A DNA stretch of 64,000 nt from an uncultured Candidatus Planktophila sp. (lineage in GTDB: Bacteria; Actinomycetota; Actinomycetes; Nanopelagicales; Nanopelagicaceae): contig CAYXDT010000005.1 of the NCBI GenBank assembly GCA_964463845.1, positions 23,559-87,558 of the forward strand, read 5' to 3'. The position numbers and the translations under genes were made by a program. Each line of letters begins with the position of its first letter. The first letter of the stretch is position 1. This document shows, in pieces, positions 1-64,000 of the stretch. Under the pieces are notes generated by a model. That model saw only the letters and a program-made list of their open reading frames with translations, was not told the DNA's origin and did not search any database.

Positions 1-1
1 T

Positions 2-718
2 GATCGCAATCTACTACGCGATGTCTCCTTTGATCTACATAAGGGTGAAATTTTGGGCTTTGCCGGTCTCATGGGGGCAGGTCGTACCGAACTCGCACGG
101 GCAATTATTGGCGCCAATCCAAAGACCGCTGGCCGCATCTTCCTGCACGGTAAAGAGGTAAAGATTAAGCAGCCATCGGATGCAGTTGCCGCTGGAATCG
201 GCTATCTCTCAGAGGACCGTAAGAGATATGGACTCTTGCTCATTCAAAACCTAACCTTCAATGTGATTCTCTCCTCAATGCCCCGCTTCTCAAAGTTTGG
301 CTGGCTCAGAACCCGTCCAGCAAGCGGCATAACCCGTGATGTCATCAAGCAGCTGCGAGTTCGCACTCCATCTGAAAATCAATTTGTAAAGAATCTCTCC
401 GGCGGAAACCAGCAGAAGGTCGTTATTGGTAAATGGCTCACCCGAAATTGCGAGATCTTGATCTTCGACGAACCAACTCGCGGAATCGATGTCGGTGCCA
501 AGGATGAGATCTACCGCCTTCTTACCAAGCTCTCCGAAGAGGGTAAGTCAATCATCATGATCTCCTCCGAACTTCCTGAGGTTCTACGTATGTCAGATCG
601 CGTAGCGGTCATGTGCGCAGGGCGTCTAACGGGAATTATTGAGAATAAAGATGCCAATCAAGAGGTCATCATCGAATATGCCACAAAGTTTAGCGACGAC
701 TCAGTAGTAGCTCACTAA
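2..718 (+). CDS. Sugar ABC transporter ATP-binding protein (RbsA/MglA family), 5' partial
   Basis: Frame is open from base 2 (DRNLLRDVSFDLHKGEILGFAGLMGAGRTE); second NBD signature LSGGNQQKV and Walker B ILIFDEPTRGIDVGAK. Confidence 0.93.
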   Translation, partial: DRNLLRDVSFDLHKGEILGFAGLMGAGRTELARAIIGANPKTAGRIFLHGKEVKIKQPSDAVAAGIGYLSEDRKRYGLLLIQNLTFNVILSSMPRFSKFGWLRTRPASGITRDVIKQLRVRTPSENQFVKNLSGGNQQKVVIGKWLTRNCEILIFDEPTRGIDVGAKDEIYRLLTKLSEEGKSIIMISSELPEVLRMSDRVAVMCAGRLTGIIENKDANQEVIIEYATKFSDDSVVAH

Positions 719-739
719 GAAGAAGAAAAGAGAAGAGAA

Positions 740-1756
740 ATGTCAGCAGATGTAAAAGCAGCAGCTCAGGCTGAAGGTGGCAACAAGATCGCAGCCTTCG
801 TTCGTCGTGAGATTGGTCGAGTCGCAGCGCTAGCTAGCCTCATCGTCATCTTCACCTTCTTCGCCATCATGCGACCGGTCTTTGCCTCATGGGCAAATGT
901 CTCTGGTGGAATCTTGATGTCAACTACTGTTATTGGCCTCTTAGCTATCGGAGTTACCTTCGTCATCATCACTGGTGGCATCGACCTCTCGGTTGGAACC
1001 TCTATGGCGCTAACCGGTGTCATCGTTGGTAAGACTGTTATGGCATACGATCTAAATGTCTGGGCTGGAATTCTGCTCGGAATGGTTGTTGGCGCCGCCC
1101 TGGGCTCCATTAATGGAATTCTTGTAACTGTACTTCGGCTTCCCCCCTTTATCGCCACCCTTGCAACTATGAAGGGGGCGCAAGGGCTAGCCTTGATCGT
1201 CTCTGATTTAAAGCCAATCCTCTTCGCAACAGATGTAAAGGGTTGGGATGAAATCGCACAGGGAAATATCATCCCTAACTTCCCTAACGGTGTTCTCATT
1301 CTCTTTGTTGCAGCAGTTGTCGGTTCAATCATTCTTAATAAGACAGTTCTAGGCCGCTATAACTTTGCCATCGGCTCAAACCTTGAGGCGACAAAGCTCT
1401 CTGGTGTAAAAGTTAACCGTTGGTTAGTTGCTATCTACGCTCTCTGTGGTGTCTACGTCGGCCTAGCTGCTGTCGTTCTTACCTCACGCCTGGGTTCTGC
1501 TCAGCCAGATCTAGGTCTGGGCTATGAGCTTGAAGCTATCGCGGCTGTAATCATCGGTGGAACTTCACTCTTTGGCGGTAAGGGAACTATCGGCGGAACC
1601 ATTATTGGTGCACTGATCATGTCCGTTCTAATCAACGGGCTACGTATCCTCGAACTTCAGCAAGAGTGGCAGTACGTTGTAGTCGGCGCAGTTATTCTCT
1701 TTGCTGTCTATAGCGATAACCTACGTCGCCGTCGCGCTGGTGATACCACCGTCTGA
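740..1756 (+). CDS. Sugar ABC transporter permease (RbsC family)
   Basis: TFVIITGGIDLSVG, LPPFIATL and GYELEAIAAVIIGGTSLFGGKG motifs; follows the ATPase. Confidence 0.93.
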   Translation: MSADVKAAAQAEGGNKIAAFVRREIGRVAALASLIVIFTFFAIMRPVFASWANVSGGILMSTTVIGLLAIGVTFVIITGGIDLSVGTSMALTGVIVGKTVMAYDLNVWAGILLGMVVGAALGSINGILVTVLRLPPFIATLATMKGAQGLALIVSDLKPILFATDVKGWDEIAQGNIIPNFPNGVLILFVAAVVGSIILNKTVLGRYNFAIGSNLEATKLSGVKVNRWLVAIYALCGVYVGLAAVVLTSRLGSAQPDLGLGYELEAIAAVIIGGTSLFGGKGTIGGTIIGALIMSVLINGLRILELQQEWQYVVVGAVILFAVYSDNLRRRRAGDTTV

Positions 1757-1774
1757 TCTAACTTTTAGATCAGA
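1752..1774. terminator. Inverted repeat between convergent ABC operons, possible bidirectional terminator
   Basis: tctgatcta-acttt-tagatcaga, 9-bp stem with 5-nt loop covering both stop codons; no U-tract. Confidence 0.4.
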
Positions 1775-2516
1775 GTCGTCCCGCTTGATGTACTCGCTTT
1801 AGGAACTCTTGCGTCTTAGCGTTCTGTGGATTGTGCAGCACCTCTTGCGCACTTCCTCGTTCGACTATTGCACCTGACTCTAGGAAGCAGACCTCATCTG
1901 CTACTTGGGTCGCAAAGCCCATCTCGTGCGTTGCGAGCACCATCGTCATGCCATCACCCTTTAACTCACGCACAGCGCTCAGTACCTCATTAACGAGTAC
2001 TGGGTCGAGCGCAGAAGTTACCTCATCCAAAAGCAGCAGGCGTGGGCTGACAGCGAGAGAGCGAATAATGGCCACTCTCTGTTGCTGTCCCCCACTTAAG
2101 CGATCAGGATATTGATCTGCTTTATCTGCCAGATCAAAGCGACGCAGCAGGTGCATCGCATGGGCGTTGGCCTCTTCACGGCTCTTGCCGTGGACTTTAA
2201 TCGGCGAGAGAGTGATATTTTCCAAGACTGTTTTGTGAGGAAATAAGTTAAAAGATTGAAAGACCATCCCCAACTTACGCCGTACCTCATCAACATTAAT
2301 CTTTGGGTCAGAAATCTCCAGGCCATCTAAGAAAATCTGCCCATCATCGATAGTCTCAAGTAGATTAATACAGCGTAGCAAGGTTGATTTACCAGAGCCA
2401 GATGCGCCGATTAAGACAGTGGCGGTATGTTCTGGAACCGTGAGAGAGAGGTTATCGATTACTAAATCATCCCCAAAAGACTTTCGAATTGAGCTTAGCT
2501 CCAATACATTTCCCAT
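1770..2516 (-). CDS. Polar amino acid ABC transporter ATP-binding protein (GlnQ family)
   Basis: GASGSGKSTLLRCINLLE, LSGGQQQRVAI, LLLDEVTSALDP. Confidence 0.95.
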   Translation of the reverse strand: MGNVLELSSIRKSFGDDLVIDNLSLTVPEHTATVLIGASGSGKSTLLRCINLLETIDDGQIFLDGLEISDPKINVDEVRRKLGMVFQSFNLFPHKTVLENITLSPIKVHGKSREEANAHAMHLLRRFDLADKADQYPDRLSGGQQQRVAIIRSLAVSPRLLLLDEVTSALDPVLVNEVLSAVRELKGDGMTMVLATHEMGFATQVADEVCFLESGAIVERGSAQEVLHNPQNAKTQEFLKRVHQAGRL

Positions 2517-3382
2517 TAGATAGCACCCTCTGAGTTCTGAGCGCTGGTGCGCTTACGAATTGCTCGATCGGTATAGCGCGTCATAGGGATTGTTATAAGC
2601 AAAAATAGAATTGCTGCCACCACATATGGTGTGTAATTAAAGGTACGGCTGGCATTTATCTGCGCCGCCCGTACCGCATCTGTAACGCCCAAAATCGAGA
2701 CCAGACCAGTATCTTTCAATAAAGAGACAAAGTCATTTAGTAGCGGTGGTACCACTCGACGAATAGCTTGTGGCAAGACGACAAAGCGCATTGTCTGTCC
2801 AGAAGTTAACCCTAACGAACGAGCAGCCGCTCTCTGGCTGGGATGGATGGATAAAATTCCACTGCGGATAACCTCTGCCACATATGCTGAATAAGTTAAG
2901 ACCACAGCAACAGTTCCCAGAAAAATAACGTTACTTGAAACTCCAGATAGACCAAGTGCTGGAACGCCAAAGCCAACCAAGAGAATAATCAAAATCAGAG
3001 GTGCTCCACGGAAGATATCTACATAGGCGGTAGCTAGAAAGCGGAAAGGTGTGAGAGTTGGTGACTTAGTTGTCCGCAGTAGCGCAAGGCCTAGCGCAAT
3101 AACGCCAATCGCAGCTCCACCAATAAAGGTCAATTGCAGATTGATCCAGAGCCCTTTTGCGACCAAGGGCAGAATCTCTTGGCCGTATTCGATATCAAAG
3201 AATGTACTTTTAACACTCTCCCAGCCCGGACTAGTAACCAGAATTAGCGCCAGTGTGCCAAGAACGAGAATGGATGAGAGCGCCGCAATAATAATTTGCT
3301 TGCGGTTAATTGCGCGCCGCGTCTTACGGCGTTCTATCTCACGTGAGCTTGGCGACCACGCAGAGCTCTTCTTCTCTGACAT
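2516..3382 (-). CDS. Polar amino acid ABC transporter permease
   Basis: YVDIFRGAP, AYVAEVIRSGI and EAA-loop-like AAARSLGL; ATG at 3382 preferred over the upstream TTG. Confidence 0.93.
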   Translation of the reverse strand: MSEKKSSAWSPSSREIERRKTRRAINRKQIIIAALSSILVLGTLALILVTSPGWESVKSTFFDIEYGQEILPLVAKGLWINLQLTFIGGAAIGVIALGLALLRTTKSPTLTPFRFLATAYVDIFRGAPLILIILLVGFGVPALGLSGVSSNVIFLGTVAVVLTYSAYVAEVIRSGILSIHPSQRAAARSLGLTSGQTMRFVVLPQAIRRVVPPLLNDFVSLLKDTGLVSILGVTDAVRAAQINASRTFNYTPYVVAAILFLLITIPMTRYTDRAIRKRTSAQNSEGAI

Positions 3383-3420
3383 GGCCGCCAAACTACCGCT
3401 TTTACTTCTTTATTTCTTAC

Positions 3421-4266
3421 TTATTGCTGCAAGACAGGCGCACCAGCACCTGATGCCAGCCATCTATCGGTAATGGCTGCAAGTTGTCCATCCGCAGTGA
3501 TTGCATCAACTGCATCAGATACACACTTAGTTAGTGGGCTTCCCTTAGAGAGAAGGAGTCCAAATTCATCACCTGAACCTGTTGATGGCAATTGACCAAC
3601 GATTAAGCCATTTGGAACTTCAACACCTGAAAGGTAGAAGGCAGTAGGAAGATCTACAACGAGACCGTCAATCTGCTTATTCTTAAGTGCTGAAACACCT
3701 GCGGCGTTATCGTTAAATACCTGCGGTGTAATGCCAACTTGATTCTCAATAGCATCAAGTGAAGTTGTGCCCACTGCCGCTCCAAGCTTGGCAGCCTTTA
3801 GATCTGCAATTGAGGCAGCTCCCTCAATCTTGCTTCCCTTAAAGGAGACAATTGCCTGTGGCGCTGTGTAGTAAGGAGATGAGAAATCAACAGCAGTCTT
3901 GCGTTCTTCTGTAATTGAGAATTGCTGCAAGTTGAAGTCAAAGTTCTTCTCCCCTGGTGTTACAGCTGAGTCAAATGTTGTACGAACCCATGTGACATCT
4001 GCGGCATCAAAGCCAAGTTGTGCGGCAACTGCATATGCAACTGCGCCTTCAAAACCTTCTCCACTCTCAGGGTTGTCGTCGATAACCCATGGGTAGTAGG
4101 CAGGTTCACCTGTTGCGATTGTTAACTTGCCATCTGTAACGGTTGCAAGATCAGCTCTCTCGCAAGATGCTGAGGCTGAGCTATCTGAATCAGATGAAGA
4201 ACATCCGGTCAGAGTTAGCGCTGCAGCTGCAGTGATAGCTGCAATAAATAGAAACTTCTTATTCAT
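3421..4266 (-). CDS. Amino acid ABC transporter substrate-binding lipoprotein
   Basis: Lipobox LTLTGC after MNKKFLF; SBP family 3 motifs (KLTIATGEPAYYPW, DFSSPYY); GAGG SD before ATG 4266. Confidence 0.92.
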   Translation of the reverse strand: MNKKFLFIAAITAAAALTLTGCSSSDSDSSASASCERADLATVTDGKLTIATGEPAYYPWVIDDNPESGEGFEGAVAYAVAAQLGFDAADVTWVRTTFDSAVTPGEKNFDFNLQQFSITEERKTAVDFSSPYYTAPQAIVSFKGSKIEGAASIADLKAAKLGAAVGTTSLDAIENQVGITPQVFNDNAAGVSALKNKQIDGLVVDLPTAFYLSGVEVPNGLIVGQLPSTGSGDEFGLLLSKGSPLTKCVSDAVDAITADGQLAAITDRWLASGAGAPVLQQ

Positions 4267-4366
4267 GGTGGCTCCTCTAAAATGGAAGGTAAATACTGGC
4301 AAAGGTTATTGAGTCATCTGGCTTATGTCGACCTGCAAACCAAATGCAGAAGCAGATCGGAGACTA

Positions 4367-4451
4367 TGGTGGCGGGTGAAGGATTTGAACCTTCGAAGGC
4401 AGAGCCGGGGGATTTACAGTCCCCTCCCATTGGCCGCTCGGGCAACCCGCC
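4367..4451 (-). tRNA. tRNA-Tyr (GTA)
   Basis: Cloverleaf read by hand: acceptor GGCGGGT/ACCCGCC, anticodon loop CTGTAAA, long variable arm, T-arm GAAGG-TTCAAAT-CCTTC, encoded CCA. Confidence 0.97.
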
Positions 4452-4544
4452 AGGGTCGTACAAGTGTTGCGGCGCTTTGGTACTAGCGAGCCTCCAACGA
4501 TACCTTAGGCGCTTGAACTTTGAAAATCACGAGAGAGGGCCACA

Positions 4545-5033
4545 ATGGCTGACAGCAGTTTCGATGTAGTCTCCAAGATTGACCGTATGGAGCTAGATAA
4601 CGCGATTAATCAAGCAATCCGTGAGATTGATACCCGCTTTGATTTTAAGAACACTGGCGCAAAGATTGAACTCTCCGGAGATAAGATCGCAATTGAGGCA
4701 GATACTGAAGAACGCGCGAAGGCGACTCTTGATGTAGTCAAAGATAAGATGATTAAGAGAGGCGTCTCACTTAAGCATCTAGATGCGGCCGAGCCCCAAC
4801 TTTCAGGAAAGATATACAAGATTGCTTGCGCTCTTAAAGAGGGCATCTCGACTGAAAATGCGAAGAAGATTGCTAAATTCTTACGTGATGAGGGGCCAAA
4901 ATCAATCAAGTCTCAGATTCAAGGCGACGAGTTACGTGTGACTAGTAAGAGTCGCGATGATCTACAAGAGGCAATTGAGCAGATAAAGAATGGCAAATTC
5001 GAATTTGCAGTTCAATTTGTAAATTTCCGCTAA
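4545..5033 (+). CDS. yajQ: YajQ family nucleotide (c-di-GMP) binding protein
   Basis: MADSSFDVVSKID, RFDFK, QIQGDELRVTSKSRDDLQ and C-terminal QFVNFR; divergent from tRNA-Tyr as usual in actinobacteria. Confidence 0.95.
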   Translation: MADSSFDVVSKIDRMELDNAINQAIREIDTRFDFKNTGAKIELSGDKIAIEADTEERAKATLDVVKDKMIKRGVSLKHLDAAEPQLSGKIYKIACALKEGISTENAKKIAKFLRDEGPKSIKSQIQGDELRVTSKSRDDLQEAIEQIKNGKFEFAVQFVNFR

Positions 5034-5939
5034 GTGGCAAAGACTCGTAGTGAGTACTCGCTAGGTCTATTTTTCGGGGTTGGTTCCTACATTATCTGGG
5101 GGCTCTTTCCGCTTTACTGGCCCCTTCTTGAACCCGCAAATCCACTTGAAATTGTTTCGCATAGAGCGGTCTGGACCTTAGTTTTTTGTGCAATTATTTT
5201 AGCTATCTCGAAGCAACTCAAATCAACACTTCTAGTAATGAAGAATCGGCGCAAGATTATTGGGCTCTTCTTCTCCTCTATTTTAATCTCCATCAATTGG
5301 ATTACCTACATCTGGGCGGTAAATAATGGCCATGTAGTTGAGGCAGCTCTTGGTTATTACATAAACCCGCTAATAATTATTGCCTTCGGGGTAATTTTGT
5401 TGCGCGAAAAGATGCGAAGAATGCAGTGGGTGGCAGTCGGTATCGCCGCAATTGGCGTTGTGATTTTAACGCTGGATTATGGGCGCCTTCCCTGGGTCGC
5501 TATTTCGCTGGCGCTCTCTTGGGGTACTTATGGCTTGGTTAAGAAGAAGTTAGATCTAGGAGCGCTCGAGGGGCTAGCTATCGAGACCCTGCTTTCTATG
5601 CTGCCTTACGCCTTCTATCTTCTATATCTGCATCAAGAAGGCACCGGCCAATTTGGGCAAACCCCACTTCTTACTATCTTATTGATAAGCGCTGGCGCAG
5701 TTACCGCAATTCCGCTGCTCCTATTTAATGGTTCGACTACAAGACTTCCTTACAGCACCATCGGATTGCTGCAATACATAACACCCACGATTCAATTTTC
5801 AATTGGCGTCTGGGTGCGTCATGAGACTATGACAACAGCGCGCTGGGCGGGTTTTTTCTTTATCTGGGTGGCGCTCTTTGCGCTAGGAACTGATCTAGTT
5901 AGATCAAGTCGAGCGATCGACAATCGCATCGCACAATGA
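5034..5939 (+). CDS. rarD: RarD family EamA/DMT transporter
   Basis: YIIWGLFPLYW, EIVSHRAVW, EAALGYYINPL, IGLLQYITPTIQF. Confidence 0.93.
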   Translation: MAKTRSEYSLGLFFGVGSYIIWGLFPLYWPLLEPANPLEIVSHRAVWTLVFCAIILAISKQLKSTLLVMKNRRKIIGLFFSSILISINWITYIWAVNNGHVVEAALGYYINPLIIIAFGVILLREKMRRMQWVAVGIAAIGVVILTLDYGRLPWVAISLALSWGTYGLVKKKLDLGALEGLAIETLLSMLPYAFYLLYLHQEGTGQFGQTPLLTILLISAGAVTAIPLLLFNGSTTRLPYSTIGLLQYITPTIQFSIGVWVRHETMTTARWAGFFFIWVALFALGTDLVRSSRAIDNRIAQ

Positions 5940-6893
5940 AAATAGCGCACCTGTTACATCGTTTACAGGAAGTGGGCCAAGGGCGGCACGTGCATCACGG
6001 GCAATCTGTTGTAGCTGTTCGCGTGATTGCGCAAGAGCTGGGTGAACCCGTAACTCCTGCAGAACTCGTGCAATAACAACCTCATCTTTAATAGGCGCCT
6101 TTAATAACTCAACTAATTCGCGATCTTCGGCACGCTTAGAGTTCATGACATTTAAGGTAACTAACGTTGGAACCCCTTCTCGCAAATCTGTTCCAGGAGT
6201 CTTTCCTGACTGATGGGATTCACTGGCGATATCGATGATGTCATCAGCTAATTGAAAAGCAATTCCAATCTTCTCTCCAAAGATTGTTAGCGTCTCTTTA
6301 ATCTCATCAGGCGCACCTGAAACCATCGCACCAAATCTGGCGCTTGCGGCAATTAGTGAGCCAGTTTTATCAGCCACCACCTGCATGTAGTGCTCGAGTG
6401 GATCTTCTCCATTTTGCGGCCCTTGGGTCTCCATGATTTGGCCAATAACCAGTCGTTCAAATGTAGAGGCCTGCAAGCGAACTGCTTCTGGACCAATATC
6501 GGCAAGGAGCGCTGACACCTTTGCAAATAGGTAATCACCAGTCAAAATCGCTACGGTATTACCCCAGCGACTATTGGCGCTCTCAACGTTACGGCGCAGG
6601 CGGGCTTCATCCATAACATCATCGTGATAGAGAGTTGCAACATGTGTTAACTCGCAGACAACTGCAGATTCGATAATTCCAAAACGGTTCTTATCTCCAT
6701 AGTGCGAAGCAAGGAGGGTGAGCAGCGGGCGCAAGCGCTTGCCGCCAGCTGCCACTAAATGTCTGGAGGTCTCTTCAACTAGCGGGTAATTGCCTTGAAT
6801 ATGGCTAAGTAGAAGGCTCTCCACCTTCTGCATATCCTGCGTTAACTCTGCCTCTAATTCAGGCGCTAAACCCGGAATTCCAATGGCTGCCAT
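5904..6893 (-). CDS. Polyprenyl diphosphate synthase (menaquinone side chain)
   Basis: GGKRLRP, first Asp-rich motif LYHDDVMD, second FQLADD, KTGSL; TAATG overlap with nuoN. Confidence 0.93.
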   Translation of the reverse strand: MAAIGIPGLAPELEAELTQDMQKVESLLLSHIQGNYPLVEETSRHLVAAGGKRLRPLLTLLASHYGDKNRFGIIESAVVCELTHVATLYHDDVMDEARLRRNVESANSRWGNTVAILTGDYLFAKVSALLADIGPEAVRLQASTFERLVIGQIMETQGPQNGEDPLEHYMQVVADKTGSLIAASARFGAMVSGAPDEIKETLTIFGEKIGIAFQLADDIIDIASESHQSGKTPGTDLREGVPTLVTLNVMNSKRAEDRELVELLKAPIKDEVVIARVLQELRVHPALAQSREQLQQIARDARAALGPLPVNDVTGALFSLCDAIVDRST

Positions 6894-8410
6894 TAGCGGA
6901 TGAAGAAGGCGAGCGATTCAATCGCCTCTAATAGTGGTGCAGGGAATACTCCAAGAATTACCGTAACTAGCGCAGAGAAAGTGATTGCAATTGTGGTGAG
7001 AGCTGATGGAATTACAACGCTTGTGCCATCTTCAACAGGATCTTTAAAGAAGATTAAGACAATTACGCGGATATAGAAGAAGGCGGCAATTGCAGAGGAT
7101 AAGACGCCCGCAATCAAAATAGAGGTGCTGCCAGATTCGTATGCTGCCGAGAAGATGGAGAACTTACCTATAAACCCAGAAGTTAAAGGAATTCCGGCAA
7201 AGGTTAAGAGGAAGAGCGAGAAGACCAGAGCAACCATCGGTGAACGCTTACCAAGACCACTCCAGCGATTTAGGTCGGTGACCTCTCCTGCTGAATCGCG
7301 TACCAAAGTGATAACTGCAAAGGCTCCGATGGTCGCGATGCCATATGCAAAGAGGTAGAAGATGGTGGCATCTAAACCAGCTTTACTTAACGCAATTACA
7401 CCGGCTAGCAAGAATCCCGCATGAGCAATTGATGAGTAAGCCAACATGCGCTTGATATCACGCTGGGTAATTGCAACAACTGAACCGAAGACCATAGTGA
7501 TGATGGCAATTACCACCATTACAGGGCGCCACTGCCATTCCGCATTTGCAAATGAGACATAGAAGATTCGCATGATTGCGCCAAAGGCCGCCACCTTCGT
7601 AGCTGCTGCCATGAAGCCGGTAATTGCAGTTGGGGCGCCTTGATAGACATCTGGTGTCCAGGCATGGAATGGAACTGCGCCTACCTTAAAGAGCAGACCA
7701 ATTGAGAGGAAGGCTATTCCGAGAAGTAAGAAGACATCGTTTCCAGCACCGCCAACAACGCTGGCTTGAATTCCTGCCAAGGTAATTGTTCCAGAGTAGC
7801 CATAGAGATAGGCGATTCCAAAGAGGAAGAAGGCTGATGAGAAGGCGCCAAGTAGGAAGTATTTAAGGGCGGCCTCTTGCGACATTAAGCGGCGGCGGCG
7901 AGATAAGCCCGCCATTAAATAGAGCGGAAGTGAGAGAACTTCTAGCGCTACAAAGAGGGTAATCAGGTCGGTGGCAACCGGGAAGATCATCATTCCCGCT
8001 ACTGCAAAGAGGGTAAGTGGATATACCTCTGTCACTCGTTGCTCACTTTGCAGCGATTGACGCTCCTCTGAAGAGCCCGGAACTGCCGCAGCCATTGCGG
8101 TGAAGTTCTCTTGATCAGTAATTAAGAAGATAGCCAGTAGAGAGATAATTAATATGCTCGCCTGAATCAGAACAGATGCACCATCAAAGGCAATCGATCC
8201 CATCGCCGCATCGGTAGATGACTGATTGCGAACGGTAAAGAGCGCAGCCCCAGCTGCAACAAGTGCCATAACTGAGGTAAATAACTGCGCCGTCGGACGA
8301 ACTGCGTGTGAGGCGAATGCTTCAATCAGAACACCAATGAGAGCTCCGACAAGAACGATAATTATGGGTGAAAGCTGGGCATAGTTAAGGCTGGGAGTTA
8401 CAAATACCAT
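6893..8410 (-). CDS. nuoN: NADH-quinone oxidoreductase subunit N
   Basis: EAALKYFLLGAFSS, FKVGAVPFHAWTPDVYQGAP, KRMLAYSSIAHAG. Confidence 0.97.
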   Translation of the reverse strand: MVFVTPSLNYAQLSPIIIVLVGALIGVLIEAFASHAVRPTAQLFTSVMALVAAGAALFTVRNQSSTDAAMGSIAFDGASVLIQASILIISLLAIFLITDQENFTAMAAAVPGSSEERQSLQSEQRVTEVYPLTLFAVAGMMIFPVATDLITLFVALEVLSLPLYLMAGLSRRRRLMSQEAALKYFLLGAFSSAFFLFGIAYLYGYSGTITLAGIQASVVGGAGNDVFLLLGIAFLSIGLLFKVGAVPFHAWTPDVYQGAPTAITGFMAAATKVAAFGAIMRIFYVSFANAEWQWRPVMVVIAIITMVFGSVVAITQRDIKRMLAYSSIAHAGFLLAGVIALSKAGLDATIFYLFAYGIATIGAFAVITLVRDSAGEVTDLNRWSGLGKRSPMVALVFSLFLLTFAGIPLTSGFIGKFSIFSAAYESGSTSILIAGVLSSAIAAFFYIRVIVLIFFKDPVEDGTSVVIPSALTTIAITFSALVTVILGVFPAPLLEAIESLAFFIR

Positions 8411-8414
8411 TTAT

Positions 8415-9929
8415 CTACCTACGCTCTTCCGATGGAGTTGGATCGGTAAATCCTTGCGACTGCACAGTATGTGCTGCAATTGGATTAATAACATTTAGCA
8501 GCGGTGCCGGGTAGAAGCCCAGTGCGATGATAACTGCCATGACTGGTGCAATCGCAAACTTCTCACGCAGATTTAGATCTGGCATATTCTCATTACCTGG
8601 AGTTGTCGGTCCATGGAGCGCTTTTTGAACTGGAATCAAAATATAGAGCGCTGCCAGAACGATTCCGAAGGTAGCTAGAACTGCAGCAACTGGATAGCGC
8701 GTAAAGGTTCCAACTAGAACTAAGAACTCGCTGACGAAGCTAGATAAACCAGGAAGCGCCAGTGATGACATACCCGCGATAAAGAAGGACCAAGCCATAA
8801 CCGGTGTGACCCGTTGCAAACCACCAAAGTCTGAGATTGTGGAAGATTTACGGCGGGCAATCATCCAGCCAGCAACCAAGAAGAGCGCTGCTGTCGAGAA
8901 GCCATGGTTAAACATATAAAGCGTTGCTCCGCTGTGGCTCTGTGTGGTCATCGCAAAGATTCCCATGGTTATAAAACCAAAGTGAGAGATTGAGGTATAG
9001 GCAATCAAGCGCTTAATATCTCGTGCACCAATTGCCAAGAAGGCGCCATAAAGAATTGAGATAACAGCCAAGGTAATTATTAATGGAGTAAATGTCTTGG
9101 AGGCATCTGGAAAGAGTGAGAGACAGAAGCGAATCATTCCAAAGGTACCGACCTTATCCAGCACGCCAAGTAGAAGTACCGAGGTTCCGGGTGTAGCCGA
9201 TGCTGCGGCATCTGGTAGCCAGGTGTGCAATGGCCAGACCGGTGCCTTGATGGCAAAGGCGATGAAGAAGGCCAGGAAGAGTAGGTTCTGAGTCGTCGAG
9301 CTCATGTAGTTGTGCATTTCAGAGAGCCTGGTTATGTCAAAGGTTGCTCCACCATTTGCACTTGAAATAACGAATAAGGCGATGATGGCAGCCAACATTA
9401 GGAGGCCACCAAAGAGGCTATAGAGAAGGAACTTAACGGCTGCAGCGGCACGTTCTCCACTGCCATACCCACCAATTAAGAAGTAGACCGGAATCAACAT
9501 CGCTTCAAAGAAGACATAGAACAAGAAGAGATCAGTTGCGGCAAAGACGCCGATCATCATCGTTTCAAGGACAAGAATCAAAATATAGAAAGTTTTTACC
9601 GACCAACGCCCACCTTCGGATTCATTCCACCCTGCCAAAATCACGATTGGAACAAGTAGAACAGAGAGCATGATGAGGACTAGTGAGATTCCATCTACAC
9701 CCACTGCATAATTAATGCCAAAGGTTGGAATCCATTGCGCAACCTGAACAAATTGGAAGTCGACATTAGAGGAATCAAAGTTAAGCCACATAATAACTGC
9801 CGATGCGGCGACAAGAATTGAGACTCCAAGAGCAGCCTGCTTAATCCGAAGAATCTGTTCGCCAGGAATTATGGCAAGTAGCACAGAACCAAGTAACGGT
9901 AGAAGCATCATCGTGGTTAGAGCGTTCAT
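8415..9929 (-). CDS. nuoM: NADH-quinone oxidoreductase subunit M
   Basis: [39 protein letters not shown]; ATG 9929 overlaps the nuoL stop (ATGA). Confidence 0.97.
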
Positions 9930-11818
9930 TGTGTCACCACCCAAATTCCAGCTATCAAGGCGACTGCGCCAATCAGAATAAGTGCGGCATAGCTACGGGC
10001 GAAGCCATTTTGAGATTTGCGAAGTGAGGCACCTGAACTTAAAGCTGCTTGACCAACCCCACGGACAGCGCCATCAATAACTTTCTCATCACCTTTAACA
10101 AGTAAGCGGGTAAGCGCTTGTCCAGGGCGCATAAAGAGAGATTCATTAATTGAATCTTGCATTAAGTCACGACGAGCGATTTGAGTCAGGTATGAGACAT
10201 TCTCTGGTGCTTCTTCTGTAACTTTGGTGAAGTGATATTTAGCTAGGGCGATGGATACGCCAATTGCTACAGCGGTTAAGGCCATCATCGATACGATAAT
10301 TGGCGCAATTAAATGCTTTGTATAGCCATCTTCAATACCAAAGACTGGGTTGAGCCAATTTTTCAGGGAATCTCCCCGAGTAAAGAGGAATCCAGAGGTC
10401 ACAGAGCCAATCGCCAAAATAACCATCGGGAACCACATTAAGAATGGTGATTCGTGTGGGTGAGCATCTTCTTCCCAGCGTTTCTTTCCTGTAAATGTTA
10501 GGACCATTACGCGAGTCATATAGAAGGCGGTGATTGCAGCTCCTAGGAGGGTGAGCGAACCAAGAAGTATTCCCTTTGCGCCACCTGCATCAAATGCGGT
10601 CTCAATAATTAAATCTTTAGAGTAGAAGCCAGAAAATGGTGGCACGCCCAGAATTGCCAAGTAACCAAGACCGAAGGTGACGAAGGTGATTGGCATGACT
10701 TTACGTAGCGCGCCATAGCGACGCATATTTACCTGATCATTCATGGCATGCATTACAGATCCTGCACCCAAGAACATTCCCGCTTTAAAGAATCCGTGGG
10801 TAAGCAGGTGCATGATTGCGTAGGCATATCCTGCAGGTCCTAGTCCAGCAGCAAGTGTCATGTAGCCAATTTGTGACATCGTCGATGCTGCTAGCGCTTT
10901 CTTAATGTCATCTTTAGCCATACCAATAATCGCACCGAAGAGCAGGGTAATTGCGCCAACGATTACAACTAAGAGTTGCGCAGTAGGAGCGGCATCAAAG
11001 ATAAAGTTAGAGCGAACAATTAGATAGACGCCAGCGGTAACCATCGTTGCAGCGTGAATCAGGGCAGAGACTGGTGTTGGTCCCGCCATCGCATCCCCCA
11101 GCCAAGCTTGCAATGGGAATTGTGCTGATTTTCCAGCAGCGGCGATTAATAACATCACACCGATCAAAGTCAGAGTAGGTTCAGAGGCGCTATCTGCCGC
11201 CTCTTTAACTCCAGAGAATGAGACTGTGCCAAGGGAGGCAAAGGCGATCATGATGGCAAAGGAGAGACCCATATCGCCGATACGGTTCATTACAAAGGCC
11301 TTCTTAGAGGCGGTGGCATAGGCCGGTTTCTGATTCCAGAAGCCGATAAGTAGGTATGAGGCAAGGCCCACACCCTCCCAGCCAACATAAAGATTGAGGT
11401 AGGAATCTCCAAGAACCAATAGGAGCATGGAGGCGATAAAGAGGTTGAGGTAGGCGAAGAAGCGACGGCGATTTTCATCATGTGCCATATATGAGATGGA
11501 GTAGATATGAATCAAGGTACCCACGCCGGTAATGAGAAGTACAAAACAGATGGAGAGCTGATCAAGTAAGAGACCGGCATCTACATTGAAGGAGCCGACA
11601 CTTATCCAGGTGAAGAGCTTCTGGGAGATGGCCCGTTCTTCTGTAGAGCGAGAGAGCATCTCCGAAAGTTGATAGAGACCAACGGCAAAGGAGCCCGCTG
11701 ACATCGCAGTTGCAAAGAGGTGGCCCCACTTATCAACGCGGCGGCCAGCTAGGAGTAGAAATACCGCGCCAAAGAGTGGCAGGGCAATCAGATATACCAA
11801 AGTGTTAGCTGCGCTCAT
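9926..11818 (-). CDS. nuoL: NADH-quinone oxidoreductase subunit L
   Basis: [48 protein letters not shown]. Confidence 0.97.
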
Positions 11819-11820
11819 CT

Positions 11821-12120
11821 TTAGCGACTCAACAAACTAGCATCATCGACAGATGCTGTCCGGCGGGAGCGATAGATCGCGATGATAATTGCTAGGCCTA
11901 CAACGACTTCACAGGCGGCTACCACCATTGTAAAGAAGGCGGTCACCTGGCCATCGAGGGTTCCATTAATGCGTGAGAAGGTAACTAAAGTCAGATTTGC
12001 AGCGTTGAGCATTAGTTCGATACACATAAAGACCACAATGGCGTTGCGGCGCACAATTACACCGACTGCACCAATTGTGAAGAGCAGACCCGCGACGTAG
12101 AGATAGTTGTAAGGATTCAT
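11821..12120 (-). CDS. nuoK: NADH-quinone oxidoreductase subunit K
   Basis: [25 protein letters not shown]. Confidence 0.97.
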
Positions 12121-12890
12121 TACTTCTCTTCCCTCACAGTCTTATCTACTTCACCAAGTTCAAATTGGCCGCTCTCCAACATATCTCCACGCGCCTTTAA
12201 AGTTGCAGAAATCGAATTTGGGGCAGGCGTGCCATCTGGAAGCAAAGCTGGAACATCTACCGCGTTATGGCGCGCATAAACACCTGGGTTAGGTAGTCCA
12301 GCAGTGCTGCCAAGGGAACCTGAACGGAATCGTGCAATCGCCTGTTCGCGTTGAGATGGGCGATGGACGCTTCTTTGGTGATGTGCCAAGACCATCGCAC
12401 CAAGGGCGGCAGTAATTAAAAGTGATGAGATAACTTCAAAGGGGAAGACATAATCAGAGAAGAGCAACATCGCAATACCTTCAACGTTGCCATTGCTATT
12501 TGCTTCATCAAGTCCAACAGGTGGGCGACCCAGAGAGGCGCGGGCGATTAGCGAGACGAGCAGACCACCAAAGCCAAGGGCGGCAGTTATCGCTATTGGG
12601 CGTAGTCCCTTAATGGTCTCTGTTAATGAATCTGAGGCATCCACTCCGACCAACATAAGAATAAAGAGGAAGAGCATCATTACTGCTCCGGTATAGACAA
12701 CTATCTGAACAATTCCGAGGAAGACCGCGCCTTGGGCAATATAGAAGAGCGCCAGAGTGATCATGATCCAGGCCAAGAGCAGCGCTGAGTGCACAGCCTT
12801 TTTAACCAACAACATACCTAGTGCGGCAATAACTGAGAGCGGGGCCAAGACCCAGAACATCACAGCTTCAGGAGTTTGAATCGTCAACAT
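12120..12890 (-). CDS. nuoJ: NADH-quinone oxidoreductase subunit J
   Basis: [28 protein letters not shown]; position in operon. Confidence 0.96.
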
Positions 12891-13504
12891 TATCTTTTAT
12901 CACCTTGGCTTGGGTGGGCTTCCTTAACATCGCCATTGTAATAATTTGTATCAGTCATACCTGGATACATGGGATGAGGTGGGGCCAGCATTCCTTGGCG
13001 AAGCGGTGCCAATAGATCTTCTTTTTCAAAGATCAACTTTTCGCGCTTATCATCGGCAAGTTCATACTCATTTGTCATCGTTAATGCACGAGTTGGGCAG
13101 GCTTCAACACAAAGACCGCAGAAGATGCAGCGCAGATAATTAATCTGATAAACAGCACCGTGGCGCTCTCCCGGAGAGATTTGATTGCCTTCAGTGTTAT
13201 TGCCACCTTCAACATAAATTGCATCAGCTGGACAGGCCCAGGCACAGAGTTCGCAACCAATGCACTTCTCTAATCCATCTGGATGGCGATTTAGTTGATG
13301 GCGTCCATGAAAACGGGGAGCAGTAGGCGCCTTTACATCTGGGTACTGGACAGTCAGATTCTTCTTAAACATAGATGAGAATGTGACCCAGAAGCCCTTG
13401 GCTTGCTTGCCTAGCGAAGCTGGACCAGGTTGTTCAACTTCGACAAAGGGCACCGAGTTGATATCGGCTTGACCAGAAATCTTCTTCTCAATGAAGTCAG
13501 ACAT
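12890..13504 (-). CDS. nuoI: NADH-quinone oxidoreductase subunit I
   Basis: Two 4Fe-4S motifs [12 protein letters not shown] and [12 protein letters not shown]. Confidence 0.97.
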
Positions 13505-14730
13505 TACTTACCTCCCGAGACGTTAATGGATTTCACTTCTGGCAGAGATGGAATTGGGAAATCTGGTGCTGCACCTTCTGGTTTAGGGGCGCGTGATTTC
13601 AACTTACTGCGATCATGTACGGAGCTAAGTGCCATAACAATAATTACAACCCCAACTGCGAATGAGACTAGAACAACGCGAGATACGCCCTCTTGCTGCA
13701 GAATGCGCAAGGTTGCCACTGTCAGGATCCAGAGAATTGAGGCGGGAATCAAAACTTTCCAACCAAATTTCATAAATTGGTCATAACGTAGACGGGGAAG
13801 CGTGCCACGTAGCCACATGAAGATAAAGAAGAAACCAATTACCTTTAAGAAGAACCAGAACAAGGTGAACCAGCCACCTAACCAACTTTCAGTAAAGCCC
13901 AGCCCAGGTGGCGCGTGGTAGCCGCCGAGGAAGAGCGTGGTAGCCAGCGCCGAAACTGCAACGATATTTACATATTCGGCTAGGAAGAAGAGGGCGAATT
14001 TCAGTGATGAGTATTCGGTATGGAAACCACCGACGAGTTCTCCTTCAGCCTCAGCTAAGTCAAAAGGTGCCCGGTTAGTTTCACCGACCATCGAGATAAC
14101 AAAGATGACGAAGGATGGGAAGAGAACAACGGCATTCCAGATATTTTGATGCTGCGCATCAACAATCTCCCAAGTCGACATAGAGCCGGCGTAGATAAAG
14201 ACTGCAACTAGTGAGAGCGCCATAGCGATTTCATATGAAATCACTTGAGCGCTAGCGCGCAATCCACCAAGTAGCGGATAGGTAGAACCTGAGGACCAAC
14301 CAGCAAGGACGATCCCATAAACACCGATTGCTGTAACGGCCAAAATGTAGAGAACGCCGACCGGTAGATCAGTTAGCTGCAAGGCAGTCATCTGACCGAA
14401 GAGATTTACCTCGCCAGTCATCGGGATTACGGCAAAGGCCATAAAGCACATTGAGGTAGCGATAATCGGGGCGATAATGAAGATCACCTTGTCCGCCGCA
14501 GTCGGAATGATGTCCTCTTTTAGCGCCAGCTTCACGCCATCTGCAAGCGATTGCAGAAGGCCGAACTTTCCAACCCGATTGGGTCCAGTACGTAGCTGCA
14601 TCTTGGCCAAGACGCGGCGTTCAGTCCAAACTGCCAAGAGCGTACTGACCACGCAGATTGCAAAGACGATTAGCGCTTTAACTCCAATTAACCAGCCTGG
14701 ATCGTTAGCTATAAGTTCAATATTGGTCAT
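13504..14730 (-). CDS. nuoH: NADH-quinone oxidoreductase subunit H
   Basis: [43 protein letters not shown]. Confidence 0.97.
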
Positions 14731-17090
14731 GCCTTCACCACCGTAACTACTTCACCATGTGCTGCATTCAGAGCGACAAGGGGTGCAGATGCAAATGAGT
14801 TACGTGGAAGCCAAACGGCATCATCATGAATATCTTCAACTAAAGCCGGGATGGTAATCGAACCATGCGCATTGGAAACTCGTAGTTGTTCGCCAGATTT
14901 AACACCTAAAGCACTGGCGCGTTGTGGAGAGATCACCGCAACTGTTGGGCGGCGAGTTCCGGCTAAATTATCTTCGCCCATTTGCAAGGTTCCCATATCT
15001 AACAAGCGGCGCCACGAGGTAAGAAGCGCTTCGTTGCCAGATGTCTTAGTTACGGCCACTGGTGAAGCGCTGGTAAATGACGCTCTTGCGCCATCCCACT
15101 TACCGAGTTGGTTAAATTCACGAGCTGAGGCGGTAACGGTTCCAAGTGAGATTGGATTACCAAGTGCATCGGCAAGCATGGAGAGAATTCGCACATCGCT
15201 GCGATTATGTGAATCTGCAACAGCTGAATCAAAGGCGCGAGCGCGACCTTCCCAGTTTAGGAAGCTGCCACTTTTCTCAGTTATAGCAGCGACTGGAAGA
15301 ATTACATCAGCTACTGCAGTTACTGAACTAGGTGCAATTTCTAGGCTGACCACGAAAGATTTCTTAAAGGCTGCAATCGCTGCAGCGCTATCTGGAAGAT
15401 CAAGTGCATCAACACCACCAACTACTACAGCGCCAAGATCTCCCGATGCAAGGGCGGCGATAATTTCAGTAGTTGTGCGACCTATTTCAGCAGGCAGAGA
15501 TGAGACTCCCCAAGCTGCTGCAATATCTACTCGCGCTGCAGCATCGTTTACTGGACGTCCACCTGGCAGAAGGTTTCCTAGAGCGCCTGCTTCAAGAGCC
15601 CCACGCTCACCTGCGCGACGCGGAATATAGGCAACTTTTGCGCCGCTCTTGGCTGCCAGAGCTACAACTGCTGAGAATAATCCGGCGCTTTCAGAGGCGC
15701 GTTCTCCTACCAAGATTACCGACTTTGCCGTTAGCGCGAGGTCATTGACTGCCGCAGCTTCAGCACCTGGCGCTACCTTGATGAAGTTAGCCTTTAGCTT
15801 ATCCATTGCAATCGATTGCTTGGTTGCGACGGCAGTTACCTTAAGACCGCGCTTCTTAAAGTTTTTATTTAGACGTAAGAAGACGATTGGTGACTCTTCT
15901 TCTGGTTCAAAGGCAATTAAGGCAACATGATCTGCTGTATCAATATCGCGATAAGTTGTGGCAGATCCGGCAACATGTGCGGCTAGGAAGTCGCGCTCTT
16001 CATCTGAAGTAACTCGCGCGCGATAATCAATATCGTTGGTATTGAGCGCTAAGCGAGCAAACTTGGAGTATCCATATGCATCTTCTGTTGTTACACGACC
16101 ACCCGTAAGGACTGCAGTGCGCTTACCCTTTATTCCAGCAGCCGCTGCAGCAAGTGCTTCCGGCCATGATGCAACTACAAGGTCGCCTTCTGAATTGCGC
16201 ACCATCGGCTGAGTCAAACGATCGAGCGCTGTGACATATTTGAAGGCCCAACGACCCTTATCGCAGTTCCACTCTTCATTTACAGATGGGTCATCTCCAG
16301 CCAAGCGACGTAAAGTTTTGCCACGACGAACATCGGTACGCATATCGCAACCTGATGCACAGTGTTCGCAGGCAGATGGCGTTGAGACTAAATCAAAGGG
16401 ACGGGCGCGGAAGCGATAAGAAGCTCCCGTTAAGGCGCCAACTGGGCATATCTGCACAGTATTGCCAGAAAAATATGACTTGAAAGGATCGTTTTCGTAG
16501 ATACCAACTTGTTGTAAGGCGCCGCGCTCATTGAGAGTAATAAAGGCATCTGAGGCAATCTGATCGGAGAAACGTGTGCAACGAGCACAGAGCACGCAAC
16601 GCTCGCGATCTAGAAGTACTTGAGATGAGATATTGATTGGCTTCTCAAAGGTGCGCTTGTAACCATCTAAGCGCGCATCAGATCGGCCATTGCTCATCGC
16701 CTGATTCTGTAATGGGCACTCTCCACCTTTATCGCAGACTGGGCAATCCAAGGGATGGTTACCAAGCAATAACTCCATAACACCTTTCTGCGCCTTATCA
16801 GCGACAGGTGAGGTGAGTTGAGTTTTCACAATCATATTTGGCTCAACTGGAATGGTGCATGAAGCCTGTGGCTTTGGAAAAGCTCTGCCATTTATTTCGA
16901 TATCAACTAAGCACTGGCGACAAGCCCCAACTGGATCAAGGAGTGGGTGATCGCAGAAACGTGGAATTTGAATTCCCAATTTTTCAGCAGCGCGAATGAC
17001 TAACGTTCCCTTTGGAACGCTAACCTCAAAACCATCTATTACAACGGTAATGAGCTCCACGGCAACTGCTGAATCTTGAGTTGTTGTCAC
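14727..17090 (-). CDS. nuoG: NADH-quinone oxidoreductase subunit G
   Basis: [51 protein letters not shown]. Confidence 0.97.
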
Positions 17091-18370
17091 TGCGCTACCG
17101 CCCCAGCGAAGATGGTTGACTTAACAGGATCAAATGGGCAGGCACCTTGGGTCAAGTGAGCGATATATTCATCGCGGAAATATTTAATTGATGAGGTGAT
17201 TGGACTTGTCGCACCATCACCAAGGGCACAGAAAGAACGTCCCATAATGTTGTCGCAGAGATCCAATAACTTATCTAAATCAGCTTCTGTTCCGGTGCCG
17301 TTCTCAAGATCTCGCAGAATTTGCACCAGCCACCAAGTGCCTTCACGACATGGTGTGCACTTGCCACAGGACTCGTGCTTATAGAACTCAGTCCAGCGCA
17401 GAACAGCGCGAACAACGCAGGTTGTCTCGTCAAAGATTTGTAGTGCTTTTGTTCCCAGCATTGAACCGGCAGCTGATACGCCTTCATAATCTAGAGGGAT
17501 ATCTAAATGTGCATCGGTAAAGAGTGGGGTTGATGATCCACCTGGAGTCCAGAACTTTAATTTGTGCCCAGTACGAACTCCCCCAGCTAGCTCAAGAATT
17601 TCACGCAAGGTAATTCCAAGAGGTGCTTCGAATTGGCCGGGGTTATTTACATGGCCTGATAGTGAGTAAAGAGTGGCGCCCTTTGACTTCTCAGTTCCCA
17701 TTGATTGGTACCACTCTGCGCCATTGGCGATGATCGCCGGAACAGATGAGATCGATTCCACATTATTTACAACAGTTGGTCGCGCATAAAGGCCTGCGAT
17801 AGCGGGAAATGGTGGGCGCAGACGTGGTTGGCCACGGAAGCCTTCAAGTGAATCAAGTAGAGCGGTCTCTTCGCCACAGATGTATGCACCTGCGCCAATA
17901 TGTAGTGTGACATCAATGCCATTACCTAAATGCCCTGCCTTGTATGCATCGGCAATTGCTGCATTAACGCGACGAACGACATGTGTTACCTCACCGCGAA
18001 TATAGATAAAGGCGCGTTTAGCACGAATCGCGTGACAGGCGATGATGCAACCTTCAATTAAAACGTGCGGGTTGGCCATCAAAAGTGGCGTGTCTTTGCA
18101 TGTACCTGGTTCTGATTCATCGGCATTAACAACTAGGTAATGATCTTTATCATCGCCTTGTGGAATAAATCCCCACTTCATTCCGGTAGGAAAACCTGCT
18201 CCACCTCGGCCACGTAGACCAGAATCTTTTACAATCTGAATTACAGCATCAGGATCCATGGCGAGTGCTTTCTTCGCAGCCTGGTATCCCCCATGTCTGG
18301 TGTATGCCTCGATGGTAAATGAATCTTTCTCATCCCAATGTGCAGATAGAACCGGAGTTAATTTAGACAT
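17087..18370 (-). CDS. nuoF: NADH-quinone oxidoreductase subunit F
   Basis: SGLRGRGGAGFPTGMKW, GAGAYICGEETALL, ESCGKCTPCREG. Confidence 0.97.
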   Translation of the reverse strand: MSKLTPVLSAHWDEKDSFTIEAYTRHGGYQAAKKALAMDPDAVIQIVKDSGLRGRGGAGFPTGMKWGFIPQGDDKDHYLVVNADESEPGTCKDTPLLMANPHVLIEGCIIACHAIRAKRAFIYIRGEVTHVVRRVNAAIADAYKAGHLGNGIDVTLHIGAGAYICGEETALLDSLEGFRGQPRLRPPFPAIAGLYARPTVVNNVESISSVPAIIANGAEWYQSMGTEKSKGATLYSLSGHVNNPGQFEAPLGITLREILELAGGVRTGHKLKFWTPGGSSTPLFTDAHLDIPLDYEGVSAAGSMLGTKALQIFDETTCVVRAVLRWTEFYKHESCGKCTPCREGTWWLVQILRDLENGTGTEADLDKLLDLCDNIMGRSFCALGDGATSPITSSIKYFRDEYIAHLTQGACPFDPVKSTIFAGAVAQ

Positions 18371-19005
18371 TACTTGCCCTCCTTAGAAAGCTTTAATCCG
18401 AGAAGAGTTGGCGCACCAGCTTGTAACCCTTCGCGCGCCAAGCCATCATCGAGACCAGCTAAAACGGCAGATGCCTCTTTATAGGTAACTAAACGATTTG
18501 GTCCACGAGTAGGTGCTGGTGGATTTCCAGCGCGTGCACCATCTACCAAACTCTTAGCTGATTCGATTGTTTGATTATCGTAAAACTCCCAGTTAGCCAT
18601 AACAACAGGTGCATAATCGCAAGCCGCGTTACATTCGATATGTTCAAGAGAGACTTTTCCATCTGCAGTGACGCCATCATTTTCTATATCTAAATGCTCT
18701 TTTAAGGCTGCAAAAATGGCATCTCCACCCATGACGGCGCATAAAGTATTTGTGCATACGCCAACGTGGTATTCGCCCACTGGCTTACGCTTGTACTGGG
18801 TGTAGAAGGTAGCGACTGCAGATACTTCAGCAGTTTCGATATCTAATAATTTAGCAATTTTCTCAATACCTTCATTGGTTACATACCCAGAAATTGATTG
18901 CACATAGTGCAGTAGTGGCATGATGGCAGAGCGGCTACGTGGATAGCGCTTGATTATTGATTGCATAACATCATCATTGAGATTACTAGGATTATTGAGG
19001 CTCAT
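18370..19005 (-). CDS. nuoE: NADH-quinone oxidoreductase subunit E
   Basis: VATFYTQY, VCTNTLC, ECNAACDYAP (2Fe-2S). Confidence 0.97.
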   Translation of the reverse strand: MSLNNPSNLNDDVMQSIIKRYPRSRSAIMPLLHYVQSISGYVTNEGIEKIAKLLDIETAEVSAVATFYTQYKRKPVGEYHVGVCTNTLCAVMGGDAIFAALKEHLDIENDGVTADGKVSLEHIECNAACDYAPVVMANWEFYDNQTIESAKSLVDGARAGNPPAPTRGPNRLVTYKEASAVLAGLDDGLAREGLQAGAPTLLGLKLSKEGK

Positions 19006-20363
19006 TAGCGATCTACCCCTCCCATTACTGGATCAATAGATGCGACCGCACCAATAATGTCGGCAACCATGCCACCTTCACTCATTGCCGATGTTGATTG
19101 CAGATTATTAAATGATGGTTCGCGGAAATGTACGCGGTAGGGACGTGTGCCGCCATCGGAAACGATATGTGCAGCTAACTCACCGCGCGGAGATTCGACT
19201 GCAACGTAAGCCTGACCAGCTGGAACGCGGAAGCCCTCTGTCACCAATTTGAAGTGATGGATTAGAGATTCCATTGAACTTCCCATGATTTCACGGATGT
19301 GATCAAGTGAATTTCCTAGGCCATCTGCACCTAGCGCTAATTGTGCTGGCCAAGCAATTTTCTTATCAGCCACCATAACTGGTTGACCTTCTAAGCGATC
19401 AAGTTTGTCGAGAGCTTGTTCGATGATGCGAAGTGATTGCTCAAGCTCGCCCATGCGAATCAAGAATCGGCCATAAACATCGGCAGTATCTGCAGTGATC
19501 ACATCAAAGTCGTAGTTTTCATAGCCACAGTAAGGCTGCATCTTTCGTAGATCCCATGGGAGTCCAGCAGAGCGAAGAACTGGGCCGGTGATACCTAAAG
19601 TTGTACAGCCTGCTAAATCAAGGTAGCCAATACCCTCTGTGCGCTTCATCCAGATGGTATTTCCGATTAAGAGTGTGGCATTATCTTGAAAGTTTTTCCG
19701 CAAAGTCTTTACAGTCTCGCGCAATTTATTTGTCATGCCAGCGGGCAGATCCTGCGAGACACCACCTGGGCGCACGTAAGCCATATTCATGCGTAGCCCA
19801 GTGATTTCTTCGAAGGCATCTAGAACAATTTCGCGTTCACGGAAGGCGAAGAACATTGGTGCCATGGCGCCAAGTTCGAGGGCGCCAGTACCAAGGGCGA
19901 CCATATGTGAAGAGATGCGATTGAGCTCCATCATCAAAACACGGATTACAGATGCGCGCTCTGGAATATCTTCAGTAATCCCAAGTAACTTCTCAACTGC
20001 TAGACAGTAGGCGGTCTCATTAAAGATAGGAGATAGATAATCCATACGAGTGACAAAGGTGACCGCTTGGGTCCAGTTGCGGTACTCAATGTTTTTCTCA
20101 ATTCCGGTATGCAGATAACCAATACCAGTACGAACTTCGGTGATGGTCTCGCCTTCGAGTTCTAGAACTAACCGGAGCACGCCGTGGGTAGATGGGTGCT
20201 GTGGCCCCATATTTACAATGATGCGCTCTTCTTTTGATTCGCCAATTTCAGAGACGAGTGAATCCCAATCCCCACCAGTTACGGAGAAGACAGTGCCTTC
20301 AGTTGTTTCGCGCGAGGATGCGTAAGGATCGAAGAGCGTATTATTTGTCTTATCTGGGGTCAC
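19005..20363 (-). CDS. nuoD: NADH-quinone oxidoreductase subunit D
   Basis: [31 protein letters not shown]-terminal [11 protein letters not shown]. Confidence 0.97.
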
Positions 20364-20995
20364 TGGTAGCTCCTGCGATTAGATGGCGCTGGCGTTGTGG
20401 CACCTTTGTACTCAACTGCGATCCCACCTAATGGGTAATCTTTACGTTGCGGATGTCCATCCCAATCATCAGGCATCAAGATGCGAGTTAATCCAGGGTG
20501 GCCATCGAAGATGATGCCAAACATGTCAAAGGTCTCGCGCTCATGCCAATTATTGCCAGCCCAAACTTCAACAAGAGAAGGGATATGTGGATCTACTTCA
20601 GCGGTCGCAACTTCTAAACGAATTCTCTGATTATTTGTCATCGATAGCAATGGGAAGACCGCTACCAACTCTGCGCCCTTGCGCTCTGGATAGTGGATAC
20701 CAGAGACTCCCATACACATCTCAAATTTCAATTTATCGCGCAGAATAAAGGCGACCTCAAGTAAACGTGATTTCTTGATATGCAGAGTAAGTTCGCCGCG
20801 ATCTACAACCACGCGGATGATGGCATCGGAAAAATCTGGATATGCACGTTCAAGATCATCGGCAACTTGATCAAAGTAGCTGCCGAAAGGGCGCTCTGTA
20901 GAGCCAAATTGCGCTGCCTGCCTGACCAGCCCACCGTAACCTGAGGTATCTCCGGTGCCGTGCGTGCCGAACATACCGCTCTGTTCTTGAGTCAT
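20360..20995 (-). CDS. nuoC: NADH-quinone oxidoreductase subunit C
   Basis: [40 protein letters not shown]. Confidence 0.97.
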
Positions 20996-21568
20996 TTAGG
21001 CCAGTAGACCCTTCTTATCGAAGTTGCCTAATTGATGCGTTGGTAGCGCGCTCATTGCAGCAAGTTCAACTTCCTTGATAATAGCTTCACGATTTGGGCC
21101 TAGCTTGGTATCGCTAATAAGAGCGTGTAGCTTGATAATCGCATCCATTAACTGCTCTGGACGTGGCGGACAACCTGGTAGATAGATATCAACTGGAACG
21201 ATGTGATCTACGCCTTGGACAATTGCATAGTTATTAAACATGCCACCCGAAGAGGCACACGCTCCCATCGAGATAACCCACTTTGGCGCTGTCATTTGAT
21301 CGTAAATCTGGCGAAGAACTGGCGCCATCTTCTGTGAAACACGACCAGCGACGATCATTAAATCTGCTTGACGAGGAGATGCGGAAAAACGTTCCATTCC
21401 AAATCGCGAAATATCATGCTTTGGCGCAGAGCCAAGTGCCATCATCTCAATTGCACAACAGGCCAGACCGAATGTTGCTGGCCAGAGCGAGCTCTTGCGC
21501 ATATATCCAGCTAAACCTTCAACGGTGGAGAGCAATACTCCGCTTGGTAACTTATCTTCTAAACCCAC
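20996..21568 (-). CDS. nuoB: NADH-quinone oxidoreductase subunit B
   Basis: [43 protein letters not shown]; GTG 21568 (MGLEDKLP) with GAAGGG SD, the ORF-track extension overlaps nuoA. Confidence 0.96.
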
Positions 21569-21605
21569 TAGATAAATCCCTTCAATGCTTTTAGCTCCAA
21601 CATGA

Positions 21606-21971
21606 TTAATCCCATTCCAATCCACCGCGACGCCAAACATATGCAAATGCAATGAAGACGGTTCCAATAAAAATTGCCATTTCAACTAAACCAAAGATGC
21701 CCAGCTGATCAAAGGTAACTGCCCATGGATAGAGAAATACGATTTCAATATCGAAGACGATGAAGAGCATTGCGGTTAAAAAGTACTTAACCGGGAATCG
21801 TCCCCCTTCGAGCGCTTGTGGTGAAGGCTCGATTCCACACTCGTATGCTTCCAGTTTGGCGCGGTTATAGCGCGCTGGACCTGTAACTGAGGCGATTGCG
21901 ACTGAAAAGACGGCAAATCCAAAGCCGATTGCGAAAATCACAAAAATCGGAATATATGGATTGGCGTTCAC
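21606..21971 (-). CDS. nuoA: NADH-quinone oxidoreductase subunit A
   Basis: [33 protein letters not shown]. Confidence 0.97.
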
Positions 21972-21978
21972 GAGTGAA

Positions 21979-21984
21979 ATTCTA
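21979..21984 (-). promoter_or_regulatory. SigA-type -10 (TAGAAT) 7 nt before nuoA GTG, probable leaderless transcript
   Basis: Minus strand TAGAAT-ttcactc-GTG; no SD. Confidence 0.55.
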
Positions 21985-22010
21985 AGTGTTTAATATGGGC
22001 GTTCAGACCG

Positions 22011-22703
22011 TTATGGCTTGCGGGCCTTGTGAACTGCGACAACCCCACCTGTGAGATTCTTCCAACTCACATCTACCCAGCCAGCTGCAGTAATTTGGGC
22101 AGCGAGCGCTCCTTGGTTTGGCCAGGCCCTGATGGATTCAGCTAGGTAGATATAGGCATCAGGATTGGATGAACTCTTGCGGGCGATCGCGGGAAGGGCC
22201 TTCATAAGGTAATTGGTATAAATGGTGCGAAATGGACCGAAGGTCGGGCTGGAGAATTCGGTGACTACTAAGGAGCCGCCTGGCTTGACTACGCGATACA
22301 TCTCGGCCAGAGCGCGGGCGGTATTTTGGGTATTTCGTAGGCCAAATGAGATGGTGGCGCAATCGAAGGAGCCATCGGCGAAGGGAAGGTTGAGGGCATC
22401 GGCCTTGGTAAAGGCTAAATGAGGGCGAGCTTTGCGCCCAGCTGCCAGCATCCCCTCACTGAAATCGGCTGGAATTACATCGGCGCCAGCTGCGGCCAGG
22501 GGCGCAGAGCTTGAGCCGGTACCCGCTGCCAGATCGAGAATCTTCATTCCTGGGTGCGGATTAATGATCGCTGTTGTCGCCTTGCGCCAGGCTTTGGTCC
22601 GCCCCAGACTCAGCAGGTCATTGACGAGGTCATAGCGTTTGGCCACGCCATCAAACATCGCCGCGACTTCATCAGGATTCTTATCCATATTCGCTCGCGA
22701 CAT
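22011..22703 (-). CDS. menG: Demethylmenaquinone methyltransferase
   Basis: [22 protein letters not shown] motif [17 protein letters not shown]; ATG 22703 (MSRAN) preferred. Confidence 0.95.
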
Positions 22704-22773
22704 GCGCTTATTCTCGCTGAGAGTAGGCTTCGGGCACAACTTAGAAATTTCAAGTCGATAGAGGGGGATTGCA

Positions 22774-23373
22774 ATGTCAATTCATACCGGTGCGCTCCGA
22801 ACTGCCATATTTCCACGCAGCAGCGCCCTTACCGAGGCCCTCTTCGTCGTCGGCGGCATTGGCTTTCTAGCGCTACTTGCCCAGATTTCACTTCCAGTTC
22901 CTGGTTCACCCGTGCCTGTCACGGGTCAGACCTTGGGAGTTCTATTAATCGGAACAACTTATGGTGCGCGCCTGGGAGTTATGACCTTTGGTGGCTATCT
23001 CTTGGCAGGAATGGCTGGAGCCCCAATCTTTGCTCATTCTGCAACCGCACCCAACCATGGCGTTGAAAGAATCTTTGGAGCAACTGGTGGCTATCTAGTT
23101 GGCATGTTGGTCGCCACATTTGTACTTGGATATCTCGCCGATCGTAAAGCTGATCAAAAGTTTAAAACTTCATTTCCCGCACTTCTTTTGGGTGACCTAA
23201 TTATCTTTGCACTAGGTCTAGCTTGGTTGCAAGCCTCTCTTGAACTCTCATGGTCGGCAACGATAGCTGCTGGCTTAACACCATTTATCCTCGGCGAAGT
23301 TCTAAAGATTGCAATCACTGCAACATCACTTCCACTTATCTGGCGAAAAGTTTCGCGCACCCTTAATAAGTAA
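22774..23373 (+). CDS. bioY: Biotin transporter BioY (ECF S component)
   Basis: [48 protein letters not shown]. Confidence 0.93.
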
Positions 23374-23386
23374 CTCTTAGATACAA

Positions 23387-24610
23387 ATGTCTCAACTGAC
23401 CCCGGTAACAACTGTTCGTATTGGTGAACATCTGCCTCTCCTTGACCTCTTGCCAGATTCATCTCCAGTTTCGTGGGTACGTGGCAACGATGGTTTCGTG
23501 GGTTGGGGGGTGCATGCCTCAATCAAAGTCTCTGGCCGCGATCGCTTCGAGCAAGCTCGGACTTGGTGGCATCAGCAGCTGGAGACCTTTGCAATCGCTG
23601 ATTCAGTTCACGCTAGCGGCACAGGCCCGCTGCTCTTTACCTCTTTCTCCTTTGATCGAAATGAAGAATCAATTCTCATAATTCCAAAGGTAATTGTCGG
23701 CAAGAAGGCGCAAACATCTTGGATAACTTGGATTGGCGAAAGCTCTCAGCCAACGCTTCTACAAAGTGTCGTTAAATCTTCCTCAGCCCACTTTGATTTC
23801 TCTGAAGGAACAATAAGTACCGAACAGTGGAAGGGGCGTGTGGCGCAGGCTATATCTCGCATCGAATCTCTCGCTGTAGATAAGGTCGTATTAGCTCGTG
23901 ATCTAAACGCTAGAACTTCTGCTGAAATCGATCAACGCCCAATTCTGAGAAAATTAGCCGCAGAATATCCATCTACCTGGACTTTTGCAGTTGCTGGATT
24001 AATTGGTGCAACCCCTGAGCTCTTACTTCGCCTATCTCGTGGCATGGTTACATCACGAGTTCTGGCGGGAACAATTCCTAAAACTGGTGATGATGAGAAA
24101 GATCTGGCGCTAGCAGCATCCCTTGCGCGCTCCTCGAAAGATCTGGAAGAGCATGAATATGCAGTTCGCTCAGTTGCACAAGCGCTTGAACCTTATTGCT
24201 CTTCTACAAATGTGCCTGACTCACCCTACGTTCTACATTTAGCAAATGTTATGCACTTAGCTACCGATGTGACTGGTGCGCTGATTGAAGGTAAACAGAA
24301 GTTTGATGCCTTTGCCTTACTAAAGAGTCTGCATCCATCTGCAGCTGTCTGCGGAACCCCACGCAACATCGCCTTTGATATCATCGACGAAATTGAAGGA
24401 ATGAACCGTGGCAGATATGCCGGACCGGTTGGCTGGATTGATGCCAGTGGTGATGGAGAACTTGGTATCGCACTTAGAAGCGGTCAGATTACAGATAATT
24501 CAATTCGCATCTTTGCTGGATGTGGAATTGTTGCTGGTTCAAATCCTGAGAAAGAGTTGGATGAGAGCAGCGCCAAGATGCTAGCCATGCGCTCTGCGCT
24601 ACATGGATGA
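23387..24610 (+). CDS. menF: Isochorismate synthase
   Basis: DKVVLARD, GATPELL, SRVLAGT, KDLEEHEY, LHPSAAVCGTP, RGRYAGPVGW, FAGCGIVAGS; inside men cluster. Confidence 0.92.
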   Translation: MSQLTPVTTVRIGEHLPLLDLLPDSSPVSWVRGNDGFVGWGVHASIKVSGRDRFEQARTWWHQQLETFAIADSVHASGTGPLLFTSFSFDRNEESILIIPKVIVGKKAQTSWITWIGESSQPTLLQSVVKSSSAHFDFSEGTISTEQWKGRVAQAISRIESLAVDKVVLARDLNARTSAEIDQRPILRKLAAEYPSTWTFAVAGLIGATPELLLRLSRGMVTSRVLAGTIPKTGDDEKDLALAASLARSSKDLEEHEYAVRSVAQALEPYCSSTNVPDSPYVLHLANVMHLATDVTGALIEGKQKFDAFALLKSLHPSAAVCGTPRNIAFDIIDEIEGMNRGRYAGPVGWIDASGDGELGIALRSGQITDNSIRIFAGCGIVAGSNPEKELDESSAKMLAMRSALHG

Positions 24611-26176
24611 TACTTTTGAGTAAATCTCTTTCAGTAAATCAGCGTTACTTTCTCGATCTGGCATAGATAGAACTGCAACAGTCAGCCCCTTAATTGGCTG
24701 GCTCAACTCACGATCTAATTCATCGAAATTTGTGATGGTCTTAGCGCTTACTCCCATAGCGCTGGCGATTGCTGCTAAATCCTTGCCATGAGGGGTACCG
24801 AAGATCTCCTCAAATCCAATAACTCCGCGCTGTGAGAGCGTTGAGAAGATTCCCCCACCATCATTATTGATAACAAATATCTTTAAGTTGATCTCTTCGT
24901 CATGGATTAAGCCGGTTAAATCATGTAAGAAGCCGAGATCTCCAAGTAGTGCGATGGTCTCCTTGCGTTGCGAGGCGATACCTAGCGCTGTTGAGATGTT
25001 TCCATCGATTCCCGCCAATCCTCGATTGGCAAAGGTTTCAACGCCGGTACGGGGCAAGGCAAATCCCTCAATATCTCGAATTGGTCTTGATGAGGAGATG
25101 AATAGGGCGCTACCTGCAGGAAGAGATGCAGCAATATGGCGGGCAACTATCGGTTCAGACCACTGTTTTACCTCGGCAAGTGACTTAATTGCGCGGGCTG
25201 CATACTTCTGCCATTTCTCGCGATACTCGACATCCCCTGGCAGAACAGAGAGCGTTGGCAATTGTGTAAATCGCTGGGCTGCTAATCGATCTGAATCTAC
25301 AGTTGCCATACGCGGATCAATCACAATCTCTTTCCGAGCCAACTTGATAAATGAGTTTATGGAGCGCGAGAGTGTGGTGCGCCCGATAATGACTACGGTA
25401 TCTGGCTTTAAATCTTCAGCAATAGCTTTGGAGTTTAAGAAGATACTGGCATGCGCTATCGCATCTGGAAAAGAGAGTGGATCTTCAGTGATTATTGGCC
25501 AGCCCAACTCTTGGGCAAACATTTCAACTGCGGCAAGAGGTAGACCTCCACGATCCTGGCCAATTACTAAGATGCCACGAGTGGATTTGGTATGAAAAGT
25601 TCCGGCGCTCTTTCGTGTGAAAACTCTTGTTGGTGTCACTACAAATTGGTCGAGCCAGCTTTCGTCACTGTCACCAACTAATGGTTCTTCAAATTGAATA
25701 TTGAGATGCACCGGTCCTGAGTGCAGAGAATTTAATGGAAGCTCCATCGGATATGCCGAGCCAGAGATATCGGCGGCGTATCGCACCGCCTTGCCAAAGA
25801 TACGCGCCTGCTCAGTAGTTTGATTAGCGCCGGTACGACGCATTGAGGCTGGTCTATCCGCAGTCAGAATTAACAGTGGCACATTGGTATGTGAGGCCTC
25901 AAGAATCGCTGGATGGTAATTGGCGACCGCAGTCCCACTTGTGCAGACAATCGGAACTGGGCGACCCGAAGCTTTCGCGATACCAAGTGCGAAGAAAGCA
26001 GCTGTTCGCTCATCAATTCGTGTATGTAATGAAATCAAGCCACGTTTGTGGGCTTGATAGAAGGCGATAGAGAGAGGGGCGTTTCTAGAACCGGGCGAGA
26101 TCACCACATCAGTAATGCCAGCTTCGACAATCTGGCGCACAATTACGCGAGCTAGCAGAGTAGATGGATTAATCAC
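24599..26176 (-). CDS. menD: SEPHCHC synthase
   Basis: VVISPGSRNAPL, IDERTAAFFALG, CTSGTAVAN, NRGLAGIDG, GDLGFLHD; GTG 26176 overlaps the menC stop. Confidence 0.96.
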   Translation of the reverse strand: MINPSTLLARVIVRQIVEAGITDVVISPGSRNAPLSIAFYQAHKRGLISLHTRIDERTAAFFALGIAKASGRPVPIVCTSGTAVANYHPAILEASHTNVPLLILTADRPASMRRTGANQTTEQARIFGKAVRYAADISGSAYPMELPLNSLHSGPVHLNIQFEEPLVGDSDESWLDQFVVTPTRVFTRKSAGTFHTKSTRGILVIGQDRGGLPLAAVEMFAQELGWPIITEDPLSFPDAIAHASIFLNSKAIAEDLKPDTVVIIGRTTLSRSINSFIKLARKEIVIDPRMATVDSDRLAAQRFTQLPTLSVLPGDVEYREKWQKYAARAIKSLAEVKQWSEPIVARHIAASLPAGSALFISSSRPIRDIEGFALPRTGVETFANRGLAGIDGNISTALGIASQRKETIALLGDLGFLHDLTGLIHDEEINLKIFVINNDGGGIFSTLSQRGVIGFEEIFGTPHGKDLAAIASAMGVSAKTITNFDELDRELSQPIKGLTVAVLSMPDRESNADLLKEIYSKVSSM

Positions 26177-27117
26177 AGGAGCTCCGCTGTCTTCATAACG
26201 CGATTCTTCCACCATTCATAGCGTTCGGGCGCCACTTCATATCCATTGAAGTCAGGCTCAACTTCAGTGATTTCAATTTCACCATTAACGATAGGCAGAG
26301 TTGCGACATCGGCGCTAAGAAGTGAGCCTGTACCTAGGCCGCAATCAAAGTTCATCTCTGGAAATGATGCAGCAAGATGTAATCCGTAATTGATTCCCAC
26401 AGCACTTTCTAGCGCACTTGATACAACCACTGGAAGTTTGTGGTGTTCGGCTAATTGATGTGCACGTGCAATTCCACCGAGCGGTTGAACCTTAAGCATC
26501 ACAAGATCTGCGGCACCGCTGAGATCAATGGCAAAAGGATCTTTTGCTTTTCGAAGAACTTCATCTACAGCAATCTTGAGAGGAATTTGGATACTGGCCT
26601 TTAACTCACGTAGCTCTTCCAGAGTGGTACAGGGTTGCTCAACATATTCAAATGGACCAACTTCCTCATAGAAGGCGTAGAGATTGGTGAGAGCATCTTT
26701 AACGCTCCAGAGCCCGTTGACATCGATGCGAATATTGATGTCTCGACCAAGAGATCGAATCTGCGCTAAACGCACAATATCTTCGCCTAAGTTATCTCCA
26801 ACCTTTACCTTAAATGTTTTGACACCTTGATATGTCTCTACGAGTGACTTAACTACGCTCTTATCATTGGTTGCAGGAATGGTTCCGTTTACTCGTACTG
26901 AATTGCGATAGAGCTTTGGGCGAGGTTTTGTTGCGGCCTCTATGGCGCACATCAGCCAAGGCACAGACTCTTGGTAGTCATATTCAAGAAATGGCGAAAA
27001 TTCGCCCCACCCATATTCACCTTGAAAGAGCGCTACTTCACGAACGTTGATGCCACGAAAGTTTGTCTTAGTAGGCAGCGCAACCACGCGCATACTTTCG
27101 AGCAGAGAGAGATCCAT
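26173..27117 (-). CDS. menC: o-succinylbenzoate synthase
   Basis: GWGEFSPF, FKVKVG, RIDVNG, YVEQPC, LKVQPLGG, VVSSALES; ATG 27117. Confidence 0.94.
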   Translation of the reverse strand: MDLSLLESMRVVALPTKTNFRGINVREVALFQGEYGWGEFSPFLEYDYQESVPWLMCAIEAATKPRPKLYRNSVRVNGTIPATNDKSVVKSLVETYQGVKTFKVKVGDNLGEDIVRLAQIRSLGRDINIRIDVNGLWSVKDALTNLYAFYEEVGPFEYVEQPCTTLEELRELKASIQIPLKIAVDEVLRKAKDPFAIDLSGAADLVMLKVQPLGGIARAHQLAEHHKLPVVVSSALESAVGINYGLHLAASFPEMNFDCGLGTGSLLSADVATLPIVNGEIEITEVEPDFNGYEVAPERYEWWKNRVMKTAELL

Positions 27118-27121
27118 GTAA

Positions 27122-28000
27122 TTAGGGGCGTCGCGGAAACTTTCCGAAATCCGGCTTGCGCTTTTCCTTGTAAGCATCGCGACCTTCTTGGCCTTCTTCG
27201 CTTAAGTAGAAGAGAAGAGTGGCATCTCCGGCAAGCTGTTGCACGCCAGCTAACCCATCATCTGCTGCATTCATAGAAGCTTTTAGTAGACGCAGCGCTA
27301 ATGGAGAGTTTTGTAACATCTCACGACACCACGAGACCGTCTCCGCCTCTAACTCCTTAAGTGGAACGACTGTATTCACAAGCCCCATTGCAAGGGCTTC
27401 TTGCGCATCGTATTGGCGGGTCATAAACCAAATTTCGCGCGCCTTTTTCTGGCCCACATTGGCCGCTAATAATCCAGAGCCGTAACCGCCATCAAATGAG
27501 CCAACCATCGGACCAGTCTGACCAAACTTTGCATTATCGGCAGCGATTGAGAGATCGCAGACAACGTGCAAGACATGTCCTCCACCAATCGCCCATCCCG
27601 CAATCATGGCAACTACGGGTTTTGGCGTTCTGCGAATTTGTACTTGTAAATCTAAAACATTTAATCGGCCGACACCTTGCTGCGAAAGTGGGTCATCGCC
27701 TAAGTAGCCATCATCACCACGCACACTTATATCTCCACCGGAACAGAAAGCCTCATCGCCTGCGCCAGTTAAAATAATTACTCCCACGCTGGTGTGATCG
27801 CGCGCTAAATCAAAGGCAGCTTTTAACTCGATAATAGTTTGCGGGCGAAAGGCGTTACGTACCTCCGGGCGATTGATGGTGATCTTGGCGATTCCATCGG
27901 CGATTTGATATTTGATATCAGTAAATGACTCACCACCCGGACCAGTCACCCATGCAGGGATGGTTCGGTCACCAAAATCACGCTTTATCGGCTTGCTCAC
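27122..28000 (-). CDS. menB: 1,4-dihydroxy-2-naphthoyl-CoA synthase
   Basis: [43 protein letters not shown]. Confidence 0.97.
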
Positions 28001-28041
28001 ATTTCCTCCATTTGGTCTACGAGCGATAGCCTACGCGGGCA

Positions 28042-29136
28042 ATGGAGCAGAACGCACAACGAGAACTTCGCACAGTCAGCCCCGAGTGGACTGTCAGCGA
28101 ATTGATGGCTCGTATCGCTAAGGCGCTGGTATCTGACGGACCTGCCTTGGCCTTTAGCCCCACAGTTCATACCCATGTTCCCTCCCGAGTAAGCCTAGTT
28201 TTAGCTACCACTGGCAGCTCAGGTCTTGTAAAAGAGGTCGGACTTTCTGCAAGCGCACTTCTAACATCTGCGCGTGCTGCAAATAATTTTTTAAACGCCG
28301 ATTTTGGAAATTCTTGGTCGCTGCTACTTCCCCTCAGCCACATTGCGGGCGTTAATGTTCTAATTCGCTCTCTCGAACTCGGAACTGAACCAATTGATCT
28401 TCGTAATCGTGATGGTGAATTTCCTAAAGCTGACTTCACAGCAATTGTTCCTACCCAGTTATTCAATGCGCTTAATGGCGATGATCGATTGTTAGCTCAT
28501 TTGATTGGCGCTAAAGCAGTATTGATTGGTGGAGCCCCAATATCTGAGGATTTAAAGGTACGGGCGCAAATGGCCGAAATTAATCTTGTAACTTCCTACG
28601 GCATGACGGAGACCGCAGGAGGATTTGTTTACAACGGAGTACCTCTAGCAGAATCCGAAATCAAATTGACGGATCAAAATTGTGTTGCCATAAAGGGCAG
28701 CGTTCTCGCCAGCACCTACCTTGGTGCAGAATCTTTGTGGGAGGCGCAATTTGAAGATGGTTGGTTCGTAACTCAAGATTTGGCAAAGTTTGAAGATGAA
28801 AAATTGGTAGTGATTGGCCGAAGTGATGATGTCATAATTTCTGGGGGTGAAAACATCTCACTCGATGCAATTGAGAATGCGCTGGCTGCGCGATTTACCG
28901 GCAAAACTTTTGTTGCACTTGCAAAAGAAGACGCCCGTTGGGGTGGCGCTCTTCACCTCGCAATTGTTGGTGCAGATACGCCTGCCGAATCTGAAATAGT
29001 CGATTTTCTCGCAGAGAATTTTGGAGTTAGCGCAAAACCAAAAGGGTTTCTCTATCTTTCCGAGCTACCACTCATTGGAATAGGTAAGGTAGATCGCAAT
29101 AAACTAGCGCAACTAATTTCGGAGGTGCCAAATTAA
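28042..29136 (+). CDS. menE: o-succinylbenzoate-CoA ligase (short actinobacterial form)
   Basis: TTGSSG P-loop, LPLSHIAG, SYGMTETAGG, GRSDDVIISGGEN, GKVDR. Confidence 0.9.
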   Translation: MEQNAQRELRTVSPEWTVSELMARIAKALVSDGPALAFSPTVHTHVPSRVSLVLATTGSSGLVKEVGLSASALLTSARAANNFLNADFGNSWSLLLPLSHIAGVNVLIRSLELGTEPIDLRNRDGEFPKADFTAIVPTQLFNALNGDDRLLAHLIGAKAVLIGGAPISEDLKVRAQMAEINLVTSYGMTETAGGFVYNGVPLAESEIKLTDQNCVAIKGSVLASTYLGAESLWEAQFEDGWFVTQDLAKFEDEKLVVIGRSDDVIISGGENISLDAIENALAARFTGKTFVALAKEDARWGGALHLAIVGADTPAESEIVDFLAENFGVSAKPKGFLYLSELPLIGIGKVDRNKLAQLISEVPN

Positions 29137-29977
29137 TATTTGGATCCTAGGTGCTCGTCCACGGACCCTAACTGCAGCTGTTGCACCTGTAGCAGTAGCG
29201 ACAGTTCTGGCTGGCGGATCCTGGCGTCCACTTGAAGCGCTCCTGGCTCTAATCGTTGCACTGTCGCTGCAAATTGCCGTCAACTACTCAAATGATTACT
29301 CCGACGGAGTTCGCGGTACTGATAATAATCGCGTTGGGCCAATTCGCCTGACTGCATCTGGCCTAGCCTCTCCCAAGGCGGTAAAAACTGCTGCACTTCT
29401 TAGCTTTGTAATTGCTGCACTCGCTGGGCTAGCTTTGGCAGCGCTCTCCTCTTGGTGGATTCTTATCATCGGAGCTCTCGCAATACTCGCCGCGTGGGGT
29501 TACACCGGAGGACGTTCTCCATATGGATACAGTGGTTTTGGCGAACTTTCAGTCTTTACCTTCTTTGGAGTAGTAGCCACAGTTGGTACCTACTATGTAC
29601 AGACCCTCGAGGTTTCACTCTCAGTTTTGGCAGCTTCAGTTCCGATGGGCACACTCTCTTGTGCAATTCTGGCGATAAATAATATTCGTGACCGCGAACG
29701 CGATGCACAGGTTGGGAAAAATACCCTTGCTGTTCGATTGGGTGATCTTAACTCGCGCCGCTTCTATGTCGCCCTAATTGTTTGCGCATATATCTTTGCA
29801 CCTCTCACCGGTGATCCACTTGCTCTGCTGACTCTGGCAACCTTTCCACAGGCGCGCGCACTTATTCAAGAAGTTTTAGCTGGTGCATCTGGAGAGGCGC
29901 TCATCCCACTACTGGGTAGAACTGGCCAGCTACAACTACATTTCGCCTTGATTTTTGCCCTAGCCCTCTCTTTTTAA
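29132..29977 (+). CDS. menA: DHNA polyprenyltransferase; apparent ATT start
   Basis: Manual translation upstream of the ORF-track start gives (M)NIWILGARPRTLTAAVAPV...NYSNDYSDGVRGTD with no stop; C-term NNIRDRERD..GKNTLAVRLG; in-frame TAA at 29114 and no ATG/GTG/TTG before 29435. Confidence 0.93.
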   Translation: MNIWILGARPRTLTAAVAPVAVATVLAGGSWRPLEALLALIVALSLQIAVNYSNDYSDGVRGTDNNRVGPIRLTASGLASPKAVKTAALLSFVIAALAGLALAALSSWWILIIGALAILAAWGYTGGRSPYGYSGFGELSVFTFFGVVATVGTYYVQTLEVSLSVLAASVPMGTLSCAILAINNIRDRERDAQVGKNTLAVRLGDLNSRRFYVALIVCAYIFAPLTGDPLALLTLATFPQARALIQEVLAGASGEALIPLLGRTGQLQLHFALIFALALSF

Positions 29978-30017
29978 CCGAAAAGCGGAGATTTCCAACA
30001 GGTAATAGAATTTACCC

Positions 30018-30275
30018 ATGCTCAGACTTTCTGGATTTCTACTTCTTCTCTCGCTGGCACTTACTCTCTACACATTTGTGGAGTGTGCGATGCGCGATGA
30101 TACGAAGATAAAGAAACTTCCAAAGTGGGGCTGGTTACTAGTAATTCTCTTTCTTAACACCATCGGGCCAATTGCTTATCTAGCTGTCGGAAGAGTTCGA
30201 ACTCCTCGCAACAAGAAGCAGGGCAAGAAGTTTCTACCTCCTGATGATGACCCTGATTTCTTGCGCAGTATCTAA
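30018..30275 (+). CDS. Small membrane protein, PLDc N-terminal domain family
   Basis: Two TM helices, LPKWGWLLVILFLNTIGPIAYLAVGR, C-terminal PPDDDPDFL. Confidence 0.8.
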   Translation: MLRLSGFLLLLSLALTLYTFVECAMRDDTKIKKLPKWGWLLVILFLNTIGPIAYLAVGRVRTPRNKKQGKKFLPPDDDPDFLRSI

Positions 30276-30283
30276 ATTAACTC

Positions 30284-31198
30284 TTATAGACCAGAGTAAG
30301 TGTGCTTGCCAGTTCCCCAAACATTTACATATACATAGTTAAATAAGAAGGTCGATCCAGCAAAGATACATAGCCACGCTGCGCGTCGCCCTCTCCAACC
30401 AACCGTTACGCGGGCATGTAGATATGCCGCATATGCCACCCAAGTGATAAAGGCCCAAGTCTCCTTTGGATCCCAGCCCCAATATCTTCCCCATGCCGCC
30501 TCTGCCCAGATTGCACCTGCAATCACAGAGAAGGTCCAGAGTGGAAAGACAAAGGCGACTAAACGGTAAGAGAGTTGATCAAGTACATCTAGTGAGGGAA
30601 CTCTTTGCAACCAGAGTGGTCGGCCTCCTCTACTTTCTCGGTAATCAAGGTATAAAAATCCTCCAGCAACGATATTTGCCAGCAAGAAGACGCCGCCAGA
30701 AATAATTGCAGCAATAACATGGATTACCAACCATGGAGATTGCAGCGCAGGTACAAGAGGCGCACTATCTCTGTAAAGCAAAGTTACTGCTGTCCCCAGA
30801 GTTAGAAGGACACCAAATGAGATAAACAAACCCAACCAACGTAAGTCATATTTGCGAAGAGCGGCTAGATAGGCGGCAGTAAAGGCGAGCGCCCCAGAAA
30901 TTGAAAATTCATACATATTTGACCAAGGTACATAACCAGATGCCAGGCCACGAGCGACTACTCCTCCGAGGAGTAATACAAAACCTAAGCCCATCAGAGC
31001 AGTTGCAATACGGGCTGCTTTTTGAGTTCGCTTGAAATCTAGAGTTTTCACCATCAGATTTCCATCTGTTGAATCAGCGTTTGCTGGTGTCCGAACTGCA
31101 AATGCCGTTTCGAAGGCGTGAGCTAGGAAGGAGAGAGCAAAGACTCCCATCGCAGAGTAGACAAGGTTATTTGAGATGTAGGCCCACGTTGTCTGCAT
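30284..31198 (-). CDS. ccsB: Cytochrome c biogenesis protein CcsB/ResC (system II)
   Basis: WWD motif WAEAAWGRYWGWDPKETW, PWSNMYEF, LQSPWLVIHV, terminal GKHTYSG. Confidence 0.95.
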   Translation of the reverse strand: MQTTWAYISNNLVYSAMGVFALSFLAHAFETAFAVRTPANADSTDGNLMVKTLDFKRTQKAARIATALMGLGFVLLLGGVVARGLASGYVPWSNMYEFSISGALAFTAAYLAALRKYDLRWLGLFISFGVLLTLGTAVTLLYRDSAPLVPALQSPWLVIHVIAAIISGGVFLLANIVAGGFLYLDYRESRGGRPLWLQRVPSLDVLDQLSYRLVAFVFPLWTFSVIAGAIWAEAAWGRYWGWDPKETWAFITWVAYAAYLHARVTVGWRGRRAAWLCIFAGSTFLFNYVYVNVWGTGKHTYSGL

Positions 31199-32664
31199 TA
31201 CTTCTCCCCCTTTATCTTCTTAACAATCTCTGCAATTTCAATATCCAATCCAGGTGCATCATTTTTAGAAAGTCCCGCAATCTCGACCTTCTCACCAACT
31301 ACGCGCACCCAAATTCTGCGTCGCTTACCGTAAAGGGAGGCGAGCAAACCAGCTATAGCAAAGATACCGCCAATGAGCGCGTACTGCTTTCCAGGATCTT
31401 CTACCATCTGCAGATTTACCCAAGGTACAACAGTCTCTAGTGTGATGGAGCCCTCTGGGTAAGAGTAAGTCTGACCGGGTGTGACCGATCCCAACCCAAT
31501 ACGTTCTAGATTATCGGTCTCGATTCGATAGATAGATTGTGGCACCCCGGAGTCAAGGCCCAAATCTCCCTTCCAAATTGCAAAGAGCATCTTTGGGTCA
31601 AGCAGCTCAGGAAAGATTGAAGTTGCCGCTTCTCCTGCTACACGATCTTGCGTTGGCAAGAATGTTGCGACAAAGCCAAGTTGTGGTTCTGCATCTGGAA
31701 CTTTTATGGCGCCGATGGAGCGAAGATTTCCATCCTGCGGCAGAAATGGCACAGGTCCTTGTAGCGCTACATTTCCCGTTGCATCTCTAACTGTAACTAC
31801 TGGGCTATATCCATTTGCTTGTAGATAGACCCGAGTATTCCCAAAGGTCAATGGCTCATTAACTTGGATAACCCTCTTGGATGTGACACCGTTTTCAACG
31901 ACAGTTACAAATGCTGAGTACTCCTTGGGAGCACCCGTAATCGTGTTGTACTCTGCTTCAAATCTATCTAACTTGATTTCAAAGCCTTGCAACTTCGACT
32001 CATTTGATAACTTTCCAAAGGCCAAGGTGTCATATGAGGTTGCGACATTTATAAATCGCTCACCAACATTGATGATTGCCTCACCACGCATACCAAATAG
32101 CGAGCCAAACCCGACCCCGATTAGAATCAAAATCAAAGATAAGTGAAATAGAAGGTTTCCGGTCTCTCGAATAAAGCCCTTCTCAGCCGAGATAGATGTG
32201 CCTTCGTTACGAATTCGGAATCTATTCTTCTTAAACCACGCCTCCGCAAGAGCTAAAGCCTCATCACTTCTAGCAAAATCCTGGTGATGCTCCATTCGCT
32301 CCAAATTCTTTGGTGTTGCAGGAGGTTGGGCGCGCATCGCTTTGAAATGCTCAAAGGTGCGAGGCAAGACGCAACCGATCAGTGAGATAAAGAGAAGGAG
32401 ATAAATTGCGCTAAACCACGGAGAGCCAAAGACATCAAAGAGGTAGAAGCGATCATATAGACGGGCAGTATCAGGATCGCTTATGTAGAACTCGCGAACT
32501 GCAATTGGATTGGTCAGCCGTTGCGGAATCAAAGATCCCGGAATCGCGGCGATTCCCATAAGGAGCAGAAGTATCAGCGCAGTTCGCATGCTGGTCAGCT
32601 GGCGCCATAAATACCGAGCGAGACCAATTACACCTAACTCAGGAAGTTGCGTCTGTTGGCTCAT
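31198..32664 (-). CDS. resB: Cytochrome c biogenesis protein ResB
   Basis: LTSMRTALILLLLMGIAAIPGSLIPQ, SPWFSAIYLLLFISLIGC, GNLLFHLSL. Confidence 0.93.
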   Translation of the reverse strand: MSQQTQLPELGVIGLARYLWRQLTSMRTALILLLLMGIAAIPGSLIPQRLTNPIAVREFYISDPDTARLYDRFYLFDVFGSPWFSAIYLLLFISLIGCVLPRTFEHFKAMRAQPPATPKNLERMEHHQDFARSDEALALAEAWFKKNRFRIRNEGTSISAEKGFIRETGNLLFHLSLILILIGVGFGSLFGMRGEAIINVGERFINVATSYDTLAFGKLSNESKLQGFEIKLDRFEAEYNTITGAPKEYSAFVTVVENGVTSKRVIQVNEPLTFGNTRVYLQANGYSPVVTVRDATGNVALQGPVPFLPQDGNLRSIGAIKVPDAEPQLGFVATFLPTQDRVAGEAATSIFPELLDPKMLFAIWKGDLGLDSGVPQSIYRIETDNLERIGLGSVTPGQTYSYPEGSITLETVVPWVNLQMVEDPGKQYALIGGIFAIAGLLASLYGKRRRIWVRVVGEKVEIAGLSKNDAPGLDIEIAEIVKKIKGEK

Positions 32665-33389
32665 CAGATCACCGGTACAAAATCTGAGATAAGGGAGCGC
32701 ATTTCAATCATCAAATCTGTCCATAAACCAGTTAACTGTAATAGTCCAATAATGATGAGCAAGACGCCACCAATCTTGGAGATGAGATTTCCTCGCTTAA
32801 CCAAGACACGTCGTAGCGCTTGTGATTTATCAAATGATAATCCGGTTGCGATAAATGGCGCACCAAGCCCTATGCAATATCCCAAAGATAAAATTGCTCC
32901 ACGTACGGCACTTGATTCCTGAAAAGCTAAAGCTTGCACACTGGCTAAGCCTGGGCCAATACATGGGGTCCAGCCAACTCCGAAGAGAAATCCCAGTAAT
33001 GGCGCTCCAACTAACCCGCCTGTTGTAGAAATCTTTGGCTGCAAGGTGGGCATAAATGGAAGTGCCCCAATAAAGATAACGCCCATAGCAATAGTGATTA
33101 GGCCCAATACCCTGGTAATCGATTCTTCATTTGTTGCAATGCGCGCGCCAAGTTCACCAAAGAGCACTCCATAAGCGATAAAGAGTGCGCTAAATCCGGC
33201 GACAAAGAGAATTGATCCCAGAAAGACCTTGCCGCGCGATTGCGAAAATCCAGCAGCAAAAGATAGATATCCAGGTACTAATGGCAGAACACAGGGAGAG
33301 AGGAAGGAGATTAAGCCAACTAGAACAGCAATTGGAAAAGCTGTTAGCAAGAAACCATCTAAGAGGTGATTAACAATGAAATCAATCAT
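32664..33389 (-). CDS. ccdA: Cytochrome c biogenesis protein CcdA
   Basis: SFLSPCVLPLVPGYL and GWTPCIGP. Confidence 0.94.
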   Translation of the reverse strand: MIDFIVNHLLDGFLLTAFPIAVLVGLISFLSPCVLPLVPGYLSFAAGFSQSRGKVFLGSILFVAGFSALFIAYGVLFGELGARIATNEESITRVLGLITIAMGVIFIGALPFMPTLQPKISTTGGLVGAPLLGFLFGVGWTPCIGPGLASVQALAFQESSAVRGAILSLGYCIGLGAPFIATGLSFDKSQALRRVLVKRGNLISKIGGVLLIIIGLLQLTGLWTDLMIEMRSLISDFVPVI

Positions 33390-33955
33390 TCGGCGCTCAC
33401 ATCTTCAATTAACTTCGTCAGAGAAGCAATGGTCACAGCGCCCGAAACTCGAGCCGCTACTTTGCCTTCCTTATCAATTACGAGAGTTGTGGGAATGGCA
33501 TTTGCAGGCAGTGATTTACTGAAGCCAACCAGAATTGAATCATCGATAATTGTTGGGTAGGGAATCCCTCTCTTACGTTCAAAAGCTTCAGCATTAACTG
33601 GGTTATCTCGGGTAAGAATTCCGATAAATGCTACATCGGTATATTTACGAGCAAGGGCTGAAAGAATTGGTTCTTCTGCTCGACATGGAGAGCACCAAGA
33701 AGCCCAGACATTAACAACTGCTACTTGTCCCACGGTAAATTTATAGTCAACGCCCTTAAGCGTCATTCCGGATATTGCAGGAGCGCTAATTCGCGTCCCC
33801 TTTTTTATAGTTGTGACAGCTCCATTGCCGGCAATAAAGCTCTCTTCCGCTTGCGATGTCCCACTTGCTCCGCATCCAGCCAGAGCTGAAACCAGAGCCA
33901 GAGCCAGAGCAGGGAATAGTAGGTAGCCTCTGGTTTTATTAATTTGGTTATTCAT
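33386..33955 (-). CDS. TlpA/ResA family thiol-disulfide oxidoreductase lipoprotein
   Basis: Lipobox LAGC, NVWASWCSPCRAE, IPTTLVIDKEGKV. Confidence 0.92.
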   Translation of the reverse strand: MNNQINKTRGYLLFPALALALVSALAGCGASGTSQAEESFIAGNGAVTTIKKGTRISAPAISGMTLKGVDYKFTVGQVAVVNVWASWCSPCRAEEPILSALARKYTDVAFIGILTRDNPVNAEAFERKRGIPYPTIIDDSILVGFSKSLPANAIPTTLVIDKEGKVAARVSGAVTIASLTKLIEDVSAE

Positions 33956-33961
33956 TTGGCT

Positions 33962-34582
33962 TTATTTACTGGGTAAAAGATGCTTTGCGGGTTCAGCATA
34001 GGAGGTTCCGGCAATCATGCCATCGTCATCAAAGTGAATACTGGTGACCGATGCAAGGGTGCACTCTCGTTTGCGCGGATCATGGAGCATCCTTCTTCCT
34101 TCAATGGCGCTACGTAAAATCCAGATTGGTAGTTGATGTGAAACAACTAGCGCATCTTTACCGCCGGCAGCTTTCTTGGCGTCAAAAATTGCAGCTAACA
34201 TCCTTGAGATTTGTTCTTCATATGGCTCTCCCCAAGATGGCTTCCATGGGTTGTATAGATGGCGCCAGGATGAAGGATGTTTTAAAACACCACTTCCTAG
34301 TTCAAATGATTTTCCCTCGAAGATATTGGCTGCTTCGATGAGGCGTTCATCCGTATGAATCTGTAAACCATGAGCTTTGGCAATGGGAGCGGCAGTCTCT
34401 TGCGCACGCTGTAGTGGCGAGACATGAAGCGCACCGAGATCTAGAGTCTTAGACCAATCTCCAACTACTTCTGCCATCTCTTGGCCGCGCTGTGAAAGTC
34501 TCCAACCAGGTTGACGCCCATAGAGAATCTTCTGTGGATTCTCTACCTCACCGTGACGTACAACGTGGACAGTTGGCTGCAT
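33962..34582 (-). CDS. Histidine phosphatase (phosphoglycerate mutase) family protein
   Basis: VVRHGE, SPLQRAQETA, VSHQLPIW; usual position upstream of resA. Confidence 0.92.
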   Translation of the reverse strand: MQPTVHVVRHGEVENPQKILYGRQPGWRLSQRGQEMAEVVGDWSKTLDLGALHVSPLQRAQETAAPIAKAHGLQIHTDERLIEAANIFEGKSFELGSGVLKHPSSWRHLYNPWKPSWGEPYEEQISRMLAAIFDAKKAAGGKDALVVSHQLPIWILRSAIEGRRMLHDPRKRECTLASVTSIHFDDDGMIAGTSYAEPAKHLLPSK

Positions 34583-34632
34583 GGCATAAGGATAAAGCGT
34601 CTATAAAGCGAGTGCTTCGCTAGGGTAGTGAC

Positions 34633-35394
34633 ATGGCACTCACCACGCATAGAGCTGCCTTCTTCGATGTCGATAACACCCTCGTGAGAGGGTCCACACT
34701 CTATTTTCTAGGTCGCGGGATGTACCAGCGAGGCTTCTTCACCAAGGCAGATATCTCAAAGTTTGTCGTGGCAAATATTCGCTTTCGTATGACTGGAATG
34801 GAGAAGAAAGAGGTAATTGAAAAATTCCAAAATGCAGCAACTGATTTTATTGGTGGGCATGCGGTCTCTGACATTAAAAAAATTGGTGAAGAAATTTATG
34901 ACGAGTTTGTCTCGCCAAAGATTTGGCAGGGAACTTTTGAGATTGCAAAATCACATTTAGATAAGGGTGAGGAAGTTTGGCTGGTAACTGCAGCACCTCA
35001 AGATATGGCAGATATAATTGCACAGCGTCTCGGTTTAACTGGTGCGCTAGGTAGCAAGGCGCTAGTTGCAGATGGAATTTATACAGGGGCACTCGATGGA
35101 AAGTTACTGCATGGTGCACAGAAGGCGATCGCGATTCAAGATTTAGCAGCCACGCGAGGCTTTGATTTAAATGAGTGTTTCTCATATTCAGATAGCCACA
35201 ATGACATTCCGTTGTTGCAAGCAGTGGGAAATCCTTGTGCCATAAATCCTGATGCAGTTCTGCGTATCCGAGCTCTAGCAGAGGGTTGGCCGATTCATGA
35301 CTTTCGCAGAGCTCGCTTTCTCAATCGCTTACTTGGGCCCGCAGTCAGTCGCATAGCGGCAGTTGCAACTTGGTTAACCCCGCGCAAGCGCTAA
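34633..35394 (+). CDS. HAD-IB family hydrolase (SerB1-like)
   Basis: AFFDVDNTL, LVTAAP, K in GAQKA, YSDSHNDIPLL, INPD. Confidence 0.92.
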   Translation: MALTTHRAAFFDVDNTLVRGSTLYFLGRGMYQRGFFTKADISKFVVANIRFRMTGMEKKEVIEKFQNAATDFIGGHAVSDIKKIGEEIYDEFVSPKIWQGTFEIAKSHLDKGEEVWLVTAAPQDMADIIAQRLGLTGALGSKALVADGIYTGALDGKLLHGAQKAIAIQDLAATRGFDLNECFSYSDSHNDIPLLQAVGNPCAINPDAVLRIRALAEGWPIHDFRRARFLNRLLGPAVSRIAAVATWLTPRKR

Positions 35395-35419
35395 TTGGTC
35401 AACCCCGCGCAAGCGTTAA
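35370..35419 (+). repeat. Two 25-bp tandem copies of the HAD gene 3' end
   Basis: ttggttaaccccgcgcaagcgctaa followed directly by ttggtcaaccccgcgcaagcgttaa (23/25 identical). Confidence 0.9.
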
Positions 35420-35471
35420 TTCCACTACCAATTCGCACACTTACCTGACTTACGGCTATCGTTGGCAGGTT

Positions 35472-37673
35472 ATGGAAATCCGCTCCTACGCCGATTATCT
35501 GCGCGCCCTCGATGATGGTGCGCTTATTGCCCTCTTCGCTCATCGCCCAGATTTAATAACGCCAATTCCTCCTGATATGGCAAGTCTTGCCGTGCGGGCC
35601 TCTTCTGCTCCAAGTTTGGCGCGCGCTGTAGATGGATTAAACAAGTGGCAGCTGCAAGTTTTGGAGATAGCTGCAATTCTTAATGAGCCATTCACTGAAA
35701 AGGAGTTGACCGCGCTTAGCGATAAAAGTGCTCTCTTTGTACTACCTACGCTAATTGAACGTGGCCTTTTATATTCAGATAAAGATGGATTGCGCACTCC
35801 CACAAATCTGAAGGAGGTCCTAGGTAATGAGATCGCAGGGCTAGGTCCTGCTTCTATGGCTAAGTTAAAATTGAAAAAATTGGATGAAGCGCCAGCGGCG
35901 GCAGAGAAAGTTCTATCTGCAATGGTTTGGGGTCCCCCTCGTGGAACCATTACTGACATTAAGAAACCAAGTACGGGAGTTGCTTGGTTACTAGAAGAAG
36001 GTTTCCTCATCCCCTTCAATCAACAGACCGTTGTGATGCCACGCGAGGTTGCCATTTATCTGCGCGGCAACAAGGTGCACCGCCAATTAGAAGCAGTTGC
36101 ACCAGTACTTACTGGATCACTACAAAAGGCGAAAAACACTCAGTTAAGCGCTATCGCTAATGTGGCGACTCTTCTTCGATGGGTAGAAGAAGTCCTCAAC
36201 TTCTGGGCGCAAGAGCCAGCTAGCGCACTTCGCTCAGGCGGTCTTGGTGTGCGTGATTTAAAAGAGTTATCACAACACTTGGGTGTAGATGAAACATGTG
36301 CAGCATTTATTGCAGAACTTGCCTACATCTCTGGGCTGGTCACAATTGAGGCTGATGACAAAATATTGCCTACCCACCAATTCGATATCTGGCTAACTCA
36401 GAAGGCGTCTCTTCGTTGGCAGTTGTTGGCATCTGCTTGGTTGATAACTTCGCGAGTAGCTGGGCTAACTGGAAAAGAAGGCGGAAAGAATTTAGCTCCC
36501 CTTGGACCTGAGTTAGATCGCATATCAGCAGTTTCAACGCGTGCCTTAATTTTAAATTTGTTAAGAGAGAACCCTGGCCTCTCACCTGACTTCTCTTCAC
36601 TTATGGAGCGCGCCTCATGGCTCTCGCCCGCAAAACGTGCCGGTGGCTTGCAAAGTGATTATGTGGCATGGACCTTGCGGGAATGTGAATGGCTAGGAAT
36701 TACTGGACAAGGTGCGCTCTCCATTTATGGCGAAGAGTTTCTCGCTGGTGGTGATTGTTCTGAGATTGATAACGACCTACCCAAATCCGTTGATCACATA
36801 CTCATTCAGGGCGATAACACCGCAATAGCACCAGGTCCGCTCGAGCATGAAGTTGCACAAGAGTTGGCGCTAATTGCAGATGTGGAATCTCGCGGGGGCG
36901 CAACGGTATTTAGATTTTCAGAAAGTTCCATTCGCCGGGGCTTAGATCATGGCAGAACTGGCGACGAGATCACTAAATTTCTCAAGAAAACATCGAAGAC
37001 GCCAATGCCCCAACCACTTGAGTATCTAATAAGTGATGTTGCTAAAAAGCATGGCAAGTTAAGGGTGGGCAACACCGCCTCATTTATCCGGTGTGAAGAT
37101 CCAGCTCTAATTGCTCAAATAATTGGTGATAAGCGTCTAGATGTTCTGGCCCTACGGAGAATTGCTCCGGAAGTTCTGATCTGCTCACTTGATGCCGCAG
37201 AAGCGATGCATATCTTGAGAAGTTTTGGCTACCTGCCAGCTGGAGAAGATTCTCGCGGGTTGCTCCTTAGTGGTCCAAGAATCCAGAGGGCGCAAGGTCG
37301 AGTGCGACCTCCCAGAATCATTGGTGACTTTGAAAAACCAGATGAGGCGCAAATTGAGAGCGCGCTACGTGCCTTACGTGTTGGCGAAAAATCTAGTCGT
37401 AAGCAGAGCACGATGAGAAATATTGCAGTCGATGCGCTCGGTGCGTTGCCGCGCACAACTGCTAATGAGACTCTCGATATCTTGAGTGATTACCTACAGA
37501 ATCAACCCAATAAATCGCTCTCCATCGGTTATGCCGATAACAATGGCTTGGTTTCACACCGCATCATCGATCCACTTAAATTGTCAGCTGGTTCGCTTAT
37601 GGCTCGGGACCACGCAACTGGTGAGGTACAGACCTTTAGAATCGCGCGTATTACCGGAGTGGCAGCCTTATGA
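35472..37673 (+). CDS. XPB-associated protein with Helicase_C_3 (Tfb2/p52-like) region and C-terminal WYL-like domain
   Basis: LIQGDNTAIAPGPL, ADVESRGGATVFRFSESSIRRGLDHG, PQPLEYLISDVAKKHG; C-term YADNNG..RIIDP..ARDHATGEVQTFRIARI; ATG 35472. Confidence 0.82.
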   Translation: MEIRSYADYLRALDDGALIALFAHRPDLITPIPPDMASLAVRASSAPSLARAVDGLNKWQLQVLEIAAILNEPFTEKELTALSDKSALFVLPTLIERGLLYSDKDGLRTPTNLKEVLGNEIAGLGPASMAKLKLKKLDEAPAAAEKVLSAMVWGPPRGTITDIKKPSTGVAWLLEEGFLIPFNQQTVVMPREVAIYLRGNKVHRQLEAVAPVLTGSLQKAKNTQLSAIANVATLLRWVEEVLNFWAQEPASALRSGGLGVRDLKELSQHLGVDETCAAFIAELAYISGLVTIEADDKILPTHQFDIWLTQKASLRWQLLASAWLITSRVAGLTGKEGGKNLAPLGPELDRISAVSTRALILNLLRENPGLSPDFSSLMERASWLSPAKRAGGLQSDYVAWTLRECEWLGITGQGALSIYGEEFLAGGDCSEIDNDLPKSVDHILIQGDNTAIAPGPLEHEVAQELALIADVESRGGATVFRFSESSIRRGLDHGRTGDEITKFLKKTSKTPMPQPLEYLISDVAKKHGKLRVGNTASFIRCEDPALIAQIIGDKRLDVLALRRIAPEVLICSLDAAEAMHILRSFGYLPAGEDSRGLLLSGPRIQRAQGRVRPPRIIGDFEKPDEAQIESALRALRVGEKSSRKQSTMRNIAVDALGALPRTTANETLDILSDYLQNQPNKSLSIGYADNNGLVSHRIIDPLKLSAGSLMARDHATGEVQTFRIARITGVAAL

Positions 37674-38770
37674 CGAGCGAGAAGTTCACTGAATACGGCA
37701 GACTTAAGCCTATGTTGGATGCCCTAGAGAAGTTGGTTCGCTGTGAATCTCCCAGTGACGATCTAGCAGCATGCCGAGCAGTCGTTGATATTGCCAGCCA
37801 GATAGCACACGAGGTTCTCGGAACTCCAGCGCAGGTTAAGGAGATTGAGGGACGACCTATCTTCTGGTGGGGCGCACAAGAGCCAAAAGTTCTCATCTTG
37901 GCCCATCTCGATACCGTCTGGCCACATGGATCCTTCCAACCGATTTGGGAAGTTTCCGGTGATCAACTACGCGGACCAGGTACATTCGATATGAAGGCTG
38001 GTTTTATCCAAGCTCTCTTTGCTCTCAAAGATATCTCTGGATCTGTTGCCTTAGTTGCCACAACAGATGAGGAGACTGGTAGCCAATCATCCAAGGCGCT
38101 AATTAAAGATCTCTCATCGCGCGCTAAGGCGGTCCTAGTTCTGGAAGCTAGCTTGGATGGAAAGTTAAAGACCGGGCGTAAGGGAACTGCCATGTACCAA
38201 GTGAAGGTACATGGGCTGGCCGCACATGCTGGTTTAGAACCTGAAAAAGGAATTAATGCCACCACTGAAATTGCAAATGTCATTCTTACTATTGCAAAGC
38301 TCGAGGATAAGGAGCACGGGACAACTGTTGTGCCAACACTTCTGCGCTCGGGTAACACCACAAATACTGTTCCAGATTTAGCCGTTCTGGATATCGATAT
38401 CCGTTCCTTTCTAATGAGTGAGTTGGAGAGAGTGGATCGCGCCATTAAATCTCTCGTCGCCGCAAATCCCAAAGCTCGCCTAGAAGTTACAGGTGGCGTA
38501 AATCGCCCTCCACTTGAGCCCAGCGCTACTAAAGAGCTCTACGAAAGAGCAGAGAAAGTCGCGGCGCAATTGGGAATGGCACCTCTTGGATGCGCCTCTG
38601 TTGGTGGTGCAAGTGATGGAAATTTTGCAGCTGCCGCAGGTGCACAGGTGCTGGATGGTTTGGGTGCAGTTGGTGGTGGAGCCCACGCACCGACCGAGTG
38701 GGTAAAGATTTCTTCGCTACAAGAACGTAGCGATTTCCTACATGCCTTTATTAAGGATCTGCTCAAATGA
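37670..38770 (+). CDS. M20 family metallopeptidase (carboxypeptidase G2/ArgE-like)
   Basis: LAHLDTVW, GPGTFDMKAG, TDEETGS, GLAAHAG, GGASDGN, GGGAHA. Confidence 0.9.
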   Translation: MTSEKFTEYGRLKPMLDALEKLVRCESPSDDLAACRAVVDIASQIAHEVLGTPAQVKEIEGRPIFWWGAQEPKVLILAHLDTVWPHGSFQPIWEVSGDQLRGPGTFDMKAGFIQALFALKDISGSVALVATTDEETGSQSSKALIKDLSSRAKAVLVLEASLDGKLKTGRKGTAMYQVKVHGLAAHAGLEPEKGINATTEIANVILTIAKLEDKEHGTTVVPTLLRSGNTTNTVPDLAVLDIDIRSFLMSELERVDRAIKSLVAANPKARLEVTGGVNRPPLEPSATKELYERAEKVAAQLGMAPLGCASVGGASDGNFAAAAGAQVLDGLGAVGGGAHAPTEWVKISSLQERSDFLHAFIKDLLK

Positions 38771-40416
38771 CCGATGGTCCTCTGATTGTTCAAAGTGATA
38801 AAACTTTACTTCTCGATATTGATCATATTCTCTCGACGGAATGTCGCCGTGCGATAGCGCCATTTGCAGAGTTAGAGCGATCTCCAGAGCATATTCACAC
38901 CTACCGCTTAACCAATCTCGGTTTGTGGAATGCGCGCGCAGCCGGACATGATGCAGAGTTGGTAATTGATACTTTAATCAAGTACTCCCGATACGCAGTT
39001 CCGCACTCACTTTTAGTTGATATCGCTGAGACGATGTCACGCTACGGTCGGCTGCGCCTTGAGGCTGATCCAGTTCATGGATTAATTCTTGTGACGACCG
39101 ATACCGGCGTTCTTGAAGAAGTTATTCGTGCGAAAAAGATTGCACCTCTACTTGGAGTACGCATTGATAAAGAGACGATTGCAGTTCATCCCAGCCAGCG
39201 CGGACAGATTAAGCAATCACTTTTGCGGCTAGGTTGGCCGGCTGAAGACTTTGCCGGATATGTAGACGGACAGGCGCACGATATTGCCTTAAAGGAAGAT
39301 GGTTGGAAGATTCGTCAATATCAAGAGCTGGCTGCTGAAGGATTCTGGCATGGTGGTTCTGGAGTTGTAGTTCTTCCTTGTGGAGCTGGAAAGACAATTG
39401 TTGGAGCTGCCGCAATGGCACATGCCAAGGCGACCACTCTTATATTGGTAACCAATACCATCGCAGCTCGTCAGTGGCGTGATGAGTTATTAAAGCGCAC
39501 AACTCTCAATGAAGATGAGATTGGTGAGTATTCAGGTGCCAAGAAGGAAATTCGCCCTGTAACTATTGCAACATACCAAGTTATGACTAAGAAGAAGAAT
39601 GGCGTTTATGCCCACCTTGATCTCTTCGATACTCATGACTGGGGCCTAATTATTTATGATGAGGTACATCTACTACCAGCGCCTATCTTTCGCTTCACCG
39701 CCGATATTCAATCGCGCCGGAGATTGGGACTAACTGCAACGCTAGTTCGCGAAGATGGCATGGAGGCAGAAGTATTCTCATTAATTGGACCTAAGCGATT
39801 TGATGTTCCATGGAAAGAGATTGAAGCGCAAGGTTATATCGCACCTGCGGAATGTATTGAAGTTCGTGTAAATCTCACTGAATCTGAACGGCTTTCATAT
39901 GCAACAGCTGAGCCGGAAGAGCGTTACCGATACTGCGCGACAACTCGCACTAAGCGAAATGTAGTTGAGGAGCTAGTAGCTCATCATGCTGGTGAACAGG
40001 TTCTTGTAATCGGCCAATACATTGACCAACTTGATGATCTATCCGAAACTTTAGGTGTTCCACTTATTAAAGGTGACACTCCTCAGAAAGAGCGTGAACG
40101 ACTCTTCGCAGCTTTCAGAAGTGGCGAAGTAACCTGTCTAGTAGTTTCCAAGGTAGCAAACTTCTCCGTAGATCTTCCTGAAGCAACAATTGCTATTCAG
40201 GTATCTGGAGCTTTCGGTTCACGGCAAGAAGAGGCGCAACGATTGGGCCGAATTCTTCGTCCTAAGGCAGATGGACGTGGTGCAAAATTCTATTCAGTTG
40301 TATCGCGGGATACTATCGATCAAGACTTTGCCCAGAATCGCCAGCGCTTTCTGGCGGAACAGGGTTACTCATATCGAATTATTGACGCCGACGATGTTTT
40401 TCAAGGGAAGCTCTAA
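38767..40416 (+). CDS. XPB/ERCC3/Rad25 family DNA repair helicase
   Basis: LERSPEHIHTYRLT, LPCGAGKT, IIYDEVH, LGLTATLVRED, QRLGRILR. Confidence 0.95.
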   Translation: MTDGPLIVQSDKTLLLDIDHILSTECRRAIAPFAELERSPEHIHTYRLTNLGLWNARAAGHDAELVIDTLIKYSRYAVPHSLLVDIAETMSRYGRLRLEADPVHGLILVTTDTGVLEEVIRAKKIAPLLGVRIDKETIAVHPSQRGQIKQSLLRLGWPAEDFAGYVDGQAHDIALKEDGWKIRQYQELAAEGFWHGGSGVVVLPCGAGKTIVGAAAMAHAKATTLILVTNTIAARQWRDELLKRTTLNEDEIGEYSGAKKEIRPVTIATYQVMTKKKNGVYAHLDLFDTHDWGLIIYDEVHLLPAPIFRFTADIQSRRRLGLTATLVREDGMEAEVFSLIGPKRFDVPWKEIEAQGYIAPAECIEVRVNLTESERLSYATAEPEERYRYCATTRTKRNVVEELVAHHAGEQVLVIGQYIDQLDDLSETLGVPLIKGDTPQKERERLFAAFRSGEVTCLVVSKVANFSVDLPEATIAIQVSGAFGSRQEEAQRLGRILRPKADGRGAKFYSVVSRDTIDQDFAQNRQRFLAEQGYSYRIIDADDVFQGKL

Positions 40417-40624
40417 AGCGTTCTGGATCTACTCTGTAGAAGTCGTGGTGCTCACCGTTGATATGAATAACTGGGACTTCATTGCCATAGAGTTTTTCTA
40501 ACTCAGGATTGCCATCTATATAGATAATCTCAAGCGAAAAATTCAACTCGCTCTCCATATTTTCGAGTACTTTCACAGCGCTTTCACAAAGATGACAGCC
40601 ATGTCGAGAGTAAACGGTGACCAT
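40379..40624 (-). CDS. Glutaredoxin-like protein (DUF836 type)
   Basis: YSRHGCHLCE CxxC, EVPVIHING, FYRVDP. Confidence 0.88.
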   Translation of the reverse strand: MVTVYSRHGCHLCESAVKVLENMESELNFSLEIIYIDGNPELEKLYGNEVPVIHINGEHHDFYRVDPERFRASLEKHRRRQ

Positions 40625-40659
40625 GACTTCATTCTCTCACCCTGATAGCGTTACCCGCT

Positions 40660-43038
40660 ATGAGTCGGCTTTTTCGCATAAATGGACCGCTCTTTATCGC
40701 GCTTGCACTTCTCTTATCTCTTCTTGTACCTACTAAATCTCAAGCACTTACAAAATTCCATGTCGCCCCATCGACGGTTTGGGGGCACACGCTTGCTGGA
40801 GAGAGTGATGGCTCAACTTCTACCCGTCCACCTAAAGTTGCTTATCTAGAGCAGAAATCGAAGTTTGTTGTTAATTACCGAAACTTTCCGGAATGGGCCA
40901 AGCGTGAGTTTCAAGCAGCAGTTAACATTTGGGGAGCTCACTTTGTTTCAGTGCCCACAATTGTTATCGATGCTACTTGGGCGCGCTCTCCAATCTTTGG
41001 AGTTCTCGGAAGTGCGCGGCCAGGAAATTACTACTCTGGATTTGATGGAGCTCCCGATCAAAGTCTCTGGTATCCATCCGCACTTGCCAATGCGCTAGCT
41101 GGCAAAGATCTTGAGCCCGAAAATCCAGAGATGATTATTACCATTAACTCACTTGGTAGCTGGAATACGCGTGGCGACGGTGCTCCAAGTCCAGTTGAGT
41201 TTGATTTGCAATCTGTTCTACTGCACGAAATGTCGCACGGTCTAGGATTTCTCTCAACTGATTCATATGATCAGACATTTGGATTTGGAACTATTGAGCA
41301 GCCGACTCCCTACACGGCATATGCACAACTTCCAGATGGTCGCCGGCTCTCTGATTTACCATCACCATCGATCGAACTTGGTAAAGCGCTGACATCACCG
41401 CTTTACTGGAGCGGTCCATCTGGAACCGCGGCCAATGGTGGCGAAAAAATCCTGCTCTACACTCCTGAAAAATATGAAGAAGGGTCCTCTGTCAGCCATA
41501 TCGATGAGGATACATATTCAAAATTGGGCAGCAACTCTTTTATGACTCCCAACCTTGATCCAGGTGAGGTATTTCGCGCCCCCGGATCTATCTTGCTAGG
41601 AATGATGGAGGATTTACGTCGCAAACCTCCCGTTGGTCTTGCCGTTGGCTTGCCGCAGGTTGTACGAAATGCAGCTGCGCTAGTAGCTGATTCATCAATA
41701 GTTGTGACCTTTGATCCACCAGCTAACGCTCGTACTTCACAGATCACCAGTTACTCTGTGAGAAATCTCCAGACCAATCAAGTCAAGAGTGCGACTGAAT
41801 CACCAATAATCTTCACTGGCTTGAAGAATGGAAGTAACTACAACTTTAGTATCGTGGCATCGAATACAAATGGCACATCCGATGCCGTTATCACTTCACC
41901 AGTTGCTCCACAGGCAGATTGGAAGCGATTTGTAATCGATCCCAACTCAGATGGTAGGCGTGTAACAAGTATCAACTTCAATCAGAAACCTCTCGTTGCC
42001 TATACAGATTCAAATAGTGGGGTCCTGCGTATTGCCACTTGGGATGGAAAGATCTGGCGCAGAACGACTGTTGATGGTGCAGGTGGCAGCGGTGCCCGTA
42101 CTAAATTCAAGATAACAAGTCCTATTTCGCTCTGTGTCAATGGCAGTGGTACCAAACAGCTACTGCATATCTTCTACTCTGAAAGTGACGATAAAGATTT
42201 ACGTTACGCCACCTACGATGGGAGGCGATTGACTCACGAAATCGTCGATGGCAATGGAGCTCAAGTTAACGATTACAAGGATCCCATTCGTGTTCGCACT
42301 GCCAGCGATGTCAGTGTCTCTAGCGCATGCGTGGCAACTGCCGGAGGCGTACAGGTCTTCTACCGTGATGAGAGCCAAGGAATTCTCTTAGGGGCTACAA
42401 AGTTAAAAGGTGCTCCTAATTGGAGATATGAATTAGTTGATGGTGATAGAAAAACCGATGGTCGCACCATGGGTGATGTGGGATTCCACCTAAAGGCGCT
42501 CTTTGATGGCAGGCGCACCTTTGTTGTATATGACTCAGTTCTTACAATTAATCAGAGGAAGCAACCTACTTCAGGTGAAGTCCGAGTCGCTTCTCGCACA
42601 ACTCTCTCAACTGGCCCATGGAGCTATTTCAATCTAGATACCTCTGGCAGTACTAATCCCATGACAGGTTTTGATGTATCGATTGCTAAAACATTGACTG
42701 GGATTCAAGCAGCCTGGCTCATATCTTCACCTGGCACGACACCTGCTCCAAATCGCATTAGATGGAGCCCGCTCTCATCCCCTGCTGGCCAGGGAGTTGC
42801 GACAACTGAAAGCTATGGAGCTCCTGGTAAATATCTAAATACCGATGGCACCTATATAGCATTTAACTGCCAACAACGTCTCTGTGTCCTAGATAGCAAG
42901 CGAGCGATTCCAACAATTAAATTGGTAACTTCTGTTCAGAATCCCGACGGCTTTGACACCGCTTGGACAAATATTAATCGGGTGCGATATTTAGTTACCG
43001 GCGTAAGAGATCAGTTAGTGATGTTCCGTGCTCAGTAG
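40660..43038 (+). CDS. Secreted protein: zinc metalloprotease-like domain + fibronectin type III + repeat beta-propeller
   Basis: Signal peptide ending SQA; HEMSHGLGF, SHIDE and FMTP; FN3-like segment (VVTFDPP..ITSYSV..FTGLKNGSNYNFSIVASN); repeated W/H-xxxx-VDG units. Confidence 0.75.
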   Translation: MSRLFRINGPLFIALALLLSLLVPTKSQALTKFHVAPSTVWGHTLAGESDGSTSTRPPKVAYLEQKSKFVVNYRNFPEWAKREFQAAVNIWGAHFVSVPTIVIDATWARSPIFGVLGSARPGNYYSGFDGAPDQSLWYPSALANALAGKDLEPENPEMIITINSLGSWNTRGDGAPSPVEFDLQSVLLHEMSHGLGFLSTDSYDQTFGFGTIEQPTPYTAYAQLPDGRRLSDLPSPSIELGKALTSPLYWSGPSGTAANGGEKILLYTPEKYEEGSSVSHIDEDTYSKLGSNSFMTPNLDPGEVFRAPGSILLGMMEDLRRKPPVGLAVGLPQVVRNAAALVADSSIVVTFDPPANARTSQITSYSVRNLQTNQVKSATESPIIFTGLKNGSNYNFSIVASNTNGTSDAVITSPVAPQADWKRFVIDPNSDGRRVTSINFNQKPLVAYTDSNSGVLRIATWDGKIWRRTTVDGAGGSGARTKFKITSPISLCVNGSGTKQLLHIFYSESDDKDLRYATYDGRRLTHEIVDGNGAQVNDYKDPIRVRTASDVSVSSACVATAGGVQVFYRDESQGILLGATKLKGAPNWRYELVDGDRKTDGRTMGDVGFHLKALFDGRRTFVVYDSVLTINQRKQPTSGEVRVASRTTLSTGPWSYFNLDTSGSTNPMTGFDVSIAKTLTGIQAAWLISSPGTTPAPNRIRWSPLSSPAGQGVATTESYGAPGKYLNTDGTYIAFNCQQRLCVLDSKRAIPTIKLVTSVQNPDGFDTAWTNINRVRYLVTGVRDQLVMFRAQ

Positions 43039-43042
43039 TCTT

Positions 43043-44245
43043 TTATCCTGCTTTAAAGATATGAAGGCTGGCATCTCGAGCAGTTGCAATTCCAAATAAA
43101 CCAATCTCTTTGGAAAAGGCTAAATTACTGGCACTGATTAAATCAGTTGCACCATTTGCCGCCAGTAACCTGCCCTTGCTATCAAAGGTTAGAACCAATA
43201 ACTGGGCCGCACTTGGGCGCCAGCCAGTTATTCCTTTAATTGCACCTGTTGAACTGATGGCGGCATAACTCTTTCCACCGGATGCAACAATTTGAGAGCT
43301 ACCATTTGTTGGGTAGCGAACAGTCCAAAGTGGGGCAAATGATGAATTGAATCTCGTTATTGCGCTCTCTGTACTTCTACCAACTTTGACAGATCCAGTT
43401 AGCGTTAAAGATGAGTCAGCTGCCAACCATGTACGGTCACCTTTAATGGCAGAGCTGCGTACAACAGATGCAAGAGAACCATTCCTGGCAACTCTTATGA
43501 GAATTCCATCGCGAATACCAGCCAGCCTCTTCCCGGCTAAAGTTTCAGCGCTATCTCCAAAGACGTTTACGCTGCCATCGCTGCCACGTACTACAGAGGT
43601 TAAATTGGTCTTTGCGCTTCCGATAAAAATCGCCTTGCCTATTACACCAGTGAGGGTTGAGTTAACTAGAAAAGATCTCTCTTGAATCTTTCCAACCAGC
43701 GAAATCCCAGTATTGTTTAACGATATTCCACTCACTAGTGGCGCAGCGCTTTGGATTGAAGTATAAGTTGCAAGTAACTCACCGGCGGAGGAAATCTTCC
43801 AGAGAGCTATCTGATTCATATCAGCTCTGATTGGCACGATTGTTTCCAAAATTACTCCATCGGGGTTTTCTGCAGAGGTAACAGCCGTTGCGCTATCTGA
43901 GGCTGTAGTGGCTATAGCTGCTGAGCCAGCGAGCCAGATGTTGCCAGCGTTATCGCTAGCCGCGGTTGTGGCAACTTCATCAACTCCAGAATCAATTGTC
44001 AGCTGCCAGAGGGTCGTTCCTAATACATCAAAACCGGTAACTAGTACGTTGGAGTTGTTTCCACCAGTATTGGAGAAGGTGATCAAACTATTCCCTGATA
44101 CCACTAGCCCTTCCGCTCCTGGGACTGCAAATAGCTTTTCAATCTTCTTTACCGCCACGCTCTTTGGTACTGCAGATGCACTTGGCGAAAGTAAGAGCGC
44201 TGCACCCAGAATTGTTGCAACTACTAGCGCGATAGCTTTTCTCAT
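43043..44245 (-). CDS. Secreted hypothetical protein, probable beta-propeller
   Basis: 400-aa ORF, signal peptide MRKAIALVVATILGAALLLSPSASA, recurring (F/I)-D/S-xx-G-xx-L-W/A units; GTGA overlap with proC. Confidence 0.7.
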   Translation of the reverse strand: MRKAIALVVATILGAALLLSPSASAVPKSVAVKKIEKLFAVPGAEGLVVSGNSLITFSNTGGNNSNVLVTGFDVLGTTLWQLTIDSGVDEVATTAASDNAGNIWLAGSAAIATTASDSATAVTSAENPDGVILETIVPIRADMNQIALWKISSAGELLATYTSIQSAAPLVSGISLNNTGISLVGKIQERSFLVNSTLTGVIGKAIFIGSAKTNLTSVVRGSDGSVNVFGDSAETLAGKRLAGIRDGILIRVARNGSLASVVRSSAIKGDRTWLAADSSLTLTGSVKVGRSTESAITRFNSSFAPLWTVRYPTNGSSQIVASGGKSYAAISSTGAIKGITGWRPSAAQLLVLTFDSKGRLLAANGATDLISASNLAFSKEIGLFGIATARDASLHIFKAG

Positions 44246-45039
44246 CCTTGTGCCAACTCCCCTGCACGGCGCGCTGATGCCGCCATAGCTTCTGCCACTA
44301 TCTCATCGATATTGGCGTCATTAAATACCGCAATCGCTTCAGCAGTTGCACCTTTCAGACTAGTGACGCTCTCACGTAGTTTGGTTGGTGACTCTCCTGA
44401 ACTTTCCAATAAGGCCGCTGCACCAACAATTGTCTGAATAGTTAATGTACTGGCATCTTCATGTGAGAGCCCCATCTTCTCCGCCCCAGCAATCATCGCT
44501 TCCACAAAGCGAAAGAAATAGGCTGGCCCTGAACCGCTAGTTCCGGTAAGTGCATTCTGCAACTCCTCTGGGATCTCAATAGCCTTTCCAGTCGCAGCCA
44601 GGAGTTTGGTAACAAATTCCTTTTGTGGCGCAGTTACAGATTGGCTAAGTGAATATCCAGCCATGCCTTTGCCAATGATCGTTGGAGTATTTGGCATAAC
44701 CCGAGCTATCGGTGTATCTGCCCGCAAGCCCGCAGCGATTCCAGCGATTGTCTTTCCGGCTAGGAGTGAAATAACCAGTGTGTGAGCTGGCAAATCTTTG
44801 GCAATCTCAGGGAGTAATTCAGTCAATCCTTGTGGCTTAATTCCCAGAATCAATACATCGGAGGTGGAGATAGCTGCTCCAAATTCTGCGATATCTATTG
44901 AGTACTTTTGAACTAGTTCAACTCCACGCTCTGGACGTCGCACAACTGCAGTGATTGAAGAGGTTGGAACTCCTGCTCTAATAAGTGCAGCTATAAAAGC
45001 TTCACCCATGGTGCCTGCACCAATGATGCCAACTTTCAT
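44242..45039 (-). CDS. proC: Pyrroline-5-carboxylate reductase
   Basis: GIIGAGTMG, RVMPNTP, SGSGPAYFF, VTSLKGATAEAI; GGAGG SD before ATG 45039. Confidence 0.96.
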   Translation of the reverse strand: MKVGIIGAGTMGEAFIAALIRAGVPTSSITAVVRRPERGVELVQKYSIDIAEFGAAISTSDVLILGIKPQGLTELLPEIAKDLPAHTLVISLLAGKTIAGIAAGLRADTPIARVMPNTPTIIGKGMAGYSLSQSVTAPQKEFVTKLLAATGKAIEIPEELQNALTGTSGSGPAYFFRFVEAMIAGAEKMGLSHEDASTLTIQTIVGAAALLESSGESPTKLRESVTSLKGATAEAIAVFNDANIDEIVAEAMAASARRAGELAQG

Positions 45040-45090
45040 CGCACCTCCATGATTAGCCATAGCGAAAGAGTACGCGTAGGCTCTGCAACT

Positions 45091-45900
45091 ATGTCAGAGA
45101 TAAAGCCAGGTTTCGCTCGTGACTGGGTTGAATTTACCGACCCAAATGATGATGAAGAAATCTTCAAATGTGATCTAACCTGGCTAACCTCCTATTGGAC
45201 CTGCATCTATGGCGATGGTTGCAAAGGGGTATTTAAGGACCGTCCAAATGATGGTTGTTGCACAGAGGGTGCGATGTACTCGGATGAAGATGATGAAGCG
45301 CGGGTACGTAAAGCAGCTGAATTTCTCACCCCTGATATGTGGCAATTCTATGAGGATGCGCGCCCAAAGAAAGCTGGCGGAGAGCTAAGAATTACGGATT
45401 TGGATGAAGATAAAGAACGAAAAACTCGTACCGTGGATGATGCTTGCATCTTCCTTAACCGCAAGGGATACGAAGCTCCTGGATTCACAGGTTCATTCGG
45501 TTGCGTTCTACATCACTTAGCGCAGAAACGTCAGATGCACTTTGTTGATACCAAGCCAGATGTCTGTTGGCAGCTACCACTACGCCGCAGTTATGAGACA
45601 CGTGAAGTTGGCGAGCGCGAATATTCTGTAACTGTAATCGGTGAATATGAACGTCTTGGTTGGGGCGATGGTGGAGATGACTTTGATTGGTACTGCACAA
45701 GTAATACCGATGCACATGTTGGCACACAGCCGGTCTACCTCTCCAATAAGGCGGAGCTGGAGAAGTTAATGGGGGTCGCTGCCTATGAAATTCTGGCGGG
45801 CCACTGCGATAAGCGCATGGCTGGAATCCGAGATGCACAGGCGCGCTCATTACCGCTCTTCGTTATTCAACACCCAGCATCTATCGCCGCCGGTAAATAG
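45091..45900 (+). CDS. Conserved actinobacterial Cys-rich protein (YkgJ/DUF3109-like; resembles M. tuberculosis Rv0495c from memory)
   Basis: ARDWVEF, DLTWLTS, DGCCTEGA, ACIFLNR, GCVLHH, KPDVCWQLP, WYCTS; 10 Cys. Confidence 0.75.
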   Translation: MSEIKPGFARDWVEFTDPNDDEEIFKCDLTWLTSYWTCIYGDGCKGVFKDRPNDGCCTEGAMYSDEDDEARVRKAAEFLTPDMWQFYEDARPKKAGGELRITDLDEDKERKTRTVDDACIFLNRKGYEAPGFTGSFGCVLHHLAQKRQMHFVDTKPDVCWQLPLRRSYETREVGEREYSVTVIGEYERLGWGDGGDDFDWYCTSNTDAHVGTQPVYLSNKAELEKLMGVAAYEILAGHCDKRMAGIRDAQARSLPLFVIQHPASIAAGK

Positions 45901-45926
45901 TCAGCGCTCTGCTCTAACCTACTGTC

Positions 45927-47294
45927 ATGGCCAAGGCTGAGAAGGACCCATTTCGTTGCTCCGAATGTGGTTGGAGCTCTCAGAAATGGGTCGGCCGTTG
46001 CGGCGAATGCCAAGCTTGGGGATCTGTCGAAGAGATTGCCGCTCCTAAAAAGTTATCGCTAGTTCCGGGATCAGTTACAAATAAGGCGACTCCTATCGGC
46101 GAGGTAGATCTCTCGGCCGCAAGAGCACGCCCAACAGGTGTGGCAGAACTTGATCGAGTCTTAGGTGGCGGTCTAGTTCCTGGCGCTGCCATATTGCTAG
46201 CTGGTGAGCCCGGTGTTGGAAAATCAACCCTTCTCTTATCGGTTGCCGCCCAGAGCGCGGCGAAGGGAATTGCCGCGCTTTACATCTCTGGCGAAGAGTC
46301 AGCATCACAAGTGCGCTTACGCGCTGAACGGATTAAGGCAGTTGATCCCAAACTCTTTCTAGCCTCCGAAAATGATCTGGGTGCAGTCATTGCACATATC
46401 GATGCGGTAAAACCAGAGCTACTAATTATCGACTCTATCCAGACCATCGGATCTACTACAGCCGATGGTTCACCAGGAGGTGTAACTCAGGTTCGCGAAG
46501 TTGCGGGTGCGCTAATTCGTATCTGTAAAGATCGAGATATCACCTTATTACTCGTTGGACATGTCACTAAGGATGGCTCTATTGCAGGACCTCGGCTTCT
46601 TGAGCATATCGTTGATGTAGTTCTGCAATTCGAAGGCGAGCGCCACTCACGGCTACGTTTGATTCGCGCCATCAAAAATCGCTTCGGTGCAAGTGATGAA
46701 GTTGGCTGCTTTGATTTAAGTGATACCGGTATTGAAAGCGTCCTTGATCCCACTGGACTCTTTACCTCTCGCCATGCCGAACCTGTTCCTGGTACCTGCG
46801 TCACCGTAACTCTCGAGGGGCGACGTCCACTTTTAGCTGAAATTCAAGCGTTGGTAAGTGCTGGTCGCGAAAGTGATTTTGGAAATGCCCGTCGCGTGAC
46901 AAGTGGGCTTGACTCAGCTCGCACATCGATGACCCTGGCAGTTCTTGAGCTACGCGCGCATATCCGTGTTGGCGGGCGCGATGTTTATGCAGCAACTGTT
47001 GGTGGAATGAAGATGTCTGAACCAGCCGCTGATTTAGCGTTAGCTCTTGCTGTGGCCTCTGCTGCTAAAGGTTTAGCACTGCCCTCTGATTTGGTAGCGA
47101 TTGGCGAAGTTGGATTAGCTGGTGAGATCCGTAAAGTAAGTGGCGTTGCTCGTCGCTTAGCTGAAGCACATCGCCTTGGTTTTAAACGCGCCTTAGTTCC
47201 AGCCGGCTCTGATGTGACAATTGCTGGGATGGAGATTTTCGAGGTATCTCGTCTTGATCAAGCCTTAACTCGGGTAAAGATAAATGGCGAGTAA
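45927..47294 (+). CDS. radA: DNA repair protein RadA/Sms
   Basis: Zn finger CSECG..WVGRCGEC, GEPGVGKSTLLL, KNRFG, GEVGLAGEIR. Confidence 0.97.
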   Translation: MAKAEKDPFRCSECGWSSQKWVGRCGECQAWGSVEEIAAPKKLSLVPGSVTNKATPIGEVDLSAARARPTGVAELDRVLGGGLVPGAAILLAGEPGVGKSTLLLSVAAQSAAKGIAALYISGEESASQVRLRAERIKAVDPKLFLASENDLGAVIAHIDAVKPELLIIDSIQTIGSTTADGSPGGVTQVREVAGALIRICKDRDITLLLVGHVTKDGSIAGPRLLEHIVDVVLQFEGERHSRLRLIRAIKNRFGASDEVGCFDLSDTGIESVLDPTGLFTSRHAEPVPGTCVTVTLEGRRPLLAEIQALVSAGRESDFGNARRVTSGLDSARTSMTLAVLELRAHIRVGGRDVYAATVGGMKMSEPAADLALALAVASAAKGLALPSDLVAIGEVGLAGEIRKVSGVARRLAEAHRLGFKRALVPAGSDVTIAGMEIFEVSRLDQALTRVKINGE

Positions 47295-48654
47295 GAGCGC
47301 AGACCACTCTTTAGCTCTCAGTAAATTATTGGGAGAGAATGCGCGGCTAATCACCGATCCTGATATCACCGCTTCATATGCGCGAGATCAAGCACCATTT
47401 GCCCACTCTGAACCACCATTTGCACTCCTTATCGCAAATAGTGCAGATGAAATTTCAATCGCTCTTAAATATGCCAACGCTAATAAAATTCCAGTGGTTA
47501 CGCGAGGTGCTGGCAGCGGTCTAGCAGGAGGCGCCAACTCCAGCGCTCTATCCCTAGTAATTTCTCTGGAGAAGATGAACCAGATAATTTCTATTGATAC
47601 CGAAAATCAGATAGCACGCGTGCAGGCAGGGGTTATAAATCTAGATCTTGATACTGCAGCGAAAGAGTATGGTCTGGCATATCTGCCAGATCCAGCCAGT
47701 CGTGATTGGTCTACCTTGGGTGGCAATGCAGCTACCAATGCCGGTGGCATGTGTTGTGTGAAATATGGAGTTACCTCCGCTCATGTTAGGGCGGCACAAG
47801 TTGTTTTAGCTAGCGGTGAGATCATTGAAGTTGGCAAAGCAACGAAAAAATCTGTCACCACCTACGATCTACTTCATCTCTTCATCGGCTCTGAAGGCAC
47901 TCTCGGCATAATCACCGAGCTCACCTTAAATTTAGAGATTCGTCCCAAGCCACCGGCAACGCTAATAGCAACCTTTCCCAATGTAGCTTCTGCAGCTGCA
48001 GCGGCTGCTGCGCTCTTACAATTTAAGCCATCGATGCTCGAGATAGTCGATGAGACCACCTTAAAGGCAGTTGAGGCTTGGCACCCACTGGGTTTTGAAA
48101 TTGCTGGCGCTGTTTTAATTATGCAGCTAGATGAGAATTTGCATCTTTGTGAAAGCGCTCTTGAACTTTGCCGAGAATTTGAATTAATAGATGGGGTCTA
48201 CTCCGAAGATCCAGCAGATACTGCCGACTTAATTCGTGTGCGAAAACTTGCCTACCCAGCGCTCGAGCGTATGGGAGCGACTCTGCTTGATGATGTGGCG
48301 CTACCAATCTCCAAGATTGCTCACTTTGTCACAGAGGTCGAGGCGCTCAGTAAATCTAGTGGGCTGGTAATCGGAATCTTTGGCCATGCCGGGGATGGAA
48401 ATATGCACCCAACGATTGTGCATGACCATGGCGATGCAATCGCCGCTAAGAAAGCGGTCGAGGTCTTTACGCAGATTGTGGCGATTGCTCAATCACTTGG
48501 TGGCACAGCTAGCGGAGAACATGGAATTGGTTCCATTAAATCTAATCTGGTGGCAGCCGAAATCTCTCCAACAGTTATGAAGTTGCAGCGCGAGATTAAG
48601 GCAGTATTTGATCCACAGGCGATACTTAACCCAGGAAAGAAATTCCCGCTTTAA
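47284..48654 (+). CDS. FAD-linked oxidase, GlcD / D-2-hydroxyacid dehydrogenase family
   Basis: RGAGSGLAGGA, DPAS..TLGGNAATNAGG, GSEGTLGII, GHAGDGNMHP, GEHGIG, LNPGK. Confidence 0.9.
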   Translation: MASKSADHSLALSKLLGENARLITDPDITASYARDQAPFAHSEPPFALLIANSADEISIALKYANANKIPVVTRGAGSGLAGGANSSALSLVISLEKMNQIISIDTENQIARVQAGVINLDLDTAAKEYGLAYLPDPASRDWSTLGGNAATNAGGMCCVKYGVTSAHVRAAQVVLASGEIIEVGKATKKSVTTYDLLHLFIGSEGTLGIITELTLNLEIRPKPPATLIATFPNVASAAAAAAALLQFKPSMLEIVDETTLKAVEAWHPLGFEIAGAVLIMQLDENLHLCESALELCREFELIDGVYSEDPADTADLIRVRKLAYPALERMGATLLDDVALPISKIAHFVTEVEALSKSSGLVIGIFGHAGDGNMHPTIVHDHGDAIAAKKAVEVFTQIVAIAQSLGGTASGEHGIGSIKSNLVAAEISPTVMKLQREIKAVFDPQAILNPGKKFPL

Positions 48655-48656
48655 AG

Positions 48657-51155
48657 TTACTTAGCTGCTTCAGCGAGATCTTCTGGTGAGTCAGGGGTAG
48701 AAACCTTGGCAGAGCCAGCGAAGGTGAAGGTTGCATCTGCACCTTCTCCTTGGGCATCAACCAGAATAATTTCTCCCGCCTTTAGCTCACCGAAGAGGAT
48801 GCGCTCTGAGAGTGAATCTTCAATCTCACGCTGAATCACACGACGCAATGGACGCGCACCTAGGAGTGGGTCATAGCCACGAGCGGCCAAGAGATCCTTG
48901 GCAGCTTGAGTTAACTCAATGCCCATATCTTTCGCCTTTAAGCGCTCATCAAGATTAGCAACCATTAGATCAACGATCTGGATAATCTGATCTTTAGTGA
49001 GCTGGTGGAAGACGATGACATCATCGATACGGTTTAAGAACTCTGGGCGGAAGTGGTTCTTAAGTTCATCTTGAACCTTGCCCTTCATGCGATCGTAATT
49101 TGTGAGGTCATCATCTGCGTTGGCAAAGCCAAGTCCGAGTGACTTTGAAATATCGCGAGTTCCGAGGTTGGTAGTCATGATGATGACGGTATTTTTAAAG
49201 TCCACGGTGCGACCTTGTGCATCAGTTAGACGACCATCTTCTAGAACCTGAAGAAGTGAGTTAAAGATATCTGGGTGAGCCTTTTCGATTTCATCGAAGA
49301 GAACTACAGAGAATGGACGGCGACGTACCTTCTCAGTTAGCTGGCCACCTTCGTCATATCCAACATATCCCGGAGGAGAACCGAAGAGGCGAGAGGCGGT
49401 ATGGCGCTCTGAATATTCAGACATATCCAGTTGAATTAGCGCGCTCTCATCACCGAAGAGGAATGAGGCAAGGGTGCGTGATAGTTCAGTCTTACCAACA
49501 CCAGATGGACCAGCGAAGATAAATGAGCCGCCCGGACGCTTTGGATCTTTAAGTCCAGCGCGAGTACGACGAATAGCTTGAGAGAGCGCCTTAATTGCTT
49601 GATCTTGCCCAATTACGCGGCGGTGGAGTTCATCCTCCATGCGAAGCAAGCGAGCGGTCTCTTCCTCAGTTAACTTAAAGACTGGAATTCCAGTAGATGC
49701 CGATAGAACTTGAGCGATGAGTTCTTCATCTACCTCAGTTACCTTATCGAGATCAGTTGCCTTCCAATTCTTCTCTGCCTCCTGCTTTTCTAGGATAAGA
49801 GTCTTCTCTTTATCGCGAAGAGCGGCGGCGCCTTCAAAATCTTGACCATCAATGGCAGATTCCTTGGCTTTACGCGCTTCGGAAATTTTGTCATCAAAGG
49901 CGCGCAGTTCGGCTGGCGCGGTCATACGCTTGATGCGCAGACGTGAACCAGCTTCATCAATTAAATCGATAGCTTTATCTGGCAAGAAACGATCTGAGAT
50001 ATAGCGATCTGCCATATTTGCAGCGGCAGCGAGCGCGCCATCTGTAATCGATACCCGGTGGTGGGTCTCGTAGCGATCACGTAAACCCTTAAGAATTTCA
50101 ATGGTGTGAGCTACAGATGGCTCCTTTACCTGGATAGGTTGGAAGCGACGCTCTAGCGCAGCATCTTTTTCAATGTGCTTGCGGTACTCGTCGAGCGTTG
50201 TGGCGCCAATAGTCTGGAGTTCACCACGAGCTAACATCGGCTTAAGGATGCTAGCGGCATCGATAGCACCTTCTGCAGCGCCAGCCCCAACCAGAGTGTG
50301 AATCTCATCGATGAAGATGATGATGTCACCACGAGTTTTAATCTCTTTCAAAACTTTCTTTAGGCGCTCTTCAAAATCTCCACGGTAACGAGAGCCGGCA
50401 ACGAGTGCGCCCAGATCTAGTGAGTAAAGCTGCTTATCTTTCAAAGTCTCAGGGACATCATTTTTAGCAATAGCCTGCGCTAAACCTTCAACAACGGCAG
50501 TCTTTCCAACTCCTGGTTCACCAATTAGAACTGGGTTGTTCTTGGTACGGCGAGAGAGAATCTGCATAACGCGCTCAATCTCTAAATCGCGACCGATTAC
50601 TGGATCGAGCTTTCCTTCACGCGCTGCTGCTGTGAGGTTGCGACCAAATTGGTCGAGTACAAGTGAGGTAGATGGTGTGCCTTCTGCTGGTCCACCTTGA
50701 GTTACAGCTTCCTTACCCTGATAGCCAGAGAGGAGCTGAATAACTTGTTGACGAACACGATTTAAATCTGCACCTAACTTAACGAGAACTTGTGCGGCAA
50801 CGCCTTCTCCTTCACGGATAAGTCCAAGAAGAATATGTTCTGTGCCGATGTAATTGTGGCCAAGCTGTAGCGCTTCACGTAGTGAGAGCTCAAGGACTTT
50901 CTTCGCACGTGGAGTAAATGGAATATGGCCGCTTGGAGCTTGTTGGCCTTGGCCGATGATCTCTTCAACCTGGGCGCGAACGCCTTCGAGTGAGATGCCA
51001 AGTGATTCCAAACCTTTGGCAGCAACGCCCTCACCTTCATGGATTAGACCTAGAAGAATGTGTTCAGTGCCGATGTAGTTGTGATTGAGCATGCGTGCCT
51101 CTTCTTGCGCCAAGACAACGACGCGTCGGGCTCTATCGGTAAAGCGCTCAAACAT
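48657..51155 (-). CDS. clpC: ATP-dependent Clp protease ATPase subunit ClpC
   Basis: [21 protein letters not shown], two Clp-N repeats, GEPGVGKT and GPSGVGKT Walker A motifs. Confidence 0.98.
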
Positions 51156-51244
51156 GGCCTGCTCCTTCTTGCTCTCTCGACTGCCTTAAGCCTATAACCC
51201 AGCACGGTAAAGGTGCGAGGCGGAAAAGCTCTTAGGGTGGTTAG

Positions 51245-51270
51245 AACCCCATATATGGGGCCATTATTCC
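51245..51270 (-). promoter_or_regulatory. SigH/SigR-type ECF promoter upstream of clpC
   Basis: Minus strand GGAAT-N18-GTT, an exact match to the actinobacterial SigR/SigH consensus GGAAY-N18-GTT. Confidence 0.65.
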
Positions 51271-51309
51271 CGCAACTGACTAGCGGCTGGCTTGGAGGAT
51301 TTAGAGAGC

Positions 51310-51804
51310 TTAGAGGGTAAGGAGCATCCGGGTATTGCCAAGAGTGTTGGGCTTCACAGATTCCAGATCTAGGAACTCTGCCGTTCCGGCATCGTAGGAG
51401 CGAAGGAGTTGTTGATAAACATCTGGCTCCACTGGTGTGCCATCAATTTCGGTAAATCCATGGCGGCCAAAGAATTCTGTTTGAAAGGTGAGACAGAAAA
51501 TTCTAGAGACTCCAATTTCGCGCGCTCTCTCAATAATTTTCTCAAGTAATTGGTGCCCAATTCCTTGCTTCTGAAAATTCTTCTGTACCGCAACAGTGCG
51601 CACCTCTGCTAAATCTTCCCAGAGGATATGGAGGGCCGCACATCCAACTACTTGGCCATCTATCTCGGCTACTGAAAACTCTTGTACGCTCTCAAAGAGA
51701 GTTACCGTCTCTTTCGCCAGCATCTGTCCTGGTGCGGCATACGAATCAACTAACTCGCGTATCGCCTTAACATCAGAGGTTGTCGCTGGCCTAATCAGAA
51801 GCAT
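51310..51804 (-). CDS. argA: Amino-acid N-acetyltransferase (short GNAT ArgA type)
   Basis: LFESVQEF, VVGCAALHILWEDLAEVRTVAV, FCLTFQTEFF, NTLGNTRML. Confidence 0.85.
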   Translation of the reverse strand: MLLIRPATTSDVKAIRELVDSYAAPGQMLAKETVTLFESVQEFSVAEIDGQVVGCAALHILWEDLAEVRTVAVQKNFQKQGIGHQLLEKIIERAREIGVSRIFCLTFQTEFFGRHGFTEIDGTPVEPDVYQQLLRSYDAGTAEFLDLESVKPNTLGNTRMLLTL

Positions 51805-53315
51805 TATTGATCTACTTCGGGTTTCACAAGTGGAAATAAAATAGTTTCGCGAATTCCAAGCCCAGTGAGCGCCATCAAGAGGCGATCCACACCCATACCC
51901 ATTCCACCCATCGGAGGAGCTCCGAACTCCATGGCGCGCAAGAAATCTTCATCGACCTGCATCGCCTCAAGATCTCCCTTTGCGCCGAGTTGTGCTTGTT
52001 CTACCAAGCGCTCTCTTTGGATTACTGGGTCAATTAGTTCTGAGTAACCGGTCGCTAATTCAAAACCATCGACATATAGATCCCACTTTTCAACGACTCC
52101 CGGAATCTCGCGGTGTGCACGAACTAGCGGAGAGGTATCAACTGGGTAACCCATAACAAAAGTTGGTTCAATTAATTTATCTTGTGCCACATGTTCAAAG
52201 ATCTCTTCAGCGAGCTTGCCAGTAACCCACTTTGGATCAATCTTCATGCCGAGTTTTGTGGCATATCTCTTCAAATCATCGATTGGAGTAAGAGCGGTTA
52301 CCTGCTCTCCGACTCCTTCGGAGATGGCATCGTAAAGTGAGATCTCTCGCCAGGTGCCACCTAAATCTGCCTGTCGTCCATCTTGGTGTGTAACCACATG
52401 AGAGCCGGCAACTGCCAGAGCAGTGTTTTGAATAAGTGAGCGAGTGACATCGGCAATGGTGCGCCAATCACCGTAAGCCATATAGGACTCAACCATCGCA
52501 AATTCAGGTGAGTGCGAAGAATCAGCGCCTTCATTACGGAAATTACGATTTATCTCGAAGACTCTCTCGATACCTCCGACCACACACCGCTTTAAGAATA
52601 GCTCTGGAGCGATGCGCATAAAGAGCTCCATGTCATATGCGTTGCTAAATGTTTTGAAAGGACGGGCAGCAGCGCCACCATGCATTACCTGCAGCATCGG
52701 AGTTTCGACTTCAATAAATTCTTGGCTAGTAAAAGTTTCGCGGAGTGAACGCATGACGGCTGGGCGCATCCGCGCCGCAGTACGCGCTTCGGGGCGAACA
52801 ATTAAATCTACATATCGCATACGCACACGTGTCTCTTCAGACATTGGCTTATGGTCATTTGGCAGTGGACGAAGTGACTTTGCAGCAAGGGTCCAAGAAG
52901 AGGCTAAAATTGAGAGTTCGCCACGCTTTGAGGTAATAATTTCACCCGTAACCGAGACGATGTCACCTAAATCGATATCTGACTTCCAGGCATTCAACTG
53001 TTCTTGACCAACTTTATCCAAGGAGAGCATCGCCTGTAATTCGGTTCCATCGCCCTCGCGTAAAGTAGCAAAGCAGAGTTTTCCAGTATCGCGTTTAAAA
53101 ATTATCCGCCCCGTGAGGCTCTCTATCTCACCGGTTGCAAAATCAATCGCTAAATCAAGATGTTTTTCGCGAATCTCCTTGAGAGATGCGGTTCTGGGTA
53201 CAGAGACTGGATATGGCTCAACTCCACGCTCTAAAAGGCCAGCTCGCTTTTCACGCCGGATGCGCAGTTGCTCGGGCAGATCTTCATCAATTGCAGGCGT
53301 AGCGTCTTGAGTCAT
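51804..53315 (-). CDS. lysS: Lysyl-tRNA synthetase class II
   Basis: OB fold (GKLCFATL), [29 protein letters not shown]. Confidence 0.98.
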
Positions 53316-53348
53316 AGTGAGAAGAGTCTACCCCGTGCGCATCTTTTC

Positions 53349-54116
53349 TTAAGAAAGGTTCTTCTCATGAATTAGGCGCAGACCAATTAAGGTCAAATCG
53401 GGCTCATGCTTATCAATCATTTGCGAGACGCCAATTATTAGCGGTGCGAGTCCACCTGTTGCAATAACAGTTGGGGCATCGTCATAACTTTGCGCTAGCT
53501 CATCGATGATCCGCTCAACCAAGCCATCTACTTGGCCGGCAAAGCCAAAGATAGTCCCCGATTGCAGCGCTTCCACGGTGTTCTTACCGATGACATTCTT
53601 AGGGCGAATCAACTCAACTTTACGTAGTTGTGCAGCGCGCGCAGCAAGTGCATCAACTGATATTTCAATTCCGGGCGCCAGCGCACCACCGAGAAACTCT
53701 CCCTTTGGCGAGACCACATCTAGATTAGTTGACGTTCCAAAATCTACGACAATTGCTGGTCCACCAAAGAGGGTATGCGCAGCCAGAGTATTAACAATTC
53801 GATCAGCCCCAATCTCTTTTGGATTGTCGACTAATAACTGAACACCAGTCTTAGTACCTGGCTCAACAATTGTGGTTGGAATATCAGAGAAATATCCATC
53901 AATCATCGTGCGCAACTCTCGTAGGGTTGCTGGTACGGTCGAGCAGATTGAAAGTCCAGTTAGTTTATACCCACTTACCAATGCGCTGTATTGGAGCCAG
54001 AGTTCATCTGCAGTTGTTCGAGGATCTGTTTTAACCCGCCAAGACTTTACTAACTCTGTCTTATCAAAGATTCCTAAGACAGTATTGGTATTGCCCACAT
54101 CTATCGTCAATAACAT
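53349..54116 (-). CDS. coaX: Type III pantothenate kinase
   Basis: TIDVGNTN, GADRIVN, VVDFGTSTNLD, IATGGLA. Confidence 0.96.
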   Translation of the reverse strand: MLLTIDVGNTNTVLGIFDKTELVKSWRVKTDPRTTADELWLQYSALVSGYKLTGLSICSTVPATLRELRTMIDGYFSDIPTTIVEPGTKTGVQLLVDNPKEIGADRIVNTLAAHTLFGGPAIVVDFGTSTNLDVVSPKGEFLGGALAPGIEISVDALAARAAQLRKVELIRPKNVIGKNTVEALQSGTIFGFAGQVDGLVERIIDELAQSYDDAPTVIATGGLAPLIIGVSQMIDKHEPDLTLIGLRLIHEKNLS

Positions 54117-54118
54117 AA

Positions 54119-54943
54119 CTACTCCGCTCTCAAATCTAGGCCAATATCTAAAACTGGTGCGCTATGTGTTAGAGCGCCAATCGCCAGAAAGTCAACGCCT
54201 GTTGCAGCGTAAGCGGCGGCGCTCTCTAGAGTGATTCCACCGGATGCCTCCAACTTGCTTCTGCCTGCAACTATCTCTACCGCTGCCGCACAATCTTTGG
54301 GTGACATATTGTCGAGTAGAATTTCATCTGGATTTAGCGGAAGTACTTCCTGCAACTGCTGCAAAGTATCTACCTCAACCTCAATCGGGGCATTGGGATA
54401 AAGCTTTCGCACCTTTGCAAAGGCTGCTGCAACACCTCCAGCGGCCACTATGTGATTATCTTTTATAAGTGCAGCTGCGCTAAGAGAGATTCTGTGGTTA
54501 ATTCCACCACCCATGCGCACCGCATATTTCTCTAACTCGCGCATTCCAGGTGTGGTCTTACGAGTATCGCGAATTCGGCACTTGCTCTTACCTACTGCGC
54601 TCACCCAGGTATTGGTAAGGGATGCAATGCCACTTAGGTGTCCCAGAAAATTGAGAGCGGTGCGTTCTGCCAGAAGAATCGCTCGCGTATTGCCGCGCAC
54701 CGTCATTAAAACCGTTCCAGCAACGACGCTATCCCCATCTGCACAGTAAGTTTTTATCTCACTTAAACCAACTTCGGCAAGCACTGCCTTAGCCATATCT
54801 AAACCAGCAATCACACCAGATTGCCGTGCGACAAAATCAGCTACCGCATTATCGCCTTCGTTTACAGTTGCAACAGAAGTTATATCTTCGCCACCCTGTA
54901 AATCTTCAGCTATCGCTCTCTTAATCAGCTCAAGATCTATCAT
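54119..54943 (-). CDS. nadC: Quinolinate phosphoribosyltransferase
   Basis: AERTALNFL, DTRKTTPG, LIKDNH, EVEVD, LLDNM, EASGGI. Confidence 0.97.
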   Translation of the reverse strand: MIDLELIKRAIAEDLQGGEDITSVATVNEGDNAVADFVARQSGVIAGLDMAKAVLAEVGLSEIKTYCADGDSVVAGTVLMTVRGNTRAILLAERTALNFLGHLSGIASLTNTWVSAVGKSKCRIRDTRKTTPGMRELEKYAVRMGGGINHRISLSAAALIKDNHIVAAGGVAAAFAKVRKLYPNAPIEVEVDTLQQLQEVLPLNPDEILLDNMSPKDCAAAVEIVAGRSKLEASGGITLESAAAYAATGVDFLAIGALTHSAPVLDIGLDLRAE

Positions 54944-56553
54944 GAATTTCCCACCTCCTGATAGCCGCTAGTCCAGTGCCCTACCTGGTCTAATTGCTGC
55001 ACAATACGTTTCTTCCACAGAGCACTTGTCTCAGGAAAATCTTCCCTCCAATGGGAACCGCGCGTCTCTTGTCGAATGAGCGCCGCCCGCAGAATAGCTT
55101 GAGCTAATTGAAATAGATTTGTTGACTCCCATGCTTCTACACATGGCTGCGTACTCTTCTTATCTTCAATTCGAGTCAACTCTGCACTAGTTTTGAGAAG
55201 TGAATCAGCAGAGCGTAGAACTCCGGCGCCACGACTCATATTTATTTGAATCTCATGGCGCACTGATGGATCAAGTAAAATCGCTGGAGATGAATTCTCC
55301 ACAGGTTCACTTAACTCTGGGAGGTTTTGAGCAATATTTGCTGCAATTCTTGCGCTAAAAACTAGCCCTTCGAGCAGAGAGTTGGAAGCTAGACGATTAG
55401 CGCCATGAACACCTGAACACGCTGTCTCACCGCATGCATATAAACCGCTAACGCTAGTCCTGCCATTGATATCAACCCGAACTCCTCCAGATGCGTAATG
55501 TGAAGCTGGCGCCACTGGAATTAGATCTTTCAGTGGATCAATTCCATTTGTAGCGCATGAGGCGTAAATTGTTGGAAAGCGTTCTTTAAAATTCTCTAGA
55601 TGACGAACATCTAACCAAACATGTTGTGCACCAGTCTCATTCATGATTCGCATTATTGATATCGCTACAACATCGCGTGGTGCAAGTTCGGCAAGGGGAT
55701 GAATATCTTGCATAAATCTTTCTCCTGCAGAATTTAAGAGATAGGCGCCTTCTCCGCGCACCGCTTCGCTGATTAGGGGTTGCTGTCCCTCTGAATTCTC
55801 GCCCAACCAAAGTACAGTTGGATGAAATTGGATAAATTCCACATCAGCTACCTGAGCTCCAGCACGCAAGGCCAGGGCTACGCCATCTCCAGTTGAGACA
55901 GATGGATTTGTTGTCTGGGCAAATACTTGGCCCAATCCACCGGTTGCCAAGACGACAGCGCGGGCCAATCCCCGACCAACACCATCGCGTGAACCTGCAC
56001 CAATTACATGGAGCGTGACACCGCAAACTTCCCCCGCCTCGTTTTTAAGCGCATCTAAAACTAGGGCATTTTCGACTACCTCAATCTCAGGGTCATCTTG
56101 TACAGCAGCAAGGAGTGCACGCGAAACTTCTGCGCCAGTTGCATCTCCTCCGGCATGCAGGATGCGATTGCGCAAGTGGCCACCTTCGCGAGTAAGAGCA
56201 ATCTCACCGCTATCTTCTTTATCAAAGATGGCGCCACGTTCAATAAGTTTTCTAACTGCCTCTGGACCTTCAGTAACAAGAATTCGTACCGCCGGAACAT
56301 CACATAGCCCAGCACCTGCCACCAAGGTATCTTTCTCGTGATCTTCTGGTGAGTCGCCATCGCCAAGAGCTGCTGCTATTCCACCCTGCGCCCACTTAGT
56401 GGAACCTTCATCAACGCTGGCCTTAGTTACCAACAGAACTGATAGGCCAAAGGTGCGACATTGCAGCGCAGTTGTGAGCCCAGCAATTCCTGATCCAACA
56501 ACTATGACATCAGCGGTAGCAGTCCATCCTGCAGGGGGTGCAAGTAACTTCAT
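54940..56553 (-). CDS. nadB: L-aspartate oxidase
   Basis: VGSGIAGL, TKWAQGGIAA, EGGHLRNRILHAGGDATG, QFHPT, HGANRLASNSLLEG. Confidence 0.96.
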   Translation of the reverse strand: MKLLAPPAGWTATADVIVVGSGIAGLTTALQCRTFGLSVLLVTKASVDEGSTKWAQGGIAAALGDGDSPEDHEKDTLVAGAGLCDVPAVRILVTEGPEAVRKLIERGAIFDKEDSGEIALTREGGHLRNRILHAGGDATGAEVSRALLAAVQDDPEIEVVENALVLDALKNEAGEVCGVTLHVIGAGSRDGVGRGLARAVVLATGGLGQVFAQTTNPSVSTGDGVALALRAGAQVADVEFIQFHPTVLWLGENSEGQQPLISEAVRGEGAYLLNSAGERFMQDIHPLAELAPRDVVAISIMRIMNETGAQHVWLDVRHLENFKERFPTIYASCATNGIDPLKDLIPVAPASHYASGGVRVDINGRTSVSGLYACGETACSGVHGANRLASNSLLEGLVFSARIAANIAQNLPELSEPVENSSPAILLDPSVRHEIQINMSRGAGVLRSADSLLKTSAELTRIEDKKSTQPCVEAWESTNLFQLAQAILRAALIRQETRGSHWREDFPETSALWKKRIVQQLDQVGHWTSGYQEVGNS

Positions 56554-57335
56554 TTCAGCTCCCCTTTCTGCAACTTCTCAATCTCTCTATTGTCAATCAA
56601 GCGGATGCCATTTATCCACCCAGCAACTATGGCACGAACCTCTTTACTCTCGCTCTTTGCGTGAGTGAAGTCACGCGGATCAATGAAATCTGCATAATCT
56701 AAGGTGAATAAGGGTTCGGTCGTTAGTAAATTTCTTAACTCATCAGCTGATTTGGCGTTAGATAGTGCATGAAAGATGATTGCCGCAGCATCACGTTCCT
56801 CTACAGAGAGTCGGACATTGCGCGAGGACATAGCCAGACCACTTGGTTCACGCATTGTTGGGGCAGAGATAATCTCAACTTCATCTGCAATCATTTTGAT
56901 TAGCTGCAACTGCTGAAAATCTTTCTCTCCAAAGATTGCCACTTTTGGTCTTACTAAATCAAATAGTCTGCGAACTACTGTTACAACACCATCAAAGTGT
57001 CCTGGTCTAGATTTACCTTCATAGATTTCACCTAGAGGACCTGCAGAAATACTGGAAAATCCGGTTGGATAAATCTCTTCACGTGTTGGAAACCAGAGAT
57101 GGGTTACTCCAGCAGATTCAGCAATTGCAATATCTTCATCTGGCGTACGTGGGTAAAGCGCTAGATCGCTTTCATTCTCAAATTGCAATGGATTTATGAA
57201 AATACTAGCCACAATATCTTTGGAGTATCTCTGCGCCAGCGAGAATAGTGAGGCATGCCCAGCATGCAGAGCGCCCATAGTTGGAATAAAGGCGCAGCCC
57301 AAAGGAAGTGCGCTGGCGTTATCTACTACTTTCAT
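56550..57335 (-). CDS. panC: Pantoate-beta-alanine ligase
   Basis: PTMGALHAGH, SIFINPLQF, RPGHFDGV, FGEKDFQQL, GLAMSSRN, RLIDN. Confidence 0.97.
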   Translation of the reverse strand: MKVVDNASALPLGCAFIPTMGALHAGHASLFSLAQRYSKDIVASIFINPLQFENESDLALYPRTPDEDIAIAESAGVTHLWFPTREEIYPTGFSSISAGPLGEIYEGKSRPGHFDGVVTVVRRLFDLVRPKVAIFGEKDFQQLQLIKMIADEVEIISAPTMREPSGLAMSSRNVRLSVEERDAAAIIFHALSNAKSADELRNLLTTEPLFTLDYADFIDPRDFTHAKSESKEVRAIVAGWINGIRLIDNREIEKLQKGELK

Positions 57336-57339
57336 GGCT

Positions 57340-57359
57340 CCAGTCCTTTCAGGTACCGG
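57340..57359 (-). promoter_or_regulatory. Hairpin overlapping the panC ribosome-binding site
   Basis: Minus strand CCGGT-A-CC-TGAAA-GG-ACTGG then agccATG; stem with one bulged A. Confidence 0.4.
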
Positions 57360-57386
57360 GCAGGCAGTTGCATTAAGTCTAAAGAG

Positions 57387-57833
57387 TTAAGTCAATTGCT
57401 CCAAAAGTTCGGCAACTTTCCCGTGTGTGAGCAGCACTGCATCCGGTTCAATCTCTAGCCATGGCGCAAGGACAAAGCGCCTTTCAAATGCGCGTGGGTG
57501 AGGCAATTCCAGCTCTGTCGCCTTACTAATCAGAGAGCCATACTGGATCAAATCTAAATCAATCGTGCGCGGCCCCCATCTCTCAGCGCGTTCACGGCCA
57601 AGTGATTTTTCAATTCCGTGTAGCAACGAGAGCAAGTCGATAGCGGGAAGTTCACTTTCCACAATAGCTACTGCGTTGAGAAAATCTGGTTGAACCGGCC
57701 CACCTACTGGAGAGGTGCGATGATATTTAGATATTGCAAGCACATCAGTTGCCTGGCGTAACATGGCAACTGCTAAATCCATCTGCTCCTGCGGGTTGCC
57801 AATGTTTGCACCAAGTGCGATAACTGCCTTCAT
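57387..57833 (-). CDS. folK: 2-amino-4-hydroxy-6-hydroxymethyldihydropteridine diphosphokinase
   Basis: IALGANIG, FLNAV, RWGPRTIDLDL, LPHPR..RRFVL. Confidence 0.96.
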   Translation of the reverse strand: MKAVIALGANIGNPQEQMDLAVAMLRQATDVLAISKYHRTSPVGGPVQPDFLNAVAIVESELPAIDLLSLLHGIEKSLGRERAERWGPRTIDLDLIQYGSLISKATELELPHPRAFERRFVLAPWLEIEPDAVLLTHGKVAELLEQLT

Positions 57834-58186
57834 CGCGAGATAGTTACCGAGATATCTGCAACTTCAGATGAGACTGGGGCCTTGGGCTTGTGAACCGTTA
57901 CTGCAATAAATTCAATCTCAGGATGCTTCAGCTTAATACGATCAGCGATTCTGCCTGCAAGTCTTTCAATTAGAGCCACTCGTTCCCCTGTTATCTCTTC
58001 AACCACTAAATCGGTTAGGGCTCCGTAGTCGATAGTGTCTGCCAGATCATCGCTAGTGCTAGCTTTTGCCAAATCGCAGTAGATATCAAGGTCAACATAA
58101 AAATCTTGACCATTCTTTGCTTCATGTTCGAAGACGCCGTGATAGCCGAAAGCGCGAATTCCCTTAAGGGTTATCTGATCACTCAT
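57830..58186 (-). CDS. folB: Dihydroneopterin aldolase
   Basis: GYHGVFEHE..GQDFYVDL, TIDYG, VTVHKPKAP. Confidence 0.96.
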   Translation of the reverse strand: MSDQITLKGIRAFGYHGVFEHEAKNGQDFYVDLDIYCDLAKASTSDDLADTIDYGALTDLVVEEITGERVALIERLAGRIADRIKLKHPEIEFIAVTVHKPKAPVSSEVADISVTISR

Positions 58187-58938
58187 GTTTTTAAGACCGC
58201 AACATTGCTCTTCACACCATGAACTCTAACTGCCCAAATTCCCTTACCGATTAATGACTTCGTTACAGATACAGTGGCCGCTTCGCGCTCCTCGGGCGAG
58301 CCGGAACCTAAGAAGCGTTTACGAGAATGTCCGATAAGAATTGGGTATCCCATTGCAGTAAATTCATCTATCCGATTGAGAATCTCCCAGTTATGTTCTG
58401 GATCTTTAGCAAATCCCAGCCCTGGGTCGAGGATGATATTTTCCCGAGCGATTCCAGCGGCCAGGGCTTTCTCTAGCGAGATAGTAACTTCTTCAATCAC
58501 ATCTGCTACTACATCATTGTAAATTGCCTTTGCATCCATATCTTTGGAGTGGCCTCTCCAATGCATCAAGGTGTATTTACATCCAAGGGCTGCAACAGTT
58601 GCAAACATCTCTGGATCGGCTGCTCCTCCGCTTACATCATTAACAATTGTGGCCCCAGCTTCCACGGCAAGCTTGGCTGTTTCAGCGCGCATGGTGTCAA
58701 TGCTTATAACGGTATCTTCCTTACTGAGCGCTCGTACTACTGGAAGAACTCTGGCCTGCTCCTCTTCGGCAGTTACGCGCTCTGCTCCAGGGCGAGTGGA
58801 CTCTCCTCCAATATCAATAATGTCGACACCTTCATCAATCATCTCTAAACCACGCGCAATCGCTAACTGGGTGTCAAAGAAGAGTCCGCCATCTGCAAAA
58901 GAATCAGGGGTGACATTTAAAATACCCATGACCAACAT
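58183..58938 (-). CDS. folP: Dihydropteroate synthase
   Basis: MGILNVTPDSFADGG, IGGESTRPGA, LDPGLGFAK, GHSRKRF, VRVHGV. Confidence 0.97.
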   Translation of the reverse strand: MLVMGILNVTPDSFADGGLFFDTQLAIARGLEMIDEGVDIIDIGGESTRPGAERVTAEEEQARVLPVVRALSKEDTVISIDTMRAETAKLAVEAGATIVNDVSGGAADPEMFATVAALGCKYTLMHWRGHSKDMDAKAIYNDVVADVIEEVTISLEKALAAGIARENIILDPGLGFAKDPEHNWEILNRIDEFTAMGYPILIGHSRKRFLGSGSPEEREAATVSVTKSLIGKGIWAVRVHGVKSNVAVLKT

Positions 58939-58943
58939 ATTTG

Positions 58944-59555
58944 CTACCGATTTGTGATGAGGCTGATTGCTTCGGCGCGAGTTGTGGCATCACGCAAAAC
59001 TCCACGCACCGCAGATGTTGTAGTGCGAGCTTGCGATTTTTTAACACCACGCATAGACATACAAAGATGTTCACAATCAATAATCACAATCACACCCATA
59101 GGTTTAAGAATCTCCACCAAGGCATCTGCGATCTGAGTCGTTAGTCTCTCTTGCACCTGCGGGCGCCGCGCAAACAAATCTACTAGGCGAGCAACTTTCG
59201 ATAGGCCAGTGATTTTGCCGCTAGGGATATAGCCCACATGTGCAACGCCATGAAAAGGAGTTAGATGATGTTCGCAGTGAGAAAAAACTTCTATATCGCG
59301 AATAATTACCAACTCTTCATGTCCTATATCAAAGGTGGTCGTAAGGACATCCTCAGGTTTCTGCCAAAGTCCCTCAAAATTTTCCTTAAATGCTCGGGCA
59401 ACTCTGGCTGGAGTCTCCTTCAGCCCTTCTCGTTCTGGATCTTCTCCTAGAGCTAATAGCAGTTCGCGAACTGCGCGCTCTGCTCGCTCTTGATCGTAGG
59501 GATGAGCAGCCTGACCGTCAGCTGGTCCCATAGATATGGATGAAATCTCACTCAC
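58944..59555 (-). CDS. folE: GTP cyclohydrolase I
   Basis: [38 protein letters not shown]; GTG 59555 overlaps ftsH end (ATG 59531 alternative). Confidence 0.95.
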
Positions 59556-61596
59556 TCGAAGAAGCCTTCTTAACGCGCCGCGGCTTCTTAGGTTCAGCAA
59601 CTGCAACTACCTTCTCTGGGATAGCTACCGGCGGCTGTGCAGATGGCAGACGAGTTGCAGATCCTGTCCATGCCGGACGCTTTGGCCAAGCTGTAACCTT
59701 CTTAAATATCTCGGCGATATCTTCTTTGTTGAGCGTCTCTCGTTCCAGAAGTTGTAAGACCATTTCATCAAGGATGGTGCGATTTGCCTCAAGAATTTCA
59801 TAGGCCTCTTGATGGGCGTTAGATATCAATACTCTGATTTCAGCATCAACAACTGCTGCTAAATTCTCAGAGTAATCACGCTGATGTCCGTAGTCGCGCC
59901 CCATAAATGGTGCTGATGCATCAGCGCCTAACTTGATCGCACCAATTGCCTCAGTCATTCCATATTGCGTAACCATTGCGCGCGCTAGCGCAGTTGCCTT
60001 TTCGATGTCATTAGATGCACCGGTGGAGGGGTCATGGAAGATAAGTTCTTCCGCAGCACGTCCACCAAGTGAATATGCCAACTGATCAAGGAGTTGATTA
60101 CGTGTGGTGGAGTACTTGTCATCATCAGGCAACACCATGGTGTAACCCAGTGCGCGACCGCGCGGCATGATCGTTATCTTATGAACAGGATCTGTATGTG
60201 GAAGTGCATGCGCAACAAGTGCATGTCCAGCCTCGTGATAAGCGGTAACTCTGCGCTCTTCCTCAGACATCAATCTTGACTTACGTTGTGGTCCAGCCAT
60301 TACCCGATCAATAGCTTCATCAATCTGCAGGTTAGAGATGGTCTTTAGCCCTTCACGTGCAGTTAACAGCGCTGCCTCATTTAAAACATTGGCAAGATCT
60401 GCTCCCGTAAATCCAGGTGTACGACGAGCGTAAGCTAATAGTTCGACATCCTTAGAGATCGGCTTATCTTTGGCATGCACCTTTAGTATCTCTTCACGTC
60501 CCTTTAAATCAGGGCGCTCTACTGGAATCTGTCGATCAAAGCGGCCTGGGCGCAGAAGAGCTGGATCTAAAACATCAGGTCTATTGGTAGCTGCAATAAG
60601 AATGACTTGGCCATTTGTCTCAAAGCCATCCATCTCAACAAGTAACTGATTTAACGTTTGTTCGCGTTCATCATGTCCGCCACCCATACCCGCACCGCGT
60701 TGACGACCTACTGCATCAATTTCATCAACAAAGATAATTGCTGGAGCATTCGCCTTAGCCTGCGTAAAGAGATCGCGGACTCGCGCTGCACCAACACCTA
60801 CAAACATCTCCACAAAATCAGAGCCAGAGATTGAATAGAAAGGAACCTTGGCTTCGCCAGCCACAGCCCGCGCTAAGAGCGTCTTACCAGTACCGGGTGG
60901 GCCGTAAAGCAGCACGCCTTTTGGAATCTTTGCGCCAAGGAGTGCGTACTTGGCTGGATCCGCTAGGAAATCTTTAATCTCCTCGAGCTCTGCGATTGCC
61001 TCATCGCTACCTGCTACATCAGCAAAGGTATTCTGTGGAACATCGTTATCTTGCAATTTGGCGCGGGACTTACCAAATGAGAAGACACGATTTCCGCCTT
61101 GGGCGCGACTTAAGAAATATAGGAATACCAGTCCAATAATTAAGAATGGTCCAAAGGTGAAGAAGAAAGTTGTTAGGAAAGATTGCCTTGGGACTTCAAC
61201 GCTCCAGCCTTTTGCAGGCGGATTAGCGGTAAGGGCATCAACCAGAGTTGGTTCTTGGCGCGCTACATAAGAGGCTTCTACCTTTGTTGATCCCTTGATG
61301 GAATTTCCAGCAGAGAGAATTAATTTAATCCTCTGGCTCTTATCCACTAAGACTGCAGATTCAACCTGCGCCTGGGAGATGGCATCTAGCGCCTGCGAAG
61401 TTTGGATTTCGGTATAGCGATTGGTAACGCTGGAAATCTGCCCAAAAATTGTTACAGTAAAAATTGCCACGATAATCCAGAAGAGTGGTCCACGTAAAAT
61501 CTTCTGTGAGCGAGTTTGTGGAGCTTTTTTAGCACCTTCTACTTTTATCGGCTTTGTACTCTTTTTCACCTTCTTAAATGGGTTATTAATAGTCAT
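59548..61596 (-). CDS. ftsH: ATP-dependent zinc metalloprotease FtsH
   Basis: [36 protein letters not shown] zinc motif. Confidence 0.98.
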
Positions 61597-61604
61597 GATA
61601 TTTC

Positions 61605-62156
61605 CTATGAATACATGTGCTTTGCGAGCACACCGATAAAGGAGAGATTGCGATACTTTTCATCAAAATCGAGTCCATAGCCAACGACAAATTCCGTTGG
61701 GATATCAAAGCCAACGTATTTAACATTTACCTCAACTTTGGCTGCTTCTGGCTTTCTTAAGATAGTAAGAATCTCTACAGTTGCAGCTCCTCGTGAGAGA
61801 AGATTTGAGGTAAGCCAAGAGAGAGTTAATCCAGTATCGACAATATCTTCCACAATCAAAACATGTCGCCCCGTGATATCGCGATCTAAATCTTTCAAGA
61901 TACGTACAACGCCACTTGATTTAGTGCCAGAACCATAGGAAGAGACAGCCATCCAATCCATCTCAATATGTATCTGCAGGGCACGCGTTAAATCAGCCAT
62001 CGCCATGATGGCACCTTTAAGGACTCCAACGAGCAAGACGTTCTTATCTTTGTAATCGGCATCTACTTGTGCGGCTAACTCTGCGATACGTGACTGTAAC
62101 TCTGCCTCAGTGGCGATTACCTTTTCTATATCGTTTCCGACTGCTGCGAGATCCAC
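61605..62156 (-). CDS. hpt: Hypoxanthine phosphoribosyltransferase
   Basis: GVLKGA, VSSYGSGT, LIVEDIVDTGLTL, FVVGYGLD. Confidence 0.97.
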   Translation of the reverse strand: MDLAAVGNDIEKVIATEAELQSRIAELAAQVDADYKDKNVLLVGVLKGAIMAMADLTRALQIHIEMDWMAVSSYGSGTKSSGVVRILKDLDRDITGRHVLIVEDIVDTGLTLSWLTSNLLSRGAATVEILTILRKPEAAKVEVNVKYVGFDIPTEFVVGYGLDFDEKYRNLSFIGVLAKHMYS

Positions 62157-62210
62157 CGATGTGCTCCTTGCTTGAGATAGCTAGTAATGGCTAGAGGCGA
62201 GTAGGGATGG

Positions 62211-63176
62211 CTAGGGATGTAGGGCCAAGAGCGAAAGTCTGCCCGAAATTCGCTCAACCTTCACACCACCTGGAAGGCTGAGCGCCCCTTGGCCGTGCCA
62301 ATTTGTGACCAGCGCCTCTACCGCTGCCACATGATCGGCTGTGATTGAGCCCGCGGGGGCCCCTGCAGCGTAGATAGCGCTCTTTAGAACCCGGGTGCGC
62401 AAGGCGCGTGGCATCTCTAGTAACTGCTGACAATCTAGATTCGCTAAGTCAGATTTATTAACTGCAGCTAGAGCCATCGCATCAAGAGCGTCAGCATCAT
62501 CTCTTAGTAAATCTGCACTTCGGGCTAAAGCCTTTCTGATGCCTGGTCCTAGCTTCTCTTCCATGAGCGGTAGAACTTCGCGGCGAACACGCACTCGAGA
62601 GAATTCAGAGTTGAAATTATGTGGATCATCCCAGTAATTTAATTTCGCACTCTTACAGGCTTCTTCAATCTCACTTCGAGTTAAATGCAAAAATGGACGG
62701 GAGTAAATTCCACTCTCATCTGCCATTCCAGAAAGTGACCTAGCACCAGAACCGCGAGCTAGACCTAATAAAACAGTCTCTGCTTGATCATCGAGGGTAT
62801 GTCCTAAGAAGACTTTCCGAACCCGCTCTTTTTCAGCGCACGCACCAAGAGCTTTATAGCGTGCGTCGCGAGCGCCAGCTTCGATGCCGCCGGAAGCAAC
62901 GACCACAACTTTCTCAATAAAAACTTTGCCATAACCCATCCCCTTTAACTGTTCTGCTACTCTCGTCGCTTGAACTCCAGAATTTTCTTGTAACTGATGA
63001 TCAATAGTGATGGCAACCAAGGAAATCGCCAGAGGAGGAGCCTCTTTTTGGAGCGCATATGCCAGCGCCAATGAATCTGCACCACCTGAAACTGCTACTA
63101 AGACGCAATCGCCTGCTTCCAGCTTTTCAAGGTGAATCTTTACAGCGTTGCGTATTGCAACGAGCGCCTCTGTCAT
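62211..63176 (-). CDS. tilS: tRNA(Ile)-lysidine synthetase
   Basis: VAVSGGADSLAL, EAGARDARY, GHTLDDQAETVLLGLARGSG. Confidence 0.97.
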   Translation of the reverse strand: MTEALVAIRNAVKIHLEKLEAGDCVLVAVSGGADSLALAYALQKEAPPLAISLVAITIDHQLQENSGVQATRVAEQLKGMGYGKVFIEKVVVVASGGIEAGARDARYKALGACAEKERVRKVFLGHTLDDQAETVLLGLARGSGARSLSGMADESGIYSRPFLHLTRSEIEEACKSAKLNYWDDPHNFNSEFSRVRVRREVLPLMEEKLGPGIRKALARSADLLRDDADALDAMALAAVNKSDLANLDCQQLLEMPRALRTRVLKSAIYAAGAPAGSITADHVAAVEALVTNWHGQGALSLPGGVKVERISGRLSLLALHP

Positions 63177-63185
63177 GAGTGAAGG

Positions 63186-64000
63186 TTAGACCCGACCACC
63201 AAATGGCATAAGCCCCTTAATGCTATGGATTTTTGAGTAAAGCAGTCCGCGGCCCTTTGAATTAGCCTCCCACATCATTCCGCCACCGGCGTAGATGGTT
63301 ATGTGGTGAATAGTGGAGATATTCCCTTTGTAAGAGTAGAAGAGTAAATCTCCTGGAACCAACTGAGTTAGCGGAACATGGAAGGTATAACCAGCATAAA
63401 GGGCTGAGTTTAGGCGATCCCAATTAGGCCAACCGAGTCCAGCAGATCGATATGCGGCATAGACAAGTCCCGAGCAATCAAATGAATTTGGCCCTTCGTC
63501 ACCCCAGACATATGGCTTGCGAGCTTCCACCTGTCTCTTAGCAAAAGCAACAGCTTTTAGTCGCTGCGCTTCATTCGTTCTAATTGTGGATCGTCCCTTA
63601 AATCCTCTATCTGGCCAGACCTTCGCCTGATTGATAACGGTCGCCGCTGTTGCTGCCTGGCTCTCTTCCAGTAAAGCTAGTTGGCGCTGCTGTTCGAGAG
63701 TAACGCGCACATTTCTCAATTTTGCTAAATCTTTAATCAATTTATCTTGGACAGCGCGAAGTTTATTTACCTCTTTTTGTTGGAGTGCTTGCGCATCATC
63801 GGCAACCTTCTTGGCCGCAGCAACTTTTGCAGTAGCGGCCTCTTGCACAACCTTTGCCTCATCTGCCTTTGCCTTTGCAGCGCGCGCCACAACTTCTGCC
63901 GCCTTGTAACGCTCAAGCGCTGTGGCGTTACGCGTTCCTAAGGTATCGAGCGTTGTTATTTGATCAATCAAATCCTGTGGTCCATTGGCACTTAATAGCG
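63186..64000 (-). CDS. NlpC/P60 peptidoglycan endopeptidase with coiled coil, 5' partial
   Basis: Frame open to the window edge; Ala/Lys/Glu coiled coil; PYVWGDEGPNSFDCSGLV, HHITIYAGGG catalytic motifs. Confidence 0.9.
   Translation of the reverse strand, partial: LLSANGPQDLIDQITTLDTLGTRNATALERYKAAEVVARAAKAKADEAKVVQEAATAKVAAAKKVADDAQALQQKEVNKLRAVQDKLIKDLAKLRNVRVTLEQQRQLALLEESQAATAATVINQAKVWPDRGFKGRSTIRTNEAQRLKAVAFAKRQVEARKPYVWGDEGPNSFDCSGLVYAAYRSAGLGWPNWDRLNSALYAGYTFHVPLTQLVPGDLLFYSYKGNISTIHHITIYAGGGMMWEANSKGRGLLYSKIHSIKGLMPFGGRV

What the first reader, a model, noticed from the sequence alone, without database searches (positions are those of the whole stretch)
29114..29160. menA appears to initiate at a non-canonical ATT codon
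Seen: the menA frame is intact from 29132 (ATT AAT ATT TGG ATC CTA GGT GCT CGT CCA CGG ACC CTA) and includes the conserved RPRTL and NDYSD motifs. It is closed upstream by TAA at 29114 and has no ATG/GTG/TTG until 29435. A GGAGG SD (29121-29125) lies 6 nt before the ATT, which overlaps the menE stop (AAT TAA). Known: ATT starts are rare, as in E. coli infC and pcnB, are discriminated by IF3 and lower expression. Inference: deliberate throttling or IF3-linked control of the prenyltransferase step. Alternatives are a +1 shift giving a MenE-MenA fusion, a recent mutation, or a base-call error. Automated annotation would truncate menA by about 100 aa.
Basis: partly seen in the sequence, partly recalled or inferred. 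Interest (0 to 1): 0.75.

Follow-up and report, generated by a model that had tools for sequence, protein, structure and literature searches.

The report
Conserved ATT start codon of menA
The menaquinone gene menA of this freshwater Planktophila bacterium almost certainly starts at the rare codon ATT, which shares a base with the stop codon of the upstream gene menE; about 36 related species keep this arrangement, so it is a real but not unprecedented feature that many gene callers miss.

Summary
The menA frame opens after TAA 29114-16. Its first ATG/GTG/TTG is TTG 29435, 101 codons in and past the RPRTL and NDYSD motifs. GGAGG (29121-25) lies 6 nt before ATT 29132-34, whose last T is the first base of the menE stop TAA.

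It is neither a base-call error nor a recent mutation. An independent conspecific metagenome contig has the same junction. All 37 loci of one monophyletic Ca. Planktophila clade carry GGAGG-N6-ATTAA, while the spacer and the overlapping MenE residues vary. The 61 outgroup loci examined each have a canonical in-frame start within a few codons of the conserved TGG (nearly all ATG). In 30 of the 37 no upstream canonical start exists. No conserved slippery codon supports a MenE-MenA fusion.

The most likely mechanism is SD-directed initiation at AUU, coupled to menE termination. A reversion to ATG would destroy the menE stop.

NCBI already annotates the ATT start in the cultured relative IMCC25003 (QLL23147.1). 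A JGI gene call for a conspecific contig truncates menA to 180 aa.

Deliberate throttling or IF3 control is untested. This is a new member of a known kind, of moderate interest.

The parts
28042..29136 (+). menE (o-succinylbenzoate-CoA ligase), 364 aa, stop TAA at 29134-36
   Evidence: ORF list and translation. Best NCBIfam matches are the MenE models, though below their cut-offs, and Pfam gives AMP-binding. A conspecific protein is 99% identical.
29114..29116 (+). TAA that closes the menA reading frame upstream
   Evidence: Read directly and seen in the translation of 29117-29980.
29121..29125 (+). Shine-Dalgarno GGAGG, inside the menE codons TCG GAG GTG
   Evidence: Invariant in 37 of 37 clade loci, while the overlapping MenE residues on either side vary. 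The Glu codon is always GAG although genome-wide GAG use is 49%. Full GGAGG is rare in this genome: 26 occurrences upstream of 842 putative genes, with a modal spacer of 6-7 nt.
29126..29131 (+). 6-nt spacer (TGCCAA) between SD and start
   Evidence: The length is constant and the sequence variable across the 37 loci.
29132..29134 (+). ATT, proposed menA initiation codon. T 29134 is also the first base of the menE stop.
   Evidence: Invariant in 37 of 37 loci. It is homologous to the ATG of many outgroup genomes. The first base of the overlapping menE codon NAT takes all four values, yet AT never changes.
29134..29136 (+). menE stop codon TAA, overlapping ATT and AAT of menA
   Evidence: TAA in 37 of 37 loci. 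The third base of menA codon 2 (AAN) is free.
29132..29977 (+). menA (1,4-dihydroxy-2-naphthoate polyprenyltransferase), 281 aa, with RPRTL at 29156-70 and the Asp-rich NDYSD at 29291-305
   Evidence: NF004751 359 bits against a cut-off of 264, TIGR00751 260 bits, and Pfam UbiA on residues 17-236.
29435..29437 (+). TTG, the first canonical in-frame codon and a false start used by a gene caller. It would give a 180-aa protein without TM1-3 and without the first Asp-rich motif.
   Evidence: The JGI gene call on the conspecific contig L031 is 4394-4936, 180 aa.

Best explanation
menA is translated as a separate 281-aa protein that begins at AUU 29132-34, presumably decoded by initiator tRNA as fMet. 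The ribosome is positioned by a perfect GGAGG Shine-Dalgarno 6 nt upstream. This is one of the strongest ribosome-binding sites in the genome and lies inside the 3' end of menE. Because the AUU shares its last base with the menE stop (AUUAA), ribosomes terminating on menE are released 1 nt from the menA start. Initiation is therefore probably coupled to menE translation, by termination-reinitiation and/or local unfolding. The arrangement arose once, in the ancestor of a large Ca. Planktophila clade, by a single mutation that made both the ATT and the new menE stop. That mutation was either G to T in ATG AAT (menE AAT GAA TAA to AAT TAA) or a 3-nt deletion in ATG GCT AAT. It is now maintained because a change back to ATG would abolish the menE stop. 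The expected net effect is a low MenA output at a fixed ratio to MenE. Shown here: the sequence anatomy, its conservation, its single origin, and the absence of alternative starts. Inferred: use of AUU, the coupling, the expression level and any sensitivity to IF3.
For: (1) Anatomy is as described, and the MenA HMM alignment leaves no room for a missing N-terminus. (2) An independently assembled conspecific contig has the identical junction, and 6 of the 8 differences in the first 300 nt of menA are synonymous. (3) All 37 loci from about 36 species have GGAGG-N6-ATT-AAN-ATY-TGG with menE TAA on the T of ATT. These include the cultured strain IMCC25003 and many closed genomes. The two islands GGAGG and ATTAA are invariant, while the spacer, the menE tail and the MenE residues encoded across the SD all vary. 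(4) 30 of the 37 have no in-frame ATG/GTG/TTG between the upstream stop and the ATT. The first downstream canonical codon wanders from codon 12 to codon 155. (5) The ATT-bearing rows form one clade (SH-aLRT 95, one change) on a MenA tree built without the trait codons. All 61 other loci have a canonical start. (6) The nearest ATG-type relatives already have GGAGG 5-6 nt before their ATG. (7) NCBI's protein QLL23147.1 of IMCC25003 is exactly M+NIWIQG... (281 aa), and the DNA there reads ATT. (8) Precedent: AUU gives 1-2% of AUG in E. coli reporters (bioRxiv 10.1101/063800). Conserved AUU/AUA starts with extended SDs give about 10% of AUG in S. aureus (PMC13009471).
Against: Two more near-cognate codons follow in frame, ATT 29138 and ATC 29144. 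Seven of the 37 relatives do have an upstream in-frame TTG, ATG or GTG inside menE, and some pipelines use it. No mRNA structure that would enforce coupling was detected (z = 0.13). The conserved T of ATT would be kept by the menE stop alone, so only the A and the first T testify independently to start-codon selection.
Confidence: 0.85

Rival explanations
1. Initiation occurs at another nearby near-cognate codon of the same frame (ATT 29138 or ATC 29144) rather than at ATT 29132. This would give a MenA shorter by 2 or 4 residues.
For: Codon 3 is ATT or ATC in 37 of 37 loci, and codon 5 is ATY in nearly all. These are equally near-cognate.
Against: They lie 12 and 18 nt from the SD, whereas the genome's modal spacer is 6-7 nt. 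ATT 29132 is the positional homologue of the ATG in many outgroups. Codons 3 and 5 encode hydrophobic residues at the start of TM1, which explains their conservation.
Confidence: 0.07
2. A programmed +1 ribosomal frameshift near the menE stop produces a MenE-MenA fusion protein, and there is no independent menA initiation.
For: There is a stop codon in the A site and an SD upstream, as in prfB. The menA frame is +1 relative to menE and opens 17 nt before the menE stop.
Against: The P-site codon before the stop is AAT, CAT, TAT or GAT, and the codon before it also varies, so no conserved slippery codon can re-pair in +1. The SD lies 5 nt from that codon, not 3 nt as in prfB. All outgroups encode separate proteins with their own canonical start. 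The GGAGG-N6 spacing is the initiation optimum.
Confidence: 0.03
3. menA starts at the first canonical codon (TTG 29435), giving a truncated 180-aa protein, or the gene is decaying.
For: A gene caller chose this start.
Against: Such a protein would lack RPRTL, three predicted helices and the first Asp-rich motif NDYSD. The first 101 codons are under purifying selection within the species and across the clade. The position of the first canonical codon is not conserved, ranging from codon 12 to codon 155.
Confidence: 0.02
4. Sequencing or assembly error, or a strain-specific recent mutation, at 29134 (true base G).
For: None found. Raw reads could not be inspected.
Against: The same base is present in an independent conspecific assembly and in 36 other genomes, including closed ones. 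A G at 29134 would also remove the menE stop and extend MenE by 32 codons.
Confidence: 0.01

Closest known systems
E. coli infC and pcnB (AUU initiation codons)
   Same: A chromosomal gene whose only usable initiator is AUU, preceded by an SD. The codon is conserved in relatives and is expected to lower initiation and to be discriminated against by IF3 (bioRxiv 10.1101/063800; Sacerdot 1996 and Binns & Masters 2002, as cited in PMC2268962 and PMC13009471).
   Different: Here the gene is a membrane biosynthetic enzyme, not a translation or RNA-turnover factor. No feedback loop is evident. The AUU physically overlaps the upstream stop codon, so its third base is fixed by a second constraint.
S. 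aureus cvfC1 (AUU) and ccpN (AUA) with extended SD motifs (PMC13009471)
   Same: A weak near-cognate start paired with an unusually strong SD, both conserved across a genus. Those reporters give about 10% of AUG.
   Different: Those sites were mapped by Ribo-RET and tested with reporters, whereas this one rests on comparative sequence only. They are not stop-start overlaps.
Stop-start overlap coupling (ATGA, TAATG) by termination-reinitiation (PMC6728339, PMC10666635, PMC12548453)
   Same: Co-directional operon neighbours of one pathway whose stop and start codons overlap. The downstream start lies within 1-2 nt of the terminating ribosome's P site.
   Different: The geometry is ATTAA, where the start's third base is the stop's first base. 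No canonical start codon can form this, because none ends in T.
Streptomyces sigR GTC start repressed by IF3 (PMC5472188)
   Same: An actinobacterial gene with a conserved non-canonical initiator. It is experimental precedent in the phylum for IF3-dependent control through such a codon.
   Different: sigR is a regulator with a demonstrated IF3 effect. For menA no regulatory role has been shown.

Membership tests
MenA, 1,4-dihydroxy-2-naphthoate polyprenyltransferase (UbiA superfamily) | Full-length match to the curated equivalog HMM above its cut-off | tested here: met
   NF004751 359 bits against a cut-off of 264, TIGR00751 260.6 against 102, and Pfam UbiA 110.7 bits.
MenA, 1,4-dihydroxy-2-naphthoate polyprenyltransferase (UbiA superfamily) | First Asp-rich motif (N-x-x-x-D type) and the N-terminal R-P-(R/K)-T-L segment are present | tested here: met
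   RPRTL is at residues 9-13 and NDYSD at residues 54-58 of the frame from 29132. These columns are invariant or nearly so among 18 genus members.
MenA, 1,4-dihydroxy-2-naphthoate polyprenyltransferase (UbiA superfamily) | Menaquinone pathway context | tested here: met
   The neighbours on the conspecific contig carry TPP-enzyme (menD-like), MR_MLE (menC-like), ECH (menB-like) and AMP-binding (menE) domains. The matching ORFs are present in the window.
Bacterial genes initiated at AUU (infC, pcnB, cvfC1 type) | No canonical initiator is available upstream of conserved, essential N-terminal sequence | tested here: met
   There is a stop 6 codons upstream (TAA 29114-16) and the first canonical codon is 101 codons downstream. 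The same holds in 30 of 37 relatives.
Bacterial genes initiated at AUU (infC, pcnB, cvfC1 type) | SD at functional spacing from the near-cognate codon | tested here: met
   GGAGG with a 6-nt spacer in 37 of 37 loci. The genome's modal spacer is 6-7 nt.
Bacterial genes initiated at AUU (infC, pcnB, cvfC1 type) | The near-cognate codon is conserved in orthologues beyond what the overlapping coding constraints explain | tested here: met
   ATT is invariant in 37 loci, while the first base of the overlapping menE codon NAT takes all four values.
Bacterial genes initiated at AUU (infC, pcnB, cvfC1 type) | Initiation at that codon shown directly (N-terminal peptide, toeprint or Ribo-RET) | not testable with these tools
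Bacterial genes initiated at AUU (infC, pcnB, cvfC1 type) | Expression responds to IF3 level or fidelity | not testable with these tools
   Context only: infC of this genome itself probably starts at ATC behind AGGAG, and the initiator tRNA is canonical.
Translational coupling by stop-start overlap | Co-directional genes whose stop and start codons overlap or abut | tested here: met
   ATTAA at 29132-36, conserved in 37 of 37 loci.
Translational coupling by stop-start overlap | Downstream translation depends on upstream translation | not testable with these tools
   This needs a reporter carrying a premature stop in menE.
Programmed +1 frameshift (prfB type) | Conserved slippery P-site codon able to re-pair in the +1 frame | tested here: not met
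   The last sense codon is AAT (25), CAT (10), TAT (1) or GAT (1), and the preceding codon is also variable.
Programmed +1 frameshift (prfB type) | SD about 3 nt upstream of the shift codon | tested here: not met
   GGAGG ends 5 nt before the AAT codon.

The most novel reading that the evidence does not exclude
The ATT is primarily an evolutionary lock rather than a regulatory throttle. One mutation fused the menE stop and the menA start into ATTAA, a geometry that only a T-ending near-cognate initiator can form. It was tolerated because a consensus SD and termination-reinitiation make the start-codon identity nearly irrelevant. It cannot revert without destroying the upstream stop. Streamlined Planktophila genomes would then use near-cognate starts at several operon junctions to hard-wire protein ratios. 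Candidates here are rpmF-rnc (CTG), pepA (ATT) and infC (ATC).
Probability: 0.3. Interest if true: 0.5.

Novelty: new member of a known kind. Interest (0 to 1): 0.35.

Why it matters
Practical value. In an abundant freshwater lineage (acI-A, Ca. Planktophila) menA is annotated with at least ten different lengths, from 180 to 298 aa, depending on the pipeline. Truncated calls lose the catalytic motif. They can make menaquinone biosynthesis look broken in metabolic reconstructions of these genome-reduced bacteria.

Conceptual value. It is a clean natural example of a near-cognate start kept over deep divergence. It shows nucleotide-level selection on the SD and the start that can be separated from the overlapping coding constraint. 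It also offers a simple explanation of why such a codon can become irreversible. This makes it a good test case for how much start-codon identity matters when initiation is coupled to termination. It does not open a new kind of mechanism.

Tried and rejected
An independent conspecific assembly was used instead.
- Exact look-ups of four candidate MenA N-termini of this genome found nothing.
- Contig look-ups for P0001, P0046 and P0050 found nothing.
- The first DNA alignment (A1) was misleading, because loci from minus-strand matches are not re-oriented. It was redone as A2.
- RNA folding of 29085-29185 gave z = 0.13. The small CCAAAU/AUUUGG hairpin around the start is not conserved in CAT-type relatives, so a structural switch was rejected.
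- A search for the 16S 3' tail found no copy in the assembly, so the anti-SD could not be read.
- Relaxed initiator tRNA as a cause of multiple non-canonical starts was rejected. The initiator tRNA has the C1:U72 mismatch and three G-C pairs in the anticodon stem.
- Depletion of in-frame ATG/GTG/TTG in the first 101 codons as a selected feature was rejected. Such runs are common, and relatives have canonical codons at codons 12-49.
- The upstream TTG or ATG used in the 286-298-aa annotations was rejected as the real start. It is absent from 30 of 37 loci. Where present, it falls inside the conserved menE GIGKVD motif or directly abuts the SD.

Full report
**Observation.**
menE occupies 28042-29136 and ends AAT TAA. 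In the +1 frame the sequence is TAA (29114-16), five sense codons, then ATT (29132-34) AAT ATT TGG ATC CTA GGT GCT CGT CCA CGG ACC CTA. That frame runs to a stop at 29975-77. Its first ATG/GTG/TTG is TTG 29435, which is codon 102. GGAGG lies at 29121-25, 6 nt before the ATT. T 29134 is both the third base of ATT and the first base of the menE stop.

Translated from 29132, the product is a full-length MenA. It scores 359 bits on NCBIfam NF004751 (cut-off 264), with residues 3-280 on profile positions 12-294 of 296. Pfam UbiA covers residues 17-236. The RPRTL segment (residues 9-13) and the first Asp-rich motif NDYSD (residues 54-58) both lie upstream of the first canonical codon. A 101-codon stretch without ATG/GTG/TTG is not unusual in itself in this genome. 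The chance is about 1% for a fixed stretch, and 127 of 598 long ORFs contain such a run. What matters is that this run starts at a stop-bounded N-terminus.

**Not an error and not recent.**
A 437-kb JGI metagenome contig of the same species (MenE 99% identical) has the identical GGAGGTGCCAAATTAATATTTGG junction. Between the two assemblies, 6 of the 8 differences in the first about 300 nt of menA are synonymous in the menA frame.

The genome is a 1.30-Mb, 48% GC member of Ca. Planktophila (acI-A, Nanopelagicaceae). I collected menE-menA junctions from 98 genomes:
- Every one of 37 loci has GGAGG-N6-ATT-AAN-ATY-TGG, with the menE TAA on the T of ATT. These loci represent about 36 species. They include the cultured strain IMCC25003 and many closed chromosomes.
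- The other 61 loci comprise 18 further genomes of the same GTDB genus and 43 from other Nanopelagicales. Each has a canonical in-frame start within a few codons of the conserved TGG, nearly always ATG and most often ATG AAT AAA TGG.
- On a MenA tree built from the conserved TGG onward, so that the trait codons are excluded, the ATT rows form a single clade (SH-aLRT 95). One change explains the distribution.

**Evidence that ATT and GGAGG are selected as translation signals.**
A position-by-position count over the 37 loci shows two invariant islands, GGAGG (29121-25) and ATTAA (29132-36). They are embedded in variable sequence.

The SD lies in the menE codons xxG GAG Gxx:
- The flanking residues vary. 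On one side they are M, T, Q, L, S, V or R, and on the other A, E, V or G.
- The Glu codon is GAG in 37 of 37 loci, although GAG is only 49% of Glu codons genome-wide.

The last menE codon is NAT, with N being A, C, T or G (Asn, His, Tyr or Asp). The first base is therefore free, while the AT shared with ATT never changes.

The third base of menA codon 2 (AAN) is free, while its AA, which belongs to the TAA, is fixed.

In 30 of the 37 loci no ATG/GTG/TTG lies in frame between the preceding stop and the ATT. The first downstream canonical codon wanders between codon 12 and codon 155. The ATT is thus the only conserved candidate initiator.

A full GGAGG is rare in this genome. It occurs 26 times upstream of 842 putative genes, with a modal spacer of 6-7 nt. 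The weak codon is therefore paired with one of the strongest ribosome-binding sites available.

**Origin and maintenance (inference).**
In the common outgroup state, menE ends AAT GAA TAA over menA ATG AAT AAA. A G to T change converts ATG to ATT and GAA to TAA at once. Alternatively, a 3-nt deletion in a G002-like ATG GCT AAT (menE CAT GGC TAA) gives the same result.

The nearest ATG-type relatives already carry GGAGG 5-6 nt before their ATG (G002 and G022). The strong SD therefore probably pre-dated the mutation and permitted it.

Once formed, ATTAA resists reversion. A T to G change would remove the menE stop and extend MenE by 6 to 61 codons, 32 in this genome. No canonical start ends in T, so this overlap geometry exists only with a near-cognate such as ATT.

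**Mechanism.**
The best-supported reading is SD-directed initiation at AUU, coupled to termination of menE. With UAA in the A site, the P site sits 1 nt from the AUU. This would yield a separate MenA at a low level and a fixed ratio to MenE.

Published measurements put AUU at 1-2% of AUG in E. coli reporters (bioRxiv 10.1101/063800). Conserved AUU/AUA sites with extended SDs in S. aureus give about 10% of AUG (PMC13009471). Overlap-dependent coupling is well documented (PMC6728339, PMC12548453).

I found no significant RNA structure around the junction (z = 0.13). The initiator tRNA is canonical.

Whether the weak codon is used for regulation is untested. IF3 control is known for infC and for Streptomyces sigR (PMC5472188). 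infC of this genome itself appears to start at ATC behind AGGAG.

**Rivals.**
- A prfB-like +1 frameshift giving a MenE-MenA fusion is unlikely. The codons before the stop vary, so no slippery site is conserved. The SD is 5 nt rather than 3 nt from the would-be shift codon. The outgroups all make separate proteins.
- Initiation at ATT 29138 or ATC 29144 cannot be excluded. It is disfavoured by SD spacing (12 and 18 nt) and by homology to the outgroup ATG.
- A truncated protein from TTG 29435 would lack the catalytic motif.
- A base-call error is excluded by 37 concordant assemblies.

**Annotation status and novelty.**
Public gene calls for this clade are inconsistent.
- Calls of 286-298 aa use a fortuitous TTG or ATG inside menE, for example MVKLTEKSYKNFLWRLPINIW.
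- Calls of 276, 260, 246 and 180 aa use downstream codons.
- NCBI's record for IMCC25003 (QLL23147.1) and several MAG proteins are 281 aa beginning MNIWIQG. For IMCC25003 this M sits on the ATT. The MAG source DNA could not be fetched.

The call therefore already exists in one annotation pipeline. I found no paper about it. Earlier notes of this scan report similar cases elsewhere, including the same GGAGG + ATTAA design at trpA-manC in Omnitrophota. Those are unverified leads. I class this as a new member of a known kind.

**In passing.**
A genome-wide screen looked for coding-like frames lacking a canonical start for at least 35 codons. It recovered menA and two more housekeeping genes.
- rnc follows rpmF as TGA T CTG, with GAGG 6 nt upstream. 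That context is conserved in 14 of 15 genus members aligned (G009 has an indel at this point), and ten of them have no canonical alternative nearby.
- pepA has an ATT behind GGAG shortly after the upstream stop. The ATT is shared with the two closest species, while more distant ones have ATG or GTG.

Noticed in passing
L117:2176-2178 (minus strand), which is G000 contig C2, ORF 97400-98131: rnc (RNase III, TIGR02191 229 bits) has no ATG/GTG/TTG for its first 94 codons. The likely start is CTG, 1 nt after the rpmF stop (GAGGTCTGATCTG), with GAGG 6 nt upstream. This context is present in 14 of 15 same-genus genomes aligned (G009 has an indel here). Ten of them lack a canonical codon nearby, and five have ATG/GTG/TTG three codons later.
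   Followed up: partly
L141:1501-1503, which is G000 contig C3, ORF 55659-57161: pepA (leucyl aminopeptidase) has its first canonical codon at codon 41, inside the N-terminal domain. An ATT lies behind GGAG (6-nt spacer), 14 nt after the upstream TAG. It is shared with the two closest species (G005, G007). More distant genomes have ATG or GTG there.
   Followed up: partly
L035:1495-1497, which is G000 contig C1 142088-142090: infC probably starts at ATC (ITTEPRINDRIR...) with AGGAG 5 nt upstream. The only upstream canonical codons (TTG and GTG, 11 and 18 codons earlier) have no SD.
   Followed up: partly
window 29085-29131 and L032:1501-1556: In some relatives the menA frame stays open through the menE tail back to a TTG inside the conserved GIGKVD motif. 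Gene callers then produce 298-aa MenA proteins with a 56-nt overlap. The extension is only the +1 reading of menE, and it is closed by stops in this genome.
   Followed up: yes
window 29128-29143: A perfect 6-bp inverted repeat CCAAAT-TAAT-ATTTGG spans the ATT and the TAA. The fold is not significant (z = 0.13), and the repeat is absent from relatives whose menE ends in CAT.
   Followed up: yes
whole genome G000: A full GGAGG upstream of genes is rare (26 hits in the 25 nt before 842 putative starts). Four-base SD cores peak at spacers of 5-8 nt. No 16S rRNA 3' tail was found in the assembly.
   Followed up: partly
window 24599-32664: Gene order: menD, menC and menB on the minus strand, divergent from menE-menA. 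Then comes a small PLDc_N-domain ORF (30018-30275), followed by ccsB/resC-like and resB-like cytochrome c maturation genes on the minus strand.
   Followed up: no

Follow-up and report, generated by a model that had tools for sequence, protein, structure and literature searches.

The lack of heme biosynthesis (hem) genes in their conserved slot beside the cytochrome c maturation genes of a Candidatus Planktophila-like genome is a family-wide rearrangement and no marker of heme auxotrophy, a point that is new to this analysis. Heme auxotrophy of the acI lineage is already known; the decoupling of the slot from the auxotrophy is what is added here. The acI bacteria (Nanopelagicaceae) rank with the most abundant bacteria of fresh water, and their dependence on heme, as published, explains their long resistance to cultivation. 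Evidence from gene order needs care in this group, since an empty slot inherited by a whole family tells nothing of the heme synthesis of any one member. We consider it highly probable that the locus bears an old synteny scar rather than the mark of a recent deletion, combined with hem loss elsewhere and with heme import, according to the six-step explanation developed below.

The source genome (1,304,317 bp in 32 contigs, 97.44% complete, about 48% GC) has its closest named proteins and loci in Candidatus Planktophila and Nanopelagicaceae, IMCC25003 among them. In the 64,000-nt stretch of this genome that was analyzed as a whole (the window), the men genes were located upstream of ccsA, with menA, encoding a UbiA-family prenyltransferase (29153..29977, plus strand; Pfam UbiA 2-217 of 250, E 8.6e-32), at the distal edge of the conserved block. 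The ORF called for menA begins only at 29435, since the frame has no ATG, GTG or TTG codon upstream of this position. A run of five minus-strand genes follows: ccsA, encoding a System II cytochrome c synthase subunit (30284..31198; PF01578, E 1.1e-45, profile 1-211 of 212); resB/ccsB, for the heme-handling subunit of the same system (31198..32664; PF05140, E 1.2e-128, profile 1-485 of 486); ccdA, for thiol-reductant transfer across the membrane (32664..33389; PF02683 DsbD_TM, E 2.3e-10; syntenic ccdA in 20/20 outgroups); a gene for a TlpA/ResA-like thioredoxin-fold protein (33386..33955; Pfam Redoxin and AhpC-TSA matches); and a gene for an Rv0525-like histidine phosphatase of the phosphoglycerate-mutase family (33962..34582; PF00300, E 3.3e-36). 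After the phosphatase come four plus-strand genes, encoding a SerB1-like HAD-IB hydrolase (34633..35394; TIGR01490, 164.9 bits), a 767-aa Helicase_C_3 protein of the XPB-partner type (35370..37673; PF13625, E 5.2e-41), an M20 family metallopeptidase/deacylase (37670..38770; PF01546 and PF07687) and the XPB DNA repair helicase (38767..40416; NF045503, 853.1 bits vs. a cut-off of 610). The block is closed by an Rv0508-like glutaredoxin-like (Grx-like) DUF836 gene on the minus strand (40379..40624; PF05768, E 2.3e-20), with proC (44242..45060, minus strand; P5CR_dimer and F420_oxidored Pfam matches) on the outer flank.

By its ORF coordinates, the strandless junction between the phosphatase and HAD genes (34583..34632) is 50 bp long, and it corresponds to the site of hemL...hemB-D-C-A-rex in other Actinomycetia. 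About 35 bp separate the Grx-like gene from the next gene, and the XPB and Grx-like genes overlap. With spacers of no more than 50 bp and this overlap, remnants of hem or rex genes cannot fit in the slot; furthermore, an Rfam search found no element in the window. Such remnants were therefore ruled out. Hence, gene order and profile matches agreed with the reading made earlier from the sequence alone (the sequence-only reading) in that both flanks are kept, hem and rex are gone from the slot, and the HAD gene and an XPB operon lie in the gap.

In the actinobacterial hem-ccs block, as in M. tuberculosis (Rv0508-Rv0512 ... Rv0524-Rv0529) and in Streptomyces (rex-hemACD), the hem genes occupy this position. 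The order given in the sequence-only reading, with the hem genes between the phosphatase and Grx-like genes, was confirmed by comparison with 20 families of Actinomycetia. The ccsA-resB-ccdA-tlpA-phosphatase run was present in all 20 outgroups (tlpA in 19, ccsA in 19), hemL adjoined the phosphatase gene in 17 of them (ccsA-resB-ccdA-tlpA-PGM-hemL), and the full run of hemL..hemB-D-C-A..Grx was found within 20 kb in 13. The outgroup Grx-like gene adjoins hemA or rex-hemA, Rex being placed between hemA and the Grx-like gene in a single annotated outgroup locus. Both flanks of the window, the Grx-like gene on one side and the phosphatase, TlpA, ccdA, resB, ccsA and men genes on the other, keep the order and orientation of this block, but hemL, hemB, hemD, hemC, hemA and rex are absent from it. 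The HAD gene differs too: in the outgroups it is divergent from the Grx-like gene and lies beyond the hem block, whereas in the window it now lies inward of the Grx-like gene, together with the added XPB operon. The median identity of the HAD protein to the outgroup HAD proteins encoded beside the Grx-like gene was 50.7%.

The search was then extended to the whole source genome. HMM profiles for ALAD, Porphobil_deam, GlutR_N, HEM4, URO-D, Ferrochelatase, Chlor_dismutase and the Rex N-domain gave no matches; with PF00490, PF01379 and PF02602, the common-module profiles of hemB, hemC and hemD, matches were obtained in the control genomes and none in the source genome. When ten hem-cluster proteins of a relative from the same genus were used as tblastn queries, only aminotransferase paralogs and Rossmann-motif scraps were recovered, those for hemY being just 63-aa scraps of the Rossmann type. 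The best hemL match, at contig C21:13947-15185, reached 314.6 bits vs. a cut-off of 527.3 and was 31% identical to the HemL of a relative; this candidate was rejected as a true hemL and assigned to the class-III aminotransferases, since it fell under both hemL NCBIfam cut-offs. Thus hemA, hemB, hemC, hemD, hemE, hemH, hemY, hemQ and rex are all absent from the genome, and the full pathway elsewhere that would have contradicted the sequence-only reading was found by neither HMM nor tblastn searches. This gene absence, taken together with the phenotype published for its relatives, suggests that the organism cannot make heme, in agreement, as had been proposed, with the report on acI strains (10.1101/2021.01.11.426183).

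Nevertheless, the slot itself is not the footprint of the organism's own hem loss, contrary to what the sequence-only reading implied. The arrangement of PGM/HAD-HelC3-M20-XPB/Grx was identical in the five hem-positive relatives checked (5/5, from three genera), whose hem genes lie at other, variable places. Nor is the absence of rex special to this slot or organism, because none of the 151 genomes searched in the order has rex. In the same set, hemB was detected in 15 of 151 genomes, including 5 of the 74 from the same genus, and these carried the full cluster; about 1 in 10 species of the current genome set therefore has a full, apparently mobile hem cluster. The ResB tally was 91/91, and the genomes G166 and G174, flagged as unpublished, were counted only there.

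As annotated in genome G027, the compact cluster consists of hemA-C-D-B-L divergent from hemE, hemY, hemQ and hemH, and an MFS transporter is often present in such clusters. The same hem architecture was found in G028, G041, G051 and G060, each time in a different context, and the idea of one deletion scar for the cluster was rejected because the contexts of these five genomes define no unique scar. Two of these clusters are on contigs of plainly Nanopelagicaceae origin: G028 has hemB and resB 42 kb apart on a single contig of 508 kb, and on contig C4 of G027 the cluster is flanked by orthologs that are 70-85% identical to genes of the source genome. In G027 the gap between ribD and nrdJ contains a 24.6-kb block, and the equivalent gap of the source genome holds an FMN riboswitch only. 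The TetR flank is a further variable site. In G060 it carries the hem cluster at the place where an importer module sits in other genomes, and in G027 the Nudix and TetR genes abut directly there.

An incomplete assembly could mimic the auxotrophy if the organism made heme by means of a compact hem cluster within the 2-3% of its genome that is not assembled. Indeed, the missing ~2.6% of a genome in 32 contigs that is 97.44% complete would have room for an accessory cluster of 10 kb; flexible regions assemble poorly, and the hem-positive relatives carry the cluster in variable regions or at contig ends, the hemB of G051 being severed by one. However, nine separate families gave zero matches each, hemB is absent from 69 of the 74 genomes of the genus, and all 19 of the same-genus genomes without a match, among those listed, are single-contig genomes. 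Moreover, both cluster sites of the closest-looking hem-positive genomes are intact in the source genome and are devoid of hem genes, the ribD/nrdJ gap containing only the riboswitch and the TetR side the importer module, and this HmuT-type importer is present in just one of the 15 hem-positive genomes. We regard such an artefact as very improbable.

The preferred explanation, a synteny scar older than the individual losses, would run as follows. In most Actinomycetia, hemL, hemB-D-C-A and (in at least one annotated outgroup) rex stand between the His-phosphatase and Grx-like genes. In the common ancestor of the Nanopelagicaceae/acI, this block would have been removed from the slot and rex lost, the HAD gene and the Helicase_C_3/M20/XPB operon taking the space. 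What heme synthesis survives in the family would be encoded by the compact accessory cluster in variable hot spots, and the Planktophila-like source organism, devoid of this cluster altogether, would have no heme synthesis. As to polarity, the change would be either relocation with many later losses or early loss with regain; the HemB tree is unrooted, and genus labels are mixed along it. If the ancestor lost every hem gene together with the clearing of the slot, and the cluster of about 10% of the species was re-acquired and spread by horizontal transfer, then auxotrophy would be ancestral and the empty slot its original footprint. This course of events is a serious possibility, although we hold it to be somewhat unlikely on balance. 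The layout of the cluster, with contiguous hemA-C-D-B-L and adjacent hemE, Y, Q and H, is unlike that of the outgroups, where hemL lies 2-10 kb from hemB; no two of the five genomes share its genomic context; rex is absent throughout the order (0/151); and the HemB tree mixes genera, placing G041 (genus g1) with G075 (g3) at 99/95 and G027 (g1) with G060 (g5). Yet this is one single-gene, midpoint-rooted tree, and relocation within the genome followed by repeated loss would leave the same slot. The cluster HemB and HemL are 53-61% identical to those of outgroup Actinomycetia, at least as high as the vertically inherited ResB (35-46%), and a foreign donor is not evident. A donor from another phylum was likewise unsupported, because the named nearest metagenomic HemB matches are actinobacterial apart from one labelled 'Paceibacterota', a sequence identical to the HemB of G028.

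The heme users are kept in the source genome, with QcrA, QcrB, QcrC, an intact CtaA, COX3 and KatG. The System II maturation set is complete, comprising full-length ResB and CcsA with their DsbD_TM and Redoxin partners, and its substrate QcrC (contig C2:13762-14553) contains a pair of CXXCH motifs along with Pfam domains of cytochrome c. Since hem genes are absent while System II and the di-heme QcrC are intact, cytochrome c must be matured with imported heme; the proposal that the CcsB/ResB system works with scavenged heme was thereby upheld. A need for heme would thus persist for QcrB, di-heme QcrC, an aa3 oxidase (CtaA and COX3 present) and KatG. Part of the imported heme would be converted by CtaA and part sent outward via ResB-CcsA to mature QcrC, and CcdA and TlpA would keep the CXXCH cysteines reduced in this process.

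The route of heme uptake had been called an open question. It is not wholly open, since Kim et al. (10.1101/2021.01.11.426183; PNAS 2021), who showed the heme auxotrophy of acI strains through growth on hemin, had already named hemTUV-like and dpp-like uptake clusters, and the source genome carries a candidate importer of the HmuTUV-like kind, in which the heme-ligand residues are conserved. In their work dpp-like clusters were present in both strains, and IMCC25003, with a hemTUV-like cluster, grew at 10 pM hemin. The source organism resembles those auxotrophs as a free-living freshwater actinobacterium of ~1.3 Mb that keeps respiration and KatG, is devoid of the ALA-to-uroporphyrinogen and coproporphyrin-branch genes, and has a hemTUV-like candidate in a module shared with IMCC25003. 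Unlike both strains, it encodes no Dpp-type binding protein (PF00496, 0 matches in the genome), and Dpp-type heme uptake was rejected on this ground. The hem-ccs synteny was not part of their study.

The candidate importer is encoded on contig C15, where the gene for the binding protein (C15:8641-9552) is followed by those for the permease and the ATPase. This binding protein is the sole Peripla_BP_2 protein of the genome (PF01497, 91 bits). Its best eleven PDB sequence matches are led by proteins named HmuT, ShuT, HutB or hemin-binding (E 4e-42 to 2e-17). In the alignment with 5az3 (C. glutamicum HmuT), its residues His92, Tyr185 and Arg187 fall on a His, a Tyr and an Arg; 5b51 has Ala at the position of that Arg. 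For the ATPase the best model was the heme ABC ATPase NF010068 (154.8 bits vs. a cut-off of 261), and for the FecCD-type permease the BtuC and FhuB models scored best, below their cut-offs. Most likely, the HmuT-like lipoprotein would bind heme, and the permease and ATPase of C15 would import it.

The permease scores would also fit a cobalamin or siderophore importer, with heme entering by an unrecognised route; the B12-dependent NrdJ encoded nearby implies a need for B12, and half of the hem-negative relatives are devoid of the transporter. On the other hand, B12 (BtuF-type) and siderophore (enterochelin) binders matched the C15 binding protein at 7e-6 or worse, far from the values of the solved heme binders, and all three heme-pocket residues (His, Tyr, Arg) are retained. 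The transporter was found in 1 of 15 hem-positive vs. 69 of 135 hem-negative relatives, and IMCC25003 has the same module. With no cobalamin riboswitch found on the locus and only weak matches to solved B12 binders, a B12 importer was rejected as the main reading, and transport of cobalamin or siderophores in place of heme appears improbable. Because about half of the hem-negative relatives lack the HmuT-like importer, it cannot be the sole route in the family.

Two genes for secreted proteins of 162 and 327 aa, predicted to be beta-sandwiches, are divergently paired with the importer genes, forming a five-gene module, and the pair adjoined the binding-protein gene in 70/70 loci with room for it, IMCC25003 included. 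In Corynebacterium, the hmuTUV heme uptake locus includes two heme-binding proteins of the cell surface, HtaA and HtaB. The two systems are alike in their lipoprotein binder, closest to 5az3 (E 4e-42) with the three ligand residues kept, and in the adjacent permease, ATPase and two secreted proteins; they differ in that the secreted neighbours gave no match to the HtaA Pfam and are probably beta-sandwiches, perhaps nearest to the neocarzinostatin-type apoproteins. To the latter family (PF00960), they scored 18.7 bits (E 0.0018), below the gathering score of 25; PF00960 occurs in 16% of the nearest Atlas cluster, and a precomputed match to it in 3 of the 120 homologs listed. An AF2 model of the 162-aa protein (pLDDT 77) gave macromomycin, C-1027 and neocarzinostatin as the top Foldseek matches (E 3e-5 to 7.5e-4, target TM-score 0.67-0.69). 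A wide VIA-align search singled out neither the neocarzinostatin nor a heme-binding fold, with arrestin, a generic beta-sandwich, at the best Z of 8.3 and apo-neocarzinostatin at rank 19 (Z 6.4) among generic beta-sandwiches.

The search for a hemophore or a receptor for heme in this order was explicitly called for in a 2020 paper (PMC7527133). Heme supply in the Nanopelagicaceae might even be a make-or-take accessory trait, in which the hem cluster and the importer with its secreted pair are alternative cassettes in one hot spot and the pair supplies HmuT as a novel type of hemophore or surface receptor for heme; we offer this only tentatively and think it unlikely as it stands. As judged from its conserved heme-ligand residues and two secreted partners, the candidate uptake module could nonetheless be a concrete lead on heme acquisition at picomolar levels. 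Additionally, Tyr61, Tyr100 and His142 were found to be invariant in the family of the 162-aa protein, and these residues could be heme ligands.

From position 30284 on, ccsA, resB, ccdA, a TlpA-like redoxin gene and a histidine phosphatase gene (phosphoglycerate-mutase family) were found in this order on the reverse strand, followed on the forward strand by genes for a HAD-IB hydrolase, a 767-aa Helicase_C_3-domain protein, an M20 peptidase and XPB. A glutaredoxin-like DUF836 gene (reverse strand) overlapped the end of XPB, and beyond it, up to 45060, lay a large fn3/metalloprotease-like protein, a 400-aa protein of unassigned function and proC; the men genes were on the opposite side of ccsA. 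The annotation of 30284-45060 bore out the gene content and order claimed by the sequence-only reading. The phosphatase and HAD genes were 50 bp apart, the spacing past the glutaredoxin-like gene was 35 bp, and an Rfam search of the window matched no family; hence, there was physically no space for a decayed hem or rex gene. On the men side, a full UbiA-family protein (menA, 29153-29977, forward strand) was readable from 29153 in a frame with no ATG, GTG or TTG ahead of 29435; its start codon is probably a rare one.

For comparison, the DNA upstream of resB was taken from 20 genomes representing 19 further families of this class, with homologs placed by tblastn. The resB-ccdA-(tlpA)-phosphatase run was present in all 20, and hemL immediately followed the phosphatase in 17. 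The complete order from hemL through hemB-hemD-hemC-hemA to the glutaredoxin-like gene was contained within 20 kb in 13 genomes and inverted in one more, so that the hem order cited by the sequence-only reading is a class-wide feature. A single outgroup locus was annotated, and there the ORF separating hemA from the glutaredoxin-like gene was Rex (PF06971 and PF02629). The HAD gene lay beyond the glutaredoxin-like gene in 9 of the 20, in several directly divergent from it. In two outgroup loci (L042 of genome G153 and L051 of G222), the interval from the phosphatase to the glutaredoxin-like gene was free of hem genes; this slot is therefore not inviolable, and its clearing occurred more than once in the class.

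The loss extended beyond the slot. Six-frame profile searches of the genome under study (G000; 1,304,317 bp, 32 contigs, 97.44% complete), in which the window is part of contig C5, all with positive matches in control genomes, returned nothing for ALAD, porphobilinogen deaminase, GlutR_N, HEM4, URO-D, ferrochelatase, the HemQ/ChdC family or the Rex N-terminal domain. A tblastn search of G000 with ten hem-cluster proteins of a same-genus relative added only short nucleotide-binding motifs, and thus no full pathway was found elsewhere in the genome. The hemL model TIGR00713 matched four class-III aminotransferases, the best at 314.6 bits where the cut-off is 527.3. This best-scoring gene, on contig C21 (13947-15185; locus L001:1327-2751), was rejected as hemL, being below every NCBIfam hemL model and 31% identical to the same-genus HemL. 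Its 474-aa product was closest to the glutamate-1-semialdehyde aminomutase and guanitoxin GntE models, below all cut-offs, and is a hemL paralog in a genome without heme synthesis.

Across the order, hemB was detected in 15 of 151 genomes, all of one family: the genus of the Planktophila-type genome accounted for 5 (of 74), a second genus for 8 (of 16) and a third for 2 (of 17). In the same-genus relative G027, a compact cluster carried hemL-hemB-hemD-hemC-hemA on one strand and, divergently, hemE, a radical-SAM/SPASM protein, hemY, hemQ and hemH; four further relatives (G028, G041, G051 and G060) shared this architecture. Since hemB lay 42 kb from resB on a single 508-kb contig in G028, and the G027 cluster was flanked by orthologs of G000 genes (70-85% identity), both hem contigs genuinely belong to the family. 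All five of these hem-positive genomes showed the identical HAD, Helicase_C_3, M20 and XPB set, with no hem gene, between the phosphatase and the glutaredoxin-like gene, and none of the 151 genomes yielded a rex gene. These results indicated that the clearing of the slot and the loss of rex are old and family-wide, and that the heme-making ability of a member is determined outside the slot. The empty slot had been read as agreeing with the reported acI heme auxotrophy: the slot is indeed empty and the hem genes are gone genome-wide, but the rearrangement is common to heme producers. In G051 (L022:8895-10696), the XPB match was in two pieces about 100 bp apart, which could reflect an insertion or a frameshift.

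The neighbourhood of the hem cluster differed in every genome examined. In G027 it lay inside a 24.6-kb block between ribD and nrdJ, together with methylcitrate-cycle genes and pyruvate phosphate dikinase. About 650 bp separate ribD from nrdJ in G000, where the intervening FMN riboswitch, together with nrdJ, marks the junction of this block. This riboswitch, upstream of ribD, and a SAM-IV riboswitch further along contig C15 were located at L031:14556-14683 and 1496-1605. The cluster adjoined an ortholog of G000 C5:16844-17581 in G028, was flanked by orthologs from G000 contigs C9 and C8 in G041 and G051, and directly adjoined a TetR gene in G060. In a single-gene, midpoint-rooted HemB tree, which is compatible both with relocation followed by many losses and with loss followed by regain, all family sequences formed one clade (100/100) separate from 14 outgroup sequences, within which genus labels were mixed (G041 with G075, 99/95; G027 with G060). 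This mixing hints that the cluster has moved around among family members. The radical-SAM/SPASM protein between hemE and hemY (L015:14496-15701 in G027, L017:14796-15965 in G041), missing from the clusters of G028, G051 and G060, could provide an oxygen-independent step (AhbD- or HemN-like), and a roughly 470-aa MFS transporter adjoining hemH at the cluster edge (G060 L018:1186-2589, G027 C4:46256-47659, G051 L016:1378-2808) may export porphyrin or heme.

Heme users were retained in G000. Flanked by COX3, QcrA and QcrB, the frame at C2:13762-14553 encodes 263 aa and combines cytochrome c domains with two CXXCH motifs; only five other ORFs of at least 100 aa had a single CXXCH, CtaA was intact and KatG had a frame of 733 aa. 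Since ResB and CcsA were full-length in the window and hem genes were lacking, System II must run on imported heme, in agreement with the earlier proposal of cytochrome c maturation on scavenged heme.

The closest named proteins and loci belonged to Candidatus Planktophila and Nanopelagicaceae, with strain IMCC25003 among them. In its core, the finding is already known, as acI heme auxotrophy has been published: all 20 acI isolate genomes lacked the pathway, and hemin was required at 10 pM by IMCC25003 and 100 pM by IMCC26103 (Kim et al., 10.1101/2021.01.11.426183). Both strains carry dppABCDF-like clusters, and IMCC25003 alone a hemTUV-like one (10.1101/2021.01.11.426183). An earlier paper pointed out that no member of the Nanopelagicales had a heme pathway on record and called for a hemophore or heme receptor to be demonstrated (PMC7527133). 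The parts that merit further study are the secreted partner proteins and the possible alternation between making and taking up heme described below.

The uptake route, left open by the sequence-only reading, now has a concrete HmuTUV-like candidate with two unexplained secreted partners. After the gene for the single Peripla_BP_2 protein of G000 (C15:8641-9552) come those for a FecCD-type permease and an ABC ATPase, the latter scoring best, though below the cut-off, against the NCBIfam heme ABC ATPase model. Against all PDB sequences, the best eleven matches of the binding protein (4e-42 to 2e-17) were led by proteins named HmuT, ShuT, HutB or hemin-binding; binders of B12 or siderophores came in no earlier than 7e-6. 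His92, Tyr185 and Arg187 aligned with His, Tyr and Arg of 5az3, and in the sister entry 5b51 this Arg is replaced by Ala, in keeping with these entries being HmuT of C. glutamicum and mutants of its heme pocket. The locus had no cobalamin riboswitch, and a genome-wide search for Dpp-type binding proteins gave no hit.

Outside the window, two genes that run divergently from that of the binding protein (C15:9637-11120; L031:6538-8021) encode secreted proteins, 162 and 327 aa long, with one domain in common. The 162-aa family has more than 1,200 members, all unnamed and from freshwater metagenomes, and the secreted-protein family shows four invariant Cys along with invariant Y61, Y100 and H142. 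The nearest Foldseek neighbours of its AlphaFold model (pLDDT 77) were the macromomycin, C-1027 and neocarzinostatin apoproteins, the PF00960 match was sub-threshold and VIA-align gave a generic beta-sandwich only; the common domain is modelled as a beta-sandwich closest to neocarzinostatin-type apoproteins.

Of the 150 other genomes in the order, 70 encoded the binding protein, and in all 70 the 162-aa gene was adjacent; likewise, the two were side by side at 70 of 70 loci with room, including IMCC25003 and Ca. P. versatilis. The usual order, across 80 species loci, was Nudix / ATPase-permease-binding protein / 162-aa, 327-aa / TetR-DinG. This module was present in 1 of 15 genomes with hemB versus 69 of 135 without (Fisher p = 0.0008, a significance overstated because the genomes are related). 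In the hem-positive G027, Nudix and TetR were 62 bp apart without the module, and in G060 the hem cluster occupied the TetR flank that adjoins the module elsewhere. The rarity of the module in hem-positive genomes and the occupancy of this site support a heme-uptake role for the module, and suggest that heme synthesis and uptake may be alternative accessory cassettes.
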